From assembly GCA_964247055.1 (NCBI GenBank), contig OZ176053.1, forward strand, positions 1,364,001-1,428,000: a stretch of DNA of 64,000 nucleotides. Direction: 5' to 3'. The DNA is from Paragordius varius. Its lineage: Eukaryota; Animalia; Nematomorpha. This document shows positions 1-64,000 of the stretch, in pieces; position 1 is the stretch's first letter; every line of letters begins with the position of its first letter. The notes beneath the pieces were generated by a model. The model was not told the origin of the DNA, searched no databases, and saw nothing but the letters and a program-made list of their open reading frames with translations. The translations under genes were made by a program, and so were the position numbers.

Positions 1-69
1 GAATTTTAGCTTACATGTCAGAGGCCATGTATGATATTTTTTGTTTTATTAGTTATATTTTTAAAAATA

Positions 70-220
70 TGGAGATCCCTTAGTTTGGTTACAAACTCTG
101 GTGTTGTGTTGTATATCTGTGCAAGTTTATGGATTGAATGTCTTGTAATTATTGAATCTGATCTGAGTATCGTAGCTTAGACCTTCCACGTTTCCTATCC
201 CTTTCGACTGGGCCTAACGT
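70..220 (-). mobile_element. RTE-clade non-LTR retrotransposon 3' fragment
   Basis: Minus strand reads LGPVERDRKRGRSKLRYSDQI, matching the RTE/BovB C-terminal pattern LGKIEGRRRRGRQRMRWLDGI. An in-frame stop follows. Confidence 0.55.
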
Positions 221-1884
221 GGTTTTTTTTTTAATACCCTTCATATAAAATACAGATATGGCCTATAATAGTGCTCCTTATTTTTTATTTATCCATTTCA
301 TGTTCTTTATGTTACCAAATAAATGTTTTCTCTATAAAACACGTCTATATAATACAATATAAATTTGATGCCGCACTGATATCAGCCCCTTAGAATATTA
401 AATTAATTAATGTTTCCCATTCAAATATTAGGAACATCATTTAGATATTATATGCGAATTTTAAATGAGAAATCTCTGGAGCTCTCGACAGAATTAAATT
501 ATTAAAAAAATTAATTTTATACGCGCTGTTACCTTTTCCGTTATGGCCCAATATTCCACAAAGAATCCATGAATTGCTAATTACAATGTAAAATGTATTT
601 ACCGTTTTTTATAAACACTAATTTTGGTGAAAGATTTTTAAAATTATTATCGCACCTTTGGCTTTGTCGACCGTATTTTAATCAAAGTTGTTTTAGGGGC
701 CTCAAAAACTATGAAAATCACATCGCTTAAGTTTTTAATTAACTCAAAAACTATTTTAATTTTAAACATCTAAGTTTTTCCAAAAAATAAGTACCATACG
801 CCAGATTTTTTGATTTTGACAAATAACTAAAACATTGCAATATTTTTTGACAAATCCTCAAAAAATAACATAGACGAATTCTTATAGTTTAATTCAGTTG
901 TGCTCATCAAATAATTTTGAAGGGCCGAACAAAATATTATTTTTGTCTCAAGGGCCACAAAACAAAACCGACAAATATTGCATGGCTTCATGTGCAGATA
1001 GTTATAATTTAAATTAGTACACCAAGATTTTTGCCGGTTATATATAATGACAACTAAAAATGGGCATTTTTATACCCAATTTTTGACAATTTGGTTAGCG
1101 TAACAAGGTAATCTAATGTCATCTCCCTATGGCTTCTAACATATTTCATTTTTAGCCAGAATAACTTAAGCACATTATATATTTTAATATTTATGGCCAT
1201 CTTGCCAAAACTCAATACTAACCCTTGCGATTCCCTTTAAATGTTTCTTCTAAGTTAGAATAAAGATCGATAAATTCTTCAACAATATTTGATGAAAACC
1301 CATAAGTTTCAAAGAAAGTCGGAAATTCTTCCATAAAATATAATTATATACTCTAATTACCAGATCCAACACATTTTTAAATACATAAAAATAAATTAAT
1401 ATCACAATCATTTTTTTTATTCATTGTAAGCAACCAAAAAAGATTGTCAAGGGCCATAAAAAGCACTTTTAGGGCCCACGGTTGGGGTATCATTGGATAA
1501 TCAAGAAATGCATATTTTAAATATTGGGTCACAGGGTAATATTTTCGAAAAAAAAACGTTGGGTAAATACATATTCATAATAGGTAATATAATGCTCGAT
1601 CCTCTCTCAACAATATTAACCATTTAATTTAACTTATATTGTAATGCCTTAATTACTTAAAGCAAAAATTAAGTATGTCAGTTATAACCTTTAGAGATAG
1701 GGAATTATCTAATTCAAATACAATTCATTGATATCCAAATTTGAAAAAATAATTTATTCGGTATAATTATCGATATTAAAACATTAAAATGATTGAATAC
1801 CCTGAAGATGGATTTTAAACCATTAAATTTAGAGCAAAGTATCGAACAAAATTTGTAATAAAAAAACTTTTGGGCGATTATACA

Positions 1885-4800
1885 TTAACGAGGTGGTGGT
1901 GGTCGAGGACCGGGCGGGATGGGTGGAGCGTTAGCGCGCGGAGGACCGGGTGGGCGAGCTGCCATTCCCGGAGGAGGGGGAGGAGGAGGGCCTGGTCTAG
2001 CGCCCATCCCTGGAGGGCCAGGAGGAGGAGGACCCGGTGGTCTAGCTGCCATGCCTGGCGGTGGGGGAGGGGGAGGAGGAGGTCCTCGCATGGGACTCGC
2101 TGCTCCCGGTGCTCTTGGAGGCCCAGGTGGAGGCATGGGAGGAGCGCCGCGAGGTGTTCCGCCTCCTGGGGGAAGCATGCCTGGGGGGCCTGGTCGAGGA
2201 CTGCCCATAGCGCCTGGTGGAGGGCCCGGCATTCTCATTCCTGGTGGGGGAGCAGCGCCCGGAGGCATGGGAGGAGGGGGAGGAGCCCTTGGCGACAATC
2301 CTGAGGGGCGAGGCGGCGGAGCTCCTCCAGGTGGAGGAGGGCCAGCTCTCGGCGATGCTTGAGCGCCAGGCGGCGGAGGGACAGGAGGAGGAGCTCGAGG
2401 CGAGGCCCCAGCCGGACGAGGAGGTTGCATTCCAACTCCGGGTGGAGGAGGTGGAGCTCTTGGGGATGAAGGCGCCCCTACTGGCATTCCAGGTCCAGCA
2501 CCAGCTGGTGGTGGTGGAACAGGTGGTTTCTCTGTCACTGGCGGAACTGTTGCTGGTTTATCATCTGGTTTAGTAGTTTCAGGTTTGATACCTATAAATC
2601 AAATGATATCTTATAATTTAAAATATTAATTACACCCTAAGAGTTTTCCTGAATATTTTGTCAATCGATGTTGAACGTGTTTTAGGTACTTTTTAATTTG
2701 GTTCATTTAATCGAAAAACCATTATTTAAAAGCCTATAATCTCTTTAAATGTTTATTAAGTAATTCATACTACGCTCCGGATGTTCAGTACTTCCTAAAT
2801 TTATCTAAATCAATAAATTGGGGTTATATGTAAAAGAATAAACAAAAATTTAAATGAGCTAGAGGCCTAGTCTGTGTATTTTGGCTATAATTTATAAAAA
2901 ACATGGTGGAGATAGGATTAAATAAATATTTTAAAATATTTATACGTATCGCAAAACGGTCAATAAACAAATATTTTTAAATGTTCGTGTTTCATGCGAA
3001 CACCTAAGGATACATATAAAATATATAAGTTCGGATTTTTAACAAAATTTAACCATTTCTAAAAATAATCCAATTTAATTTGACATACCGATGCCAATAT
3101 ATAATTAAAAAAACTTCAATTATATATTTGTTTGCTATTTTATTATATTTGGCATTTACATTTTCTTCGATGCCATTTAAACCTCAATTTTGGGTTTGAA
3201 AGTCCATCAGTACTCTATCGAAATAATTACATTAATCTAAAATCATAATATTTGACAACCTTGATTTAGTATAAATCATGTAAAATTGAAAAGTTGGTTC
3301 TTTTTAGAATGGTATATAGTTTAATTTACTTTGATTTATAAACATTAAATGATATGTATTACATTTTGCCAAAAGTTACTTAAAACACGTCTAACATAAA
3401 ATTTTTATCCTCACACGTTGATGCCGCTAAAGTTACGAACAAAAAATTAACAAAACAGATATTTAATAATGTCGATTAAAATTATGTATCGATGATAGTT
3501 AGCGTATACTTATAATTTTTAATTGTAAGCAATTCTTTGAGTATGTCTTGAATGTATTTATGCATTGTAACAATATATTTACCTTCAGCATCTTTTTTGG
3601 GAGAGGAGTCTTTTTTATCATCGGCAGATTTTTCTTTGTCGTCCTTCTTTTTCTCGTCCTTTCCTGCGTAAAGGGAAATCAAAAAAGCATAAAATTTTTC
3701 AGATTGTTTTTTAACATAGAAGTAAAAATCGGCATATAAAAAACATAAAACTACACGTTTTAAAAAACCAAACCTTCATCTTTCTTTTTATCTTTGGGTT
3801 CTTCCTTTTCTGCCTTTTTCTTTTTGGATTTAGAAGAAGATTTGTCATCCGCTTCAGTAGTACTTCCCTCATCGTCATCTCCTGAAGTGTCTTCCCCACC
3901 CGTTTCTGTTCCGCCCGACGATTTCTCCGAAGACGATTCCGATTCAGAACCGGCTTTTTTCTTTTTATCTAACAACATCCAATAGAGCAAATTGTGTTAT
4001 AAATAAAATTATATATCCACAAAAACAAAAATTATCATTTAGCAAGAACCTTTTTTCTTGGTATCTTTTGTTTTTTTGGCTGCGGCAGCTGCTTTTTCTT
4101 TTTTCTTATCGGGTTTGACTGTTTTGGCAGGAGTAGATTTCGATTTTGCTTCGGCTGCTTGCTTTGGTGCTGCGGGACTTTTAACTTGGCTCTATATCAA
4201 ACATTATTCATTATTTTTTTATAATTAATTAATTTGTTAAACAGCTTCATAATATGGCAAATTAGATAATTATGTGAGTAGATGAATATATATAATATAA
4301 TTTATCAATTACTCTGTATTAATTAATGAGCTTACTTTTTTGGTAGTTGGGACGGCACTTCTCAGCTTCTCTAGCTCTGGGCTAGGAATGGCATTGATAG
4401 TTGCCTCAATTAAATTTACATCTATAGAAATATTGCACATATTAAACCCAAACTCGATTTTTATATGAATATAAAATAAATTCGGGTAAACCGATACACA
4501 ACCTTGAACAGTCTCTTTAAGTTTTTCAACGCACTCTTGAATCGCTATAACGAAATTCATAACCTCGTCACAAACTGCTCCCTCCATATTCTCATTCGTG
4601 TTAACATTTAAATTTCCTGGTCCACTAAACGATTGCAATGTGCCAGAAGAGGGAAACAATTGTTTTAACATTGATTGACGCATTCTAGGATCGGGCTGGC
4701 TTTGCAACTAGACGTTTCCGTAAAAATATTTAAAACTACAGTAAAAATTGAAATTACACCGACAAAACATAAAAATTTAAAGACAAATATTTTTTTCTAA

Positions 4801-5326
4801 AAGACAACCATACTTTTGAAAACCCTAATGATTCCCATATAAGCTACTTAGTTATAATTGTAAAAAATAGAATTGATTGTGTTTAATATACATCTCTATT
4901 TCACCCTTTACCATTTATGAGTTATATTAAAATAAATCAAGATTTAGAAAGTATGGTTTGTCTTTTAGAAAAAAATATTTGTCATTTATTTTTACGTCTT
5001 GTCCGTATAATTTCAGTTTTTACTGTATCTTTTTATCATAAATTATTCAGATACTATTTATTTTTACCCCAAAAGCTTTAGTCCCTTATTGGATTAAAAA
5101 AAATCTCGTAAATACCTTCCGCCAGATATCATTTGCCACAATGCTGACCTGATTGGCATCATAATAAGGATATTGTTGCTTAACCAGGCGCGAGATTTCA
5201 TTCATATCCTCAGAAACTGGAGGGGTTGTTCCATACCCCTGAGGGTTTCCCACTAGCGTTCCAACTTGGGTGGTGAAAGGAATTGGCTGCTGAATCATAG
5301 AGGTTGCTTGTTGACCTCCTGCTCCT
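1885..5326 (-). CDS. Orphan multi-exon gene (3' part): globular region, K/S/D/E-rich linker, C-terminal Pro/Gly-rich tail
   Basis: Phase-consistent GT-AG exon chain: 5326-5116, 4707-4336, 4191-4050, 3968-3774, 3663-3583, 2591-1885 (stop TAA). Reads ...GAGGQQATSMIQQPIPF...WRK|LQSQPDPRM...PTTKK|SQVKSPAAPKQ...KKK|DKKKKAGSESES...KKDE|GKDEKKKDD...KDAE|GIKPETTKPDDKP...PRPPPPR*. The first exon starts at a phase-2 acceptor, so the 5' end lies further upstream. No family recognised. Confidence 0.8.
4739..5025. mobile_element. Tc1/mariner-type MITE (CAGTAAAAATTG TIR family), intronic
   Basis: Imperfect TIRs of about 85 bp (cagtaaaaattgaaattac...aagacaaccatac and its reverse complement), 287 bp long, TA on both sides (4737-4738, 5026-5027). 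Confidence 0.85.
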
Positions 5327-8300
5327 CTAAATTAAAAATATTTTTCAAAGATTTCATTCTAAGATATATTGGCTCGACATTGCCCATGTTTAATAAACCA
5401 AATTTTTATACTTCGATCGATTCATATAAATTTTAAACGCATTTGGGTTCAAACTACTTTACAATCCCGAATAGCTACATTTTATATTTTTTTATAATAT
5501 AACTTACACCTAACCGTACAATATGGCGTAACAACATTTACGAAATAACAAATCGACCCCGATCTTAGCTCAACAACATATTGCCATAAAAACTGGATTG
5601 TATAAAATTTATTTAAAAGTTAAAGTTTGAGGTGAGACTTTAATATTTAGTAAATGATTAATTCGTGTGTAGCGACAGAGGAATTAACAAATAAATTATG
5701 GTGTTTATAATTATAATTTTTTAAAATAGAGGGTAAGGCTTCATTCGTCATTTATGTAATAGACATTTTAATTAATAAAAAAGTGTGAATTTAAATAATA
5801 CTATGTCTGCAAAAAATTATTGTAGCTTTAAGATGTCAAATAAAAGAAAGAAATTATGGTAACATTTTGATGTCATATAATTCATTAGTTACGTTTGACA
5901 AAGATTACTTGTAGTAATCGAAATATTATATTATAATAAATTATATAATTTTTGCTGATTGATTCCATATATAATTAAACCTAAAAAGGATTTTATATTA
6001 AAATCTCATAAAATATGCTCTTTAAGGTTTTCTACTGATTGTCTTTATAAAAATCTGAAAAAAATTGAAAAAAGTTTATTTTTTGAGTGTCGTTGTAAAA
6101 TTTTTTAATTTTTAAATCAATAATTTTAAATTGATTTTCATAATTTTAATATTTTTTATTATTTTTCATCATATTCACTTAATCATTTATTCCCTTTATA
6201 CTCTGAAAATCGTTAGAATATCACTAGTTTTTGGTAATCATCAAGTGAAAGAGCTCTGTTTCCTAAAAACAGTCCATTTTTAACATAGCAATACCCATAT
6301 TATTGGAGTTATAAATTTACAAAATATTTGGAATTAATAAATGTTTTTTTATTTATTTAGTGAAAGAGTCATATTTCTGAAAACCACGCCATATAGCAAT
6401 ACCCATATTATTGCAGTTATAAATTAAGTATTCGAAAATATTTGCAATTGGTAAACTTCGGTGGCTCATACATATATTTCTAATATATATAATGCATCCT
6501 AAACAGAGTTCAACAGGAATTTAAGTGATGTGAGTTTAAGTTGTCTTCGTGAAAAAATTTAATTTCTCGAATAAAATATATTGTGATATATTTATATGTG
6601 CTTTCACCAATGGCAGATACATTTAAGTTAAATTTGTCCATGTATTTCAACAATTTTTTGTTTTTACAAATATTAGCACAATTTAACAGCAATTTTAGCA
6701 GTCAAATATAGTGTTTTAATCAAATAAAATAGTTTATATAATATCGATACTTATGTCTTGATTTACATTAATTTAAATGTGGCTCTTCGGAATTTTGAGG
6801 TCGAAAATGTGGCTCAAGCCTGCTTTAAATATTTGTATATATAAATTATCGAAGTTATTTGAAGCGTTTTTCGTGTTTTTATTTCTTACAATTAAAAATT
6901 AACAGTTAATATTAACAAAACATATAATGTTGAGTTGCCTTTAGATCCTAATTAGGTCGTTCACAGCTGAATTCACACACAGAATGCATTGATGCCAGTA
7001 AGATATAGGTAAAAACAATAAAATATTTAAATTAAAGCATTTTTTTATTTTGCTTATTTAATGGACCTAATACACGCTCTGCATAACTAATTGACCAACA
7101 ATAATGTGAATAGGCCGGCATAAATGTGCATACTGATTTTATAAATTTGGAATTTGCACTTATATAACATGTTGCCAAAATTTAAAAAAGCTCCTATTAT
7201 GAAAAATATTCCTTATTTTAGTCTTAAATCGGAAAAAAATTATATAGCATTTAATTTTAATATAGCTGTTTTTTCTACTCTAGTATTGCATAATGTATTT
7301 AATAAAAATGATAATATAGTCTCAGAACCCAAAGTTACAAAACGCATAAATTTCTTGATATGATTATGAAAAGTAATGTCTATCTTATTATTAAAATTAG
7401 ATTATTTTTATTAGGTAGAAACATATGTTTCAATTGGGACCACCTCTTTTATATTTTAAAAATATATACAATTTAAATTTCGCTCAAATAACCAATAACC
7501 ACCCAAATTAAGTCATAATAAAATTGAAAAATAAACAATCAACTGTTTATCATGTTTTTTATCATTTTAAGATTCAAAAAAATAGCAAATCTGGTTATTA
7601 ATAGTTCATCTCTTGAAACATTTACGTTCATAAAAGCCTTATTTCGAAAGAAGCACGCAATACAAAATTTAGCCTCGGCGCCCTAAATGCTTGCTCTACT
7701 AGGTAAATTGTTAGAAATCGGATACAAGACATACTTTTCTTCATTATATTCAATAGGGAGGAGAACATTAACCAATTATCAAAAATTAAATTTAGCGCCA
7801 AAGCCTTAAAGTTTTTAAAGCACACACAAAATAAATTAAAATATCATTAACACTTATAAAGAATTTTATAAAACAATGAGAAACATTAAACATATACCTG
7901 AAGTTAAGAATGAAAATGAAAAAACTACAAAAAAATTAGAATAAAATGTTCCACAATATAATTATAATTTAAATTGGTCTTACATTAATTAATTAATTTT
8001 TAAAGCTATCCCCCTTGGAAAGCTTGTCTATTTCTAGATGAAGCCTGATGGTGAATATCTCTTTACAACCCAAGCAGTCTTTCGGACAAAACCGATATGT
8101 CCAACTTACTATATGTAAAAAGGTAAATTATTATAAAGGCCAGCTAAAGTCCGTAAATAGATTATGGGCACTCGGATCGGTAAAGCTATTTCAGCATCTT
8201 ATAAATAAGATACTTTAAGGAAAGTCTGAAATTAAAAATATGTGGACCAGAGATAATATTAATGTCAAGCGGTGTATTTAAATTACAATTTTTTAAAAAA

Positions 8301-9148
8301 TATCACAAAGTTATTGGTACAATGTTGAATTGTGTAAAATACATAAATCAGTTTAAATAAAATAGACAATAAGGGAAATTAATAAATTTTCATTTTTTAT
8401 ATAATAAACATTTATTGTATGGATAAAAGGAACTATACAAACAAAGGGAATTTACAAATACACAGATTAATATTTACAACGTTTGTTTTTAAAAACAAAC
8501 AAGCTTGCCAACCAAAAATAGAGATGACAGCAAAATTTTATATGTCTTCAAATTTTTATTCAAATCTTGTGTCCTAACTTATAAAATTAATCACTATCCA
8601 ACTATTGAACAAATTATGTGAACTATGCAATAATCTATTCCCGAAATTCCTTTTTTTAATGCATAATATGTCCTCAAATATCCAATTAGTGTTACATAGT
8701 GCCTTATGGGTAAATGCCAATGTATGTCAAATATTCCGTCTTTATAAACATAAAGTTGCATTAATACGTACTGTTATTATAAAAACTGCAAGGCAATAAT
8801 TTAAATACTATATTTATCCGCATTTGTTGTTTATACTCAATGATACATAAAGAGTGCTCCGCTCAAAATGAAAATGATTAAATACTTGTGATGCAGTTTT
8901 TATATGGTGAATGAAAACAATGTGGCAGACAAGACAGCTCATTTTTTTACATAACCACTACAGTCTGAAATTATATAAAATTAAGCAGCTAACTTTACAC
9001 CAATAATATAAAAAACTTGCTGGTTTTAATGTAATTTTTGATTCTAGATCATAATAAAACTTTATTTGCAAGTTCCAGTGCCAAAATAACTAAAAAATAT
9101 TTGGCGACAATTTAAGATGATGATTCTTTACAATTATTATATTTTTTT

Positions 9149-11715
9149 TTAAATATTTTTGATGAATGCATCAAGGTTGTTTTCATAAAACAGCTCAATA
9201 CCATGGGCACTTTCAAGATATTCACCATAATTGTGATATAAACTCGTCAAAGTGTATTAAAGGTTTCACAAGTTAAAACTCTCATTCGAATAATGACCAA
9301 ATAATATTACTTGATGCTGCCTGTAGGATGTAGAGGTATCATTGAATCCCATTCTTGGAAACTGATTTCTCCTCTGGCCATCGTGTCGTAAATGTTGTTT
9401 AATTTCGCAATCAGTTCTGCTTTCGGCATTTCTGGGCTCGCAGATCGCAAGCGAATCATAAATCTGATGGTCTGCCTCAAAATAAAATATATCGATTGAA
9501 TTTCCAATTTTTTAAATTAAATCATTTATTTTATAGTATTGCTCGTAATGTAAACACAAACAATTATAAAATTACCTTGGCAAAAACATCAATATTCAAT
9601 GGTTCGGATTTCATATCTATTTATATTATATATTTAATAATAATTATTAATTTTATATGAGGTATAAAACTAGTTCCAAACGGTTATTGAAGTATTATTT
9701 AGGGCAGAGTTATTCCAACTTCCAGCAACCGATTCCGGTTGTTAAAAATATTTTATCTTACGAATAAATTTCAAATTAATTAAATGTTTACACTTCTATA
9801 TATATTCCAACTATTTAAAACTTTCATTTTTGGCAACACGGATCAATTATAAAACAGTTTTTATAATTCATTAGCGCATGGTTCTGATTCCCATGAAATA
9901 AATATATTTTGCATTTATGTTATAATTCGCATCGCTATTTTGCTAATGATAGTTATACGGAATTGATGCCGTATAAGAGGAGTAAATGTGAATATTAAAA
10001 AACTTTATTAATTGAATTAGAAAAGTGTGCCAGTTTGGAAAGAGTGCTTCAAAACACGCGTTTTAAACCCGAAAAATTATCTCAAAGTCAACATTTAACA
10101 TTTAAATTTGAATATATGATTATTTGTTTAGTAGAATAATTTAATTAAATGAGTACGTAACTAAAAAAAGCTCAATTGCAAAACTTAAAGTTACTATACC
10201 CCGACATGATTTCGACGTTCTTTCATATCTTATTTCTAATCTAACACAATAATTTTGTCAAAATAGGGTCATTAGAATTAATATTTTACATATTTTTAAT
10301 TTATTTAGAGTATATAAAATGGCCAACGAAATTGATATAATAAATTTTGTATTCAAAGAAGTTGGATTTATTAGGAATATATAGGCTTTCGAGTGCATAT
10401 ATATCCATGACATATAAAATTTAGTACAAATACCAGAAATATTGGTTAGGAAATTTTATATATATATTTTATCTGTTTCAACAACCATATAAAGTATTGA
10501 CTTTAATATACAAATCAAAAGACTATTAATGCTTTAGGATCTATTTCTTGTTCTGATAATTATTAAATTGTAAAAATATAATAATAAAAATACTTGTTCC
10601 CATATGTGCGTTTTTCCTTCCTTTATTCCATTGGGAAAGATATTCGTCCAAAAATGGTTGATTTTCTAACAAGAAGCGAACGAACACCATAAAATTATTA
10701 AAATAAAACAAGTTTAATATGTTTTAAAGTAATACCAGGCTGTTCCATCATACGTTGATAAAGTGCAGTAGCCAAAGTATCGACCTCGGCCCTGCTTAAG
10801 TCAGGAGCGATATGTCGGATCTTCTCAACTAATTTGTCCAAAGCGTCCCGTTTCGCATCAAAGACACCAACGAATTGAGTTGAGTTGTTTAATTTTTGTG
10901 AAGGGACCGAGTTATGCACATCAGAATCTGTATGTTTGATACGCATTATTTGATGTATAATAATTGCACATGATGCATCGCCCTTCAACTAAATATAAAT
11001 CTTATATAAAATTGTTTTCATCAATTACTCCAAAAACATAGAGTTCTGCAATAAATGTTATAATCAAACCATTTTCTCAAAGGGCAAATACGATGCATTT
11101 AATGGTTATACCTAAATTAAAGTAACATCACAAAATACTAATAATAAATATCCATTTTAAATTTTAAGGTTAGCAAATACAGTAAAATTGAAATTATACG
11201 GACAAAATGTACAAATTAAAGGCAAAATTATTTTCTAAAAGGTTGGAAACAATGAATGAGTTTTATTTAAAAATATTAATGTTATAAAAAGTATGGTTCT
11301 CCTTTTGAAAAAAAATGTTTATCTTTATATTATCACGTTTTGCCCGTATAATTTGTCAATTTTTACTGAAAAAAGGAGTGTCGGAAATCGGATATAATGG
11401 CTATTCAAACATCATTGCCTCGAATGAATATAAGGCAAAGAATATATACTTTGTAATGGTAAACAACGGATTGGTTATGTTTTGTAATAACAGTTGTTAA
11501 AATCCGTAATATAACGATAAAGGATAATTAAATAGAATTAAATGAAATTATAAATAGAAATTATAAACGATATGTAAACCGAAAATAGGAGTGTGTCCTG
11601 TTTCCCCCATCAAATATTCCATGGTGCTCGTAGCCTGTTTCATTGCCCGTGCACTGTCATTCACGCATTCCAACGTTTCTTGCAAAAGTTGTTCCGGAAT
11701 ATTTACATCATACAT
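9149..11715 (-). CDS. Orphan multi-exon gene (possibly the 5' half of the 1885-5326 gene)
   Basis: Phase-consistent exons 10988-10736, 10665-10594, 9616-9576, 9471-9311, 9242-9149: LKGDASC...MMEQP|ENQPFLDEYLSQW...MGT|NMKSEPLNIDVFAK|TIRFMIRLRS...TGSI|NLYHNYGEYLE...IKNI*. A candidate first exon 11715-11580 (MYDVNIPEQLLQETLECVND...HTPIF) has a phase mismatch with the next exon that I could not resolve. Confidence 0.6.
11180..11368. mobile_element. Internally deleted copy of the CAGT-TIR MITE
   Basis: Begins ta|cagtaaaattgaaattatacggacaaaatg and ends ttgcccgtataatttgtcaatttttactg. Confidence 0.75.
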
Positions 11716-12049
11716 TGAGACAATTGGATATTTTTAATATATGATAGCGCTGACCAACAGCTTTTATGTTTAAGTATTTAGAACTTTAAATATTCTATAA
11801 CAGTGGTAATTACTAAAATAATTTGACAGGCCAAATAAAATATATTTATATTTTGAGAGCCGTGAACCTTATAATCGCAAATATTCCATGGCTATTTGAC
11901 ACACATGCACATATTTATAATCTAAATAAGCAAAATGAATTTTTTGCGGATCGCATTTAAATCTAGTTAAAAACTCGTTTTGCACCATTTAGTTAAAAAA
12001 ATAATAATTTTGATAATTTTTGATATTTCTTTATCCTTGAAACCTGAAT

Positions 12050-12330
12050 TTCATCTCATTGGATAAAAATGATTGATTGTCTATTATTTAATTAATCTCC
12101 GCAGTAAATTCCATATCTTCTTGAATCGTTTTAATTGTTGGAAAATATCTGGGAGAAAGCTATGGACATGAGCACATTTTTTTTATATTTTTATTATTTG
12201 GCACATCTTTCCAAAACTCTCTTTCTTCTCTACCATTTCTTTGAATATAGCCTCCAAATTGGAATCATTTTTTAAATCTATGAATTTTTAAATGATGTGC
12301 GCCTTATCAAAACCGAAATGTTCAAATTGC
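12050..12330 (-). mobile_element. hAT (Charlie/Buster-like) transposase C-terminal relic
   Basis: Reverse-complement similarity to 21200-21520; reads FWKDVPNNKNIKKCAH-like; disrupted. Confidence 0.45.
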
Positions 12331-13699
12331 TTAATAATGGATATATCCATAAGCCATGGATTTTCAACGAGATTTTTCTTTCTAGTATAATTCCTTATTT
12401 TTATATTTTTCGTTTCTTTCCTCATGATTTTCTGGTGATGGATGGTAAAATGTCTTTCAATATTTCATTTTTTATAATTATATTGTCTTTACATATATGG
12501 CAGACAACATTTTTATTTACGACAAAGAATTTTTCTTCTATTCTTTTTTAAAGGAGCGATTTTTATCGGATAATTTACGTTTTTTAGCAGTAGATGTTAT
12601 CCTTTGAATTTGTGTTTAAATATTATGAAATTTTTTTAAAAAAAATAGGAATATAATTTGAATCATGCTGCAAAAAAACAGGTCGAAATTTAATGATGTT
12701 GATTTAAAAAATATTATTTGGGAATGAGTTATAAAAAATGATGGGGGATACCAATAAAAAGAATACGTATATGCAAGTTTGGGTGAAAGGCTTGCTTAAA
12801 TACAAAAAAGGAATGCAATAAAAAGTTCAAAATAGAAAAGAAAATAGAATACAGAACAGAAACAAAGTGTGCCTAAATTTTGAGATCATTTCATTTAAAA
12901 TTGGGAATAAAAATTACCAAAATTGAATCTAAAGAAATATTCTTTTATGTGCATTTTAAAAATTCATCAATAAAAACATAATTTAAGTATCAATATGGTC
13001 ATAGGGCAATTTTAAAGCACTCTTAGGGCCGCGGTTTTAGTACCAATGTTCTATAACAACACAGTTTTTATACCATAATAACATTTGATAAACGCATTTG
13101 AAGTATGGTAATGGTGTAAAACTGTACAAATAACATGGAGATAGAAAATAAAATACTCGGTAGTTCTTAAAAAATAATACCACAAACAAAATAAAGTATG
13201 GTATAGTTGGGCACACGGCTATAGCAAAATTTGGAATATATATTGACTGGTAAAGTAATGGAAAAATATATCGGGGCTCTTGAAAAATACTTGGACAGAT
13301 AATCTTTATCACAACTCAAACTTTTGATTATTTCTCTTACATCAAATATTTGCACACATATTCCTGGTAAAAGCTATAAATCGAGACTTGAACTCCATAC
13401 TCTACATACCATATTAGGGCTATAATACTTGAAAACACAATTCTAAATTATGTTTAATATTTTACAACCAAATAAGGGAAAAAACTAAAAAGCTTTTAAT
13501 TATATATCCATCACTAGAATTGGCATTTTTATATAACCAATCACTTGGTTAAATCTAGTCATGAAAACCTATGAAATTTCATTTTTTGTAATATAAAAAT
13601 ACCATCATCATTCTTATCTAATAAATGAATAAACGAATGAAAGTCAGGGTAGTTGATTTGTATAAATTTAAATTTCATGGGCAAGTTTATTGTAGACTA

Positions 13700-14240
13700 T
13701 CTGTTTGATGATAGATTGATCAGGTTGGAGGTAGAAGGTTGGTATCCTGTATTAATTGTTGATGCATTTCTTTCAAGTTGCAACTCTTATTATTTTACCC
13801 TCTACAAGGCCCAGCATGATTGTTTTTTCCAAATTGTTTTGGGGATGACGTGGCCAAAGTAGCCTAGTCTGCGCTTTGTTAATATTTGAAGCCGTGTCCG
13901 GGTTTATTTTTACAACTTCAATCATTAGATTCATACGTCCAATGCAAGCTTGCTCAAAAACCTTTTATAATTTCCATAACAGTTTTTTACAGCAATAAAT
14001 TGCAATTGTAGTTATTATGGTTAAGTGGTTTTTGGTTTTTTTTCTTTAAGGCCATATTTGGTAAGATTATATAAATTTGATAAGAGTTGTATTATTTATA
14101 TCATTAATTTCCACTTCTAATAAGCTGTTATTTGATATGACTTTGGTTTTTTCTATCCATTTCATACCCATTGGTTCTTTAGACGCATTTTCCTGATAAC
14201 AGTTGAAAATAGTTTCTATCAGCTTAAACGGTAACCTGTG
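13700..14240 (-). mobile_element. RTE-clade LINE fragment
   Basis: Minus strand gives KRRLGYFGHVI and NNLEKTIMLGLVEGK across a frameshift, matching RTE KLKYFGHLMRR..LEKTLMLGKIEG. Confidence 0.65.
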
Positions 14241-14284
14241 CGTAGTTGAGATTGTTTATTATTTTGGTTTGGTTATAAGTACTA

Positions 14285-14560
14285 CAGTAAAAATCGAGAT
14301 AATACTGACAAAACGTGAAAATTAAAGAAATATTTTTTCTTAAAAAGACAACCATACCTTTTAATATTGATTTTTTTAATATAACTCATTATTTTCAACT
14401 ACAAAGTATAATATAGAAATAAAAATTGGTAACAATCAATCATGTATTAGGATTATAATTAATGTTTTTTATAGGATATATTAAGGTTTAAAAAAGTATG
14501 GTTGTCTTCTGAAATAAAACTTGTCTTTGTATTCGTACGTTTTGTCCTTATAATTTCATT
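14285..14560. mobile_element. Degenerate copy of the CAGT-TIR MITE
   Basis: ta|cagtaaaaatcgagataatactgacaaaacgtg...aagacaaccatacc and the right-arm motif aaagtatggttgtctt...ttttgtccttataatttc; right terminus eroded. Confidence 0.7.
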
Positions 14561-17500
14561 TTATCTAACTAGGGCAAAATGTGTTGCTTATTTAATCGTG
14601 AACCCTTCACAGGCGCGCCTAAAAATAAAGTAAAAAAGGTATAAATATCTTGCCCTAGTCAAACAATTTCAACAAAAAACGTATCCATAAAAATCGAATA
14701 CTTCGGATAGAAACTGGACAAGATAATTAACAAATGAAAAAAATATTCCAACCTTAACTTTGATCCAAACGTTAGGCAATCTTACAATAACAATGAAATT
14801 ATAGAAACTGAGCTCTTAAATGTATAATGTCTTCCTCACAACAAAGCCCTAGGATTTAACGAATCTCCATAGAAACACTAAAACACTTACAATCACCTAT
14901 CAAAATTTTATCCAGAATTTAGCAAAACTATTGAGATAAAAATTTACTTATTCCGAATTACCAAAATGGTAACCATAAAGTATGCAGCAACTACAAAATC
15001 GCAATTTAAAAAGCGTCAAAAATACACTCTGCAACATTGCCGTCAATTTTCCGAATCTTGAATTTTTAAAATTTGATTCTTTATAGTATTGGGAGGTCTG
15101 TGAAAAAACTTTTACTTATTAAGCTCGTTTTTGAAATAAGAGACTAAATTTGAACATTTCCAAAATTTTCTCGTTTGTAAATACTTTTCTCAAGTTAAAC
15201 ATATATTATGTGGTATAAAAACCCAACAATTTATCTTCAAAATGAAATGCAATATATTTTGTTTCAGTGGGCAAACCAAAATTAGATAATATTTTTTGAC
15301 ACAAATATTTTTTATTATTATATTAAATAACAATTTATGTTTTTGAATGTTAATAATGTTTGTTTAAATATACACGCCTTCTTTGCTGTTTTTCTATTTA
15401 AAAAAACTAAAATTTACTTAGCTATATATAATATACTCTTTATTTCATCTAACATTTTTGTATATAAATTCTCTGCCCTAAAAATATAATTCTAACAAAG
15501 AAATTTTTTGTTTATAAATTTAGGATGTCCGACGGGTAATGTGTTTTTCACACCGAAAAATCTGAGGATATTAAAACGGTAAGGGTTGACGTTTGTGGAT
15601 GGTATTATTCGAAACCGGTGGAGATACAAAAAACGATTTTATATAATTTTTTTGTTTCATGAATCTTAAAAAATTAACAATATATCGATTTGCAGCTAAA
15701 TACCATGCATGGACCATTAAGAAAGATTATATATGGTATCGTATGTAATATAAAATCAGCCAAAGGACTGACATTTTTCTAATACTAAACTGATAAAAGA
15801 AAATTAAATCAGCTAATACACTGCATCATATAATTTTTAAAGGTAATTTATTTTATACCTTATGAAAGTGCCATCTTTATATTCAACATAATAAGGAGAT
15901 TATATAATTATAATTTACAGCAATTTTTTCTGCCACTAGATTTTTTACAATTTCTGTACTATCATTTTATTAGTTTATCTGAATAAAAATTATAATTCCT
16001 AACAACTCATTATAATATTTTTTATGATTATGCGTCCTCTTTATCAAAATTTTATTATTTTTTTAAACAGACAGCAAATGCCCATTTGTAATATATCATT
16101 CGAAAGAGCAATGAAAACTATATACTAATTGTTTTACATCGATAATTTATACTGGACATTGAAAGCGACAAACGCGCGAAGCGAGAGCGTTTTAATATTT
16201 TTTAAAACTAATGGTTGAAAATAGTTCAAACTTTGTGTAGATGGCATGAATGACCAAAAAAGATAACCAAAAAAGTTTTTTTGGTTGAACATAATTATTT
16301 CTTTTATGTCATTACAGCCATTTTTAAATTTTTTGTTTTTTAAAAATTTATCTTATAAATAATAATTTATTTTAGAATGCTTATAATTTCAAAATTTTAA
16401 AGACTAAAATATATAGGTTATGGTTTAATCTTTGATCATGGAATAATTTTCCAGATGTAATTATGCATTTTATTATCATTAGGTAAATAATTTTATTAAT
16501 AATAATTTTTATATAAAAGCAAACCAAAACTAATAAACCAGATAACAAAATATGAAAAAATAAAAAACAATATCAGTTTTATGATATAGTTTTTCTACTG
16601 AATAATATCTAGTAAAATTAAAAAATATTTTTTAATATAGTTTCAAAAAATTTTCTGTCTTTTAAGTGTAAAAAAAACGCCATCTTTTGAGCTGAGAATT
16701 TATAAAACCCTAACTATATGATTATAAGCTATTGTAATGAAAATATCTCTTAAAAGGATAATAAACCATAATATTTCAAATTTTATCATAATTTTTTGAA
16801 TTAACCTTATCCCGATCGATATTCTCTTAATATTTTAAAAACTAGATCGTCAACAAATAAATTTTTTTGCGGCAAATGAATCGCTGGTCATAAGCTATCT
16901 CATGAAAAAAAAAATTATTTTGTTAAATTTTTTGCACACAGTATATTATATCTGAAATTAAACAACAGAAATTTTTAATTTATTATAATAAACAAATTTA
17001 TTTATAATTTGTTGTATCGGGATTCAAAGTGGTAGGTTTTGAATATTGTGGCTTTTTACCAAGATAGCTGGGTCTCTGGGTGGCTGACCCAATGAGTATA
17101 CTGGGTCCAACACTATTTGCAAAACCTTTGAGTGAACAAGGAAAAATTAGAATTGTAATAATAGCTTAAACTTCAAACAAAAAACAATAAAATATCGAAT
17201 TGAATCTTTGCAAAAAAATTAAATTCCAACGTAGCAGTGTTAAATTTTAATAGAGAGGTAATTAGTGAAACCCGATTTTGAATTTATTGTGTTGGTTTGC
17301 GAAACGAGGATTGGAGATTTAAATTTATTTCCATTAGAATATAATTATACAATATAAACAAAAATTAAGGCAAATATTTTGAACACTGTACCTTAAACTT
17401 GATTTTTACACTTATTTTTTTATTTGCACAGTATGAAACAGATATTTAATAACACAATCATAGATATATATTTTTAAATGTAATAATTGAAATTTTAATG

Positions 17501-17609
17501 AAAAATGTAACCCCATCAACTATTGAATTTTTAGATATCTATGTGTAATGAGTTTTTAAATATTTGCATTTCTATTCCCTGTTTCGCAACACGAAACTAT
17601 AGATACATT

Positions 17610-19864
17610 ATGCATTTTAATGTATGTTCAGTAATTTTATTGCCAGTCAAAAAACATAAATGGTTTATCAAATGCGAAAAATACTGACCCACAAAATTAT
17701 TTCGTAGTACACATATAAAAGATTTTTGACGTGAGAATTAACATAGGCTTTAATTTGATGGGTATTTTGTAATGTTAAATTTTGAAAAAATCATAGCAAT
17801 TTATGTTAACATTTGAAATATTGTTGTTACGTATCTAGATGCGGAATTTTGTGAGATTATTTATGTTAATTATTCATTCAATAATTAATATTTTTCAACA
17901 TGATAAATACTTGTATTAATCAAAATTGGTATTAGTATTTTATATAGTTGTTAGTTTAATTAAAAAACACAGGTAAATATCTCTTTGTGAAAATTTAAAT
18001 ATATTTTAGATTTTTGTCTTTTATGTTTTGCCTTTATATTTAATAATTTTAAGTATTTCAGACATTTTAATCAGGTAAAAATTCGGTTTTTAAATTTAGT
18101 CAAATTGTATTTGTTTTTTTATGTAACATTGTTAATTGTAATCAATTACTACATATTTTGGACATTATAATAAATACAGGTAAAAATTGCGGTTTTTAAT
18201 AAATTTAATAAAAATTTAGTTTTTTTGTTTTTTAGGTCTTGCATTGTTAATTGTAATTAATTAATGTAGCAAATTTTTCGTGCTGTTTTGGTTGCTAAAA
18301 AGAAAATGTAAAAGAAAACTGTAAAAAGATCATTTTTAATTTTTTTTATAATGAAAAAAGTCATTTTTTGCAAATATTATAAAGCTATTTTTATATTAAT
18401 TAGGGGATTCTAACAATGAGAATGTGTTAGCTCCCAAAAATATTTCGGATTGTGACAGCTATGTTTATAATAAAGAGATAGTGATTATAATTTTTACAAA
18501 CTCAATAATCTTTTTTTATTTAGATGATCACCCGGATTATAAAGAATATTGAACAAGTGTATAAATTATAATGTTACTGATAATAAGACTCCCACACTAT
18601 TGCAATCACTATTTTCAAAATTCAACTGTCCTATCATATGATGATATTAATCATTAAATTGTCGCAAATATAACATTCAAGACGGTCAAAGACAATAATG
18701 ATATAGATCGACCATAAAGCTGGATGATTCCAACATTGAATTATGATTTATATTAAAATAATTTATTTTATATAAATAAATTTATTTATATCTTAAAATA
18801 ATATGCTTCTTATTCTTAGTTTTTGGAGGGTGATTGAAAATATCGGCTATATTTTGTGTGATTTAATTAGTAGAAGGTCTTTATTATCGATCTTTTAAAC
18901 CTCTAAAATTTTTAATAAATATATTTTATTTGCATCCATATATCGATGTTTATGTGAATATAGATTATTTTTCATATTGGTTGGTATTTATAATTACATA
19001 TAAAACCGAAAAACATTGATTTTTACCTGTCTTTATTATAGTATCTAAAAAATATTTCAAGACTATGTATAATTTTCAATGCAAAACCTAAAAAACAAAA
19101 TTTTTTTTGGATAATACATAAATTTTCTTAAACTAAAATTTTACCTGTATTTATTAAATGTCCATATGTAGTAATTAATTACAAATAACAATGCGAAACC
19201 TAAAAAACAAAAAAAACTAAATTTTTACTAAATTTATTAAAAACCGCAATTTTTACCTGTATATATTAAAATATCCAAAATTTGTAGTAATTAATTACAA
19301 TTAACAATGTTACATAAAAAAAACAAAAAAATTAAATTTGTCTAAATATAAAACCAAATTCTTACCTGATCAAAATGTCTGAAATACTTAAAATTATTAA
19401 TAATTATAAATGCAAAACATAAAAAACAAAAATAAATCTAATTAGATTTTCACAAATATATATTTACCTGTGTTTTTTTAATTAGTAATAACATCTATAT
19501 AAAATTATAATACCAATATTGATTAATACAAATATTTAGCATGTTGAAAATATTTATCATAAAATTTAGGAATAATTAACATAAAAAATCTTAAAATACG
19601 TATTTTACTATTTATTAATTTATCCCACAAAATTCCGCATCTAAATACGTAACAACATTATTACAAATGTTATCATAAATTGCTATAATATTCTCAAAAT
19701 TTAACATCACAAAATATCCATTAAATTAAAGCCTATGTTAATTCTCATGTCAATCCTCTTTCATATGTGTACTACGAAATAATTTCGTGGGTCAGTACGC
19801 ATTGGATAAACCATTTATGTTATTGGACTGGCAATAAAATTACTGAACATACATTAAAATGCAT
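17610..19864. repeat. Long imperfect inverted repeat (arms about 17610-18270 and 19010-19864) with internal ~110-120-bp subrepeats
   Basis: 17610 tatgcattttaatgtatgttcagtaattttattgccagtc is the reverse complement of gactggcaataaaattactgaacatacattaaaatgcata ending at 19864; colinear similarity continues inward. Subrepeat marker caggtaaa/tttacctg recurs at about 17970, 18072, 18177 and about 19020, 19140, 19250, 19360, 19460. Confidence 0.85.
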
Positions 19865-20999
19865 ACTGTAATAGATCAATGGGTGGAACGATGAATAAAA
19901 AAAGGAAATACTTTACGTATTTCCTGTGCTGACTTTTTCATTAATTTTAATAAAAAGAACATCTGATTTACCCTTGAGTTTCCTAAAACAAAAAACATGC
20001 CTAAAACTGAATAACTATACCTATGGAAAAATTAATAGCAATATTAACCTAATATTTATATTTTAGATATCCCATAGTTTAAATATATCTATAATCTTAT
20101 ATGTAGTATTGCAAAAAAAGGCATTTAAAAAATTACCGACTCTTCATGGAAACAAATCATATTCATGAAATAGATCAAATTAGATAGACATTGTTAAAAC
20201 GAAAACCGCAAAGAAAAAATATAATCAAAGTACTGTGGAAACTTTATCATAAAAGATCGCCCAGAATTGGAAGATACATTTCTAAATTATAAGGACAATC
20301 TAATCTACATTTTAAAATAATAAATAATAAAGCTTAAATGATTTATCAGTTAATCTGATGATAAAATAATAGTTAATTATATGAATTTAAATTTGGCAAT
20401 AATCACATAAGATATTAATTAACTTTAAATTTGTGGCTTGCAAACCATAAGAAATGAGATTTGTTAAAAATTGCCCCCCCCCCCTTCCCAAAAACAGCCC
20501 AATAGTAATTTGATCAGGATCTGCGAAATCTTAAAATTTTTTTATTTTTGTCGCGGACTCAGGGCTTCTCCTCTTTTTTCATCGAAATCAGGGATAGAGT
20601 ATTTGTCATAAAGTTTATTGTTTGATTATTTAATCGTTGAATTTGTTTCATATCATATATATTGTTTCACTTATGTGATTTACATTTTTTGTTTCTTACT
20701 AATTTGTAAATCTCTATACTGCAGTCCAAATATGCTGGAAAAATATAAAATATAAAACAAACGTATTAGCTCTGACTGCTTGTTTGTATCCTCTACTATG
20801 GATAGGAATACAATTTTTAAATATTTAAGAATTTAGCATCTTAAACAAAATGTAGGCTCCCCTTATGTAAATTTTTTTACTTGAAAAAAGCGTTTCATTA
20901 AAAACTATAAGGGTTTTTTATTTTTTTATTCACTCCAAATTAAGTAATCTCTTAAATCTAAGAAAACAGCGTTTAAAGTTTGCCGAGAAAATTAATAGT

Positions 21000-21520
21000 G
21001 ACAAATGGTGGGTTTTATTAGCCTACCTTTGTGACATTACTTATAAATTTAGTATTTTTAATACAAGTTTTTAAGGGAGCAAAATAATAACCCAATTTGC
21101 TAATCAAATATTCGTTTATGAAGAAATTTTAATAGTATATAAACAAGAATTTTTAAATAAAGCACCCCTATATTTTCCAACAATTCATGAAGAAAATATG
21201 GAATTTACCGCGGAGATTAATTTAATAATAGACAGTTATTTAACATTTTTATCTAATGAGATGGATTCAGATTTCAAGAATTAGGAATTAGAAATTGCGC
21301 AAAACTCGTTGAAAATCCATGACATATTATCTAATATCAAGCTACCCGAGGGTTTCGGTTTTGATCAGGCTATCAGAGGAATTCGTAGATTTTAGAAATG
21401 ATTTCAATCTGGAGGCTATATTGTAGATAACAAAGATATATAGTGTTTTGGCAAGATGTGCCAAATAAATATCACGATATAAAAAAATGTGCTCAAGTTA
21501 TCCTACTGTTTTTCCCTCAA
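21000..21520 (+). mobile_element. hAT (Charlie/Buster-like) transposase relic
   Basis: Reads FWQDVPNKYHDIKKCAQVILLF..PSTY, resembling the Buster/Charlie dimerisation region; stops and frameshifts present. Confidence 0.5.
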
Positions 21521-21532
21521 CTTACACATTTA

Positions 21533-22045
21533 TTAAAAACCGCGATTTTTACCTCTATAAAATGTCAATATTTAAAAGTTGACAATGAAAAACATAAAAA
21601 CAAAAACAATCTATAATCTACTTAAATTTCACAAATATATAACCTGTGTTTTTTTGATTAGTAATAACAACTATATAAAATAATAATACAAATTTCGAAT
21701 ACAAGTATTTATCATTTTAAAAAATATTAATTATTATTATTGAATAATTAACATAATTAATCCTATAATACCTATTTTACTATTTATTCATATATCTACC
21801 CACAAAATTCCGCATCTGAATATGTAACAACAATATTTCAAAAGTTAACATAAATTGCTATAATATTCTCAAAATTTAACATTACAAAATATCCATCAAA
21901 TTTAGCCTATTTTAATTCTCACGTCAATCCTCTTTAATATGTGTACTACGAAATAATTTTGTGAATCAGTATTTTACGCATTTGATAAACCATTTATGTT
22001 ATTTGACTGGCAATAAAATTACTGAACATACATTGCAAAAAATTT
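21533..22045 (+). repeat. Third copy of the 17610-19864 arm sequence (same orientation as the right arm)
   Basis: Shares cacaaaattccgcatct...gtgtactacgaaataattt...gactggcaataaaattactgaacatacatt with 19625-19855. Confidence 0.8.
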
Positions 22046-22439
22046 AACAAAATATTTTTATTCATGAGATAGATTATGAAGAAACATATAAAGGTGCAAT
22101 CACACAATATGATTTTAGTTTTAATTTTTAAAATAAATCCTGCGAATAACTTTAATATTAATTGTAAAAAATATTAGTTTTCTAAAAAAATTAAGGGTAT
22201 CGCAATTGCTATCTGCTCTAATTGATATTTGACAAGAAGCCGTACGACTTCAATAAAGGCTTTAAATATTACCCATAAAAAGGTAAAAATTATAGTATAG
22301 CGGTTTTTTTCCGTTAACCTTCAATTTGAGGCCTTTACACCAGTAAACAATACATTAGTGTGAATACACCGTTTTTAAAATCCTATAAGATCATAGCTAT
22401 CAAATAATATTTTGGATCATTTTATTGTCCTTTTTTTCA

Positions 22440-23200
22440 CTGGGAAAATCCTTGATGTTGCGAAAATTTGGTGGTACATGTAAAAGGGGCCAAAGAAGGA
22501 TAAGGTGGGTGGGTATTAATCAAGAAACCCATGCATCCTCGGTACTCAACATTAAAACTAAAAATCGCAATCTAAGGAGAAATTAAATAAAAATGCACCA
22601 AGTCGACCTCAACTGTAGCAAAACACACACAAAGCTTTTTGTACAATATTTGAATATAATGTCTGATAATTATACTTTATAGAAACCGAAAAGTATTCTC
22701 AAAACAACACGAATGGCTCATGTGCCTCATTTTTACCGCCGTAAAATAAATGGGCTGTACAAAGATTTTATAGATGTTAATTGATATATTTAATTTAAAA
22801 CTAAAAACAACGGAAATCCTAATAACTTTACTACTTATTTTTGTTTATTACTTACTAAAAATTCTAATCAGGTTAAAAATAATATTCGAAAAACAACAAT
22901 TTTTTCCATTAATCTTTCTTCAAAAACGATCTGAGTTAAATGGGTACGGATATTAAAATATATCTTTTTCCAAAACATATAAAAGCTAAGTATTTAACCT
23001 TTAGTAATCAGCTAAATAGTTCTCATTACTGATCAATGTAGAACACAGAGATATACTATACAATGGTAATGGAAATTACGATTTATAGTTAATAATTACA
23101 CAAATCTATGATGTTTTGAAAACATTAATTTGTGATATGCATGTGCGTATACGTCTAAGAAATTTATCCAAAAAACGGTGGTCTGAAGAAAGGAAATCCG
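22440..23200 (+). repeat. ~725-bp tandem duplication unit: RTE 3' fragment, spacer and end of the peptide gene
   Basis: 22476-23200 is colinear with 23201-23890 and 28385-29050; shared blocks include gtaaaagggrcc.aagaagga, aagtcgacctc.actgt, aaacaacacgaatgg and aaaacgatct.agtt. Confidence 0.85.
23164..23200 (-). pseudogene. Truncated copy of the FGPR peptide gene (last 11 codons and stop)
   Basis: Minus strand reads GGA TTT CCT TTC TTC AGA CCA CCG TTT TTT GGA TAA = GFPFFRPPFFG*, fused directly to the start of the next duplication unit. Confidence 0.8.
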
Positions 23201-23847
23201 ACATGTAAAAGGGACCGAAGAAGGACAAGGTGGGTGGGCAATATCCTACAAGAAACCCATGCATCCTTGGCAGCACTCAACATAACTAAGTTTTATAAAT
23301 ATTGCAAAAAGTCGACCTCAACTGTACAAAAACACAGACACACACAAAGCTTTTTGTACAATATTTGAATAATGTCTGATAATTATACTTTATCCAAAGT
23401 TCCCGAAAATTAAACTTCAAACAACACGAATGGGTTATGTGCCTCATTTTTACCGCCGTAAAATAGGTAGGCTGTGCAAAGATATTCAATTAATTTAAAA
23501 CTAAAAAACAACATAAATCCTAATAAGTTTACGACTTATTCTGGTTTATTACTTATTAAAATTTCTAATCCGGCTTAAAAATAATAATCGCAAAAATAAC
23601 ATGTTTTCCATAAATCTTTCTTCAAAAACGATCTAAGTTGGATTGGAATGGATATAGGAATATATCTTTTTCCAAAACATAAAAGCTAAGTACTTACACG
23701 ACTATAAGTAGAACACAGGAATAGTGTATACAATGTTAATGAGAATTACGATTTATTGTTAAAAATTACACAAATAGAGTTAAATATACTTTAAAAACAT
23801 TAATTTAAATGTGTGAGTATGCATGTGTGGGTATACATATAACAAAT

Positions 23848-24355
23848 TTATCCAAAAAACGGTGGTCTGAAGAATGGAAATCCGCCGAATCCAGGAAAAC
23901 CGAAACCGGGAAAGCCAAAGCCTGGGAAACCGGGTCTGAAACCAAATCCGGGAAATCCGCCAAAACCGGGTCTAAATGGAAACCGTCCTGGCAAAAATCG
24001 AGCTTCACTTTGAGAATCCAACAGTATCGTAGCAATAACCTATATGCATTCAGTTAAAAGTAAAAAAATATATGCGAGATACAGTAGGCTAAATATCTTA
24101 AAAATACAGTTATTTTTTAAATATAAATCATTATTGGTTAGGCTGCAAAAGTATTATAAAAGGTAAATAGTTTATATAGTTAGGATGTTGTGTTTGTCAA
24201 AAAAATCCCGGTTTAAAAGTGCATATGGTTGCATTTTAGAAAAAATATTTGACTTTTAATTTTTACCATTTGTCTGTATTTTAATTTTAGAGAAATAAAA
24301 AATAATATGATTTTACCAATAAGGCGAGAATATTGAAGATTTGAGATGATGCCAT
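23848..24355 (-). CDS. Secreted Phe/Gly/Pro/Arg-rich peptide precursor, copy 1 (76 aa)
   Basis: Exon 1 24355-24317 (MASSQIFNILALL), phase-0 GT-AG intron 24316-24040, exon 2 24039-23848 (VIATILLDSQSEA-RFLPGRFPFRPGFGGFPGFGFRPGFPGFGFPGFGFPGFGGFPFFRPPFFG*). Confidence 0.88.
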
Positions 24356-24453
24356 GGTATGATTTGCACTGGGAGGAAGTTTAGGAGTTAATAATAGAAA
24401 TTATTGGAATAATTGATGTAAAATATGTATGAATAATGTTGAAAAGTATCGGC

Positions 24454-24461
24454 TATTTATA
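24454..24461 (-). promoter_or_regulatory. Putative TATA box of peptide gene copy 1
   Basis: TATAAATA in context ggTATAAATAgcc, about 100 nt upstream of the ATG; conserved at 29625-29632 and 34849-34856. Confidence 0.6.
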
Positions 24462-26028
24462 CCTTTTTTGTAATACCTATATCAATCACAAAAACCCTCT
24501 TATGTAATAAAAAATATGGTTTAATTGATACGATTATATAATCGTATTACATAGTTTCTCTAACATTAATCCACAATCAATTACACTTATAATTTACATT
24601 TTGTTTTTTTCTATTATTAAAAAGTTTGTTGTCCACTCGTATAGGGACATGTTAGGATTAGTTCAAGAATATACAGTAATTTATTAATCTTGTGAGTGTA
24701 TTTCTAGCTAATTTACCTCACTAAAACTTGATGGGTTTTAGGGTTAGCCAATATCGATATTTTAATAAGTTAACCTTAATTAGCTATATGTAATTAATCA
24801 ATCACTGTCCACAGTGTATTGCGATTTAACAGCCAAATTAAATTGGGAAATAGTTTAAAAAAATCTTTTAAGGACTCTACAAAATATCATTTATTTTGAA
24901 ACCAACCCTGAGAGCTTTAAAATTATTAGCAAAAGATATTAATTTGTAATATAATTAACCTTGTATATCTGGTATAATAATAGTTCCAAATTAATGCTAT
25001 ATTATGTAATACGTTTATCGGCCAATAAAATAATGTTGGTTTAAATTTTCCTATAAATTTCGTTTATTCAATAAAATTAATTTTTTATTACCGACTTTCA
25101 GTCTAATCTAAAAACGATTTGGAGATATTACACCAAGTCAAATGTTTAATGTAGATTACTATTGACGAGCTCTTTCGCAAATTAATAATGTTTCTTTTTT
25201 TAATGGCATTATATCAGTGAATTTTATAAGGAATAAAATTAAAATAGTTATAGAATTTTTTAATTATACTTTATCCATTTTTCATAAGTAAAGTGTATAG
25301 TTGGACGTTATGATATGCAAACAGTATTGATAATATCTAGTTACTTTATGTTATAAGGCTCTGAGATTGTATAATCTCATCAAAATTTAGCTCAAAGAGC
25401 AGCAATTTAAAACTACTTCAATCTTTTGAATATTAACCATATTTAGCGATTCTACAAGCCAGGCTAGGTTGTCCAACACAAATAGAACTGCGGGTTAATC
25501 TTTTAAGTTCTTTTTTCAACTCCTATCGTAAAAAATAAATATGTTATGAGATATTGTATTCTACACAAATTAATTTTTCTAATTCCAAATGAAAAATAGT
25601 GAATTGGTTTTATATTAAATGAAATCGCTTTAATATATTTTTATCCTCTTTTGCTAAAGATTATGTTTAACGAATGGCATTATGATCAAAAGCGCGATTC
25701 TTCAACACAAATGGTCTGACGGGCTGCATTCGAAGTTAGATTTTAAACATAAAACGGTATAAAAAAAATTAAGAAGATAATATCATTACTAAATATTTAT
25801 TTTGCTAGTTTTTGGGAGAAATTTGAAAAGAGTCAAAGAGTTTTTCTTCGAAATATTAATTAAATTAAAATTTTGTAAATATTTTTGAATATAATGGAAT
25901 CTAGGAGGTTATATTAGGTAATTGTTCAAATAGTTTGTTGTGAGCACCAATTGGACACCATTTAAAGTAAAGTTTTTTACTGACCACTAATATACGGAAT
26001 TACACGGGCATAATCAGTCATTTATGCA

Positions 26029-26032
<4 letters not shown>

Positions 26033-26063
<31 letters not shown>
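26033..26063. repeat. (TA)n microsatellite
   Basis: Direct reading. Similar tracts at about 27127-27148, 30297-30323, 58857-58925 and 61296-61330. Confidence 0.9.
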
Positions 26064-26068
<5 letters not shown>

Positions 26069-26287
26069 GTAAAAAAACGAAATTCCCCCCTTTTAAAAAA
26101 CTCCACAAAAATTGTGTTGATAAAATTTTAGGAATACGTTCCCTCCCAATCAAAAGCAGTAATAAAGCATGTTTTTATGTGCCGAATATAGTACCTTTTT
26201 AACACTATTTAGTCCTTCCTCCCGTTTAATTTGAAAAAATAGGCATTTGAATAAATTTGATAGCTATCATTTGAGCTAGTTATGAGA

Positions 26288-26520
26288 CTATACAAAATCA
26301 TTAGTGGTATAAAGTTGTTGTTGCCAAGGTCGATTCCGACCAACTGCAACATTGAAAATATAACTTTTCCATTCATTACGAATACAAGATGTGGTGTTTA
26401 GTTTGGATACGATTTGTTGGGTTTCTTTGAGGATTTTATTGATCCAACGAGTTCTTCTTCTCCCTCTTTTACGAGCACCACTCACTTTTTCCAGCATCAA
26501 TGTGACTTTTGAAGTGAGTT
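26288..26520 (-). mobile_element. RTE-clade LINE 3' end fragment
   Basis: MLEKVSGARKRGRRRTRWINKILKET...RNEWKSYIFNVAVGRNRP matches the RTE/BovB C-terminus (MLGKIEGRRRRGRQRMRWLDGI...REAWRAAVHGVAKSRTRL). Confidence 0.8.
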
Positions 26521-27839
26521 AGATCTCATAATGTGGCCGAAATAGGATAGTTTTTGTCGTATTAGGCTGCCCAGTAGTTACAGTTTCGGATTAATTCTTT
26601 TATAAAATAATCCCAGTATAGGTAGTAATATTCTTTTATTTATATTAACCTTTGAATTAAAAGACAAACAAATTTAATGAGGCTATTTTAAGTAAACCTG
26701 TAAGGACGGCCATCCTCTATATAAAATACACCTATCATATAAAAATAACTTTGCTGATACATTTGAATAAGCTATGAGGCCATCAAAATCAATTATGTTT
26801 TATTTTGCTAAAAATAAAAAAAATAATCCAGAGATTTTTTATATTTAGCTGCTATGCTAATTTACTCCCTCTAAAATACGCCAACATGGACAATACGTCA
26901 AAGCTTATTTTTAAAAAACCTACGAGATCGTATAGATTCAATCATGATTTTAGGTTTTTCCGAATTATGATAAAATTTAACCTCCGGTTAGGGCCTCTCC
27001 CTATGTTAAACACACCCTCATCCATGAATAATGCGGCTTCCAACCAACTTATTAAAAAACCTATGATAACTTTAATATATGTCACCATTTAATTTTTTCT
27101 CGTTCATAGCGATTTAAAATAAAATTATATATATATATATATATATATGCATAGTGTTCCCTTAGTAACAACTTTCCGGAAAACTTGTAATTAAGTAAAT
27201 GTTTATTTCTATTCGGGCTTTTCTTTGAATTGGCTGCTGAGTGTGACGGCTAACATACGTTTTTTGCAAAAAAAAGTAATTCACTAAAAATATTTGTTTA
27301 ACTAATTTATTAAGAAGAGAATATGAAGTAAAGTCATTATATATTTATCTAATGAAAATTATAATTAGACTCATCAGCCCTTTTTTATTATTCTTTTAAA
27401 AGAGCACCACCCACCCAAAATATGCGCTTATTTTCACAATATCGAGTCTATTGAGCATTATTCGAAGGAAGTTATAGTTCCATTCAAAATTCAATTATAT
27501 AGCTTTATACATTTCTTTAAATTAATCTATTCTGGTGAAACTATTGTAATAAGCGTCTGATTCCGAACCCTTAAAATACCACGGTAGCAAATTTATAACC
27601 ATTATTTGTCGCAAGTTACTCTCATAGTAGAAAAAACCGTAGAAGTCTTATATATTATATTGTCCATGTTGAGATATGAGTATTCATCAATACGTCATCA
27701 ATATAATTTAAGTTGGGAGATTATTAAATTTATTATAGATTGTTTACTAGCAACGAATGGAAAAAGCACAGTTGGTAAAAAAAATTTGTTATCTTTTTCA
27801 TTTGTCCCAATTTAGCAAAAAAATTTTAATTATATTTGG

Positions 27840-28530
27840 ACAGCAAGATGTTATTATTCAAAAATAATTTGCCAATTGTAAAATAAAAATACTATTTACT
27901 ATGCAGACGATACGGTTATCTTCACAGACAATCCAAAGTTATTAACTCTCATATTACAACATTTTGGAAATGAATGTTAAAAATATGGGCTACACATTAA
28001 TCTATCGAATACAAAGATAATAAAAATTAACCTGAAAGTTCCACATATCTCGGGAGCTTAATATACCTGATGATAATTGGACTCTCGAGATAAATAGAGG
28101 ATAGCTATGGCCAAAACGGCCACAAATAATTATTGAGCATCCCATGGTGTCAGTTTAAAAACAAAAATTTGACTTACAAATGCAATATTACCCAACCTTT
28201 ACAAGTGTGAAATTTGGACCTAAAAAAATCCGTCCTACCAATAATAAATTCCTTTGAACTCTGGATATGGAAAAAATTTCCCGAGTCATTGCATGGAATG
28301 TCCATCCTCACCAAACTATCCTACTTTGGCACATTAAGAAATCTAACACTGGAAAAATCTTGGATGTTGGAAAAAGTTAGTGATACACGTAAAAGGGGCC
28401 GAAGAAGGACAAGCTGGATGGACAATATTCTACAAGAACCCATGCATCCTTGGCAGAACTCAACATTAAAACTAAATATAAATCTATGGAGAAGTTTTAT
28501 AAATAATAAAAGTCGACCTCGACCGTAAAA
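27840..28530 (+). mobile_element. Degenerate RTE-clade LINE (RT YADD motif to C-terminus)
   Basis: YADDTVIFTDN at 27900-27932, then WTLKK/FELWIWKK, LSYFG, LEKSWMLEKVSDTRKRGRRRTSWMDNI; frameshifted. Confidence 0.85.
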
Positions 28531-29011
28531 CAAACGCACAAAGCTTTTTGTACAATATAATTCTTCAAACAACACGAATGGGTTATGTGCCTCAATTTTA
28601 CCCGCCGTGATATAGGTGGGCGGTGCAAATCTATTATAGAAGCCAATGATTTAACTAATTTAAACTTAAAACAACGTATATTTAAATGACTTTACCACTT
28701 ATTCTGGTTTATTACTTATTAAAATTTCTAATCAGTTTTAAAATAATATTTGAAAAATAAAAAATTTTCCATTAATTTTTTTACAAAAACGATCTGAGTT
28801 GGATAGGTATGGATATAAAAATACATCTTTTTCCAAAACATAAAAGCTAAGTACACACACCTTGAATAATTAGAATATCAGATTGACTATAAGAACACAG
28901 AAATAGTGAATTCAATATATATGGATTTTACGATTTATTGTTAAAAATTACACAAATAGAGTTAAATATGCTTTAAAAACAATGCATCTGTGTGTGTGTC
29001 TTGTAAATAAT

Positions 29012-29530
29012 TTATCCAAAAAACGGTGGTCTGAAGAATGGAAATCCGCCGAATCCAGGAAATCCAAAACCGGGAAAGCCAAAGCCTGGGAAACCGGGTC
29101 TGAAACCAAATCCGGGGAATCCGCCAAAACCGGGTCTAAATGGAAATCGTCCTGGTAAAAATCGAGCTTCACCTTGAGAAACCAACAGTATCGTTGCAAT
29201 AACCTATATTAAGAGAATAAAAATTTATATGAGATACTTTGCATTAAATATTGAAACAAAAACATAAAGTCAAAACTATTGAAACGATTCTTAAAAATAG
29301 ATTATTTTTTTTAAACCATTGGTTTGGGGCGAAATAAGTATTATAAAAGGTAAATTATTTATACTGTAAGAAAAACCCAAGGTTTAAAAGAGTATGGTTG
29401 CATTTTAAAAAAAAATTTAACGTTTAATTTACCATTTGCTTGTATTTATATTTTGATTATATATATAAATATAGAAATAATATAAGATTACTAATAAGGC
29501 TAAAAGATTAAAGTTTTGAGTAAATGCCAT
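29012..29530 (-). CDS. Secreted Phe/Gly/Pro/Arg-rich peptide precursor, copy 2 (76 aa)
   Basis: Exon 1 29530-29492 (MAFTQNFNLLALL), intron 29491-29204, exon 2 29203-29012 (VIATILLVSQGEA plus a 50-aa mature peptide identical to copy 1). Confidence 0.88.
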
Positions 29531-31049
29531 GATATGTGATTTGCACTGAGATCGGGATTTTAAAAGAAATAGTTGGAATAATTGATGTAAAAAATTTATG
29601 AATAAATATGTTAAAAATATGGGCTATTTATACCTTTTTTGTAATACCTATATCAATCGCAAAACCCTCTCAAGTAATAAAAAATATGGTTTAATTGATA
29701 CTGATTATATAATTGTATTACATAGTATCTCTAAAATCAAACAATTAATCCACAATCAATTACACTTATATTTATTTTGTTTTTTTCTTATTATAGGGTT
29801 CGTTATTTGTACATTGAAATATTGTGATTGGTTCAAGATAGATAAGTAATTTATTAATCTTGTTTTGAGTATGTTTCTAGCAAATTTTCTACAATAAAAC
29901 CTATTAGATTTGTTAATAAATTTAGATATATGTAATCACTGTCCGCGAATAGTAGGACTTACTTAAAGTATAAATAAATAGATGAAAGATATTTTAATGC
30001 TTTATTGAAGGTATAAATGTATTGTTTAATTTTTTTAGAAATTTAACTATTAAATATGCTGCAATATTAAATTACATAAAAAGGACACGTGAATCCGCTT
30101 CAAAATAAAAGAGTTTAGACATATTCTTAATAATATTTCGTTCAAATTCACCCTTAAACAATTGAAAATCGCCCTAAAAATAAATTATGCATTTTTAAGA
30201 TTAAAAACTACCTATATTTATTAATATTTTTTTATAAGAATTACGTTTAAATTTTATATATTAATGAAAAATTAATGCTATGTATGAAGATATACATATA
30301 TATATATATGTATATATATATATGATGAGTTATGATAGCCCGAAAACACATAATTTATTTTTAGGGTTAATTTGAATGTAAATGGTACATATATAATCTG
30401 TACATTTTTTTTAATTGGGTAGCAATTTTATTAAATCTTTATTGCGACATGTACAAACTAATATAAAATCTGAACCGAAAATGAATTATAATGTAAACTG
30501 GTTTTACTGCTCAACTTGAGGTTCTTTGAGAAGAGTTTGAAAACGTATATATCTTTTGATTTGGAAAACTTCAAATCTTTAGGTTTAGAACAAGGGTTGT
30601 CAAGACGAATGACTGCCATGCTCCCTTGATTATTGCATTCTTTTTCTTATTTAGTTAACTCAATTTGTAATTTGGGGGAATAGCAAAATTAAAAATCAAA
30701 ATTCATTCGTTTTTTATAATTCATCGAAAAAATTTTGCAAACACCACAAAAAAATATTGAAAAAGGATATCCCTTGTTATCCGCTTTGTTTTACAATGAA
30801 ACATATCTTAATTTTATTGTTTATTCTCTAAAATTAAAAGTTTTATAATTTCATGTGATAAACAGTGTTAGTGGTTTAATAATGAAGCAATATTTAATAA
30901 GTAAAGTATTTTCCATTTTAGAATATCATTTTACTCAATAGTTAGGTTTGATTATCGGTCTGAATGCTTATTAATGCAGTTAACAGTCGTTAACAGCTAT
31001 TTATTATCATAAATACCTATCTTTTAATAAATGTTGTGGGGTTAAACCG

Positions 31050-31390
31050 GCTGAAAAATGAGTCTGATATCTAGCTTAGTCGTGGGATTTTAAAAAATTT
31101 GTCTCAAAACCACCATTCGATGGTGGAGCATTATTTCAAGACATGGGCCCAATTAAGGGGTATTAAAAACCGCTCAATTTTTTGTGTTTTTGTGGGTAAT
31201 ATTTCAGGCCCTTATTAAACTTATATAGTCGAGGTCTAAAATTTGCCTCCGAATCGATATAAATATGCAGTAGGCTAGTAGCCCCCTTTCCAGAGGCCAA
31301 TTAGAAGTCGTTCAATAAATTTTTTGCCTTTATAGAGGAAAACCTGGAATCATCATTCATTCCTTATGTTCTTACTCCGGTTTTCCGGCA
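31050..31390 (-). repeat. Short block of the ~160-bp satellite family
   Basis: Contains aaatttttttgcctttatagaggaaaacctggaatcatcattcattcc and gggtaatatttcaggcccttattaaact, as in the 32390-34060 array. Confidence 0.65.
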
Positions 31391-32389
31391 ACAGATCACA
31401 GAGCCAGCGTTTATTTTTATAATTATATAGATTATAATATAATATATAAAAAAATATAAAACGTGTCCATGTTTATGTGGGTTTTTTTCTTATTTTCTTA
31501 CGTGGAATGGTAAATATATCTTAAAACATTATGTTAATTTTAGGCTAAGGTTTTTAATATTTTAATGGATAAAACAACCCTTAAAAATAACCCGTCGGAT
31601 AATTTGTCGGCTTGTGCTATGATGGATGTTGGGGTAAAGGTGTGCCCCGTATTTTTGGAGGAAACATTACAGATTATCATGTTGCTTGATCAAGGTGACA
31701 AAAGGCATTGGATCACCGATTAAATTAAAGCCAGGAAAAAAATGTATATGCCTTAATTACAACAATACATCTAAAAAATTAATATTTGCAAAAAGTACAG
31801 GGCAGGCTTTCGCCCCTTATCCATTATAGCACGAGTTTACAATTTATTCGACAGGTTAGAGGCTTGTTTCCATTCAAATGGTAAAAATCTTATAAAGAGA
31901 AGAGAAGAAAGAATTAAATGTGACCAAAACATTCCTAAAAAATAGATTATTTCAAGATATTTATAATTCCAGTTAGAAAATTCATGGACATTAACATATT
32001 TTATATTTTTTCATCATAATTTACACTAGCCCTGTGACGCTTCACTGTGACGTAGTCTCACCAATTATTTTTAATAATTTGCTAAATATAGAAGTAATGG
32101 AGATAAAAAAATAATAAAAAACATATTTAATAAAAAGAATGTTTTTAATTAATATTATTTTACGGGTTTTTGCCTAAAATATTGACTCGATATTGACCAT
32201 ATTAAAACTGTCCCTTATTAAATTTGATATTCAACTATTATTCAGATTTTACCTCGTTTACGAAATCATGGTCAAAAGTGTTATTTTGAAAATGTGTCCA
32301 CTCAACTCGGATTAAAGGATATAAAAAGTAAATTATTTGTGGTTTTTTTTAAAGGAAAGAATGATATTATACCAATTCCCTAGAAATGT

Positions 32390-34060
32390 GTTTAACTGAA
32401 CTCGTATGGCTTCTTATGTTTTTTGAAAATCAGCCCCAAAACCACGCCATTTTTGTATGGCGTCTCAGTTTTAAACCGGTAGACCCCTACCCGTAGACCT
32501 AAATGGAAAAAGCGCTGAGTTATTTTTTGCCTTTATAAGGCAAATATTTGGAATCATCTTTGATACCATCGTCTCATGGGTTATTCAAAATATACCTTAA
32601 CACTAAAAAATCATAATTAGGGCAGGGCTAAAATTAACGGCTAATAAGAAAACGCCTAACCTTTTCACCTTGTTACGGCCAATACAATTTAATGAGCTCA
32701 TATGGCTTCATTCTGTAAATTAGCTTCAAAACTACGCAATTACTGGCGCAGTTTTGGGCGGGCAGCTCCTTATCCAAGGGCAGGTATGAACAGCGTTGGG
32801 CAAAATGTTTGCCTTTATATAGGGATTATCTGAAATTATCATGGATTCCATACGCTCCTATCAGTATAGGTTTTCTTAAATTTGGCTCCAAAGACATGGC
32901 GTATCGATATGGTGACGCAGTTTTAGGCGGATAGTCCCCTAACCAGAGGCGTAACAAAAAAAACGCTTGATTACAATATTTCTGCCTTAATTCGGGTAAT
33001 ACCTGGAATCATGATTGATTCCATATCGTAAGATTTTCGAAAAATTGCCTCAAAACCAAAATATAGTTCTATGTGTAGCATTAGGGAAAGGGACTAATTA
33101 AGAGAATAAATAAAACCGCTCTACATAAATTTTTGCCTTTTACCGGTTATATTTCCACCCTTTATTGAACTTATAAGACCCAATATGTTTTCTAAAATTT
33201 GCCTCCAAAGTCTTGCTATATCGATGTAATGTCTTAGTTGTTGGATGGTAGCCCCCATCCAGAGGCCAATATATAAGAGACGTTCGATAAAATTTTTGCC
33301 TTTACAGGTAATGGCATCATCATACATCCCATATGTTCCTAATAGTGTTGGAAGAATGGCTTCAATAATTGAAAGTAGTTCAATGATAGCGCATTTTTCA
33401 GGGCGTAAAGAGCCCAATTAACGGCTAATTTAAATAAACTTCTTGACTTAAATTTTTGCCTTTTTAAGGGTAATATTTCACCATTATTAAACTCAGGCGT
33501 GAGAAGTTTTCTGGGAATTAACTCCTTAACAATGCAATTTCGATAACGCAGTTTTGGGCGGGTAGTTACCTACCAGAGGCTAATACAAAAAAGGGCTTGA
33601 TTAAATTTTTTGCTTTTTTACAGAGAAAACTTGGAAAAATTGCCTCTAATCTAATAAATCATTCAATAGTGGCGAATGTTTCAGGGCGTGAAGGGACCTA
33701 AAAATGCAAATTTAAAAAAACTGAAGAACTAAATTTTTGTCTTGTTAGGGGTAAATTTTAATCATCTATTGAACTCATATGACCTGATAAGTTTTTTGAA
33801 AGTCAGCCCCAAAGGGACGCTATTTCGATAGGACGGGGCAGTTTTTAGCTTCTCTTAGCAGCCAAAATAAAAGCACGACTATATTTTTTGCCTTTTATTA
33901 GGGAATACCTAAAATCCTCGTTGAATTGGGTCTCATACACTGGGCGAAACATTGATGAAAAAAATTATTTTTGTGGACTTAATTTTTTTGAAAAAATGGC
34001 ATTTTACGGAAGGAGCGGGTAAAAAGAGGGCCTAATTTTAAAATCCGGGCCTATGTTCTC
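32390..34060 (-). repeat. Degenerate tandem array, ~160-bp monomer, inverted relative to 45560-47330
   Basis: Recurring aaatttttgcctt motif; 33970-34040 is the reverse complement of 45565-45625, and 32390-32700 of about 46970-47260. Confidence 0.8.
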
Positions 34061-34409
34061 TCAAGTATAATTTCTTTTAGGGTGAATTAATATTGTTGAA
34101 GGATGATTTGAAGTGTAAATGCTACACTTTGTTTTTATCATAAACCGCTATTTCAAATCTCCAAATTATAAGCTTTTAAATATATCTTTTTTGTCCACCA
34201 TATATGGAACTACGATCGTCATATTTAAATAATAAACTAACCTACAATATCTTAACTTTAAAAAAAGACATTATGATAACAAATATATATTATATATGGG
34301 CTTTACGATTTATTGTTAAAAATTACACAAATATAGTAGATAATAATATGCTTGGAAACATAGAAAAATTGTGGTGTGCATGTGTGCATATGTATGTCTT
34401 GTAACAAAT

Positions 34410-34743
34410 TTATCCAAAAAACGGTGGTCTAAAAAATGGAAATCCGCCGATTCCGGGAAAACCGAAGCCAGGACCCCCAAAACCGGGAAAGCCAAAGCCT
34501 GGGAAACCGGGTCTGAAACCAAATCCGGGAAATCCGCCAAAACCGGGTCTAAATGGAAACCGTCCTGGTAAAAATCGAGCTTCACCTTGAGAAACCAAGC
34601 ATATCGTTGCAATAACCTATATATCAATTTAAGAGATAAAAATAAGAAATCATAGATATTAATACATTCGTAAAATCAATATTAAATTAAAATATAAAAA
34701 TTACCAATAGGGCGAGAATATTAAAGAATTGAGAAGATGCCAT
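34410..34743 (-). CDS. Secreted Phe/Gly/Pro/Arg-rich peptide precursor, copy 3 (81 aa)
   Basis: Exon 1 34743-34705 (MASSQFFNILALL), 88-nt intron, exon 2 34616-34410 (VIATICLVSQGEA-RFLPGRFPFRPGFGGFPGFGFRPGFPGFGFPGFGGPGFGFPGIGGFPFFRPPFFG*); one extra 15-nt repeat unit. Confidence 0.88.
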
Positions 34744-35749
34744 GATAATATAAGATTTGCACTGATAAAGTTTGAAGGTAATAAATACGGATGAAATAAA
34801 TTTAAAGATGAAAAAAATTTATAAGTAAAAACAATGTAAAAAGTCGGCTATTTATACTTTTTTTTCTTTGCAAAGTTGTATTATATATGAAATACCCTTT
34901 ATATATAATTTTTATAATTGATATTTGTTATCATTAATCGCATAATATTATATTTTTCTTAGAATTTATAAAACCATTGCCTACTTTAATCAATTACATT
35001 TCAATACTCATACTTACATTTTTTATAAGACTGTTGTCTCCTAGAAATAAATTTCCAAGAATTTTTTATTATGACATTTTGTGCGGGGTAAAAAAAACTT
35101 TTATTAAAACAACTTGTAAATCAATTATCCCCATTTAAAGCTTATTGTTTTGTGTAGCGACTTTACTAATAAAATAATAATATTATAAATATATTATTAT
35201 AAAAAGTTAAAATTAAGTTAATGAATTTTGGGTATAGATTATAGAGATGAGTTAAAAAAATAGGTCCTATAGGGGTAAGTTCTAATAAAATTTAGAATGT
35301 CCATAAAAATCAAATTCTATGATATTCTTCTACTTTCATTGTATTTCATATTTTTGTTGAATATCAATATATCAGCTGGTTTAAATTTGAAATTATTAAT
35401 CTTAATCAATAGCAAGTATATTTTTACAGCAAAACAATAAATATTATGCCGAAAAATTCGTGAATGCTTCACAAACTGGGCATAACATAAGTCGTAAGTT
35501 ATATAACTCATTTTATATATATATAAATAACTACAGTTACCAACTCAATAATACTACCTCTATTTCACTATTTTTTTACTTGGGTTTTGTATAAATATAT
35601 AGAATGTCCTAACATGTTCGTTATCGTTTAAGTTTAAACTGCATGAAAAACAAGTTTCAATAGGAATTTTGAACTGCGAAAATATTTCATAACATTATAT
35701 TCTATAAACATTGTTTAAGGCTTCTGTTTAATATATTTTTTCCGTTTAG

Positions 35750-38700
35750 AAATATCAATTATACGATCCTTTATTAATGGTGCTTTTATATGATCCTATT
35801 ATGTATAGTGGTAAGAAAGTAGTTGAATGAAAAATCAAATGTAATAAAATCTATTTGTAAACAAATAAAATAAGATTAATTTCTAATTTCGGAAATAATT
35901 TATAGCGGTATAATTTTAGGCCATTTTAAAAATTTCACGGTGATCTAACCCAAAGCTTCAATACTTGAATTTATAATAAAAATTTGAATGTGATACTTGA
36001 TTAAATTAAACTTACAATTTTAAACATTATCGCAAAATATAGTTTTCATTTTAATTCATATTTTTTATTGAAATTTAATAAATATAGCCTAAACCACCAT
36101 TCTAAATAGTATTATAATGCTTTAATTATGCCCATGAGAAGGGTTATTCTATTGATAGATGCGGTATAATTACAAAACCATTTTAATTAATATAGTTTTT
36201 TTGTATTAAATATAGCGTATTATCATTGAGGTACAAAATCGTTTGTCGTTTTAGGCGCCTCCTTTATATTTTGTCTGAAATTTAGATAAGTCCGTCCTCC
36301 TACTCCTTTGCCTAAGCGCCATTAACTAAGATTTCAATTTTAAATATTAATGCTTATACCTAAATGAATATTTCTATTATGGGCTAGTAATTATATCAAT
36401 ATTTCATTATTTTCAACATTGACTTTAGTAGAACAAAAAATTTACCAAACATTCATGGAAATTTATTTCACAAATAAGAGTCATATTAAAAAAAGAGACA
36501 TTGTATTTTCGGAACCCATTAAGAGATCAAACTATATGTACGTATATTGAATTTAAAGCCAAAAAATTAAGCCAGCCATGTGACTTCAATGAACAATGCC
36601 AAGCTTTTAATAAAGATACTATTTGCGATTGGAAGATTGGTAATTTATGCGCTTGTTCAGACAACTTTTACATTAAACAAGAACCAAATGAAAGCACATC
36701 CCAGTGTGTTAAAAGTATTTTTTTCTCTTACCAAAAAAAATATATGCTAAAATTATTTTTTAGCGATACTTAATCTTTTATGTGATCATTATTCACCATT
36801 AGAATTGCTTCTAGAGACTAAATGTGATATAAATCAAAATTGTCAATCCGGTGTTTGCGACAATACACTCAAAACATGTCAATGCCCTGATTTTACTTAT
36901 CCAATTTCTGATGAATGTGTTTCAAGTACACCAATTTTTACCCCCAAAATAAATTGATATCAAATTTATATAAATATATAATTATACAGTTTAGAGTCTC
37001 TTTTTCTTTTTTTATTAGGGTAAGGACTTAAAATATATCTGATCTTGTGAGGCTTTAACACTCGCCTGCCTGCCCAGGGCTGACAGTTATGATTAAGGTG
37101 ACCAGACGTCCCGCTTTTGGCGGGACAGTCCCGCTTTTTCTCACTTTGTCCCGCGTCCCGCTACGTTTTTAAATGTCCCGCTTTTTCAAGATTATATAAA
37201 AAATAATTTTTTTTAATACATTTAAATTTTTTATTAAAAATTTATTTTTTTTATTCGTTTAAATTTTTTATCATTAGTTATCTTTAAAATCTATATCAAT
37301 TTTAAATAACAATTTTTTATTATTTTTTTCAAATTTATATCATGTGATTATACACTTTGCTTCCTACTCTTACTACCAACATTATCAAAAAGACTAATTA
37401 ATACCACAAATCGGTAGCTTATATAACTTCATAAAATTAAGGTAGTAAAATATATTTTTATACTAATATTTTAGTTATATTACCTGCCAATCTTATCAAA
37501 AAGACAAATTAATACCAAAAATCGGTAGCTTATACGTTTATTCCAGAAAACTACGGTTATATTTTTTAAACTAATATTAGTAAAAAAATATGAGTACAAA
37601 AACAGGTTACTAATTCAACAATGAATTAATCAAAGAATTTTCTTTAACGAAAATGAATCATTTATTAAATGTTCTTTATGCGAGGGGGAATTCACCCTAG
37701 CACATGGCGGCAAGCGTGATATTACAAAGCATATGAAAACATAGAAACCTAAAAATTGTTTAGATGTGGCATCATCATCATCTTACAAAATGAGTGATTT
37801 TTATCGAAAAACCGCTTTTGGAGATGAAGAAAAAAATTTGGCACTAGCCGAAGGCGTTTTATCTTTTCACGTGGTTAATCACAACCATTCCTTTAGTTCT
37901 ATGGATTGTACCTCACAGATTATTCGTACCTTATTCAATAAAAAATTTACATGTGCCCGTACAAAGGCTGAAGTCATTGTATGCAATGTCCTTTAGCCAC
38001 ATGCATTTTCTGAAATATAAAAGATTTGCTAATTAATTTCATATCGCTATACTCTGCTGCATCAAATCACATGGAAACAAAATTATTTCCCACTTTAATA
38101 AGATATTTTTATCCAGAAACCGGAGTAAAAATTAAATTTAGTTCTATTTCCCTCGGTGAAAATTCCGACATAATTTTTACTTCAATAATGAATATTCTAG
38201 AAAAAAATAATTTAAAAAACAAAATCATCGCATATTGCGCTGACGACACCAATACGAACTTAGGTGGAAAAGCAAGGAGGGAAACAAAAAATATTTTTTA
38301 ATAAATTAGCAGATAATTTTAATCAAAACTTTATTGGCGCTGGGTGTGATATTACACAATGCTATTCAAACAGCTGCTGATTTGATATTTCTAGATATGG
38401 AAAATGTAGTTGTTAAAATACATTCCTATTTTTATATATATACGGTACGCGTTGAAACGCTTAAGGGAATTCTGTGAAAATGCAGAAGTTTATTATCAAA
38501 AAATGCTTGGATATTGTAAAACTCGTTGGTTAGTTCTTCTGCCAGCTATTGAGAAAAATTTTAAAAATATGATCCTTTAAAATCCTATTTTTTATCACAG
38601 GACGAATCTCCTACAACTTTCGAAAAGTTTTTTGAAAGTGATTCTTCAAAAATATAGTTATTCCTACATAATCAAGCTTCTCTCTTTCAAAATGTTATTC

Positions 38701-41700
38701 AATTGGTAGAAGGTGACAAAATTTTGGCTATCAAAGTAACCAATGAAGTTGGTAACCTAAAATTCCAATGTCAAGAAAGGTTAGAAAATAATTTTATACC
38801 ATTAACCATCCGCAATATTATAATTAATTTAGAAAAACAAGGCTTAATAAATCGCCAAGATATCCTGTACCATATAAAAATGTTTTATACAAACTGTAAA
38901 GATTATTTGTAAGACTGGACGGTGCAATCCAATGATCATTGGATAACATTAAAACCAGAATTTAATTGGTGCGATGTTCAAAAATCATTTGATTACATCT
39001 GCATCTCCCAAAAATTCCCAAAAAGTAATCTTTCAGAAAATGATCCTTTTTCTGAAGAGTTAAAAAATATATTAATAATGACAAACTTAAATTATGGACT
39101 ACTAAAAAACAGTAGAAAAGATTGTTAGAAATATTTCATCAATTTTAAACAAACTATGTTTCATGCAATATTTTAAAAATTGTGGAATTGGCACTATCTT
39201 TACCTAAAACCAACGCTGCTCCTGACCGCGTTTTTTCCACACTAAATAAGGTGTGGACATCGGAAAAATCAAATTTACATGTCGAAACTAAAGGCCATTT
39301 TATCTGTCAAATATAATTTGACAAATACTTGTGAAGACCTATATTTTATAAAAAGGATGACAATCTGCTAAAACGCAGTCCCTCAAATAAAAAAAATATA
39401 CCAAAAAATAAAATATTTATATATATTTATAATGTATTTGTGTTAAAAATAAATAAATATTACAATAAATTTTTTGTATAAAAATTTTTGGTTGGACGCC
39501 CCATGCCCCCTTTCTCAGATTTGTCCCGCTTTTTTCTTCAAAAAATCTGGTCACTTTAGATGGAAAAATTGCGTAGTTTCGGGAATATAAATATGAATTT
39601 TAATTTTTGATATTTCATTTTTATGGGTAGAAAAAAATCCGGATGAAAACTGCATTAATGCACAAGAGTGTATGTCGAATGTATGTTACCGAAACAAATG
39701 TGTTTGCCCGCATGGATACGTTTTAAAACATGGAGTTTGTAAGCAAAGTATAGACTTTCATTTAGGGATATTGTGGTTATTGAGATTTTAAAGGCTAATA
39801 TTTAATAAATTTTAAATATAAATTAATATTATCTTGATCGTATTAAATCTGTTTACAAATTTTGAAAAAATGAAACCCAAATCACAATTATTTGACCGGT
39901 ATTAAAACCATAATCATGGTGCCAAAACTTTTTTCTTTTTCAAATTAATCTGCAGGAGATGAAAATAAAAAACACATACGATTTCAATCTCTATTACGGT
40001 GATACTCATGAAAAAACTTAAAGGGCTGCAAAAAAATATACCGTGTTTCAAGGGCCGTGCATGCACCTTATAATACCAATAAAAATTTCATAGCTGTTTG
40101 ACATTGCAGATATTTACACTTAAAACAAATAAATCACAATATTTAAAAAAATCAAGGCTAAGAAAAACCTATTTAGGGCAATATGTCACCCGAAGGCCGT
40201 GATTTAAGCATTACTGCTCTATAAAATGTTTATGATTTTTTCTTAAAATTTTCTTGGATACATAATGCTAAAGACCCATTGTGGAACAAAAAATGTCGCC
40301 AACACGATGATTGTCCAAATTCGCCCAACGTTTTTTGTGATACATTGAAGAGTGTTTGTGGTTGTCAACCAAACTCGTATTCCGTAAATCAAACAATATG
40401 TCTTTTAAGTACATTTAATTATTTATGGAATTTAAGTCTTAAAAAGAATTTTTTAAGGATATTTAATTGATTCAGGGATAAATTTTATTTATATAATAAA
40501 AATTATCTTATATATTGACGATGTGTAGAAAAAAACATATCAGAAGAGTGTACACTTGATGAGGAATGTTTAACCAATTACTGCTTAGAATCTAAATGTC
40601 AATGTCCAGCCGGGACTTACAAACTTAAATCTTCCTGTTTAAATGGTTAATTGCATTTCATTTCACAGTTTTAAAATAGGTTTTAAAATATATTTCATGG
40701 TTATATATGGGGTTTTTTACCATTAGGTCGCTTAGCGGACAGCAATTGTGAATCGAATGAAGCATGTCAAGCCTTTAACACTGCAAGCGGATGCGTTAAT
40801 TCTGTTTGTATGTGTGGCGATTCCTTCATCAGTGATGGACCGTATTGTGTTCCAGGTTTTTTACTGTTTTTTGTTATTTAGAAGTGATTTTTAAAGTGTA
40901 AAAAGTGTTAAATTAAAACCTAATAGGCGTTTAATTTTTTTATCAAAATTAGGTTTATCCAACAAACAATGGATTAAAAGTAGTGATACCATTTATACCT
41001 CAATCACCCTTAAACACTTAAATTTCCATTTGTACTTTTAAATTCACCTTCGAACATTTCGTCTTTACTCTAAATGTATTTTGAAAAAATAAAATGGTTG
41101 TGTCTTTTGATGTTAAAAATTTGTCGTAATACAGATGTTTATCTGTGCCATAAAGAAATCCAATATATCAATAGGAGTTAAATTAGCCTCAAGCACATAC
41201 CTTTTTTTAGAGGGAATTTGATATGTTTAAGGGTGAGATTTTCGAGAATGAATTTGAAAACAAAGTTTAATTCCCCTGATCATTATGATGATGGAACAGA
41301 TTTAAAACCACTTTTGGAAATAGGCCTTAACTTACAAATTTTAAATTAAAAAAACCTATTATTTGAAAAATACCCAAAACGTCTATTCCCTTCAATTTAT
41401 ATTTCTAGAAGAAAGTGCTTATGATTGCAAATTTGATGGGAAGATGGTTGTGAGAAATTTTAAAACTTTTGCAGACAATCTCAATCCAATCGAGCAATTT
41501 CATCTGATAAAGTTAATCGAAAAACATGTATTGATTTTATAATCCAATTTTAATATTGAGAATATTGTAAATTTTATGTAGATCACCGAAATTTTGGAGG
41601 AATACATTCCATCACAATTATTTTATGTCTATCTGGAAACAAAGTAATATTTTGTAAGTTAAATCATTTTTAAGGAAAATTGCATAATTTTAATTAAAAA

Positions 41701-44700
41701 AGCTTTATTTTTTGAATTTATTTCAGTTATTTCGCAACATTAAACCCGACAAAAAATGGAATGGGACTTCAAATGTTTCTTTACTTGAACAATGTGACTC
41801 AGGATGTTTCAGAAGACCTTAAAACGCAATTTCTAAACCATCTCTTATTATCTTACCAAGATATTAATATAATCAAATTGGATGGCTCGGAAACTTATAT
41901 AACACCAATTATTGGTATCTCAAAATTAATAATAAATAAAATAATTTTAAACGATGAAAAACTTTAAAAAGTTTAATTATGGCTGGCCTATTAGTCTCGG
42001 TTGCATACCAAGTGTATAGATATATATTATCAGTTTAACTAAGAGAAGACGTCGAAAAGTACGCAGACGATTAATTTGATACACAACCTTTTTTGGTCAT
42101 TAAACATATACAACTCAATTTTAGCTCACCAAAAACTAGTGTCCCACTTTTATCATACAGTAATCTTGTCATATTTTTTGCCTAAATAGGAATAGTTGTA
42201 GCACGCATTCTCATCAGAAGAAAAAGGCTGTTGAACCGTTTGCAGGTAAAATCCAATTAACACATGTGAAACATGGTTTCGATATTAAAAGTTATAATTT
42301 CATATGAAATAGTGTGGGTGGTAGACCTCACAACTGCTAAGACGATCAAATGCAAGAGTTATTGGATAATGACCCAACTGAAAACGGTAATTGACAGAAG
42401 CATCACATGTATCCTTACAAAAAACATAAACTCGGTAAATGGGTTTCGCGCAATTTGAATGAACGTTAAACAGAAAATCGAGTGGCAAGTGATATCCTGC
42501 CATACCCTCACGAAAAAAAATCATTATTGCATCGAATAAGGATGGGTGATGAGAAAAGGCTTGATCATTTAAATCTAAAGGGAAAAAATCGTGACTTTCG
42601 CTTTGCCAAGCCAGTCCATCAACACTAATACCAAATCGCTTCAGTAAGAAAATCATTCTTAGGATGGGTCCAAAGTGGTATGAGCTTTTGAGGTCCCGTA
42701 AAATTGTCAATACACAACATCGCTAGCAAATACATAATTAAAACCATGCATAAATAAAAAAACAACCAGAATAAGCCAGTACATGACAATGCTTCGACCA
42801 ACAAAACCAATTAAATTCGTTTTGATAGGAAGCGCATCCGATCGACTCTCCTGACCTGGCGCCATCTGACTATACAACTTTGCATTAATGGAGCATACCC
42901 TCGCAAAGCAGCATTTCAATATTCAAGACGTTGAAAAATGGCTCGACGAATAGTTACGGAATTCATTTACTACTTGAGAGATGGGCAAAATGTATAGAAG
43001 CCGATGTCTGAATAAAATAAATAAATTATTACAAAACTACGTTTTTGTAAATAAAAACCGGTAAAAATTTATTAATACACCTGGTATGGAAAATTACCAA
43101 AAAAATCGAAAAACATATTTTGGAAATAGATTTAAATTTTAAACTCATGGAATCTAATGTAAAAATTTACTTATAAATCGCTAAATGCAAAAAACAGGCC
43201 CATGTGTAACACGACAAATGGTAAAAATCAATTCAAACAAATTTATTATGGTTTTTGCCTTTGTCCTGATACCAGCTCTATTCGTAGTGTTTCACATTGC
43301 TCGAACTTACATAAGTAATTACTCTAACTTAATTTTTGAAATAATATTACGATTTTGGAGTTTATTTTTTATAAAAAAAATATAATAAATTAATTTAGCT
43401 TTGCATTCGGAATTGCGTAAAGCCATACCTTGGAAACAAAATGTGTTTGTAAATTATGTCACGATCCCGAACGAAGAAACGCTGAAAATTATCCTTAAAA
43501 CATTAAAATTTGACACAGGTTTTAAATATATTTATGGATCATTAGGTTATATATATATAAAGTAAAAAAATTGTCTTGAGAGATTATTTTGAACGATTTA
43601 ATATAAAATTGACCATAGCATAACTTAACATTAAAGACTTACTTGAAACAAAGACGGGCCAAAACTAATAACAGCCATAAACAATTTAAGAACAATACAA
43701 ATTTGGTCATTAATATAAAAGTTTGAGTATTTAACTTTTTTTTATAAAGTTAAATAGGTGGTCCATACACCTTATAATAACTTTAATGCAAGTAGATTGC
43801 ATCTTTTATGGAATTTATTGAGTAACTTATTTAGATTATAACATGTGGTAACACATTTTAATAGGTTAAATATGGTAGTTAAGTAAAAACAAAAATATTT
43901 TAACAATAGATAATGGTTGTTACCCATTTATATTTAATTGTTTATACCAATCTTAAATAATCGTCATTGACACAGTCATATGCCATATAAATTTTTTAGC
44001 AAAATCATTTTTTCAGAACAAACCTTTTTTAATGTCAAAATTTAGCACATACTTAAAATTTTCATTCCACAATATCGGCAGTTTTATGTTTAATTAAAAA
44101 AATAGTCCAATTTACAAGGGTCAATTTTAAAACTTTCGAGTCTATGGCAAATTTTTTGTTCAATATAAATATGGTTATGCTTTTTAATTATAATGTGTAT
44201 AATAATTTAATTATAACTTCGAAATGAAGGATAGAAGCTTTTACCAAAAAAAAATATTTGCTATAATGTGCGCTAATTTGCCCTTTCTCGATATCTGGAA
44301 TTTACCCCAAAGTCCAAATAACTTTCTTATAGCACTAAGAAGCCCTAAAACTAAAAGCATTATAAGAAAATATGATACATTTATCTAGAATATATATCAT
44401 TAAGAAAATATTAAAACACCCAATTTTATGCCGTTTATGAGGTTTTGGAAAAATAGTTATATAGCAAGCCTGAATTTTTTTGGTAATATATCTTTATCCG
44501 TTCATATTTAATCCATTTTTATATGCCAAATATTTAGACACTATGAATTCGCATCAATTAAAGTTGGAGTATTTACGTTACTTTTATGAGCAACATTACG
44601 ATTTTGATTACACCTACAATTATGACTTAACGTTCAATTACAATGCTTTCCTTCAACGCCAATCTCAAGAACCTCGCCATGATATTATCGATTCCCTGTA

Positions 44701-44857
44701 TAATAATAATACCCAAAATTTAAACGTTTCTAGGGGTGAAATTGTTAAAAAATCTTTGGCATTTAAGCGTATGGAAAATGCTTCAAACGATAGTATTGAA
44801 TCGCAAACGTACAGTTTAAACTATGAGAAATATGACGAGGACGAATCTATAAAATGA
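35750..44857 (+). CDS. Single-pass membrane protein: six EB-like Cys-rich modules, SEA-like domain, TM helix, Tyr-rich cytoplasmic tail
   Basis: Symmetric phase 1-1 six-Cys exons at 36559-36714, 36803-36925, 39631-39747, 40274-40408, 40529-40645 and 40727-40855 (e.g. CTLDEECLTNYCLESKCQCPAGTYKLKSSC). SEA-like exons 41409-41527, about 41582-41643 and about 41727-41912 (FDGKMVVRNFKTFADNL...LIEKHITEILEE). TM exon 43198-43314 (FIMVFAFVLIPALFVVFHIA), then 43399-43518 and 44538-44857. Upstream exons 35750-35810 and 36429-36479 are tentative; no start codon or signal peptide was found. Confidence 0.75.
37094..39558 (+). mobile_element. Degenerate hAT DNA transposon (Tip100-like TIR) in an intron
   Basis: TIRs TAAGGTGACCAGA (37094) and TCTGGTCACTTTA (ending 39558); clustered subterminal GTCCCGC repeats; transposase fragments CARTKAE, IIAYCADDTNTN, KTRWLVLLPAIE, LSLPKTNAAPDRVFS. 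Many frameshifts; no matching 8-bp TSD. Confidence 0.85.
42008..43084 (+). mobile_element. Degenerate mariner (Mos1/mauritiana-like) element in an intron
   Basis: Termini TA|CCAAGTGTAT...ATACACCTGG|TA, similar to the Mos1 TIR start CCAGGTGTAC; relic motifs GKWVSRNL, MGDEK, HDNA, SPDLAPSDY, ERWAKCIE. Confidence 0.85.
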
Positions 44858-45205
44858 TGAAGGCAAAAATCACTACAATCCAATTATTAGTTACCCAAAA
44901 AAGAATCAAAAATAAAAATGCAAAATTTCTAATTTTTATTTTTACTATGTAATAATTTTTGATATTGGATATCTCATTGTGAGGTTTTTGTCAAGCATAA
45001 ATACTCTCCAAAAAAATTGTTTGAACTTTCTTAGTGTATTTTTGGATTTATTTCATAAATGGTACTTTTTGTTCGAATAAAACCCCAATATCGCTACAAA
45101 TGTTAAAAATGTAACATAAAATTTCATTTGCTTTAAAATTACAATAAACGATCGGTCATTCAATTTTTGCATGTTTTATGACTTTATTTAAAAATTGGTA
45201 TATTA

Positions 45206-47566
45206 CAGTAAAAACTGATAATATACGAAAAAAACGTAATAATATAAAGACAAATAATCTATATATTTATGAAAATGGAAAGCGGTGGCTTTGTGATCTG
45301 TTTCCGGAAAAGTAGACTCATTCAAATCCAAATATCGAAAAAATATAATCCTTAATGAATGCCCAGACAATAGCTTCGCCCTTTTTTGAATTAGGTCCCC
45401 AGTTTGGGCCCACCCCGTGTACAAAACGGTTTTTTTTGAAAACACAAGTCCACAAAAATCATATCTTTGAGACAATTTTCCGGAAAACGGTTGGACCATT
45501 CGATTTCAAATATGATTTTTTTAACTTATTTTCGTTTGCGCCGAACATGGTCGGCTCGCTTTTTTAATTTAGGCCCTCTTTTTACCCGCTCCCCCCGTAA
45601 AATGCCATTTTAAGTCCACAAAAATATTTTTAACCTATTTTCACCCAAAGTATAAGACCGTAAAAATACAATAAAGATTCCAGGTATCTGCTAAAAGGCA
45701 AAAATTTTAGTCAAGAGTTTTTTTTGATGATAGTTGCTGGGTAAGGAAATATCCGCTAAAAACTGACTCGTCATAAACCGTGCTTTGGGGCTAAATTTCA
45801 GAAAACCCAGGCCATATGAGTTCAATCCGTGCTTAAAATATTACCTGTAAAAAGTCAAAAATTAGAGTCGGGCGGATTTTTTAAGCGATTAAATAGGCCC
45901 TCTACGCCCTGAGAAATGCGCCACCATAGAATAATTTTTTAATTTTGAGGCAATTTTTCCGAAAACTAATGAGAGCATATGGAATCAATCATGATTCCAG
46001 GTATTCTCCGTAAAAAGGCAAAAAATTTAATCAAGCGCTTTTTTGTATTAGCCTCTGGGTAGGGAGCTGCCCGCCTACAACGGCGCCACCATATCAAAAT
46101 TGCGTTGTTTAGGAGTTAATCTTCAGAAAACTTATGAGACTATGTGAGTTCAATAAGGGCCTAAAACATTACCCGTAAAAAGGCAAAAATTTAAGTCGAG
46201 CGGTTTTAAATTAGCGGTTAGATAGGCCCATTACACCCTAAAAAATGCGCTATCATTGTACTAATTTTTTAGTTTTGAAGCCAATCTGTCATAACTAATA
46301 AGAACATATGGAATGAATGATGATTCCCGGTATTCTTATATAAAGGCAAAAAAATTTATCGAACGTTTTTTTATTTTGGCTCCTGGGCAGGGATCTACCC
46401 GCCAAAAACTGTGCCACCATATCAAAATTGCGTTGTTTAGGAGTTTTTTTCAAAAGTTTTATAAGGGCCAGAAATATTACGCGTAAAAAGGCAAAAATTT
46501 AAGTCGAGCGGATTTTTTAAATTAGCGGTTAAATAGGCTCTAGGTAAGGGCTACCCGTGTAAAAATGCGTCACTATATCGATACAGCATGTCTTTGGAGT
46601 TAAATTTCAAAAAAAACTTATGAGACTATGTGAGTTCAATAAGGGCCTAAAATATTTATTACCTCTCAAAAAACAATTTTAGTATAGGGGGTTATTTTAA
46701 TAAATTGCTAAGAAAAGTTTTACGTCCTGGAAAATTCGCCGCCATAGAACAATTTTTGGTTTTGAAGCAAAATTTCCAAGAACTTATAGAAACATATGGA
46801 CATTATAATTTCAGATATTCACCATATAAAGACAAAAATTTTGCTCGACGCTTTTTTATACCTGCCTTTGGGTAATAATCTACCAGCCAAAAACTGTGCA
46901 ACTAATTAGAAATTGCGTTGTTTTGGAACTAATTTAAAACTTATGCCATATGAGTTCATTAAAAGCTTGTATTACCCGTAACTAGGTAAAAATTAGGGTC
47001 GGGCCTTTTTTATTAGCCTTTAAATTGAGGCCTTTATGCCCTATGCCATCATTTATGATTATTTAGTGTTGAAATATTTTTTGAATAACCCATGAGACGA
47101 CGGTCTCAAAGATGATTCCAAATTTCCCTATAAAAGCTAGCGCTTTTTCCATATAGGCCTATAAGTAGGACTCTACCGGTTTAAAACTGAGACGCCATAC
47201 AAAATTGGCGTGGCTTTGGAGATAATTTTCAAAAAACTTAAGAAGCCATACGAGTTCAATAAAGGCTTTAAATATCACCCATAAAAAAGTAAAAAATTAT
47301 AGTATAGCGGTTTTCCCGTTAGCCGTAATTCTAAAAGACAACCATACTTTTTAAACTTTAATTTTTCCCACATAAATGATTTATTTCAATAATAAAATAT
47401 ATAATTGATTGTATTACTAATATACATCTCTATTCCATACTTTGCAATTTTTAACAATTATTTAAATTTTAAATCAAGATTTAAAAAATATGGTTGTTGT
47501 CTTTTAGAAAAAAATATTTGTCTTTATATTTTTACGTTTTTTCCATATACAATTTCAATTTTTACT
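45206..47566. mobile_element. CAGT-TIR MITE split by a ~2.07-kb insertion
   Basis: The left TIR start (ta|cagtaaaaactg...aaagacaaata) is at 45206-45255; its continuation (ctaaaagacaaccatac) resumes at about 47331; the right TIR ends tttttactg|ta at 47566. Confidence 0.7.
45560..47330 (+). repeat. Tandem array, ~160-165-bp monomer with alternating dimer structure
   Basis: The aaaaggcaaaaattt motif recurs at about 45695, 45853, 46013, 46178, 46343, 46487, 46830, 46985 and 47285; alternate units share either ggaatc.atgattcc or gagttcaataagggcc. A fragment of its end also occurs at 22250-22330. Confidence 0.8.
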
Positions 47567-47894
47567 GTATTATACCTTTAAAAAAATAAATATAATATTA
47601 AATCTCTTTAATAGGCTTATACTAATACAATGTCCAACAATTATAATTTTATGGATATATAAAGCGACAAACTAACGCCATCAAAGGTGTTTATGTCAAC
47701 TATTCTCTGAGACTTTCAATAAATGCAGAATTAATTCGGCCTAATAAAATGTAAGATTTTCAGAAAGATTCAACAAAATATAGTAAAAATACAGCCTGAT
47801 ATTAGTAGGAACCACTTCAACAAACTAATATTTTGATACCATTTTGGTTTTCAAAACCCCCGATAATCTAAAAATTTAGTATTCGAAAATATAT

Positions 47895-50800
47895 TTATTG
47901 ATTTGTGTCATGGGCATTATCATTTGTGGGTATATCATAGAGAAACATGTAATGTTTAACATCCAATTTGTTGAGAAATAATCGAATCGAAGTGGGCGCT
48001 AACCAAGCACTAAAATATTGCGTTAGCGATCTAAAATTCAGACACAAAAATTTATAATCAAAATATATAAATTAAAGACAAAAATTAAATTTTTCACACA
48101 AAAAATATCCAAAAATTAGTTGTTTATTACTTTAAATAGGACAAATTATCTCCATTGGTATCTATAATGCTATTTTCTTCAGGCGTTGTTTCAAAGGATG
48201 CTTCGTTTAATATTAAGCAAATACTTCCCAGTGCTATTTTAAGTAGATTCAATATTGTACAAAATTAATCATAAATTCAAATATTTTTGTATACCTTTAT
48301 TTTTGACTTGGTCACAGACAAAAGAGCTTAACAAAGTTAGTTGACAATTTTCATTGTGCAAAAGTTGTATGAAATCTGAAAATAGAATATGTATTTTTCT
48401 GGGTTCCCCAATAGCATGGCTAGATATATCGATGCCCTATATAAGTATAAAATCAATAAATTTTATTAGAGAAGAAAATTAATACAGTAACAATTAAAAT
48501 TGTAAAAATAATTTACAAAAAATATAAAAAACAAATATTATTTTTTTCAAAAAATTATTTTTGAATCTTGTGTTTTTTGCCAATAAACCTAGCGTTAAGA
48601 AATGGGAGCCACGCTTATTACTTTTTAAAGTTGTAACTACAGGCCTTACGACATATAAGGAAAAAAATATGGTTTTCTTGATAAAAAATATATATAAAAA
48701 TATTTTACTTTTATTTTTTGAGAAAATTATTTTAAATTATATATAGAATGTTATCGATTTCCACATTTCAAAAAAAGTAATTATTCAAAGTTAAAATATA
48801 AATAAATATATTTTTATTCGAAGCATAAAATATAAACATCTTGACACAATCTATAGGGGTGATCGCATTTAAGACTTCGATTGTAAGCAAGTATTCGCTG
48901 ACCCGTACTTATAATTTTAAGCCTATCACGATTCAACAGAATAATTTCACGTATCCGGTCATGGACATAATATAAATTATGTTTAATACAACTGGTCGCT
49001 GTTGATGTTGTTCTTAAACCAATATTTTCGGGAGATTTTTGTAAATTTTCATTTTCAATCTCTAAAATATTATAAAATTGGTAATAAAAATATCTAAAAA
49101 TTTTTTAAAAAGAATGAATAATGAATTTGACATAAATAGGGTTAATATTGCTTTAATACAAACGCGGCCCACAAGCCACAACGTCCCTCCAACAAATTTT
49201 ACCACCCGCAAAAAAAATTAAAATATTTTATTAAAATTTTAATATATTTTTTAAAAAAATAATTTATCCGGAATCATGATTGATATATAGAGAAATTATT
49301 TATTGATATCCATTGTTTTAATGCGACTTACAGAATTTTTTGAAGGTAAAAATGCGGCCCGCGAGGCCATATGTGTTGCAACCCGTGCTTGAATACATAA
49401 TGATTAATAAAAATTAGGAATAATTGGATGAAAAAAACAACAGCATATAAAAACCATTTTTAGATGAAGAAAGAGTCTCCTCATTATGATTATTGTTGTC
49501 TTTTTCGGTATTTTGTTGTAATTTTTCTTTCTTGGTTGTTTTGACATCTTCACTCCGATAACTTATGTTTTGGACAGCGAATTCAGGTGTGAAATCAAAG
49601 AATTTACTAATTTTTTTTATAAGAGATAAATATTAGTAAATTATGCAGTAAAAAATAATATTATAGGGACAAAACGAAATGGAAAGATATATAATTTGTA
49701 AAACCTTGATTTTTTGTTTTATAAGTTATCATTATAGGTTACAAAACAGAAATAATGTAAATCGATACTATTTATAAAATTTCTGAATTATATTCAAATA
49801 ATTTTATAATAATCTAAAAAATCAAGATTTAAAAAGTGTGGTTGTCTCTAAATAAAAGAATTATTTGAAGTTTTGTGGGTGTAATTTTAATATATATCCT
49901 AAATAAAATTAATAATTTAATTAACGGTATAAAACACTTGATATCTTTCCATAATTCCATGTCTGATGCCATATCAGACCCCAAGAATCTGAAAGGATTT
50001 TCACGAAATCCCTGGTTATTTTTGCTGTTTGGTTTGAATCTTTTAGTTTTATTAGGGTTTAAGTTTAATGTTTGAACATTTTGTCCTTTTGACGTGTCGT
50101 CAGAACTAATGCTTTCTAATGGGTTTCCATCAGAAATTCCAAGTAAAGTTTGATTAGACGTATTATTTAGGCATTCGAAATAATTGGATATAAAGGCTCC
50201 TTTTTTAATATATAATTAAAAAATATGCGGTCATTACTTAACAATTTAAAAAATATGTTTTAATCTAATTTCAAAACAAGATTTGCCAAGTGGTGAAGGA
50301 AAAAAAATATTTTGTTATACATATATATATATAAATCAGTTATGCGATTTTTTTCGATTGATGATATGTAAATTAACTGTTAAATAAAAATCATATCAAT
50401 GTATTTTATTTTCTACGAATAAACTTTATCAAAAATTAACAAGGAATATTACAAAATACAAATATAAATTAGGCATAAAAATTTAAGTCAAGAAAAAATT
50501 ACCCATTCTAAAGTCTTGTACAACGTCAGCCCCTAAATTACTTATAGGCCATGAAGTATTTACTATTTTTAAGCGTTTTTGTTGAGCATTTTCAATAACA
50601 TTTCCACTTTGAGTATATGGAAAGTGTGGATGTTCAATGATTTGATCACCATTTTTTTCTTGATGCGTTTGTGTTAAAGAAGAATTTTCTAACCCTACTC
50701 CCCCACACATCCAAGGTAAGATAGCTACCTTACGTAATCTGGCGACAAAAAAACCTCCAGTATCTTGTAGGTGTGGATAAATGCGTAAACTATCACGTTA

Positions 50801-53800
50801 ATTATTAAATAGTTTTTGAATAATTACAAACATTTTCCCAAAAAACTAACTACAAGTTTTCACAAAATGATCCATTTAATGCAGTGGTCCCCACCCTTTT
50901 TTGTTATCCTCTCCCCCTTATTGAAAATAGAAATTCTTGCGCCCCCCCCTCTCAAAAAAAATCCAAGATAAAAATGTAAAAATATAATATACCATTTAAA
51001 TTTAAAATTCACCCTTGAAAAATTCAAATTCATCCTTAAAATAAATCATCTGTTTTCGGACTAATATAACTCATCATTAAGGAGAAGTATATTCTTATGG
51101 CATAGTTTAGTATCTATTCGGTATTACATTAATTTTTAACGAATTTCATTTTTTGAAAATATAAAAAAATATAGTTAATTTTTAATTTTAAAAAAGACGA
51201 ATTTTATGGTGAATTGAATTGTTCAAGGGAATTGAACTGTAAATGGTATATTATAAAAATCCCAATCAATGAGATCCTTATATTTGCAATTTTTGAAATA
51301 TTTTTCCCATATCGGTGACAAATCTTGATAATTTGCACCCGAAATCATTTACAATTTGTTTCTGGTTTTATTTTTTAAATTAAATTTTCCAATTCTTCGC
51401 GCCCTCCGATTTTTCTATGCCTCCTGTACTGATTTAATAGTTCTTTAACAGTAAAATTAAGAACAATAACGATAACTATGTAAAACAAAAAAAATGACAT
51501 TTTTTATTAAGCCAATCAGCCATATTATTCATATCCAAATTTTTCCTAAAAAATAATTGATGATTGAGGTATTTAAATTATGGGTGGCTTGTTGTAAATA
51601 TATCAACGAGTTTTTTCTATAAGAGTCCTAATTTAGGATATATAAAAAAATATTAAAGTTAGATACTATAGAAATGACAGAGTGTATTTATTGTGTTTTG
51701 CATTAATTTGCACATTTACAAACTAATCTTTTCATTTACGGTATTAATTTCATAAAAGATTTAATTAAAGCGCAGAATATGTAGTTAAAACTTAAAATCA
51801 TGAGATATGAAAACACATAATAAAATTTAAAACTTTTACCAATTTGTTAATTGTTTCAAAATTTGCGGATTTCGACGCGGAGGGAAAAGCGATTCCTTAA
51901 TATTTTTGTGTTGTTGAGATGGAACTGTATCATAGCTATCATAAAAGATTTCATCTTTGCTCATTACCTTATATTAACAGTTAAATATAAACAGTTACAA
52001 AATTTTAATATAAATAGTTTTTTTAATTCGAATGTATAAAATATATTAAAAAAATTGGGAAAAAGTATGGTTATATAGATAAAATCATAACCTATAATTT
52101 CAATAAATAAAATATTTTTATTTCAAACTGTTAATATCTCGAGTTAATAAACTAATTTATGAGAAAAAAAACGTTAAAATGAAACAAGTTATATAATAGT
52201 CATACTTTCCAATCCGTCATACCTGGGGCATAGGTTAGCCCTTTAACCAAATCTGACACGTTTTCAATCACTACACATCCTAAGGATATAAAAAAACGAT
52301 CATATAATCATACTTTTTAGAACAATTTTACTACCAATTCATTATGAGAGTTAAAAAATATTATTATAAAAGTTAAAAAAATTGATATTACTTGAAATTT
52401 AGCAAAAATATCACGCTTAAAATCAAAAAATAACCTTGAGTTTCAGCCAATATTGCTGAAAGAACGGCTTCATTTTCGACCGGATTCAAAGAACACGTTG
52501 AATAAATCAGGATTCCATTGACTTTTAGTAATTCTAGACCACGTTTAAGTATGCGATATTGCAAACTACAAACATAAACATACAAAATGTAAAATTGACA
52601 ATATATAAAAAAGGTTAACTGTTATATCAACAGAGCGCAACTTAAAAAGAAAAGTATGTGAGGTTTATACTCAATTCCTTTTCTGTACCCCCCAAGGATT
52701 TATATACAAATTTAGTAAACAAAAACATAGTTAAACCTTATAAAACTACCACTAGTAGGCTCTTTCAATTTACAGTAAAAATTGGAATTATACGGACAAA
52801 ACGTAAAAATATAAAGACAAATATTTTTATTTAAAAAGATGACCATTTTTTTAAACCTTAATCTTTCATATATAAGCTTTTTAGTTAAAATTGTAAAATA
52901 TAGAATAGAATGTGTTAGTATATATCTCTATTTTACTTTACCATTTAAAAACAATGAGTTACATTGAAAAAAAAATGATGATATTAAAAAGTATGGCTGT
53001 CTTTTAGAAAAAAATATTTGTCTTCATATTTTTACGTTTTGTCCGTATAATTTCAGTATTTACTGTAAAACTAAACTTAATTTAAAAACAATACTAGGCA
53101 ATTTAAAATAAAATAGGGGTATGGACATAAATATCAATATATAATAGCTTAAAATAATTTGCATACTTGTGTATACTATTAGCTTGACCAATATTCCAAT
53201 TGGTCCAAATCAAAGGGTTTTTTCGAAGCGTCCCATCACCGCTAAAATTTTGTGGAAAAACAGTAAAAAAGATTTTAATTGGAAAAAAGAATAAAGCAAT
53301 CTTTAAAAAAGTTTTATCCACACCTAAATTATTATTTAGGTGGAAATTAGATAGAAAATTCCCTATTTTTAACAAACTTATTAAAATTTATCATTTTTTT
53401 ATCAATTTTAAGAGTTTAATTATTCAAAAAGATCATCTATATATTGTAATAATTAACCCAAAATATATGTATCCACACATTTTGACCAAAATAAAATAAA
53501 AATTACATTTTATATATTTTTTTTCATTTTTATTTTATTTTAAAAAAAAATAAAAAAAAATTATAGTTTTTTTTTATCAATTTTAAGAGTTTAATTATTC
53601 AAGATCATCTATATATTGTAATAATAAACCCAATATTAAAGTATCCACACTTTAAACCAAAATAAAATAAAAATTACATTTTATATATTTTTTTCATTTT
53701 TATTTTATTTGAAAAAAAAATAAAAAATTTTTTATAGTTTTTTATCCATTTTAAGAGTTTAATTATTCAAAAAGATCATATATATTGTAATTGTAATAAT

Positions 53801-56343
53801 AAACCTCCAAAAAATATCCACACTTAAAATCAAATCAAAACATGGTCACAATGCAAAAAGTTTAAATTTTCATTTTTTTGAAAAAAATAACTATAAATTA
53901 CGTGCAGGGTACATCACACAATATCCGATCATATTGAAGATGTTCAAAACTGTCAGGAATATGGTGGCATTCTACATTTTTTAACGTTGAATTTTCATCG
54001 AAACCATTGTTCAAATTTTTACATTGTTCTTTTGCTTGTTGGTTAATTTCATTCTTTGGATTATTAATAATATTTTTGCAATCTTGACTTTTTGAAGTTA
54101 CCACCCCCACTCTTATATTCGGGAAAAATGATGCATCTTGATTAACAATCAGTAAATTATGTTTCCTTAGCCGTTTAGTTTGATGTACAAGCAAATAACA
54201 TCGTTTACTATCGTTATCATTGGCTATGAGAAAACCACCTAGGGAAAAGAAAATAATTATGAAAGAAACTTTAATCTATCTATTAAAAACTAATTATTCC
54301 CCAAAAAAATTTTGGTTAAAATTCAAACTAAATTCCATAATCATTTATTAAATTCCAATTTATATCAGGTAACCTTGTTGTTGGTTTTGATCCAACAGGT
54401 CAAGTATTTGACATGATTTTGAACCGGGTGATGCACACATATCCAGAACCTAAACATAACAATCGATCGATATTGCTCAATGATAAATAAATAGTGGGAA
54501 ATATTTTTAATTTTTTTGGAAAAAATTTTTTCATAAAAAACTTTATGGAGTTTTGAAAAACAATTAAATCTTTTTAAACATAATCTTATTATTCGTTGTT
54601 TAATTTTCATCTCTATTATGATAAAATAATTCAAATATATTGACAAAGTTAAGGGATTAATAATGAATAAAGATTTTTTAATTAGATTGCATTTAAATAA
54701 GATAAAATATTTGATTATAAAAAATATCGTTTTTAAATTTTTTTATAACATACAATGTGGTTTGGCTTGATATCCAATAGTTGAACGGGTATCATACTTA
54801 CAGTTTCTTGCCGATTGATGAAACCCTGATAAAACAGATTATTCACCAAAAAAATTAAAATTCTAAATCAGGTCAAACATCTATATTTTGAAATGTTAAA
54901 TATTTCTTTACAAAATGTCCTATTTTCAATAATTACTATTGATCGGCATAGAAATGCAAAAACGTTTCTATGCATATGCGCAAAAACAAGTTTTTCACAT
55001 TTAAAACACATGAAAAAAAGCAAAATTGCTTGTTTTTAGGTAAAATAACGCATTTTCTTTGAATAATTTTGATTTTTTATAAATGTTCTCATGAAATACA
55101 CATTTTTTGTCTCATTTAAATGCTAACGATGCGTATGATAAACATAATTTATTATATCTATTTTATATGAAACGAATAAATATTTTTATAAGTATTAACT
55201 GGTGTTGCAAGAAAAATTAAAAAGTTCATTCTGCATAAAATGTAGAAAACCAAGAACTTACAAAAAAAGATAAATTAGATACATTTTTTTAAATATAATC
55301 AAAACTAAATTAAAAATCTATATTAACCGTATCAGTTTCCGCTATCAAAACTTGATGAAAAGCTTTAAATTCTGGCGTTCGACGAATGGATTGTCGCGAA
55401 GCTATAATTTGAAATGCTGGACTCAGGGTATACCTAAAAATAAAGGAAACTAAAATATAAAGCGAACGCACTATGCTCTTTTTTGTAGCTAATACTAATG
55501 TGTTTTTAATATTTTAATTCGAGTTGTTTTTAAATTGGTTAAATGAGTATTTTAAAACCCAATTATACAAAAAGTTTTTAATAATATTATTTCTCAACCG
55601 TCTGTAGATTATTTATAAACTTAAATATAAATTTTTTTAAAAAGTTAAATTATAAATTTAAAAAAGGGTCCAGATGCGAATAATAACCCATATATTATTC
55701 CCACAATCGGGGATGGAAGAAGGGGATTTTTAGTATGTAGCATATCATTTTTTTTAAAAATAAACAATATTTTATTTATGACAAAAATTAAATTATTAAT
55801 TGTTAAATATCAATTCTAAAGAGAATTATTAGGTAATAGCAAAAAAAAACTCATATATTGGTCTTTACTATATATCTTTTAGCAACATATAATTAAAGTA
55901 ATTTAATTGTAATGCACATTACCTTTTAAATAAAGTTTATTTATTTATTACAATTTTGTTCAATTTTAGCATAAGTTAACATTCATGGATCTTTACGGTA
56001 TAGTTTTTTAATACAAAAAAATTTAGAATCTGGTCATTTTTTGGCATATAAATTACCATTCCAAAGATTTGATAAAGGAAAAAATTTCTTGTTCTTGACC
56101 AACACTGTCAATTTTATGGATATATAATTCATTCAGCTTTTTCCATATATATAACGCAATAGAATTATGAGCCGTTAATCTAAACGTGGCAGGTAAAGCG
56201 TCCTTAACAATAGTTGTAAAAGAGTTCCATTCATTTTGATCGAAAGGTAGTATATTCTGAAAATTAAAAATAAGTACAACCTTGTAATAATTCAAAAATT
56301 TCGGATTATCTAAATTGGAGAGTTGGTACTGAGAATTCGGCAT
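47895..56343 (-). CDS. NSUN2: tRNA/mRNA (cytosine-5)-methyltransferase NSUN2/Trm4
   Basis: 17 phase-consistent exons: 56343-56281, 56256-56057, 55433-55328, 54825-54754, 54449-54374, 54238-53902, 53241-53167, 52565-52435, 52279-52206, 51967-51840, 50789-50503, 50199-49938, 49606-49455, 49061-48838, 48436-48295, 48233-48131, 48030-47895 (about 855 aa). Motifs: [96 protein letters not shown]. Both catalytic Cys (PC, TC) are intact. The start Met is the least certain part. Confidence 0.95.
50882..51431. mobile_element. hAT-type MITE in an NSUN2 intron
   Basis: Starts CAGTGGTCCCCA and ends ..ACTG; flanks ATTTAATG and ATTTAATA match at 7 of 8 positions; right TIR degenerate. Confidence 0.55.
52773..53065. 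mobile_element. Full-length CAGT-TIR MITE in an NSUN2 intron
   Basis: TA|cagtaaaaattggaattatacggacaaaacg...cgttttgtccgtataatttcagtatttactg|TA, 293 bp. Confidence 0.88.
53407..53830 (+). repeat. ~170-bp intronic tandem repeat, about 2.5 copies
   Basis: ttttaagagtttaattattcaa...gatcat.tatattgtaat restarts at about 53407, 53581 and 53750. Confidence 0.85.
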
Positions 56344-56859
56344 GTCACCTTACTCAAAAAAAAGCCTGTGATGTGTAAATCCTAGTCCAATATTTTTTGA
56401 TTAACCCGTACTATTTTTGTAAATTAGCCAATAATTTCTATCTTATAAATGACTGTTTTTAAAAGCAAATAAATAAAATATTTTTATGAAATATATATTT
56501 TTTGATGATGCATCTGGATACTGATGGTGCTTTTTCTGCTTACCCGTAATTAGAGAAAATACTAAACAGTTGTATTATTTATATCAAATAATCGCATTTT
56601 TACATGTTACATGGTGCAAATCAAGATCTGATCACCAATAAGCTTATATAAATTAAAAATTACATGGTACTTTAGGTTTAAAGGCTTACGAGCGAAATTA
56701 ATTGTTTAATATCAAACAATTCCAAAAAAGCGCATATTATATTAACACTTGGATGCAACACATTCATTTTAGTCCTTTTATTTGGGGTTAAATACACCAG
56801 GCCTGTTTAAATTATCTTAAATAAATATGGGAGGAATCAAAACCATGGCAAAATTTTGC

Positions 56860-58570
56860 ATATACAACATTAATAAACCGAAATATATAAAAAAATTTCT
56901 TTAAAAATAGTTGATATTACTTATTTTAAGCTAAAACCGATACGTAAATATTTAGTCAACGTGAAATGTGGGCAATGGTAAAATAGAAAATTAACACAAA
57001 AACCGCTTATTCTATTTCTGCCAATGTTAGATGTAATTTAAAACAAAAGTCTTTAATTTTACTCTTAAAATAAATATAGACGATATTTAGCAAAAAATGG
57101 ATAAAATAAAATGGCGCGAAGTAGTTTGACATGGAACTTTTTTTTTCAAAACAAAATTTTATTTAGATAGTTTGGTATATTTATATAATTTTTATTAGGA
57201 TAGAAGCATAAATTTAAAGTACCGTTTCCTTCAGTGGTTTTAAAAATCCTAATTTAAATTTAGTCTGGGGTATTTAGATACCTCAATTTGAATCGAAGTA
57301 TAATATAATTACATAAAAGCTAAATGCTTCAGCAAAAATACTAAAATTAATACACTGCAAGTAAAATCGGACGGTATAAAAAACAACCTGATCAAATATG
57401 TATATATATTAATTTATATTCTGATAGGAAAATTTAGCAAGATTATCAGGATGCTTTTTGTTTTGGCTCTTGCTAGTGATAGAGAATTTAAACTTTTGTG
57501 GTAGGCTCCATATCAGAATGGAAGATTAAACAAATTTGTAATAAATTTTGGGTGGAGGCTATGCTTCAATCCAAAAATTAGGACCTAAGAAAATTATAAA
57601 TTACCTAGAAAAAACAAAACAATATTTTTAAAATATTTTGATTTTTAAATGTGAATTTCGAAAGTCATTATATTTTTTGAATTTCCAATATGGACTCGTT
57701 ATTTTGAAATAAACATTGAAATTCCGGGTATTCACGATACTTTTAAATATAAATTTTGACTCAAAAAAAATATATAAAAATGCATTCTTTTTGCAAAAAT
57801 TTAATATTTAGCGAAATTTGTTGACGCTTTTTTTATCCAATTTTTACAAATGATGCAAACTGTAAAACGCTTTTAGATATAACAAAAAGGCTGATCTCAT
57901 TTAATTTGATGATGTTGAACATATTATCACATCGGAATATTGATAAAAATATTCGTTAGTCGTCATATATACAAATAATAATTGAGTTTTTTTATAAAAA
58001 TTCCAAAAAATATGAAAGTAAATAAACCTTTTAAAGCACGCTTCAACAATTTGGTAAAATTAAATTTTTGTAAAAAGTATGCATTTTTAAATATTTTTTT
58101 GATAAAAATTTAGAATTAATCTATGAATATGGCGCATTCCCGCCATAAAATCGAAACCATGGCAAGATTTTGCACTTATAAAACATTAATTAACCGAAAT
58201 ATATAAAAATTTATTCAAAAATTTATATTACTTATTTAAGCTAAAACCAAAAGTAAAAATTTAGTCAACGTGACATATGTGCAATGGTAAAATTGAAAAA
58301 TAATACAAAATAAACCGCTTTTTTACTACCAATGTTAGATGTAATTTAAATAAAAAATCTTTAATTTTACACTTAAAATTAAATATAGACGATATTTTGC
58401 AAAAATTGGGTAAAATAAAAATGGTGTCGAAGTAGTTTGACATGGAACTTTTTTTTAAACAAAATTTTATTTAGATAGTTTGGCATATTTATAATTTTTA
58501 TTAGGATAGAAGCATAAATTTAAATTGGGACCGTTTCCTTCAGTAGTTTTTTAAAAATCCCTAACTCAAA
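56860..58570 (+). repeat. ~430-bp direct duplication (56860-57290 and 58150-58570)
   Basis: Shared blocks aaaccatggcaa.attttgca, ttagtcaacgtga, gaagtagtttgacatggaacttttt and accgtttccttcagt. Confidence 0.85.
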
Positions 58571-58861
58571 TTTAAAGAACGAGCCCATTTAAAAAGAGCG
58601 AAAATATTTGGGACTTTCGAAACCACATCCAAAAAATGGATTTAAAAATATTGTTTAGCTTTTTTAGGTAGATTTATAATTTAATGGTATTTTTTGGGAT
58701 GAAGCATTTAACTTTTACCAAAAATATTTAAATACTCAAATTATGCCATTTTCTAATATGGAGCACTTACCACAAAAGTGTAAATAACTTTCTTTTATCA
58801 CTCGTAAGGGCCAAAACCGATTGCACTATTAAAATCCTGATACATTTTCCCATCAATATAT

Positions 58862-58919
<58 letters not shown>

Positions 58920-60306
58920 ATATATAAGCAAGTTTTTGTTTGTGGACGCAGTGTAGATTTAAACGGCAAGAGAGAGAGAAATATTAGACGTAGGCTACAA
59001 AAATTACAAATTATTGGTCCCGTTTGATATTGAATAGTTTTCTCGAAATAAATGCTGAGGAGCGAAAACAATAATTAATATATGATATATTTTGACATCA
59101 AAAATATAAATATTTGATAAAACGGATGCCATTCTTTAAAATTTTTTGGAAAATATTTTGTTGAATTATATTTCATTAAATTTTGTAACGTTATAAAAAT
59201 GGTTTTTGATATTATAAAAACATTTTTTGTACAAGGTTTGTACATTTCTATTACCTCGGATTTTATTTTGTTTTTCTTTGAATTGTAAATAATTTTTGTG
59301 AGACATTTATATTTAATTTCAATTAGATTTAAAATCGAATTGTATAGAAACAGTTTTTTATATATTTAGATTGTTTTTATACCCATCATGTTTCAAAACA
59401 CTTAAAAACTTGCTTTACCAAAATTTAGCTACCACTTTATTTTCATAGCAAAAACTCCCATTTGTAGAATAAATTTTTTTTAATTTCACAATTAACATAA
59501 ATTTATAATTTATATCGTGCAATATCAACATTTTTGAGTTTAGTTAATAAACCTATTTATTTTAGACGGAATACAAAAACTTATTCTCGGATCCCACATA
59601 TAAAATAAAAATATTGCTTACCTTTTTTCATATTGTATTATACATTTTTTAATGATAGTTGAATTAGATACATTTAACTTTGATCAAAAAAATTTTATTG
59701 TGCGCAAATTTTGCCATTTTTATTAACAGTTAAGGGCAAATATTTTTCTTTGAGGATTCGTACGATCAAAAGAATCATGGGTATCCAGGCAGTATATTTT
59801 AACACTATATTTTTTTGTAGACTGTAAAAAGTAATTCTGGGGGCGAACTTAAAGCACCGAGATTATCGATACTTTTTTTTATCAAAATATTATCAGGATA
59901 CTTTTCATAACCGTGCATTTTAGGTAATGTGTGGGCTGAACTAAATTATTATATGCAATTGTTAGTAATAAAAGAACAATTTAAAAAAATCCATTTTGTA
60001 CCAAAAATCATTTTTAACCCATTAATATGGACCAATACCTATATATCTCATGAAATAGCCTTGTGAATTCCTCTAAAATGCAACATTAAAAAATTCATTC
60101 GATAAAAATATGCATCACAAAATTCCTGCCTGTCGCTATATATCCATAGAGTATAAATTTATTATTTGCCTAAATATAAAATACCAATAGATATTAAAAA
60201 GAGCTCCTCGTAAAAAATCCAATATATAGATATGAAAACATTATGAATTTATTAAAATCATATTATTCTGTAAATATAGTAGATCCGTAAGTGTTAGCAT
60301 CAAAAT

Positions 60307-60871
60307 TCAACCACATCGCATAGAGATTGGTAGTCCACCTGCAAAAAAGATTCTAGGATCTGCACGTATGTTAGCAATACCCATTTTTTTCATTTTATCG
60401 CACACGGCATCAATCAAATTTTGTGGCATAGCTCTGGGACAAACGACAAAAAAATCTATTCTCATCCAGGGCAGTTTGAAGCCCAACATTGTAATATCTG
60501 CTAGCATGGGATATCTACACATGCAATGGTAAACGGGTTTTACCACATTAAAACACCAATCACGAGCCTCTGAATTCTTTACTTTTTTCAAATATTCATC
60601 GTTGTACATGTTACCGCCTAACATGACACCATCCCAATAATTGGCCTAATGATTATAAAATAACTTTTTAAACATGAAAATATCTAAACATTTATTTGGA
60701 ATCAAATAAAACAAAAAAATTTTCTCAGAGTTCTATCACTGATTTACACCATAAAAATCTTACCCGCTTAACTATGCTCCGTTTGTTGGAAACGCTATCA
60801 TCGCATATGACTAAATATGGCGTTACCGCCAAAACTAACAAAAAAGCATTAACAAACTGAGTGAAAAACAT
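60307..60871 (-). CDS. Orphan secreted six-Cys pro-protein (148 aa)
   Basis: Exon 1 60871-60764 (MFFTQFVNAFLLVLAVTPYLVICDDSVSNKRSIVKR, donor GTAAG), phase-0 intron, exon 2 60645-60307 (ANYWDGVMLGG...DWCFNVVKPVYHCMCRYP...VVCPRAMPQNLIDAVCDKM...PISMRCG*). Confidence 0.78.
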
Positions 60872-61290
60872 TATGAGGTTAAATTTAAAATTATAAATTT
60901 TAAAATAATTAAATGATAATATAATTAATGAATAAAATATTATATGATTGTTGCTTTTTTAGTGACGCACCTCAGTGTCATAACAATATATGTAATGATA
61001 GGATTCATACGTATTTATAAAAACAGTGATTATTGAATTATAAATCTTCAAAACTGATACATTTTTTAGGTTATGGGTATTTATATTAAATACCATTTCT
61101 ATAATTAAATTTTAAACAGATTTTAGGAATTTTTTATTTAAAATTTGTTAAAATAATGTTTGTTCACATTAAATATAAATTTTGTACATTCAATTTTTGA
61201 TAATGGTCATATATTTATGTTATCTCGAGCAGTTACCAAAAACAACCACTGTTTTCCACTAATTAAACAAAAATCAAGCCCTAACTGGGC

Positions 61291-61333
<43 letters not shown>

Positions 61334-61387
61334 GGGATTTTAGCTAAACCCCTCCGTAATTAAATGATCATGAAAGAATATGGTGCT

Positions 61388-62714
61388 TAGGGTTGTGATT
61401 TTGACCCCCGTTTTTTGAAAAAGGGGGTCAGACCTAGGTCATACCATATGTTATTGCCAATAATAAATAACTACATACATAAATACTTGATTAAACATAA
61501 AAAGCTTTTTACATAAAGTATATATTTTTTAAAATTATACTTTCACCAATCCTGATAATTTAAATTTCTACAATTGACGATCATTCCTGGAATCATACAT
61601 AAAGACTGATAGAAAGTTTCAAATCACAGAAAGCTAAGACTAACGAGAAAATATGGATTTATTAAAACCTATTTATGCTCAATTTAGATTCTGTAAAAAC
61701 GAGTCGTCCATGAACTTAACGTTAACTTAGGATGTTTCCAAATTTTTTTAATACGATTTATTAGATTTAATATATAATCGTGCTCACTTCATTTAAAATT
61801 TCAGTAATCTTAGTATGTTTAATATATTCTTTGATCAAATTATTTTAAATATGGCATTGGCATCCATGCCATATTGTATTAGGATATTCTTTATTAATCA
61901 AATTTTCAGCAGCCTTCATGTTCGCTGCATTATCGGTCACAATGGCATCAATTTTTTAAATTTATCTTTTATTAGTTCCATTATGTTATAAATACATTCG
62001 GCAGTTTTACTATGATAAGATGTGTCAATAGTTAATAAAAATGATTTTTGGGATCCTTGGCCAATAAATAATATTAATATTTGCTTCCTACGAAAATTGG
62101 TAAAGGGATCGACGATTAATGAAATATTATTTTTACATATTCCAATAACTTCTATTTTTATATCTTCATAACATGAATCTAGTAATTCATCGGAAATCTG
62201 TTTTCTATGAATAGCATTAGGTTTGTATGAATGAAACTCCGTAAATGTTTATTTTCTATGTTAGAGTTGACGATGTAAAAATTAATTTTGCTAAATGTTT
62301 CTGGCTAATTTCTCTTAAAAACATAAATTTTAAGGACCAAACTTAAGAAATTAAATAATTAGCTTGCTTTCGACCATTACCCTCTGTCATACAATTTATT
62401 TCATGAACTTCTTTTAGATGTTTCTCCATTCGGTTTATATAAATATATATAGTGTAATTGCATTTCTTGCATGTACCTTGATTTTTTTGATCGAAAAATT
62501 TGCACAAGGCTGATTTCATTATGATTTAGGAAGTGAAGAAAAGATGTGTATCATATGATATTTAAAACAAAATAATAGATATATAGATAATATAGGGTTT
62601 TGTTTTCCTAAAAATTGTAAAAATAAAAAATTAAAAAAAAATAAAAAAATTGACCTAGGTCATTTTTTTCGTAGTCATGACCATGGAGGTCATTGACTAA
62701 TGGGCACAACCCTA
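61388..62714 (-). mobile_element. Non-autonomous hAT element with intact ends
   Basis: 10-bp TIRs TAGGGTTGTG and CACAACCCTA; perfect 8-bp TSD ATGGTGCT (61380-61387, 62715-62722). Minus-strand relics: BED-like ALCKF...MEKHLKEVH and IVTDNAANMKAA...YPNTIWHGCQCH. Confidence 0.92.
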
Positions 62715-63343
62715 ATGGTGCTATTGTTCATGATAATCAAATCAAATGTAAGATTAAAGATTATAGATATAAGGGGCTAGATATTGCACGAATAAATATA
62801 TCATATCAAATATAATTATGTTACAATGTTAATTTGTATCTACAGAATCGCAACGACTTTTCGATAGGTTGGCCAATCTTATTTTGTTTTTGGCATTTAT
62901 AAACGGGCTAGTTTTTTTAAACAATATTAAACCATCTAAACGAAAAAACACACACACTCTAAATCCTATCATTATATCTGTCGGATTATTTCCCATATAA
63001 GTAAATTAATTAACATGCAAGTAATAATAGTTATATAATCCAACTGTAGAATGCAATCCACTCTTTATGACTTAATATTTAGGGGTACATAGTGTGGGGG
63101 TGCATATAAAAATAATCCGAAAACGCTCAATAATCTAGACTAGATCAATATTAGAAATACTGACCATTAATCCCATATTCTTATGCGTTATCCAAAAAAT
63201 GGCTGTAAGATAAATTTGGGGGCTTTGTCACTAAAATTTGCAATAACTTCAAAATGGCATGACAAGATAGGCACATTCATAAAGCAAAATAAATGTTTTA
63301 TTGAAATAAAATTAGTTTTCTTGCAAAAACTATATATTCTGGT

Positions 63344-63619
63344 CAGAGGCGTAGATAGGGGGAAAGGGTGGAGGGTGGGGGGCTGACGCATCAGGCGCCA
63401 TAGAAGGGGCGCCAGATTTAAAAAATTTTATTTTATTTTAAAAAAATAGGTATTTAAAAGTTTTTATTTTAAATAGTACATAAAAAATCCGCCATTTATC
63501 AGTGGTCATTATCACGATTTGAATTTGATTATTTTTTAAAATAAGGGGTCGCATGGGGGGAGGGATGCCATCACAGATTCATGCATGCATCGGGCGCCAG
63601 AAATGCAAGCTATGCTTTG
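63344..63619. mobile_element. hAT-type MITE
   Basis: Ends CAGAGGCGTAG and CTATGCTTTG; flanks ATTCTGGT and ATTCTAGT match at 7 of 8 positions. Confidence 0.7.
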
Positions 63620-64000
63620 ATTCTAGTATTCCATTAGTGTGAAAGCCATTTATTTTTTTGTTACCGAGTAAATAATTTCTACAATACGTGTATAGGAGAG
63701 GGGGTTAAACAACAAAGGGGCTGATTTAAAGGAGTAGATTGACTATGATCAGTGCCTAAGGAAGTAACAAGAGGCCACACTCACTTTATATGGGATTACA
63801 GGCTTCCCAAAAAATGACGTTGATATCATAAAAACTAATTTAAACTTGGCATGGCTAGTTACCTTAAGTCAACTCTCAAGTGATATTGCTTAAAACAATA
63901 TGACATAATTTTTACTTGGTTATGATATTTAGTGTCTCAATTATTTTTATGATTAGTACCAATTAGACTTGTGCCCCTTAAAAATATTTGCGAATGTGAA

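Follow-up and report, generated by a model that had tools for sequence, protein, structure and literature searches.

The locus described here raises the question of whether a cluster of short, low-complexity coding segments in a horsehair worm consists of real genes and, if so, what kind of peptide they encode. It lies in a window of 64,000 nucleotides of the Paragordius varius genome (contig OZ176053.1, positions 1,364,001 to 1,428,000), and all coordinates given here are window positions unless a genome address is stated. A first-pass annotation had proposed three intact two-exon genes on the minus strand, each with an intron inside the leader, encoding secreted peptides rich in Phe, Gly, Pro and Arg (FGPR peptides). 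Copies 1, 2 and 3 in the window are called c1, c2 and c3.

Gene models and family members

The proposed gene models hold to the base, both in their coordinates and in their counts. The three genes are neighbours with a spacing of 5.16-5.40 kb, and each has a TATA box, a 39-nt coding part of the first exon (13 codons from the ATG), a phase-0 GT-AG intron that splits the signal-like leader, and a second exon that ends in ...FFG-stop and is followed by AATAAA (Table 1). The junctions put forward earlier (24317/24039, 29492/29203 and 34705/34616) are those of the confirmed models. Summing the exons gives precursors of 76, 76 and 81 codons for c1, c2 and c3, made up of the expected 26-aa leader ending in EA and mature parts of 50, 50 and 55 aa. 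The 13-mer GGTATAAATAGCC, which represents the TATA context, has five exact occurrences in the 110-Mb genome, three of them at family members; this context is specific to the FGPR family.

Table 1. Features of the FGPR gene copies in the window
Feature	Position	Strand	Remark
Copy 1 TATA box (GTATAAATAGCC)	24451..24462	-	ATG about 95 nt downstream
Copy 1 exon 1 coding part	24317..24355	-	ATG + 12 codons, first half of leader
Copy 1 intron	24040..24316	-	277 nt, GT...AG, phase 0; conservation far below exons
Copy 1 exon 2 coding part with stop	23848..24039	-	13 leader codons + 50-aa peptide
Copy 1 mature part	23851-24000	-	
Copy 1 AATAAA signal	23752..23757	-	about 90 nt past stop, within block common to copies 1-3
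Copy 2 TATA box	29622..29633	-	
Copy 2 exon 1 coding part	29492..29530	-	
Copy 2 intron	29204..29491	-	288 nt, GT...AG, phase 0
Copy 2 exon 2 coding part with stop	29012..29203	-	
Copy 2 AATAAA signal	28934..28939	-	
Copy 3 TATA box	34846..34857	-	
Copy 3 exon 1 coding part	34705..34743	-	
Copy 3 intron	34617..34704	-	88 nt, GT...AG, phase 0
Copy 3 exon 2 coding part with stop	34410..34616	-	mature 55 aa; one additional five-codon unit
Copy 3 AATAAA signal	34309..34314	-	
Truncated fourth copy	22476..23200	-	last 12 codons + stop (23200-23164) + 3' flank

The description as a tandem cluster of three genes is right for the intact copies in the window, but the family is wider. The very AT-rich P. 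varius genome holds at least six family genes plus a distant seventh, c7. Besides the three in the window, two lie 1.3 Mb off on the same contig and one is found on another contig, where it adjoins c7, a single-exon, Gly/Phe-rich and distant neighbour gene. The family genes share one plan: a TATA box and a short first exon, then a hydrophobic leader interrupted by a phase-0 intron, a low-complexity peptide whose last codon is Gly, and AATAAA. Precursors outside the cluster range from 57 codons (c6, 8 + 49) up to 78 (c4). The left end of the span originally drawn around the cluster (23164-23200) is the coding remnant of the truncated fourth copy. This copy's stretch, 22476-23200, matches 23201-23884 at 75%, and a transposon-like fragment at about 23201-23290 abuts it.

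Divergence between copies

Identity between copies is 92-97% in exon 2 and 59-77% in the introns, whose alignments have many gaps; the TATA box, a 5'UTR block and AATAAA are conserved while the introns drift. In the mature part dN/dS is 0-0.07 at a dS of 0.14-0.32, and nine of the 11 sites that vary fall on the third position of a codon in the claimed frame (binomial P = 0.0014). The mature 50-mers of c1 and c2 have the same protein sequence, with five synonymous differences between their codons. The indels between copies measure 15 and 9 nt, so whole codons are lost and the frame is kept. Judged from these patterns (the low dN/dS, the third-position variation and the whole-codon indels), the FGPR copies are real coding genes, with a peptide sequence kept by strong purifying selection.

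The opposite view, that these are chance open reading frames or decaying duplicates of low-complexity sequence, would agree with the truncation of one copy, with the lack of homologues in the searches described below and with the sequence runs: none of those listed with the locus is recorded as RNA, and the locus is absent from three small runs that are presumably RNA. Against it stand the low dN/dS at appreciable dS, the third-position bias of the substitutions, the frame-preserving indels, and the ATG, GT-AG, TATA and AATAAA elements kept at six loci where introns and flanks have diverged past alignment. We regard it as near refuted and extremely improbable.

The earlier idea of a multi-copy gene is borne out. 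The dosage amplification that had also been suggested is not a recent burst: the copies are old by their dS and only about 0.5-1.5 kb is duplicated around each gene.

The leader, the mature peptide and its relatives

On manual inspection, the leader opens with a few polar residues, followed by a hydrophobic core of 15 residues, and has small residues at -3 (S or G) and -1 (A), with Arg next. By the -3/-1 rule it fits a putative signal peptide, in agreement with its first description as signal-like.

The composition claimed for the 50-mer is exact, with 18 F, 15 G, 11 P, 5 R and 1 L, no acidic residue and an FFG-stop end. The mature peptide has a net charge of +5 and a pI of 12, and consists of 30-33% Gly, 33-36% Phe (17-18 residues) and 21-23% Pro. 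Over their 50-55 aa, the mature peptides of c1-c3 contain no Lys or Ala and about six XPGFG-type units, including three FPGFG in succession; the 50-aa peptide furthermore has no Tyr, Cys or Gln. AlphaFold predicts coil and no fold (pLDDT 53). Across the members the Gly content of the mature part is 30% in c1, 30% in c2, 33% in c3, 31% in c4, 29% in c6 and 14.6% in c5, which has lost the pentamers and retained both termini. The description of the peptide as cationic stands for c1-c3 and not for the paralogue c6, which has a net charge of 0. Since c6 is neutral and c5 is low in Gly, neither cationic charge nor Gly-richness is a family invariant.

The best-conserved block across members is the C-terminal GFP-F...PFF-G, and every one of the six members, like c7, has Gly as the last codon before the stop. 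A PHM-like exon is located at G000:C4:12375554-12375715, and its best PDB matches are peptidylglycine alpha-amidating monooxygenase (PAM/PHM, E = 1e-9). Because the genome contains this PHM-like gene, C-terminal amidation of the FGPR peptides, which the first-pass annotation had raised, seems feasible. The invariant Gly, the conserved C-terminus and the PHM-like gene would all suit an amidated signalling peptide or hormone precursor with ...PFF-amide as its active end. However, c1-c4 contain no KR, RR or KK and no other convertase sites, and each internal Arg precedes Phe or Pro. A low-complexity product of 50 aa would result, and neuropeptides are not typically of that kind. Moreover, keeping three to four tandem genes that are nearly identical suggests bulk production, and with 30% Gly in the peptide a Gly at its end says less than it normally would. 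We consider such a precursor quite improbable.

The peptide had not been recognised as a named family, and our searches agree. Pfam gave no domain, only sub-threshold matches to Keratin_2_head and Pericardin_rpt at about 10 bits versus cut-offs of 24-28; word-index searches and the ESM Atlas gave no homologue, and a profile of six members had 0 hits at E <= 0.001 among 1.84 billion representative proteins. We came across no published work dealing with the immunity, the surface chemistry or the adhesive materials of Nematomorpha, and two hairworm genome papers do not mention glycine-rich or antimicrobial peptides.

In composition a close comparison is with the glycine-rich secreted peptides (GRSPs) of nematodes, which include NLP-24 to NLP-34, the CNC peptides (caenacins) and FIP/FIPR. 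GRSPs are defined by a length of <= 200 aa, a signal peptide and a mature Gly content >17%, with similarity judged by a BLAST top-5 hit to a C. elegans GRSP, and those of C. elegans are reported to have antibacterial and antifungal activity (PMC10506718). Both the length and the Gly content of c1-c4 and c6 are within these limits, with a leader that is signal-like by manual check, while c5 falls below the Gly limit. The FGPR family thus appears to fit the operational class by composition, without sequence similarity. Both groups have precursors <100 aa in which the peptide directly follows the signal peptide (a putative one in the FGPR family), a Gly/aromatic-rich and mostly cationic low-complexity peptide, and short genes in tandem clusters; Nematoda are also usually placed beside Nematomorpha. 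The aromatic residue is Phe in FGPR peptides but Tyr or Trp in GRSPs, and FGPR peptides differ further in being Pro-rich (22%) with elastin-type XPGFG units and in a mature peptide that is strongly conserved instead of diversified. GRSPs are themselves a compositional class whose homology as one family is unproven.

Candidate roles of the peptide

We tentatively favour, at somewhat less than even probability, a role as an abundant epidermal or secretory cationic peptide for host defence or the body surface. The leader would be cut off upon secretion and a PHM-type enzyme would turn the terminal Gly into an amide, giving a protease-resistant, disordered peptide of about 5.4 kDa and charge +5. 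It may act on microbial or other surfaces through its charge and Phe-driven self-association, with no folded domain involved, and would be the hairworm counterpart, by composition only, of NLP-24 to 34 and CNC. Small, cationic, Pro/Arg/Phe-rich and C-terminally amidated peptides such as Bac5, PR-39 and prophenin are antimicrobial, as are Gly-rich amidated arthropod peptides, and antimicrobial peptide genes often form tandem clusters with strong TATA promoters. Bac5, PR-39 and prophenin resemble FGPR peptides in being linear, cationic, Pro/Arg/Phe-rich and 40-80 aa long, without Cys or acidic residues and with Gly-based C-terminal amidation, predicted for FGPR peptides; Bac5 shares the N-terminal Arg-Phe. 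However, these three belong to the vertebrate cathelicidins: they carry a cathelin prodomain, are much richer in Arg and Pro and contain little Gly, whereas in FGPR peptides Gly and Phe dominate and the peptide directly follows the leader with no cathelin-like prodomain.

Several observations speak against a defence role. Clusters of antimicrobial peptide genes, C. elegans nlp-29 among them, have a tendency to diversify, whereas the FGPR mature peptide has hardly changed, as would be more in keeping with a material or with a specific ligand. In the searches neither GRSPs nor other antimicrobial peptides showed sequence similarity, c6 and c5 depart in charge and in Gly as described, and with about 35% Phe the free peptide may be too insoluble.

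Another proposal is an effector of the parasitic juvenile in the insect haemocoel, for example coating the worm or hindering encapsulation. The peptide is predicted to be secreted, and its Arg-Pro bonds (Pro follows three of the five Arg residues in the 50-mer) would resist trypsin-like proteases, but it resembles no known effector, and we think this role unlikely.

The leading alternative is an extracellular material or adhesive that assembles itself by coacervation, in which the Xaa-Pro-Gly-Phe-Gly pentamers make up a short, very hydrophobic elastin-like peptide; we see this as possible but rather less than probable. After secretion the peptide would phase-separate via Phe-Phe and Arg-Phe contacts and form a coat, glue or matrix for the cuticle surface, for egg-string or cyst material, or for male adhesive structures. 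The pentamers themselves, the gain or loss of whole motif units by indels, and the absence of a predicted fold are in line with this. So are the near-frozen sequence and the retention of several old copies, as expected of a bulk product, and the Gly/Phe character that c6 and c7 retain without charge. Mussel foot protein 3 (Mfp-3), a small, cationic, Gly/aromatic/Arg-rich adhesive that coacervates, is comparable and similar to the FGPR peptide in size and charge. Like abductin and the keratin/loricrin 'glycine loops', it works by cohesion and shares with FGPR peptides a low-complexity sequence of Gly and aromatic residues, but FGPR peptides lack Tyr/DOPA, Met and cross-linking chemistry.

With elastin-like repeats and synthetic (FPGVG)n, FGPR peptides share tandem Xaa-Pro-Gly-Xaa-Gly pentamers with a hydrophobic Xaa, and human tropoelastin contains FPGFG itself. 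The synthetic (FPGVG)5 (25 residues) and (FPGV)4 coacervate reversibly though short, whereas (VPGVG)n needs >40 repeats (PMC9653453). Unlike elastin, the FGPR peptide has only about six units in 50 residues, no Lys/Ala cross-linking domains and no large polymer; it carries a positive net charge, its ends lie outside the repeats and are conserved, and homology is not implied. Two further points count against a material: c5 has given up the pentamers and kept both termini, and, with only 50 aa and no Lys, Tyr, Cys or Gln for covalent cross-links, the peptide is unlikely to make a lasting elastomer of the elastin or resilin type. The more specific proposal of natural short elastin-like coacervating peptides, in which a hairworm secretes and amidates a (XPGFG)n module based on Phe, is a doubtful one; unaided, the module would phase-separate to give a coat, adhesive or protective, on the surface of the cuticle, on egg strings, on the larval cyst or on male adhesive structures. 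If it is true, nature reached the synthetic (FPGVG)n design in a non-cross-linked 5-kDa form.

The finding opens no new category of biology. It does show a gap in standard annotation, since the intron that divides the signal-like leader leaves the only long ORF without an ATG. The peptide is short enough for synthesis, so antimicrobial action and temperature- or salt-driven coacervation are both directly testable, and about 35% Phe combined with elastin-type pentamers in a natural peptide would be of interest to biomaterials research. If expressed, the FGPR peptides would be the first secreted peptide family of such kind described in a horsehair-worm-type genome.

Structure of the genes and members of the family

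Three copies of the Phe/Gly/Pro/Arg-peptide gene (c1, c2 and c3) are found on the minus strand of the window, as one layout repeated three times. Read from the sequence of the three loci, the ATG lies about 95 nt past a TATA box (GTATAAATAGCC) and opens a first exon of 13 codons, which is followed by GTAA. The predicted introns of 277 (c1), 288 (c2) and 88 nt (c3) all end in ATATAG. Exon 2 has 63, 63 and 68 in-frame codons in c1, c2 and c3, respectively, with the stop after ...FFG and, by the same reading, an AATAAA about 90 nt 3' of the stop. The exon junctions proposed by the first-pass annotation, 24317/24039, 29492/29203 and 34705/34616, were confirmed by script at the sequence level together with intron phase 0 and the translations, and the residue counts it gave for the 50-mer (18 F, 15 G, 11 P, 5 R and 1 L) were reproduced. 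As it had also claimed, the ORF list is blind to the full genes, because ATG-less exon-2 frames are all that it contains. The mature part of c1 has a computed net charge of +5, a pI of 12 and no acidic residues. The computed mass of the peptide is 5485 Da, which would fall by 58 Da to about 5.43 kDa if the terminal Gly were turned into an amide. The G+C content of exon 2 is 48%, compared to about 27% for the window; the published value for G. montsenyensis is 26.93%. Regarding transcript support, the locus was present only in DNA-type runs of one study and in none of three small runs guessed to be RNA.

Searches of the 110-Mb assembly, first with exon 2 and next with a profile of six members, gave exactly six family loci: c1-c3 in the window, c4 and c5 elsewhere on the same contig and c6 on another one. 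All six share a TATA box, a first exon of 8-13 codons from the ATG on, a predicted GT-AG phase-0 intron of 68-288 nt inside the hydrophobic leader and a Phe-rich peptide with Gly as the last codon, followed by AATAAA.

Besides these six members, a search for Phe/Gly/Pro-rich frames on either side of c4, c5 and c6 detected c7. It is a single exon of 85 codons, lies downstream of c6 at a distance of 0.4 kb and encodes a separate hydrophobic leader, followed by a body rich in Gly and Phe that ends in PNFG-stop. In the whole genome, c1-c3 and c7 are the only places where the codon pattern for GFGGFP is found (control: 0). The alignment of c7 to the family profile spans 13 columns only, and neither a paralogue in the genome search nor a database match was found for it. 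We regard c7 as a probable distant relative. The PFFG-stop codon pattern, used to search for further members, gave 91 matches versus 38 in the control, and none of the first 30 of the 91 was family-like when translated. The one match considered within the window had the appearance of chance when read.

Locations of the gene family and of other features (bare numbers are window positions; C1, C4 and C5 are contigs of the same assembly, G000, and L047 and L055 are stretches fetched from it)
Feature	Location	Strand	Basis or remark
TATA box, c1	24462-24451	minus	sequence reading
TATA box, c2	29633-29622	minus	sequence reading
TATA box, c3	34857-34846	minus	sequence reading
Mature part, c1	23851-24000	minus	computed
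c4	G000:C4:84221-84415	plus	genome search
c5	G000:C4:89006-89161	plus	genome search
c6	G000:C5:10800425-10800568	plus	genome search
c7	G000:C5:10800985-10801239 = L047:985-1239	plus	scan of c4-c6 flanks
Truncated fourth copy	22476-23200		3' end only: 12 final codons with stop, plus 3' flank
High-copy element fragments	23201-23290, 26288-26522, 28214-28575
Inverted copies, ~1-kb repeat family	32397-34051 and 45553-47258		65-77% identity
EB-module-like ORF	36501-36773	plus	weak match, E = 0.004
RNA methyltransferase-like exons	53898-54194, 56053-56343	minus	weak Methyltr_RsmB-F match
Pro/Gly/Ala-rich frame	1885-2538	minus	217 codons
PFFG-stop match	63188-63202		apparently chance
TATA-context occurrence	G000:C1:4316001-4317400 (L055)	minus	rejected
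PHM-like gene	G000:C4:12375554-12376655	plus	copper type II monooxygenase; exon 12375554-12375715
Dopamine beta-hydroxylase-like gene	G000:C4:4195718-4196653	minus	copper type II monooxygenase; exon at 4195718

Conservation and duplication history

Between the copies c1 to c4, exon 2 has 92-97% identity and the introns have only 59-77%, with many gaps. The mature part of these four copies has a dN/dS of 0-0.07 at a dS of 0.14-0.32; c1 and c2 differ by five synonymous changes, yet their 50-mers are identical in protein. Of 11 sites that vary within the mature part, nine are third codon positions of the peptide frame (P = 0.0014), and there are two indels, of 15 and 9 nt. The leader, for which 13 codons from each exon (all of exon 1 and the start of exon 2) were pooled as "signal region", evolves faster (dN/dS 0.05-0.64), as is usual for signal peptides. 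Furthermore, the genome has five exact matches to the 13-mer that contains the TATA box (GGTATAAATAGCC), and c1, c2 and c5 account for three of them. Since c5 keeps the 13-mer although its flanks are otherwise unalignable, the promoter is conserved as well. Altogether, c1-c6 are very probably real genes and not chance products, and the alternative of non-functional sequence is nearly excluded. The two other occurrences of the 13-mer were rejected as family members: one lies upstream of a multi-pass-membrane (7TM-like) ORF and the remaining one is a chance site.

The sequence common to c1 and c2 covers only about 1.5 kb around the gene, and c3 shares only about 0.5 kb with the other copies; the rest of each 5.2-5.4-kb interval consists of unrelated sequence and repeats. 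The truncated fourth copy adjoins a fragment of a high-copy element, whose pieces at 26.3-26.5 kb and 28.2-28.6 kb have opposite orientations, whose ORFs carry an RKRGRRRT-W-(D/N)-ILQE-like motif and whose contig depth in a DNA run is as much as about 300-fold the baseline of the adjacent sequence. By their dS range, the copies are old retained duplicates and not the product of a recent burst. The first-pass interpretation was supported in part; the two-exon leader/peptide genes and the lack of a named match held.

The ~1-kb repeat family, found as inverted copies, contains tandem pieces at 32.9-33.8 kb, between c2 and c3. A Cys-rich EB-module-like ORF lies 1.7 kb beyond the c3 promoter, and two exons resemble a NOL1/NOP2/Sun-type RNA cytosine methyltransferase; these neighbours of the cluster gave no hint at the function of the family. 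Another open frame consists almost entirely of Pro/Gly/Ala runs, resembles a formin FH1 or WASP-type poly-proline region and lies in a local G+C island (39% versus 27%).

Homology searches and possible function

In all searches and in the fold prediction the exons were queried separately. Pfam gave only sub-threshold low-complexity matches (Pericardin_rpt, Keratin_2_head), word-index searches with c1, c7 and c5 and a search of 1.84 billion representative proteins with the six-member profile (E <= 0.001) gave no match, and the ESM Atlas returned nothing usable, in agreement with the first-pass annotation, which had recognised no named family. AlphaFold2 on the exon-2 alignment reached a pLDDT of 53 with no fold; the leader alone was helical. 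A literature search for the FPGFG motif gave just single, isolated occurrences in papers related to tropoelastin, with no family built of it, and two papers on hairworm genomes contain no mention of glycine-rich or antimicrobial peptides. The blank homology searches carry little weight, because an ATG-less 57-codon exon is rarely called as a gene in assemblies and bias filters penalise low complexity; they are compatible with an orphan family and do not prove one.

Nematode glycine-rich secreted peptides are defined as having at most 200 aa, a signal peptide and more than 17% Gly in the mature part, and C. elegans members are reported to have antibacterial and antifungal activity (PMC10506718). 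With the signal-like leader taken as a signal peptide, c1-c4 and c6 fall within this operational definition, of a class that is compositional and of uncertain common origin (PMC10506718). We tentatively place first a function as defence or surface peptide, as the small size, the +5 charge, the lack of acidic residues, the Arg-Pro bonds, the amidation signal, the TATA promoters and the tandem copies fit it. Regarding the amidation signal, copper monooxygenase family exons are present in the genome, and one best matches peptidylglycine alpha-amidating monooxygenase (PHM) structures (E = 1e-9); another matches dopamine beta-hydroxylase. With the PHM-like exon, it is feasible that the invariant terminal Gly would be turned into an amide. 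The conserved ...PFF-Gly end would also suit a signalling peptide, but convertase sites are absent, and we regard this as a minor alternative, as is a host-directed effector.

Against a defence function, c6 is neutral, c5 is Gly-poor and the mature peptide has stayed frozen and has not diversified. Moreover, about 35% Phe suggests strong self-association, which favours the main rival, a somewhat less likely one in our view, of a coating or adhesive material. In their order, the XPGFG pentamers in tandem match the elastin pattern, and the synthetic peptides (FPGVG)5, of 25 residues, and (FPGV)4 show reversible coacervation, while more than 40 repeats are required for (VPGVG)n (PMC9653453). The secreted cationic Phe/Gly peptide could thus make up a coat or glue. 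A cross-linked elastomer is disfavoured, as the peptide has no Lys, Tyr, Cys or Gln. Judged by their sequences, the genes of the window encode small glycine/aromatic-rich, predicted secreted peptides that are Phe-based and have elastin-type pentamers, and that may serve in defence or at the surface.
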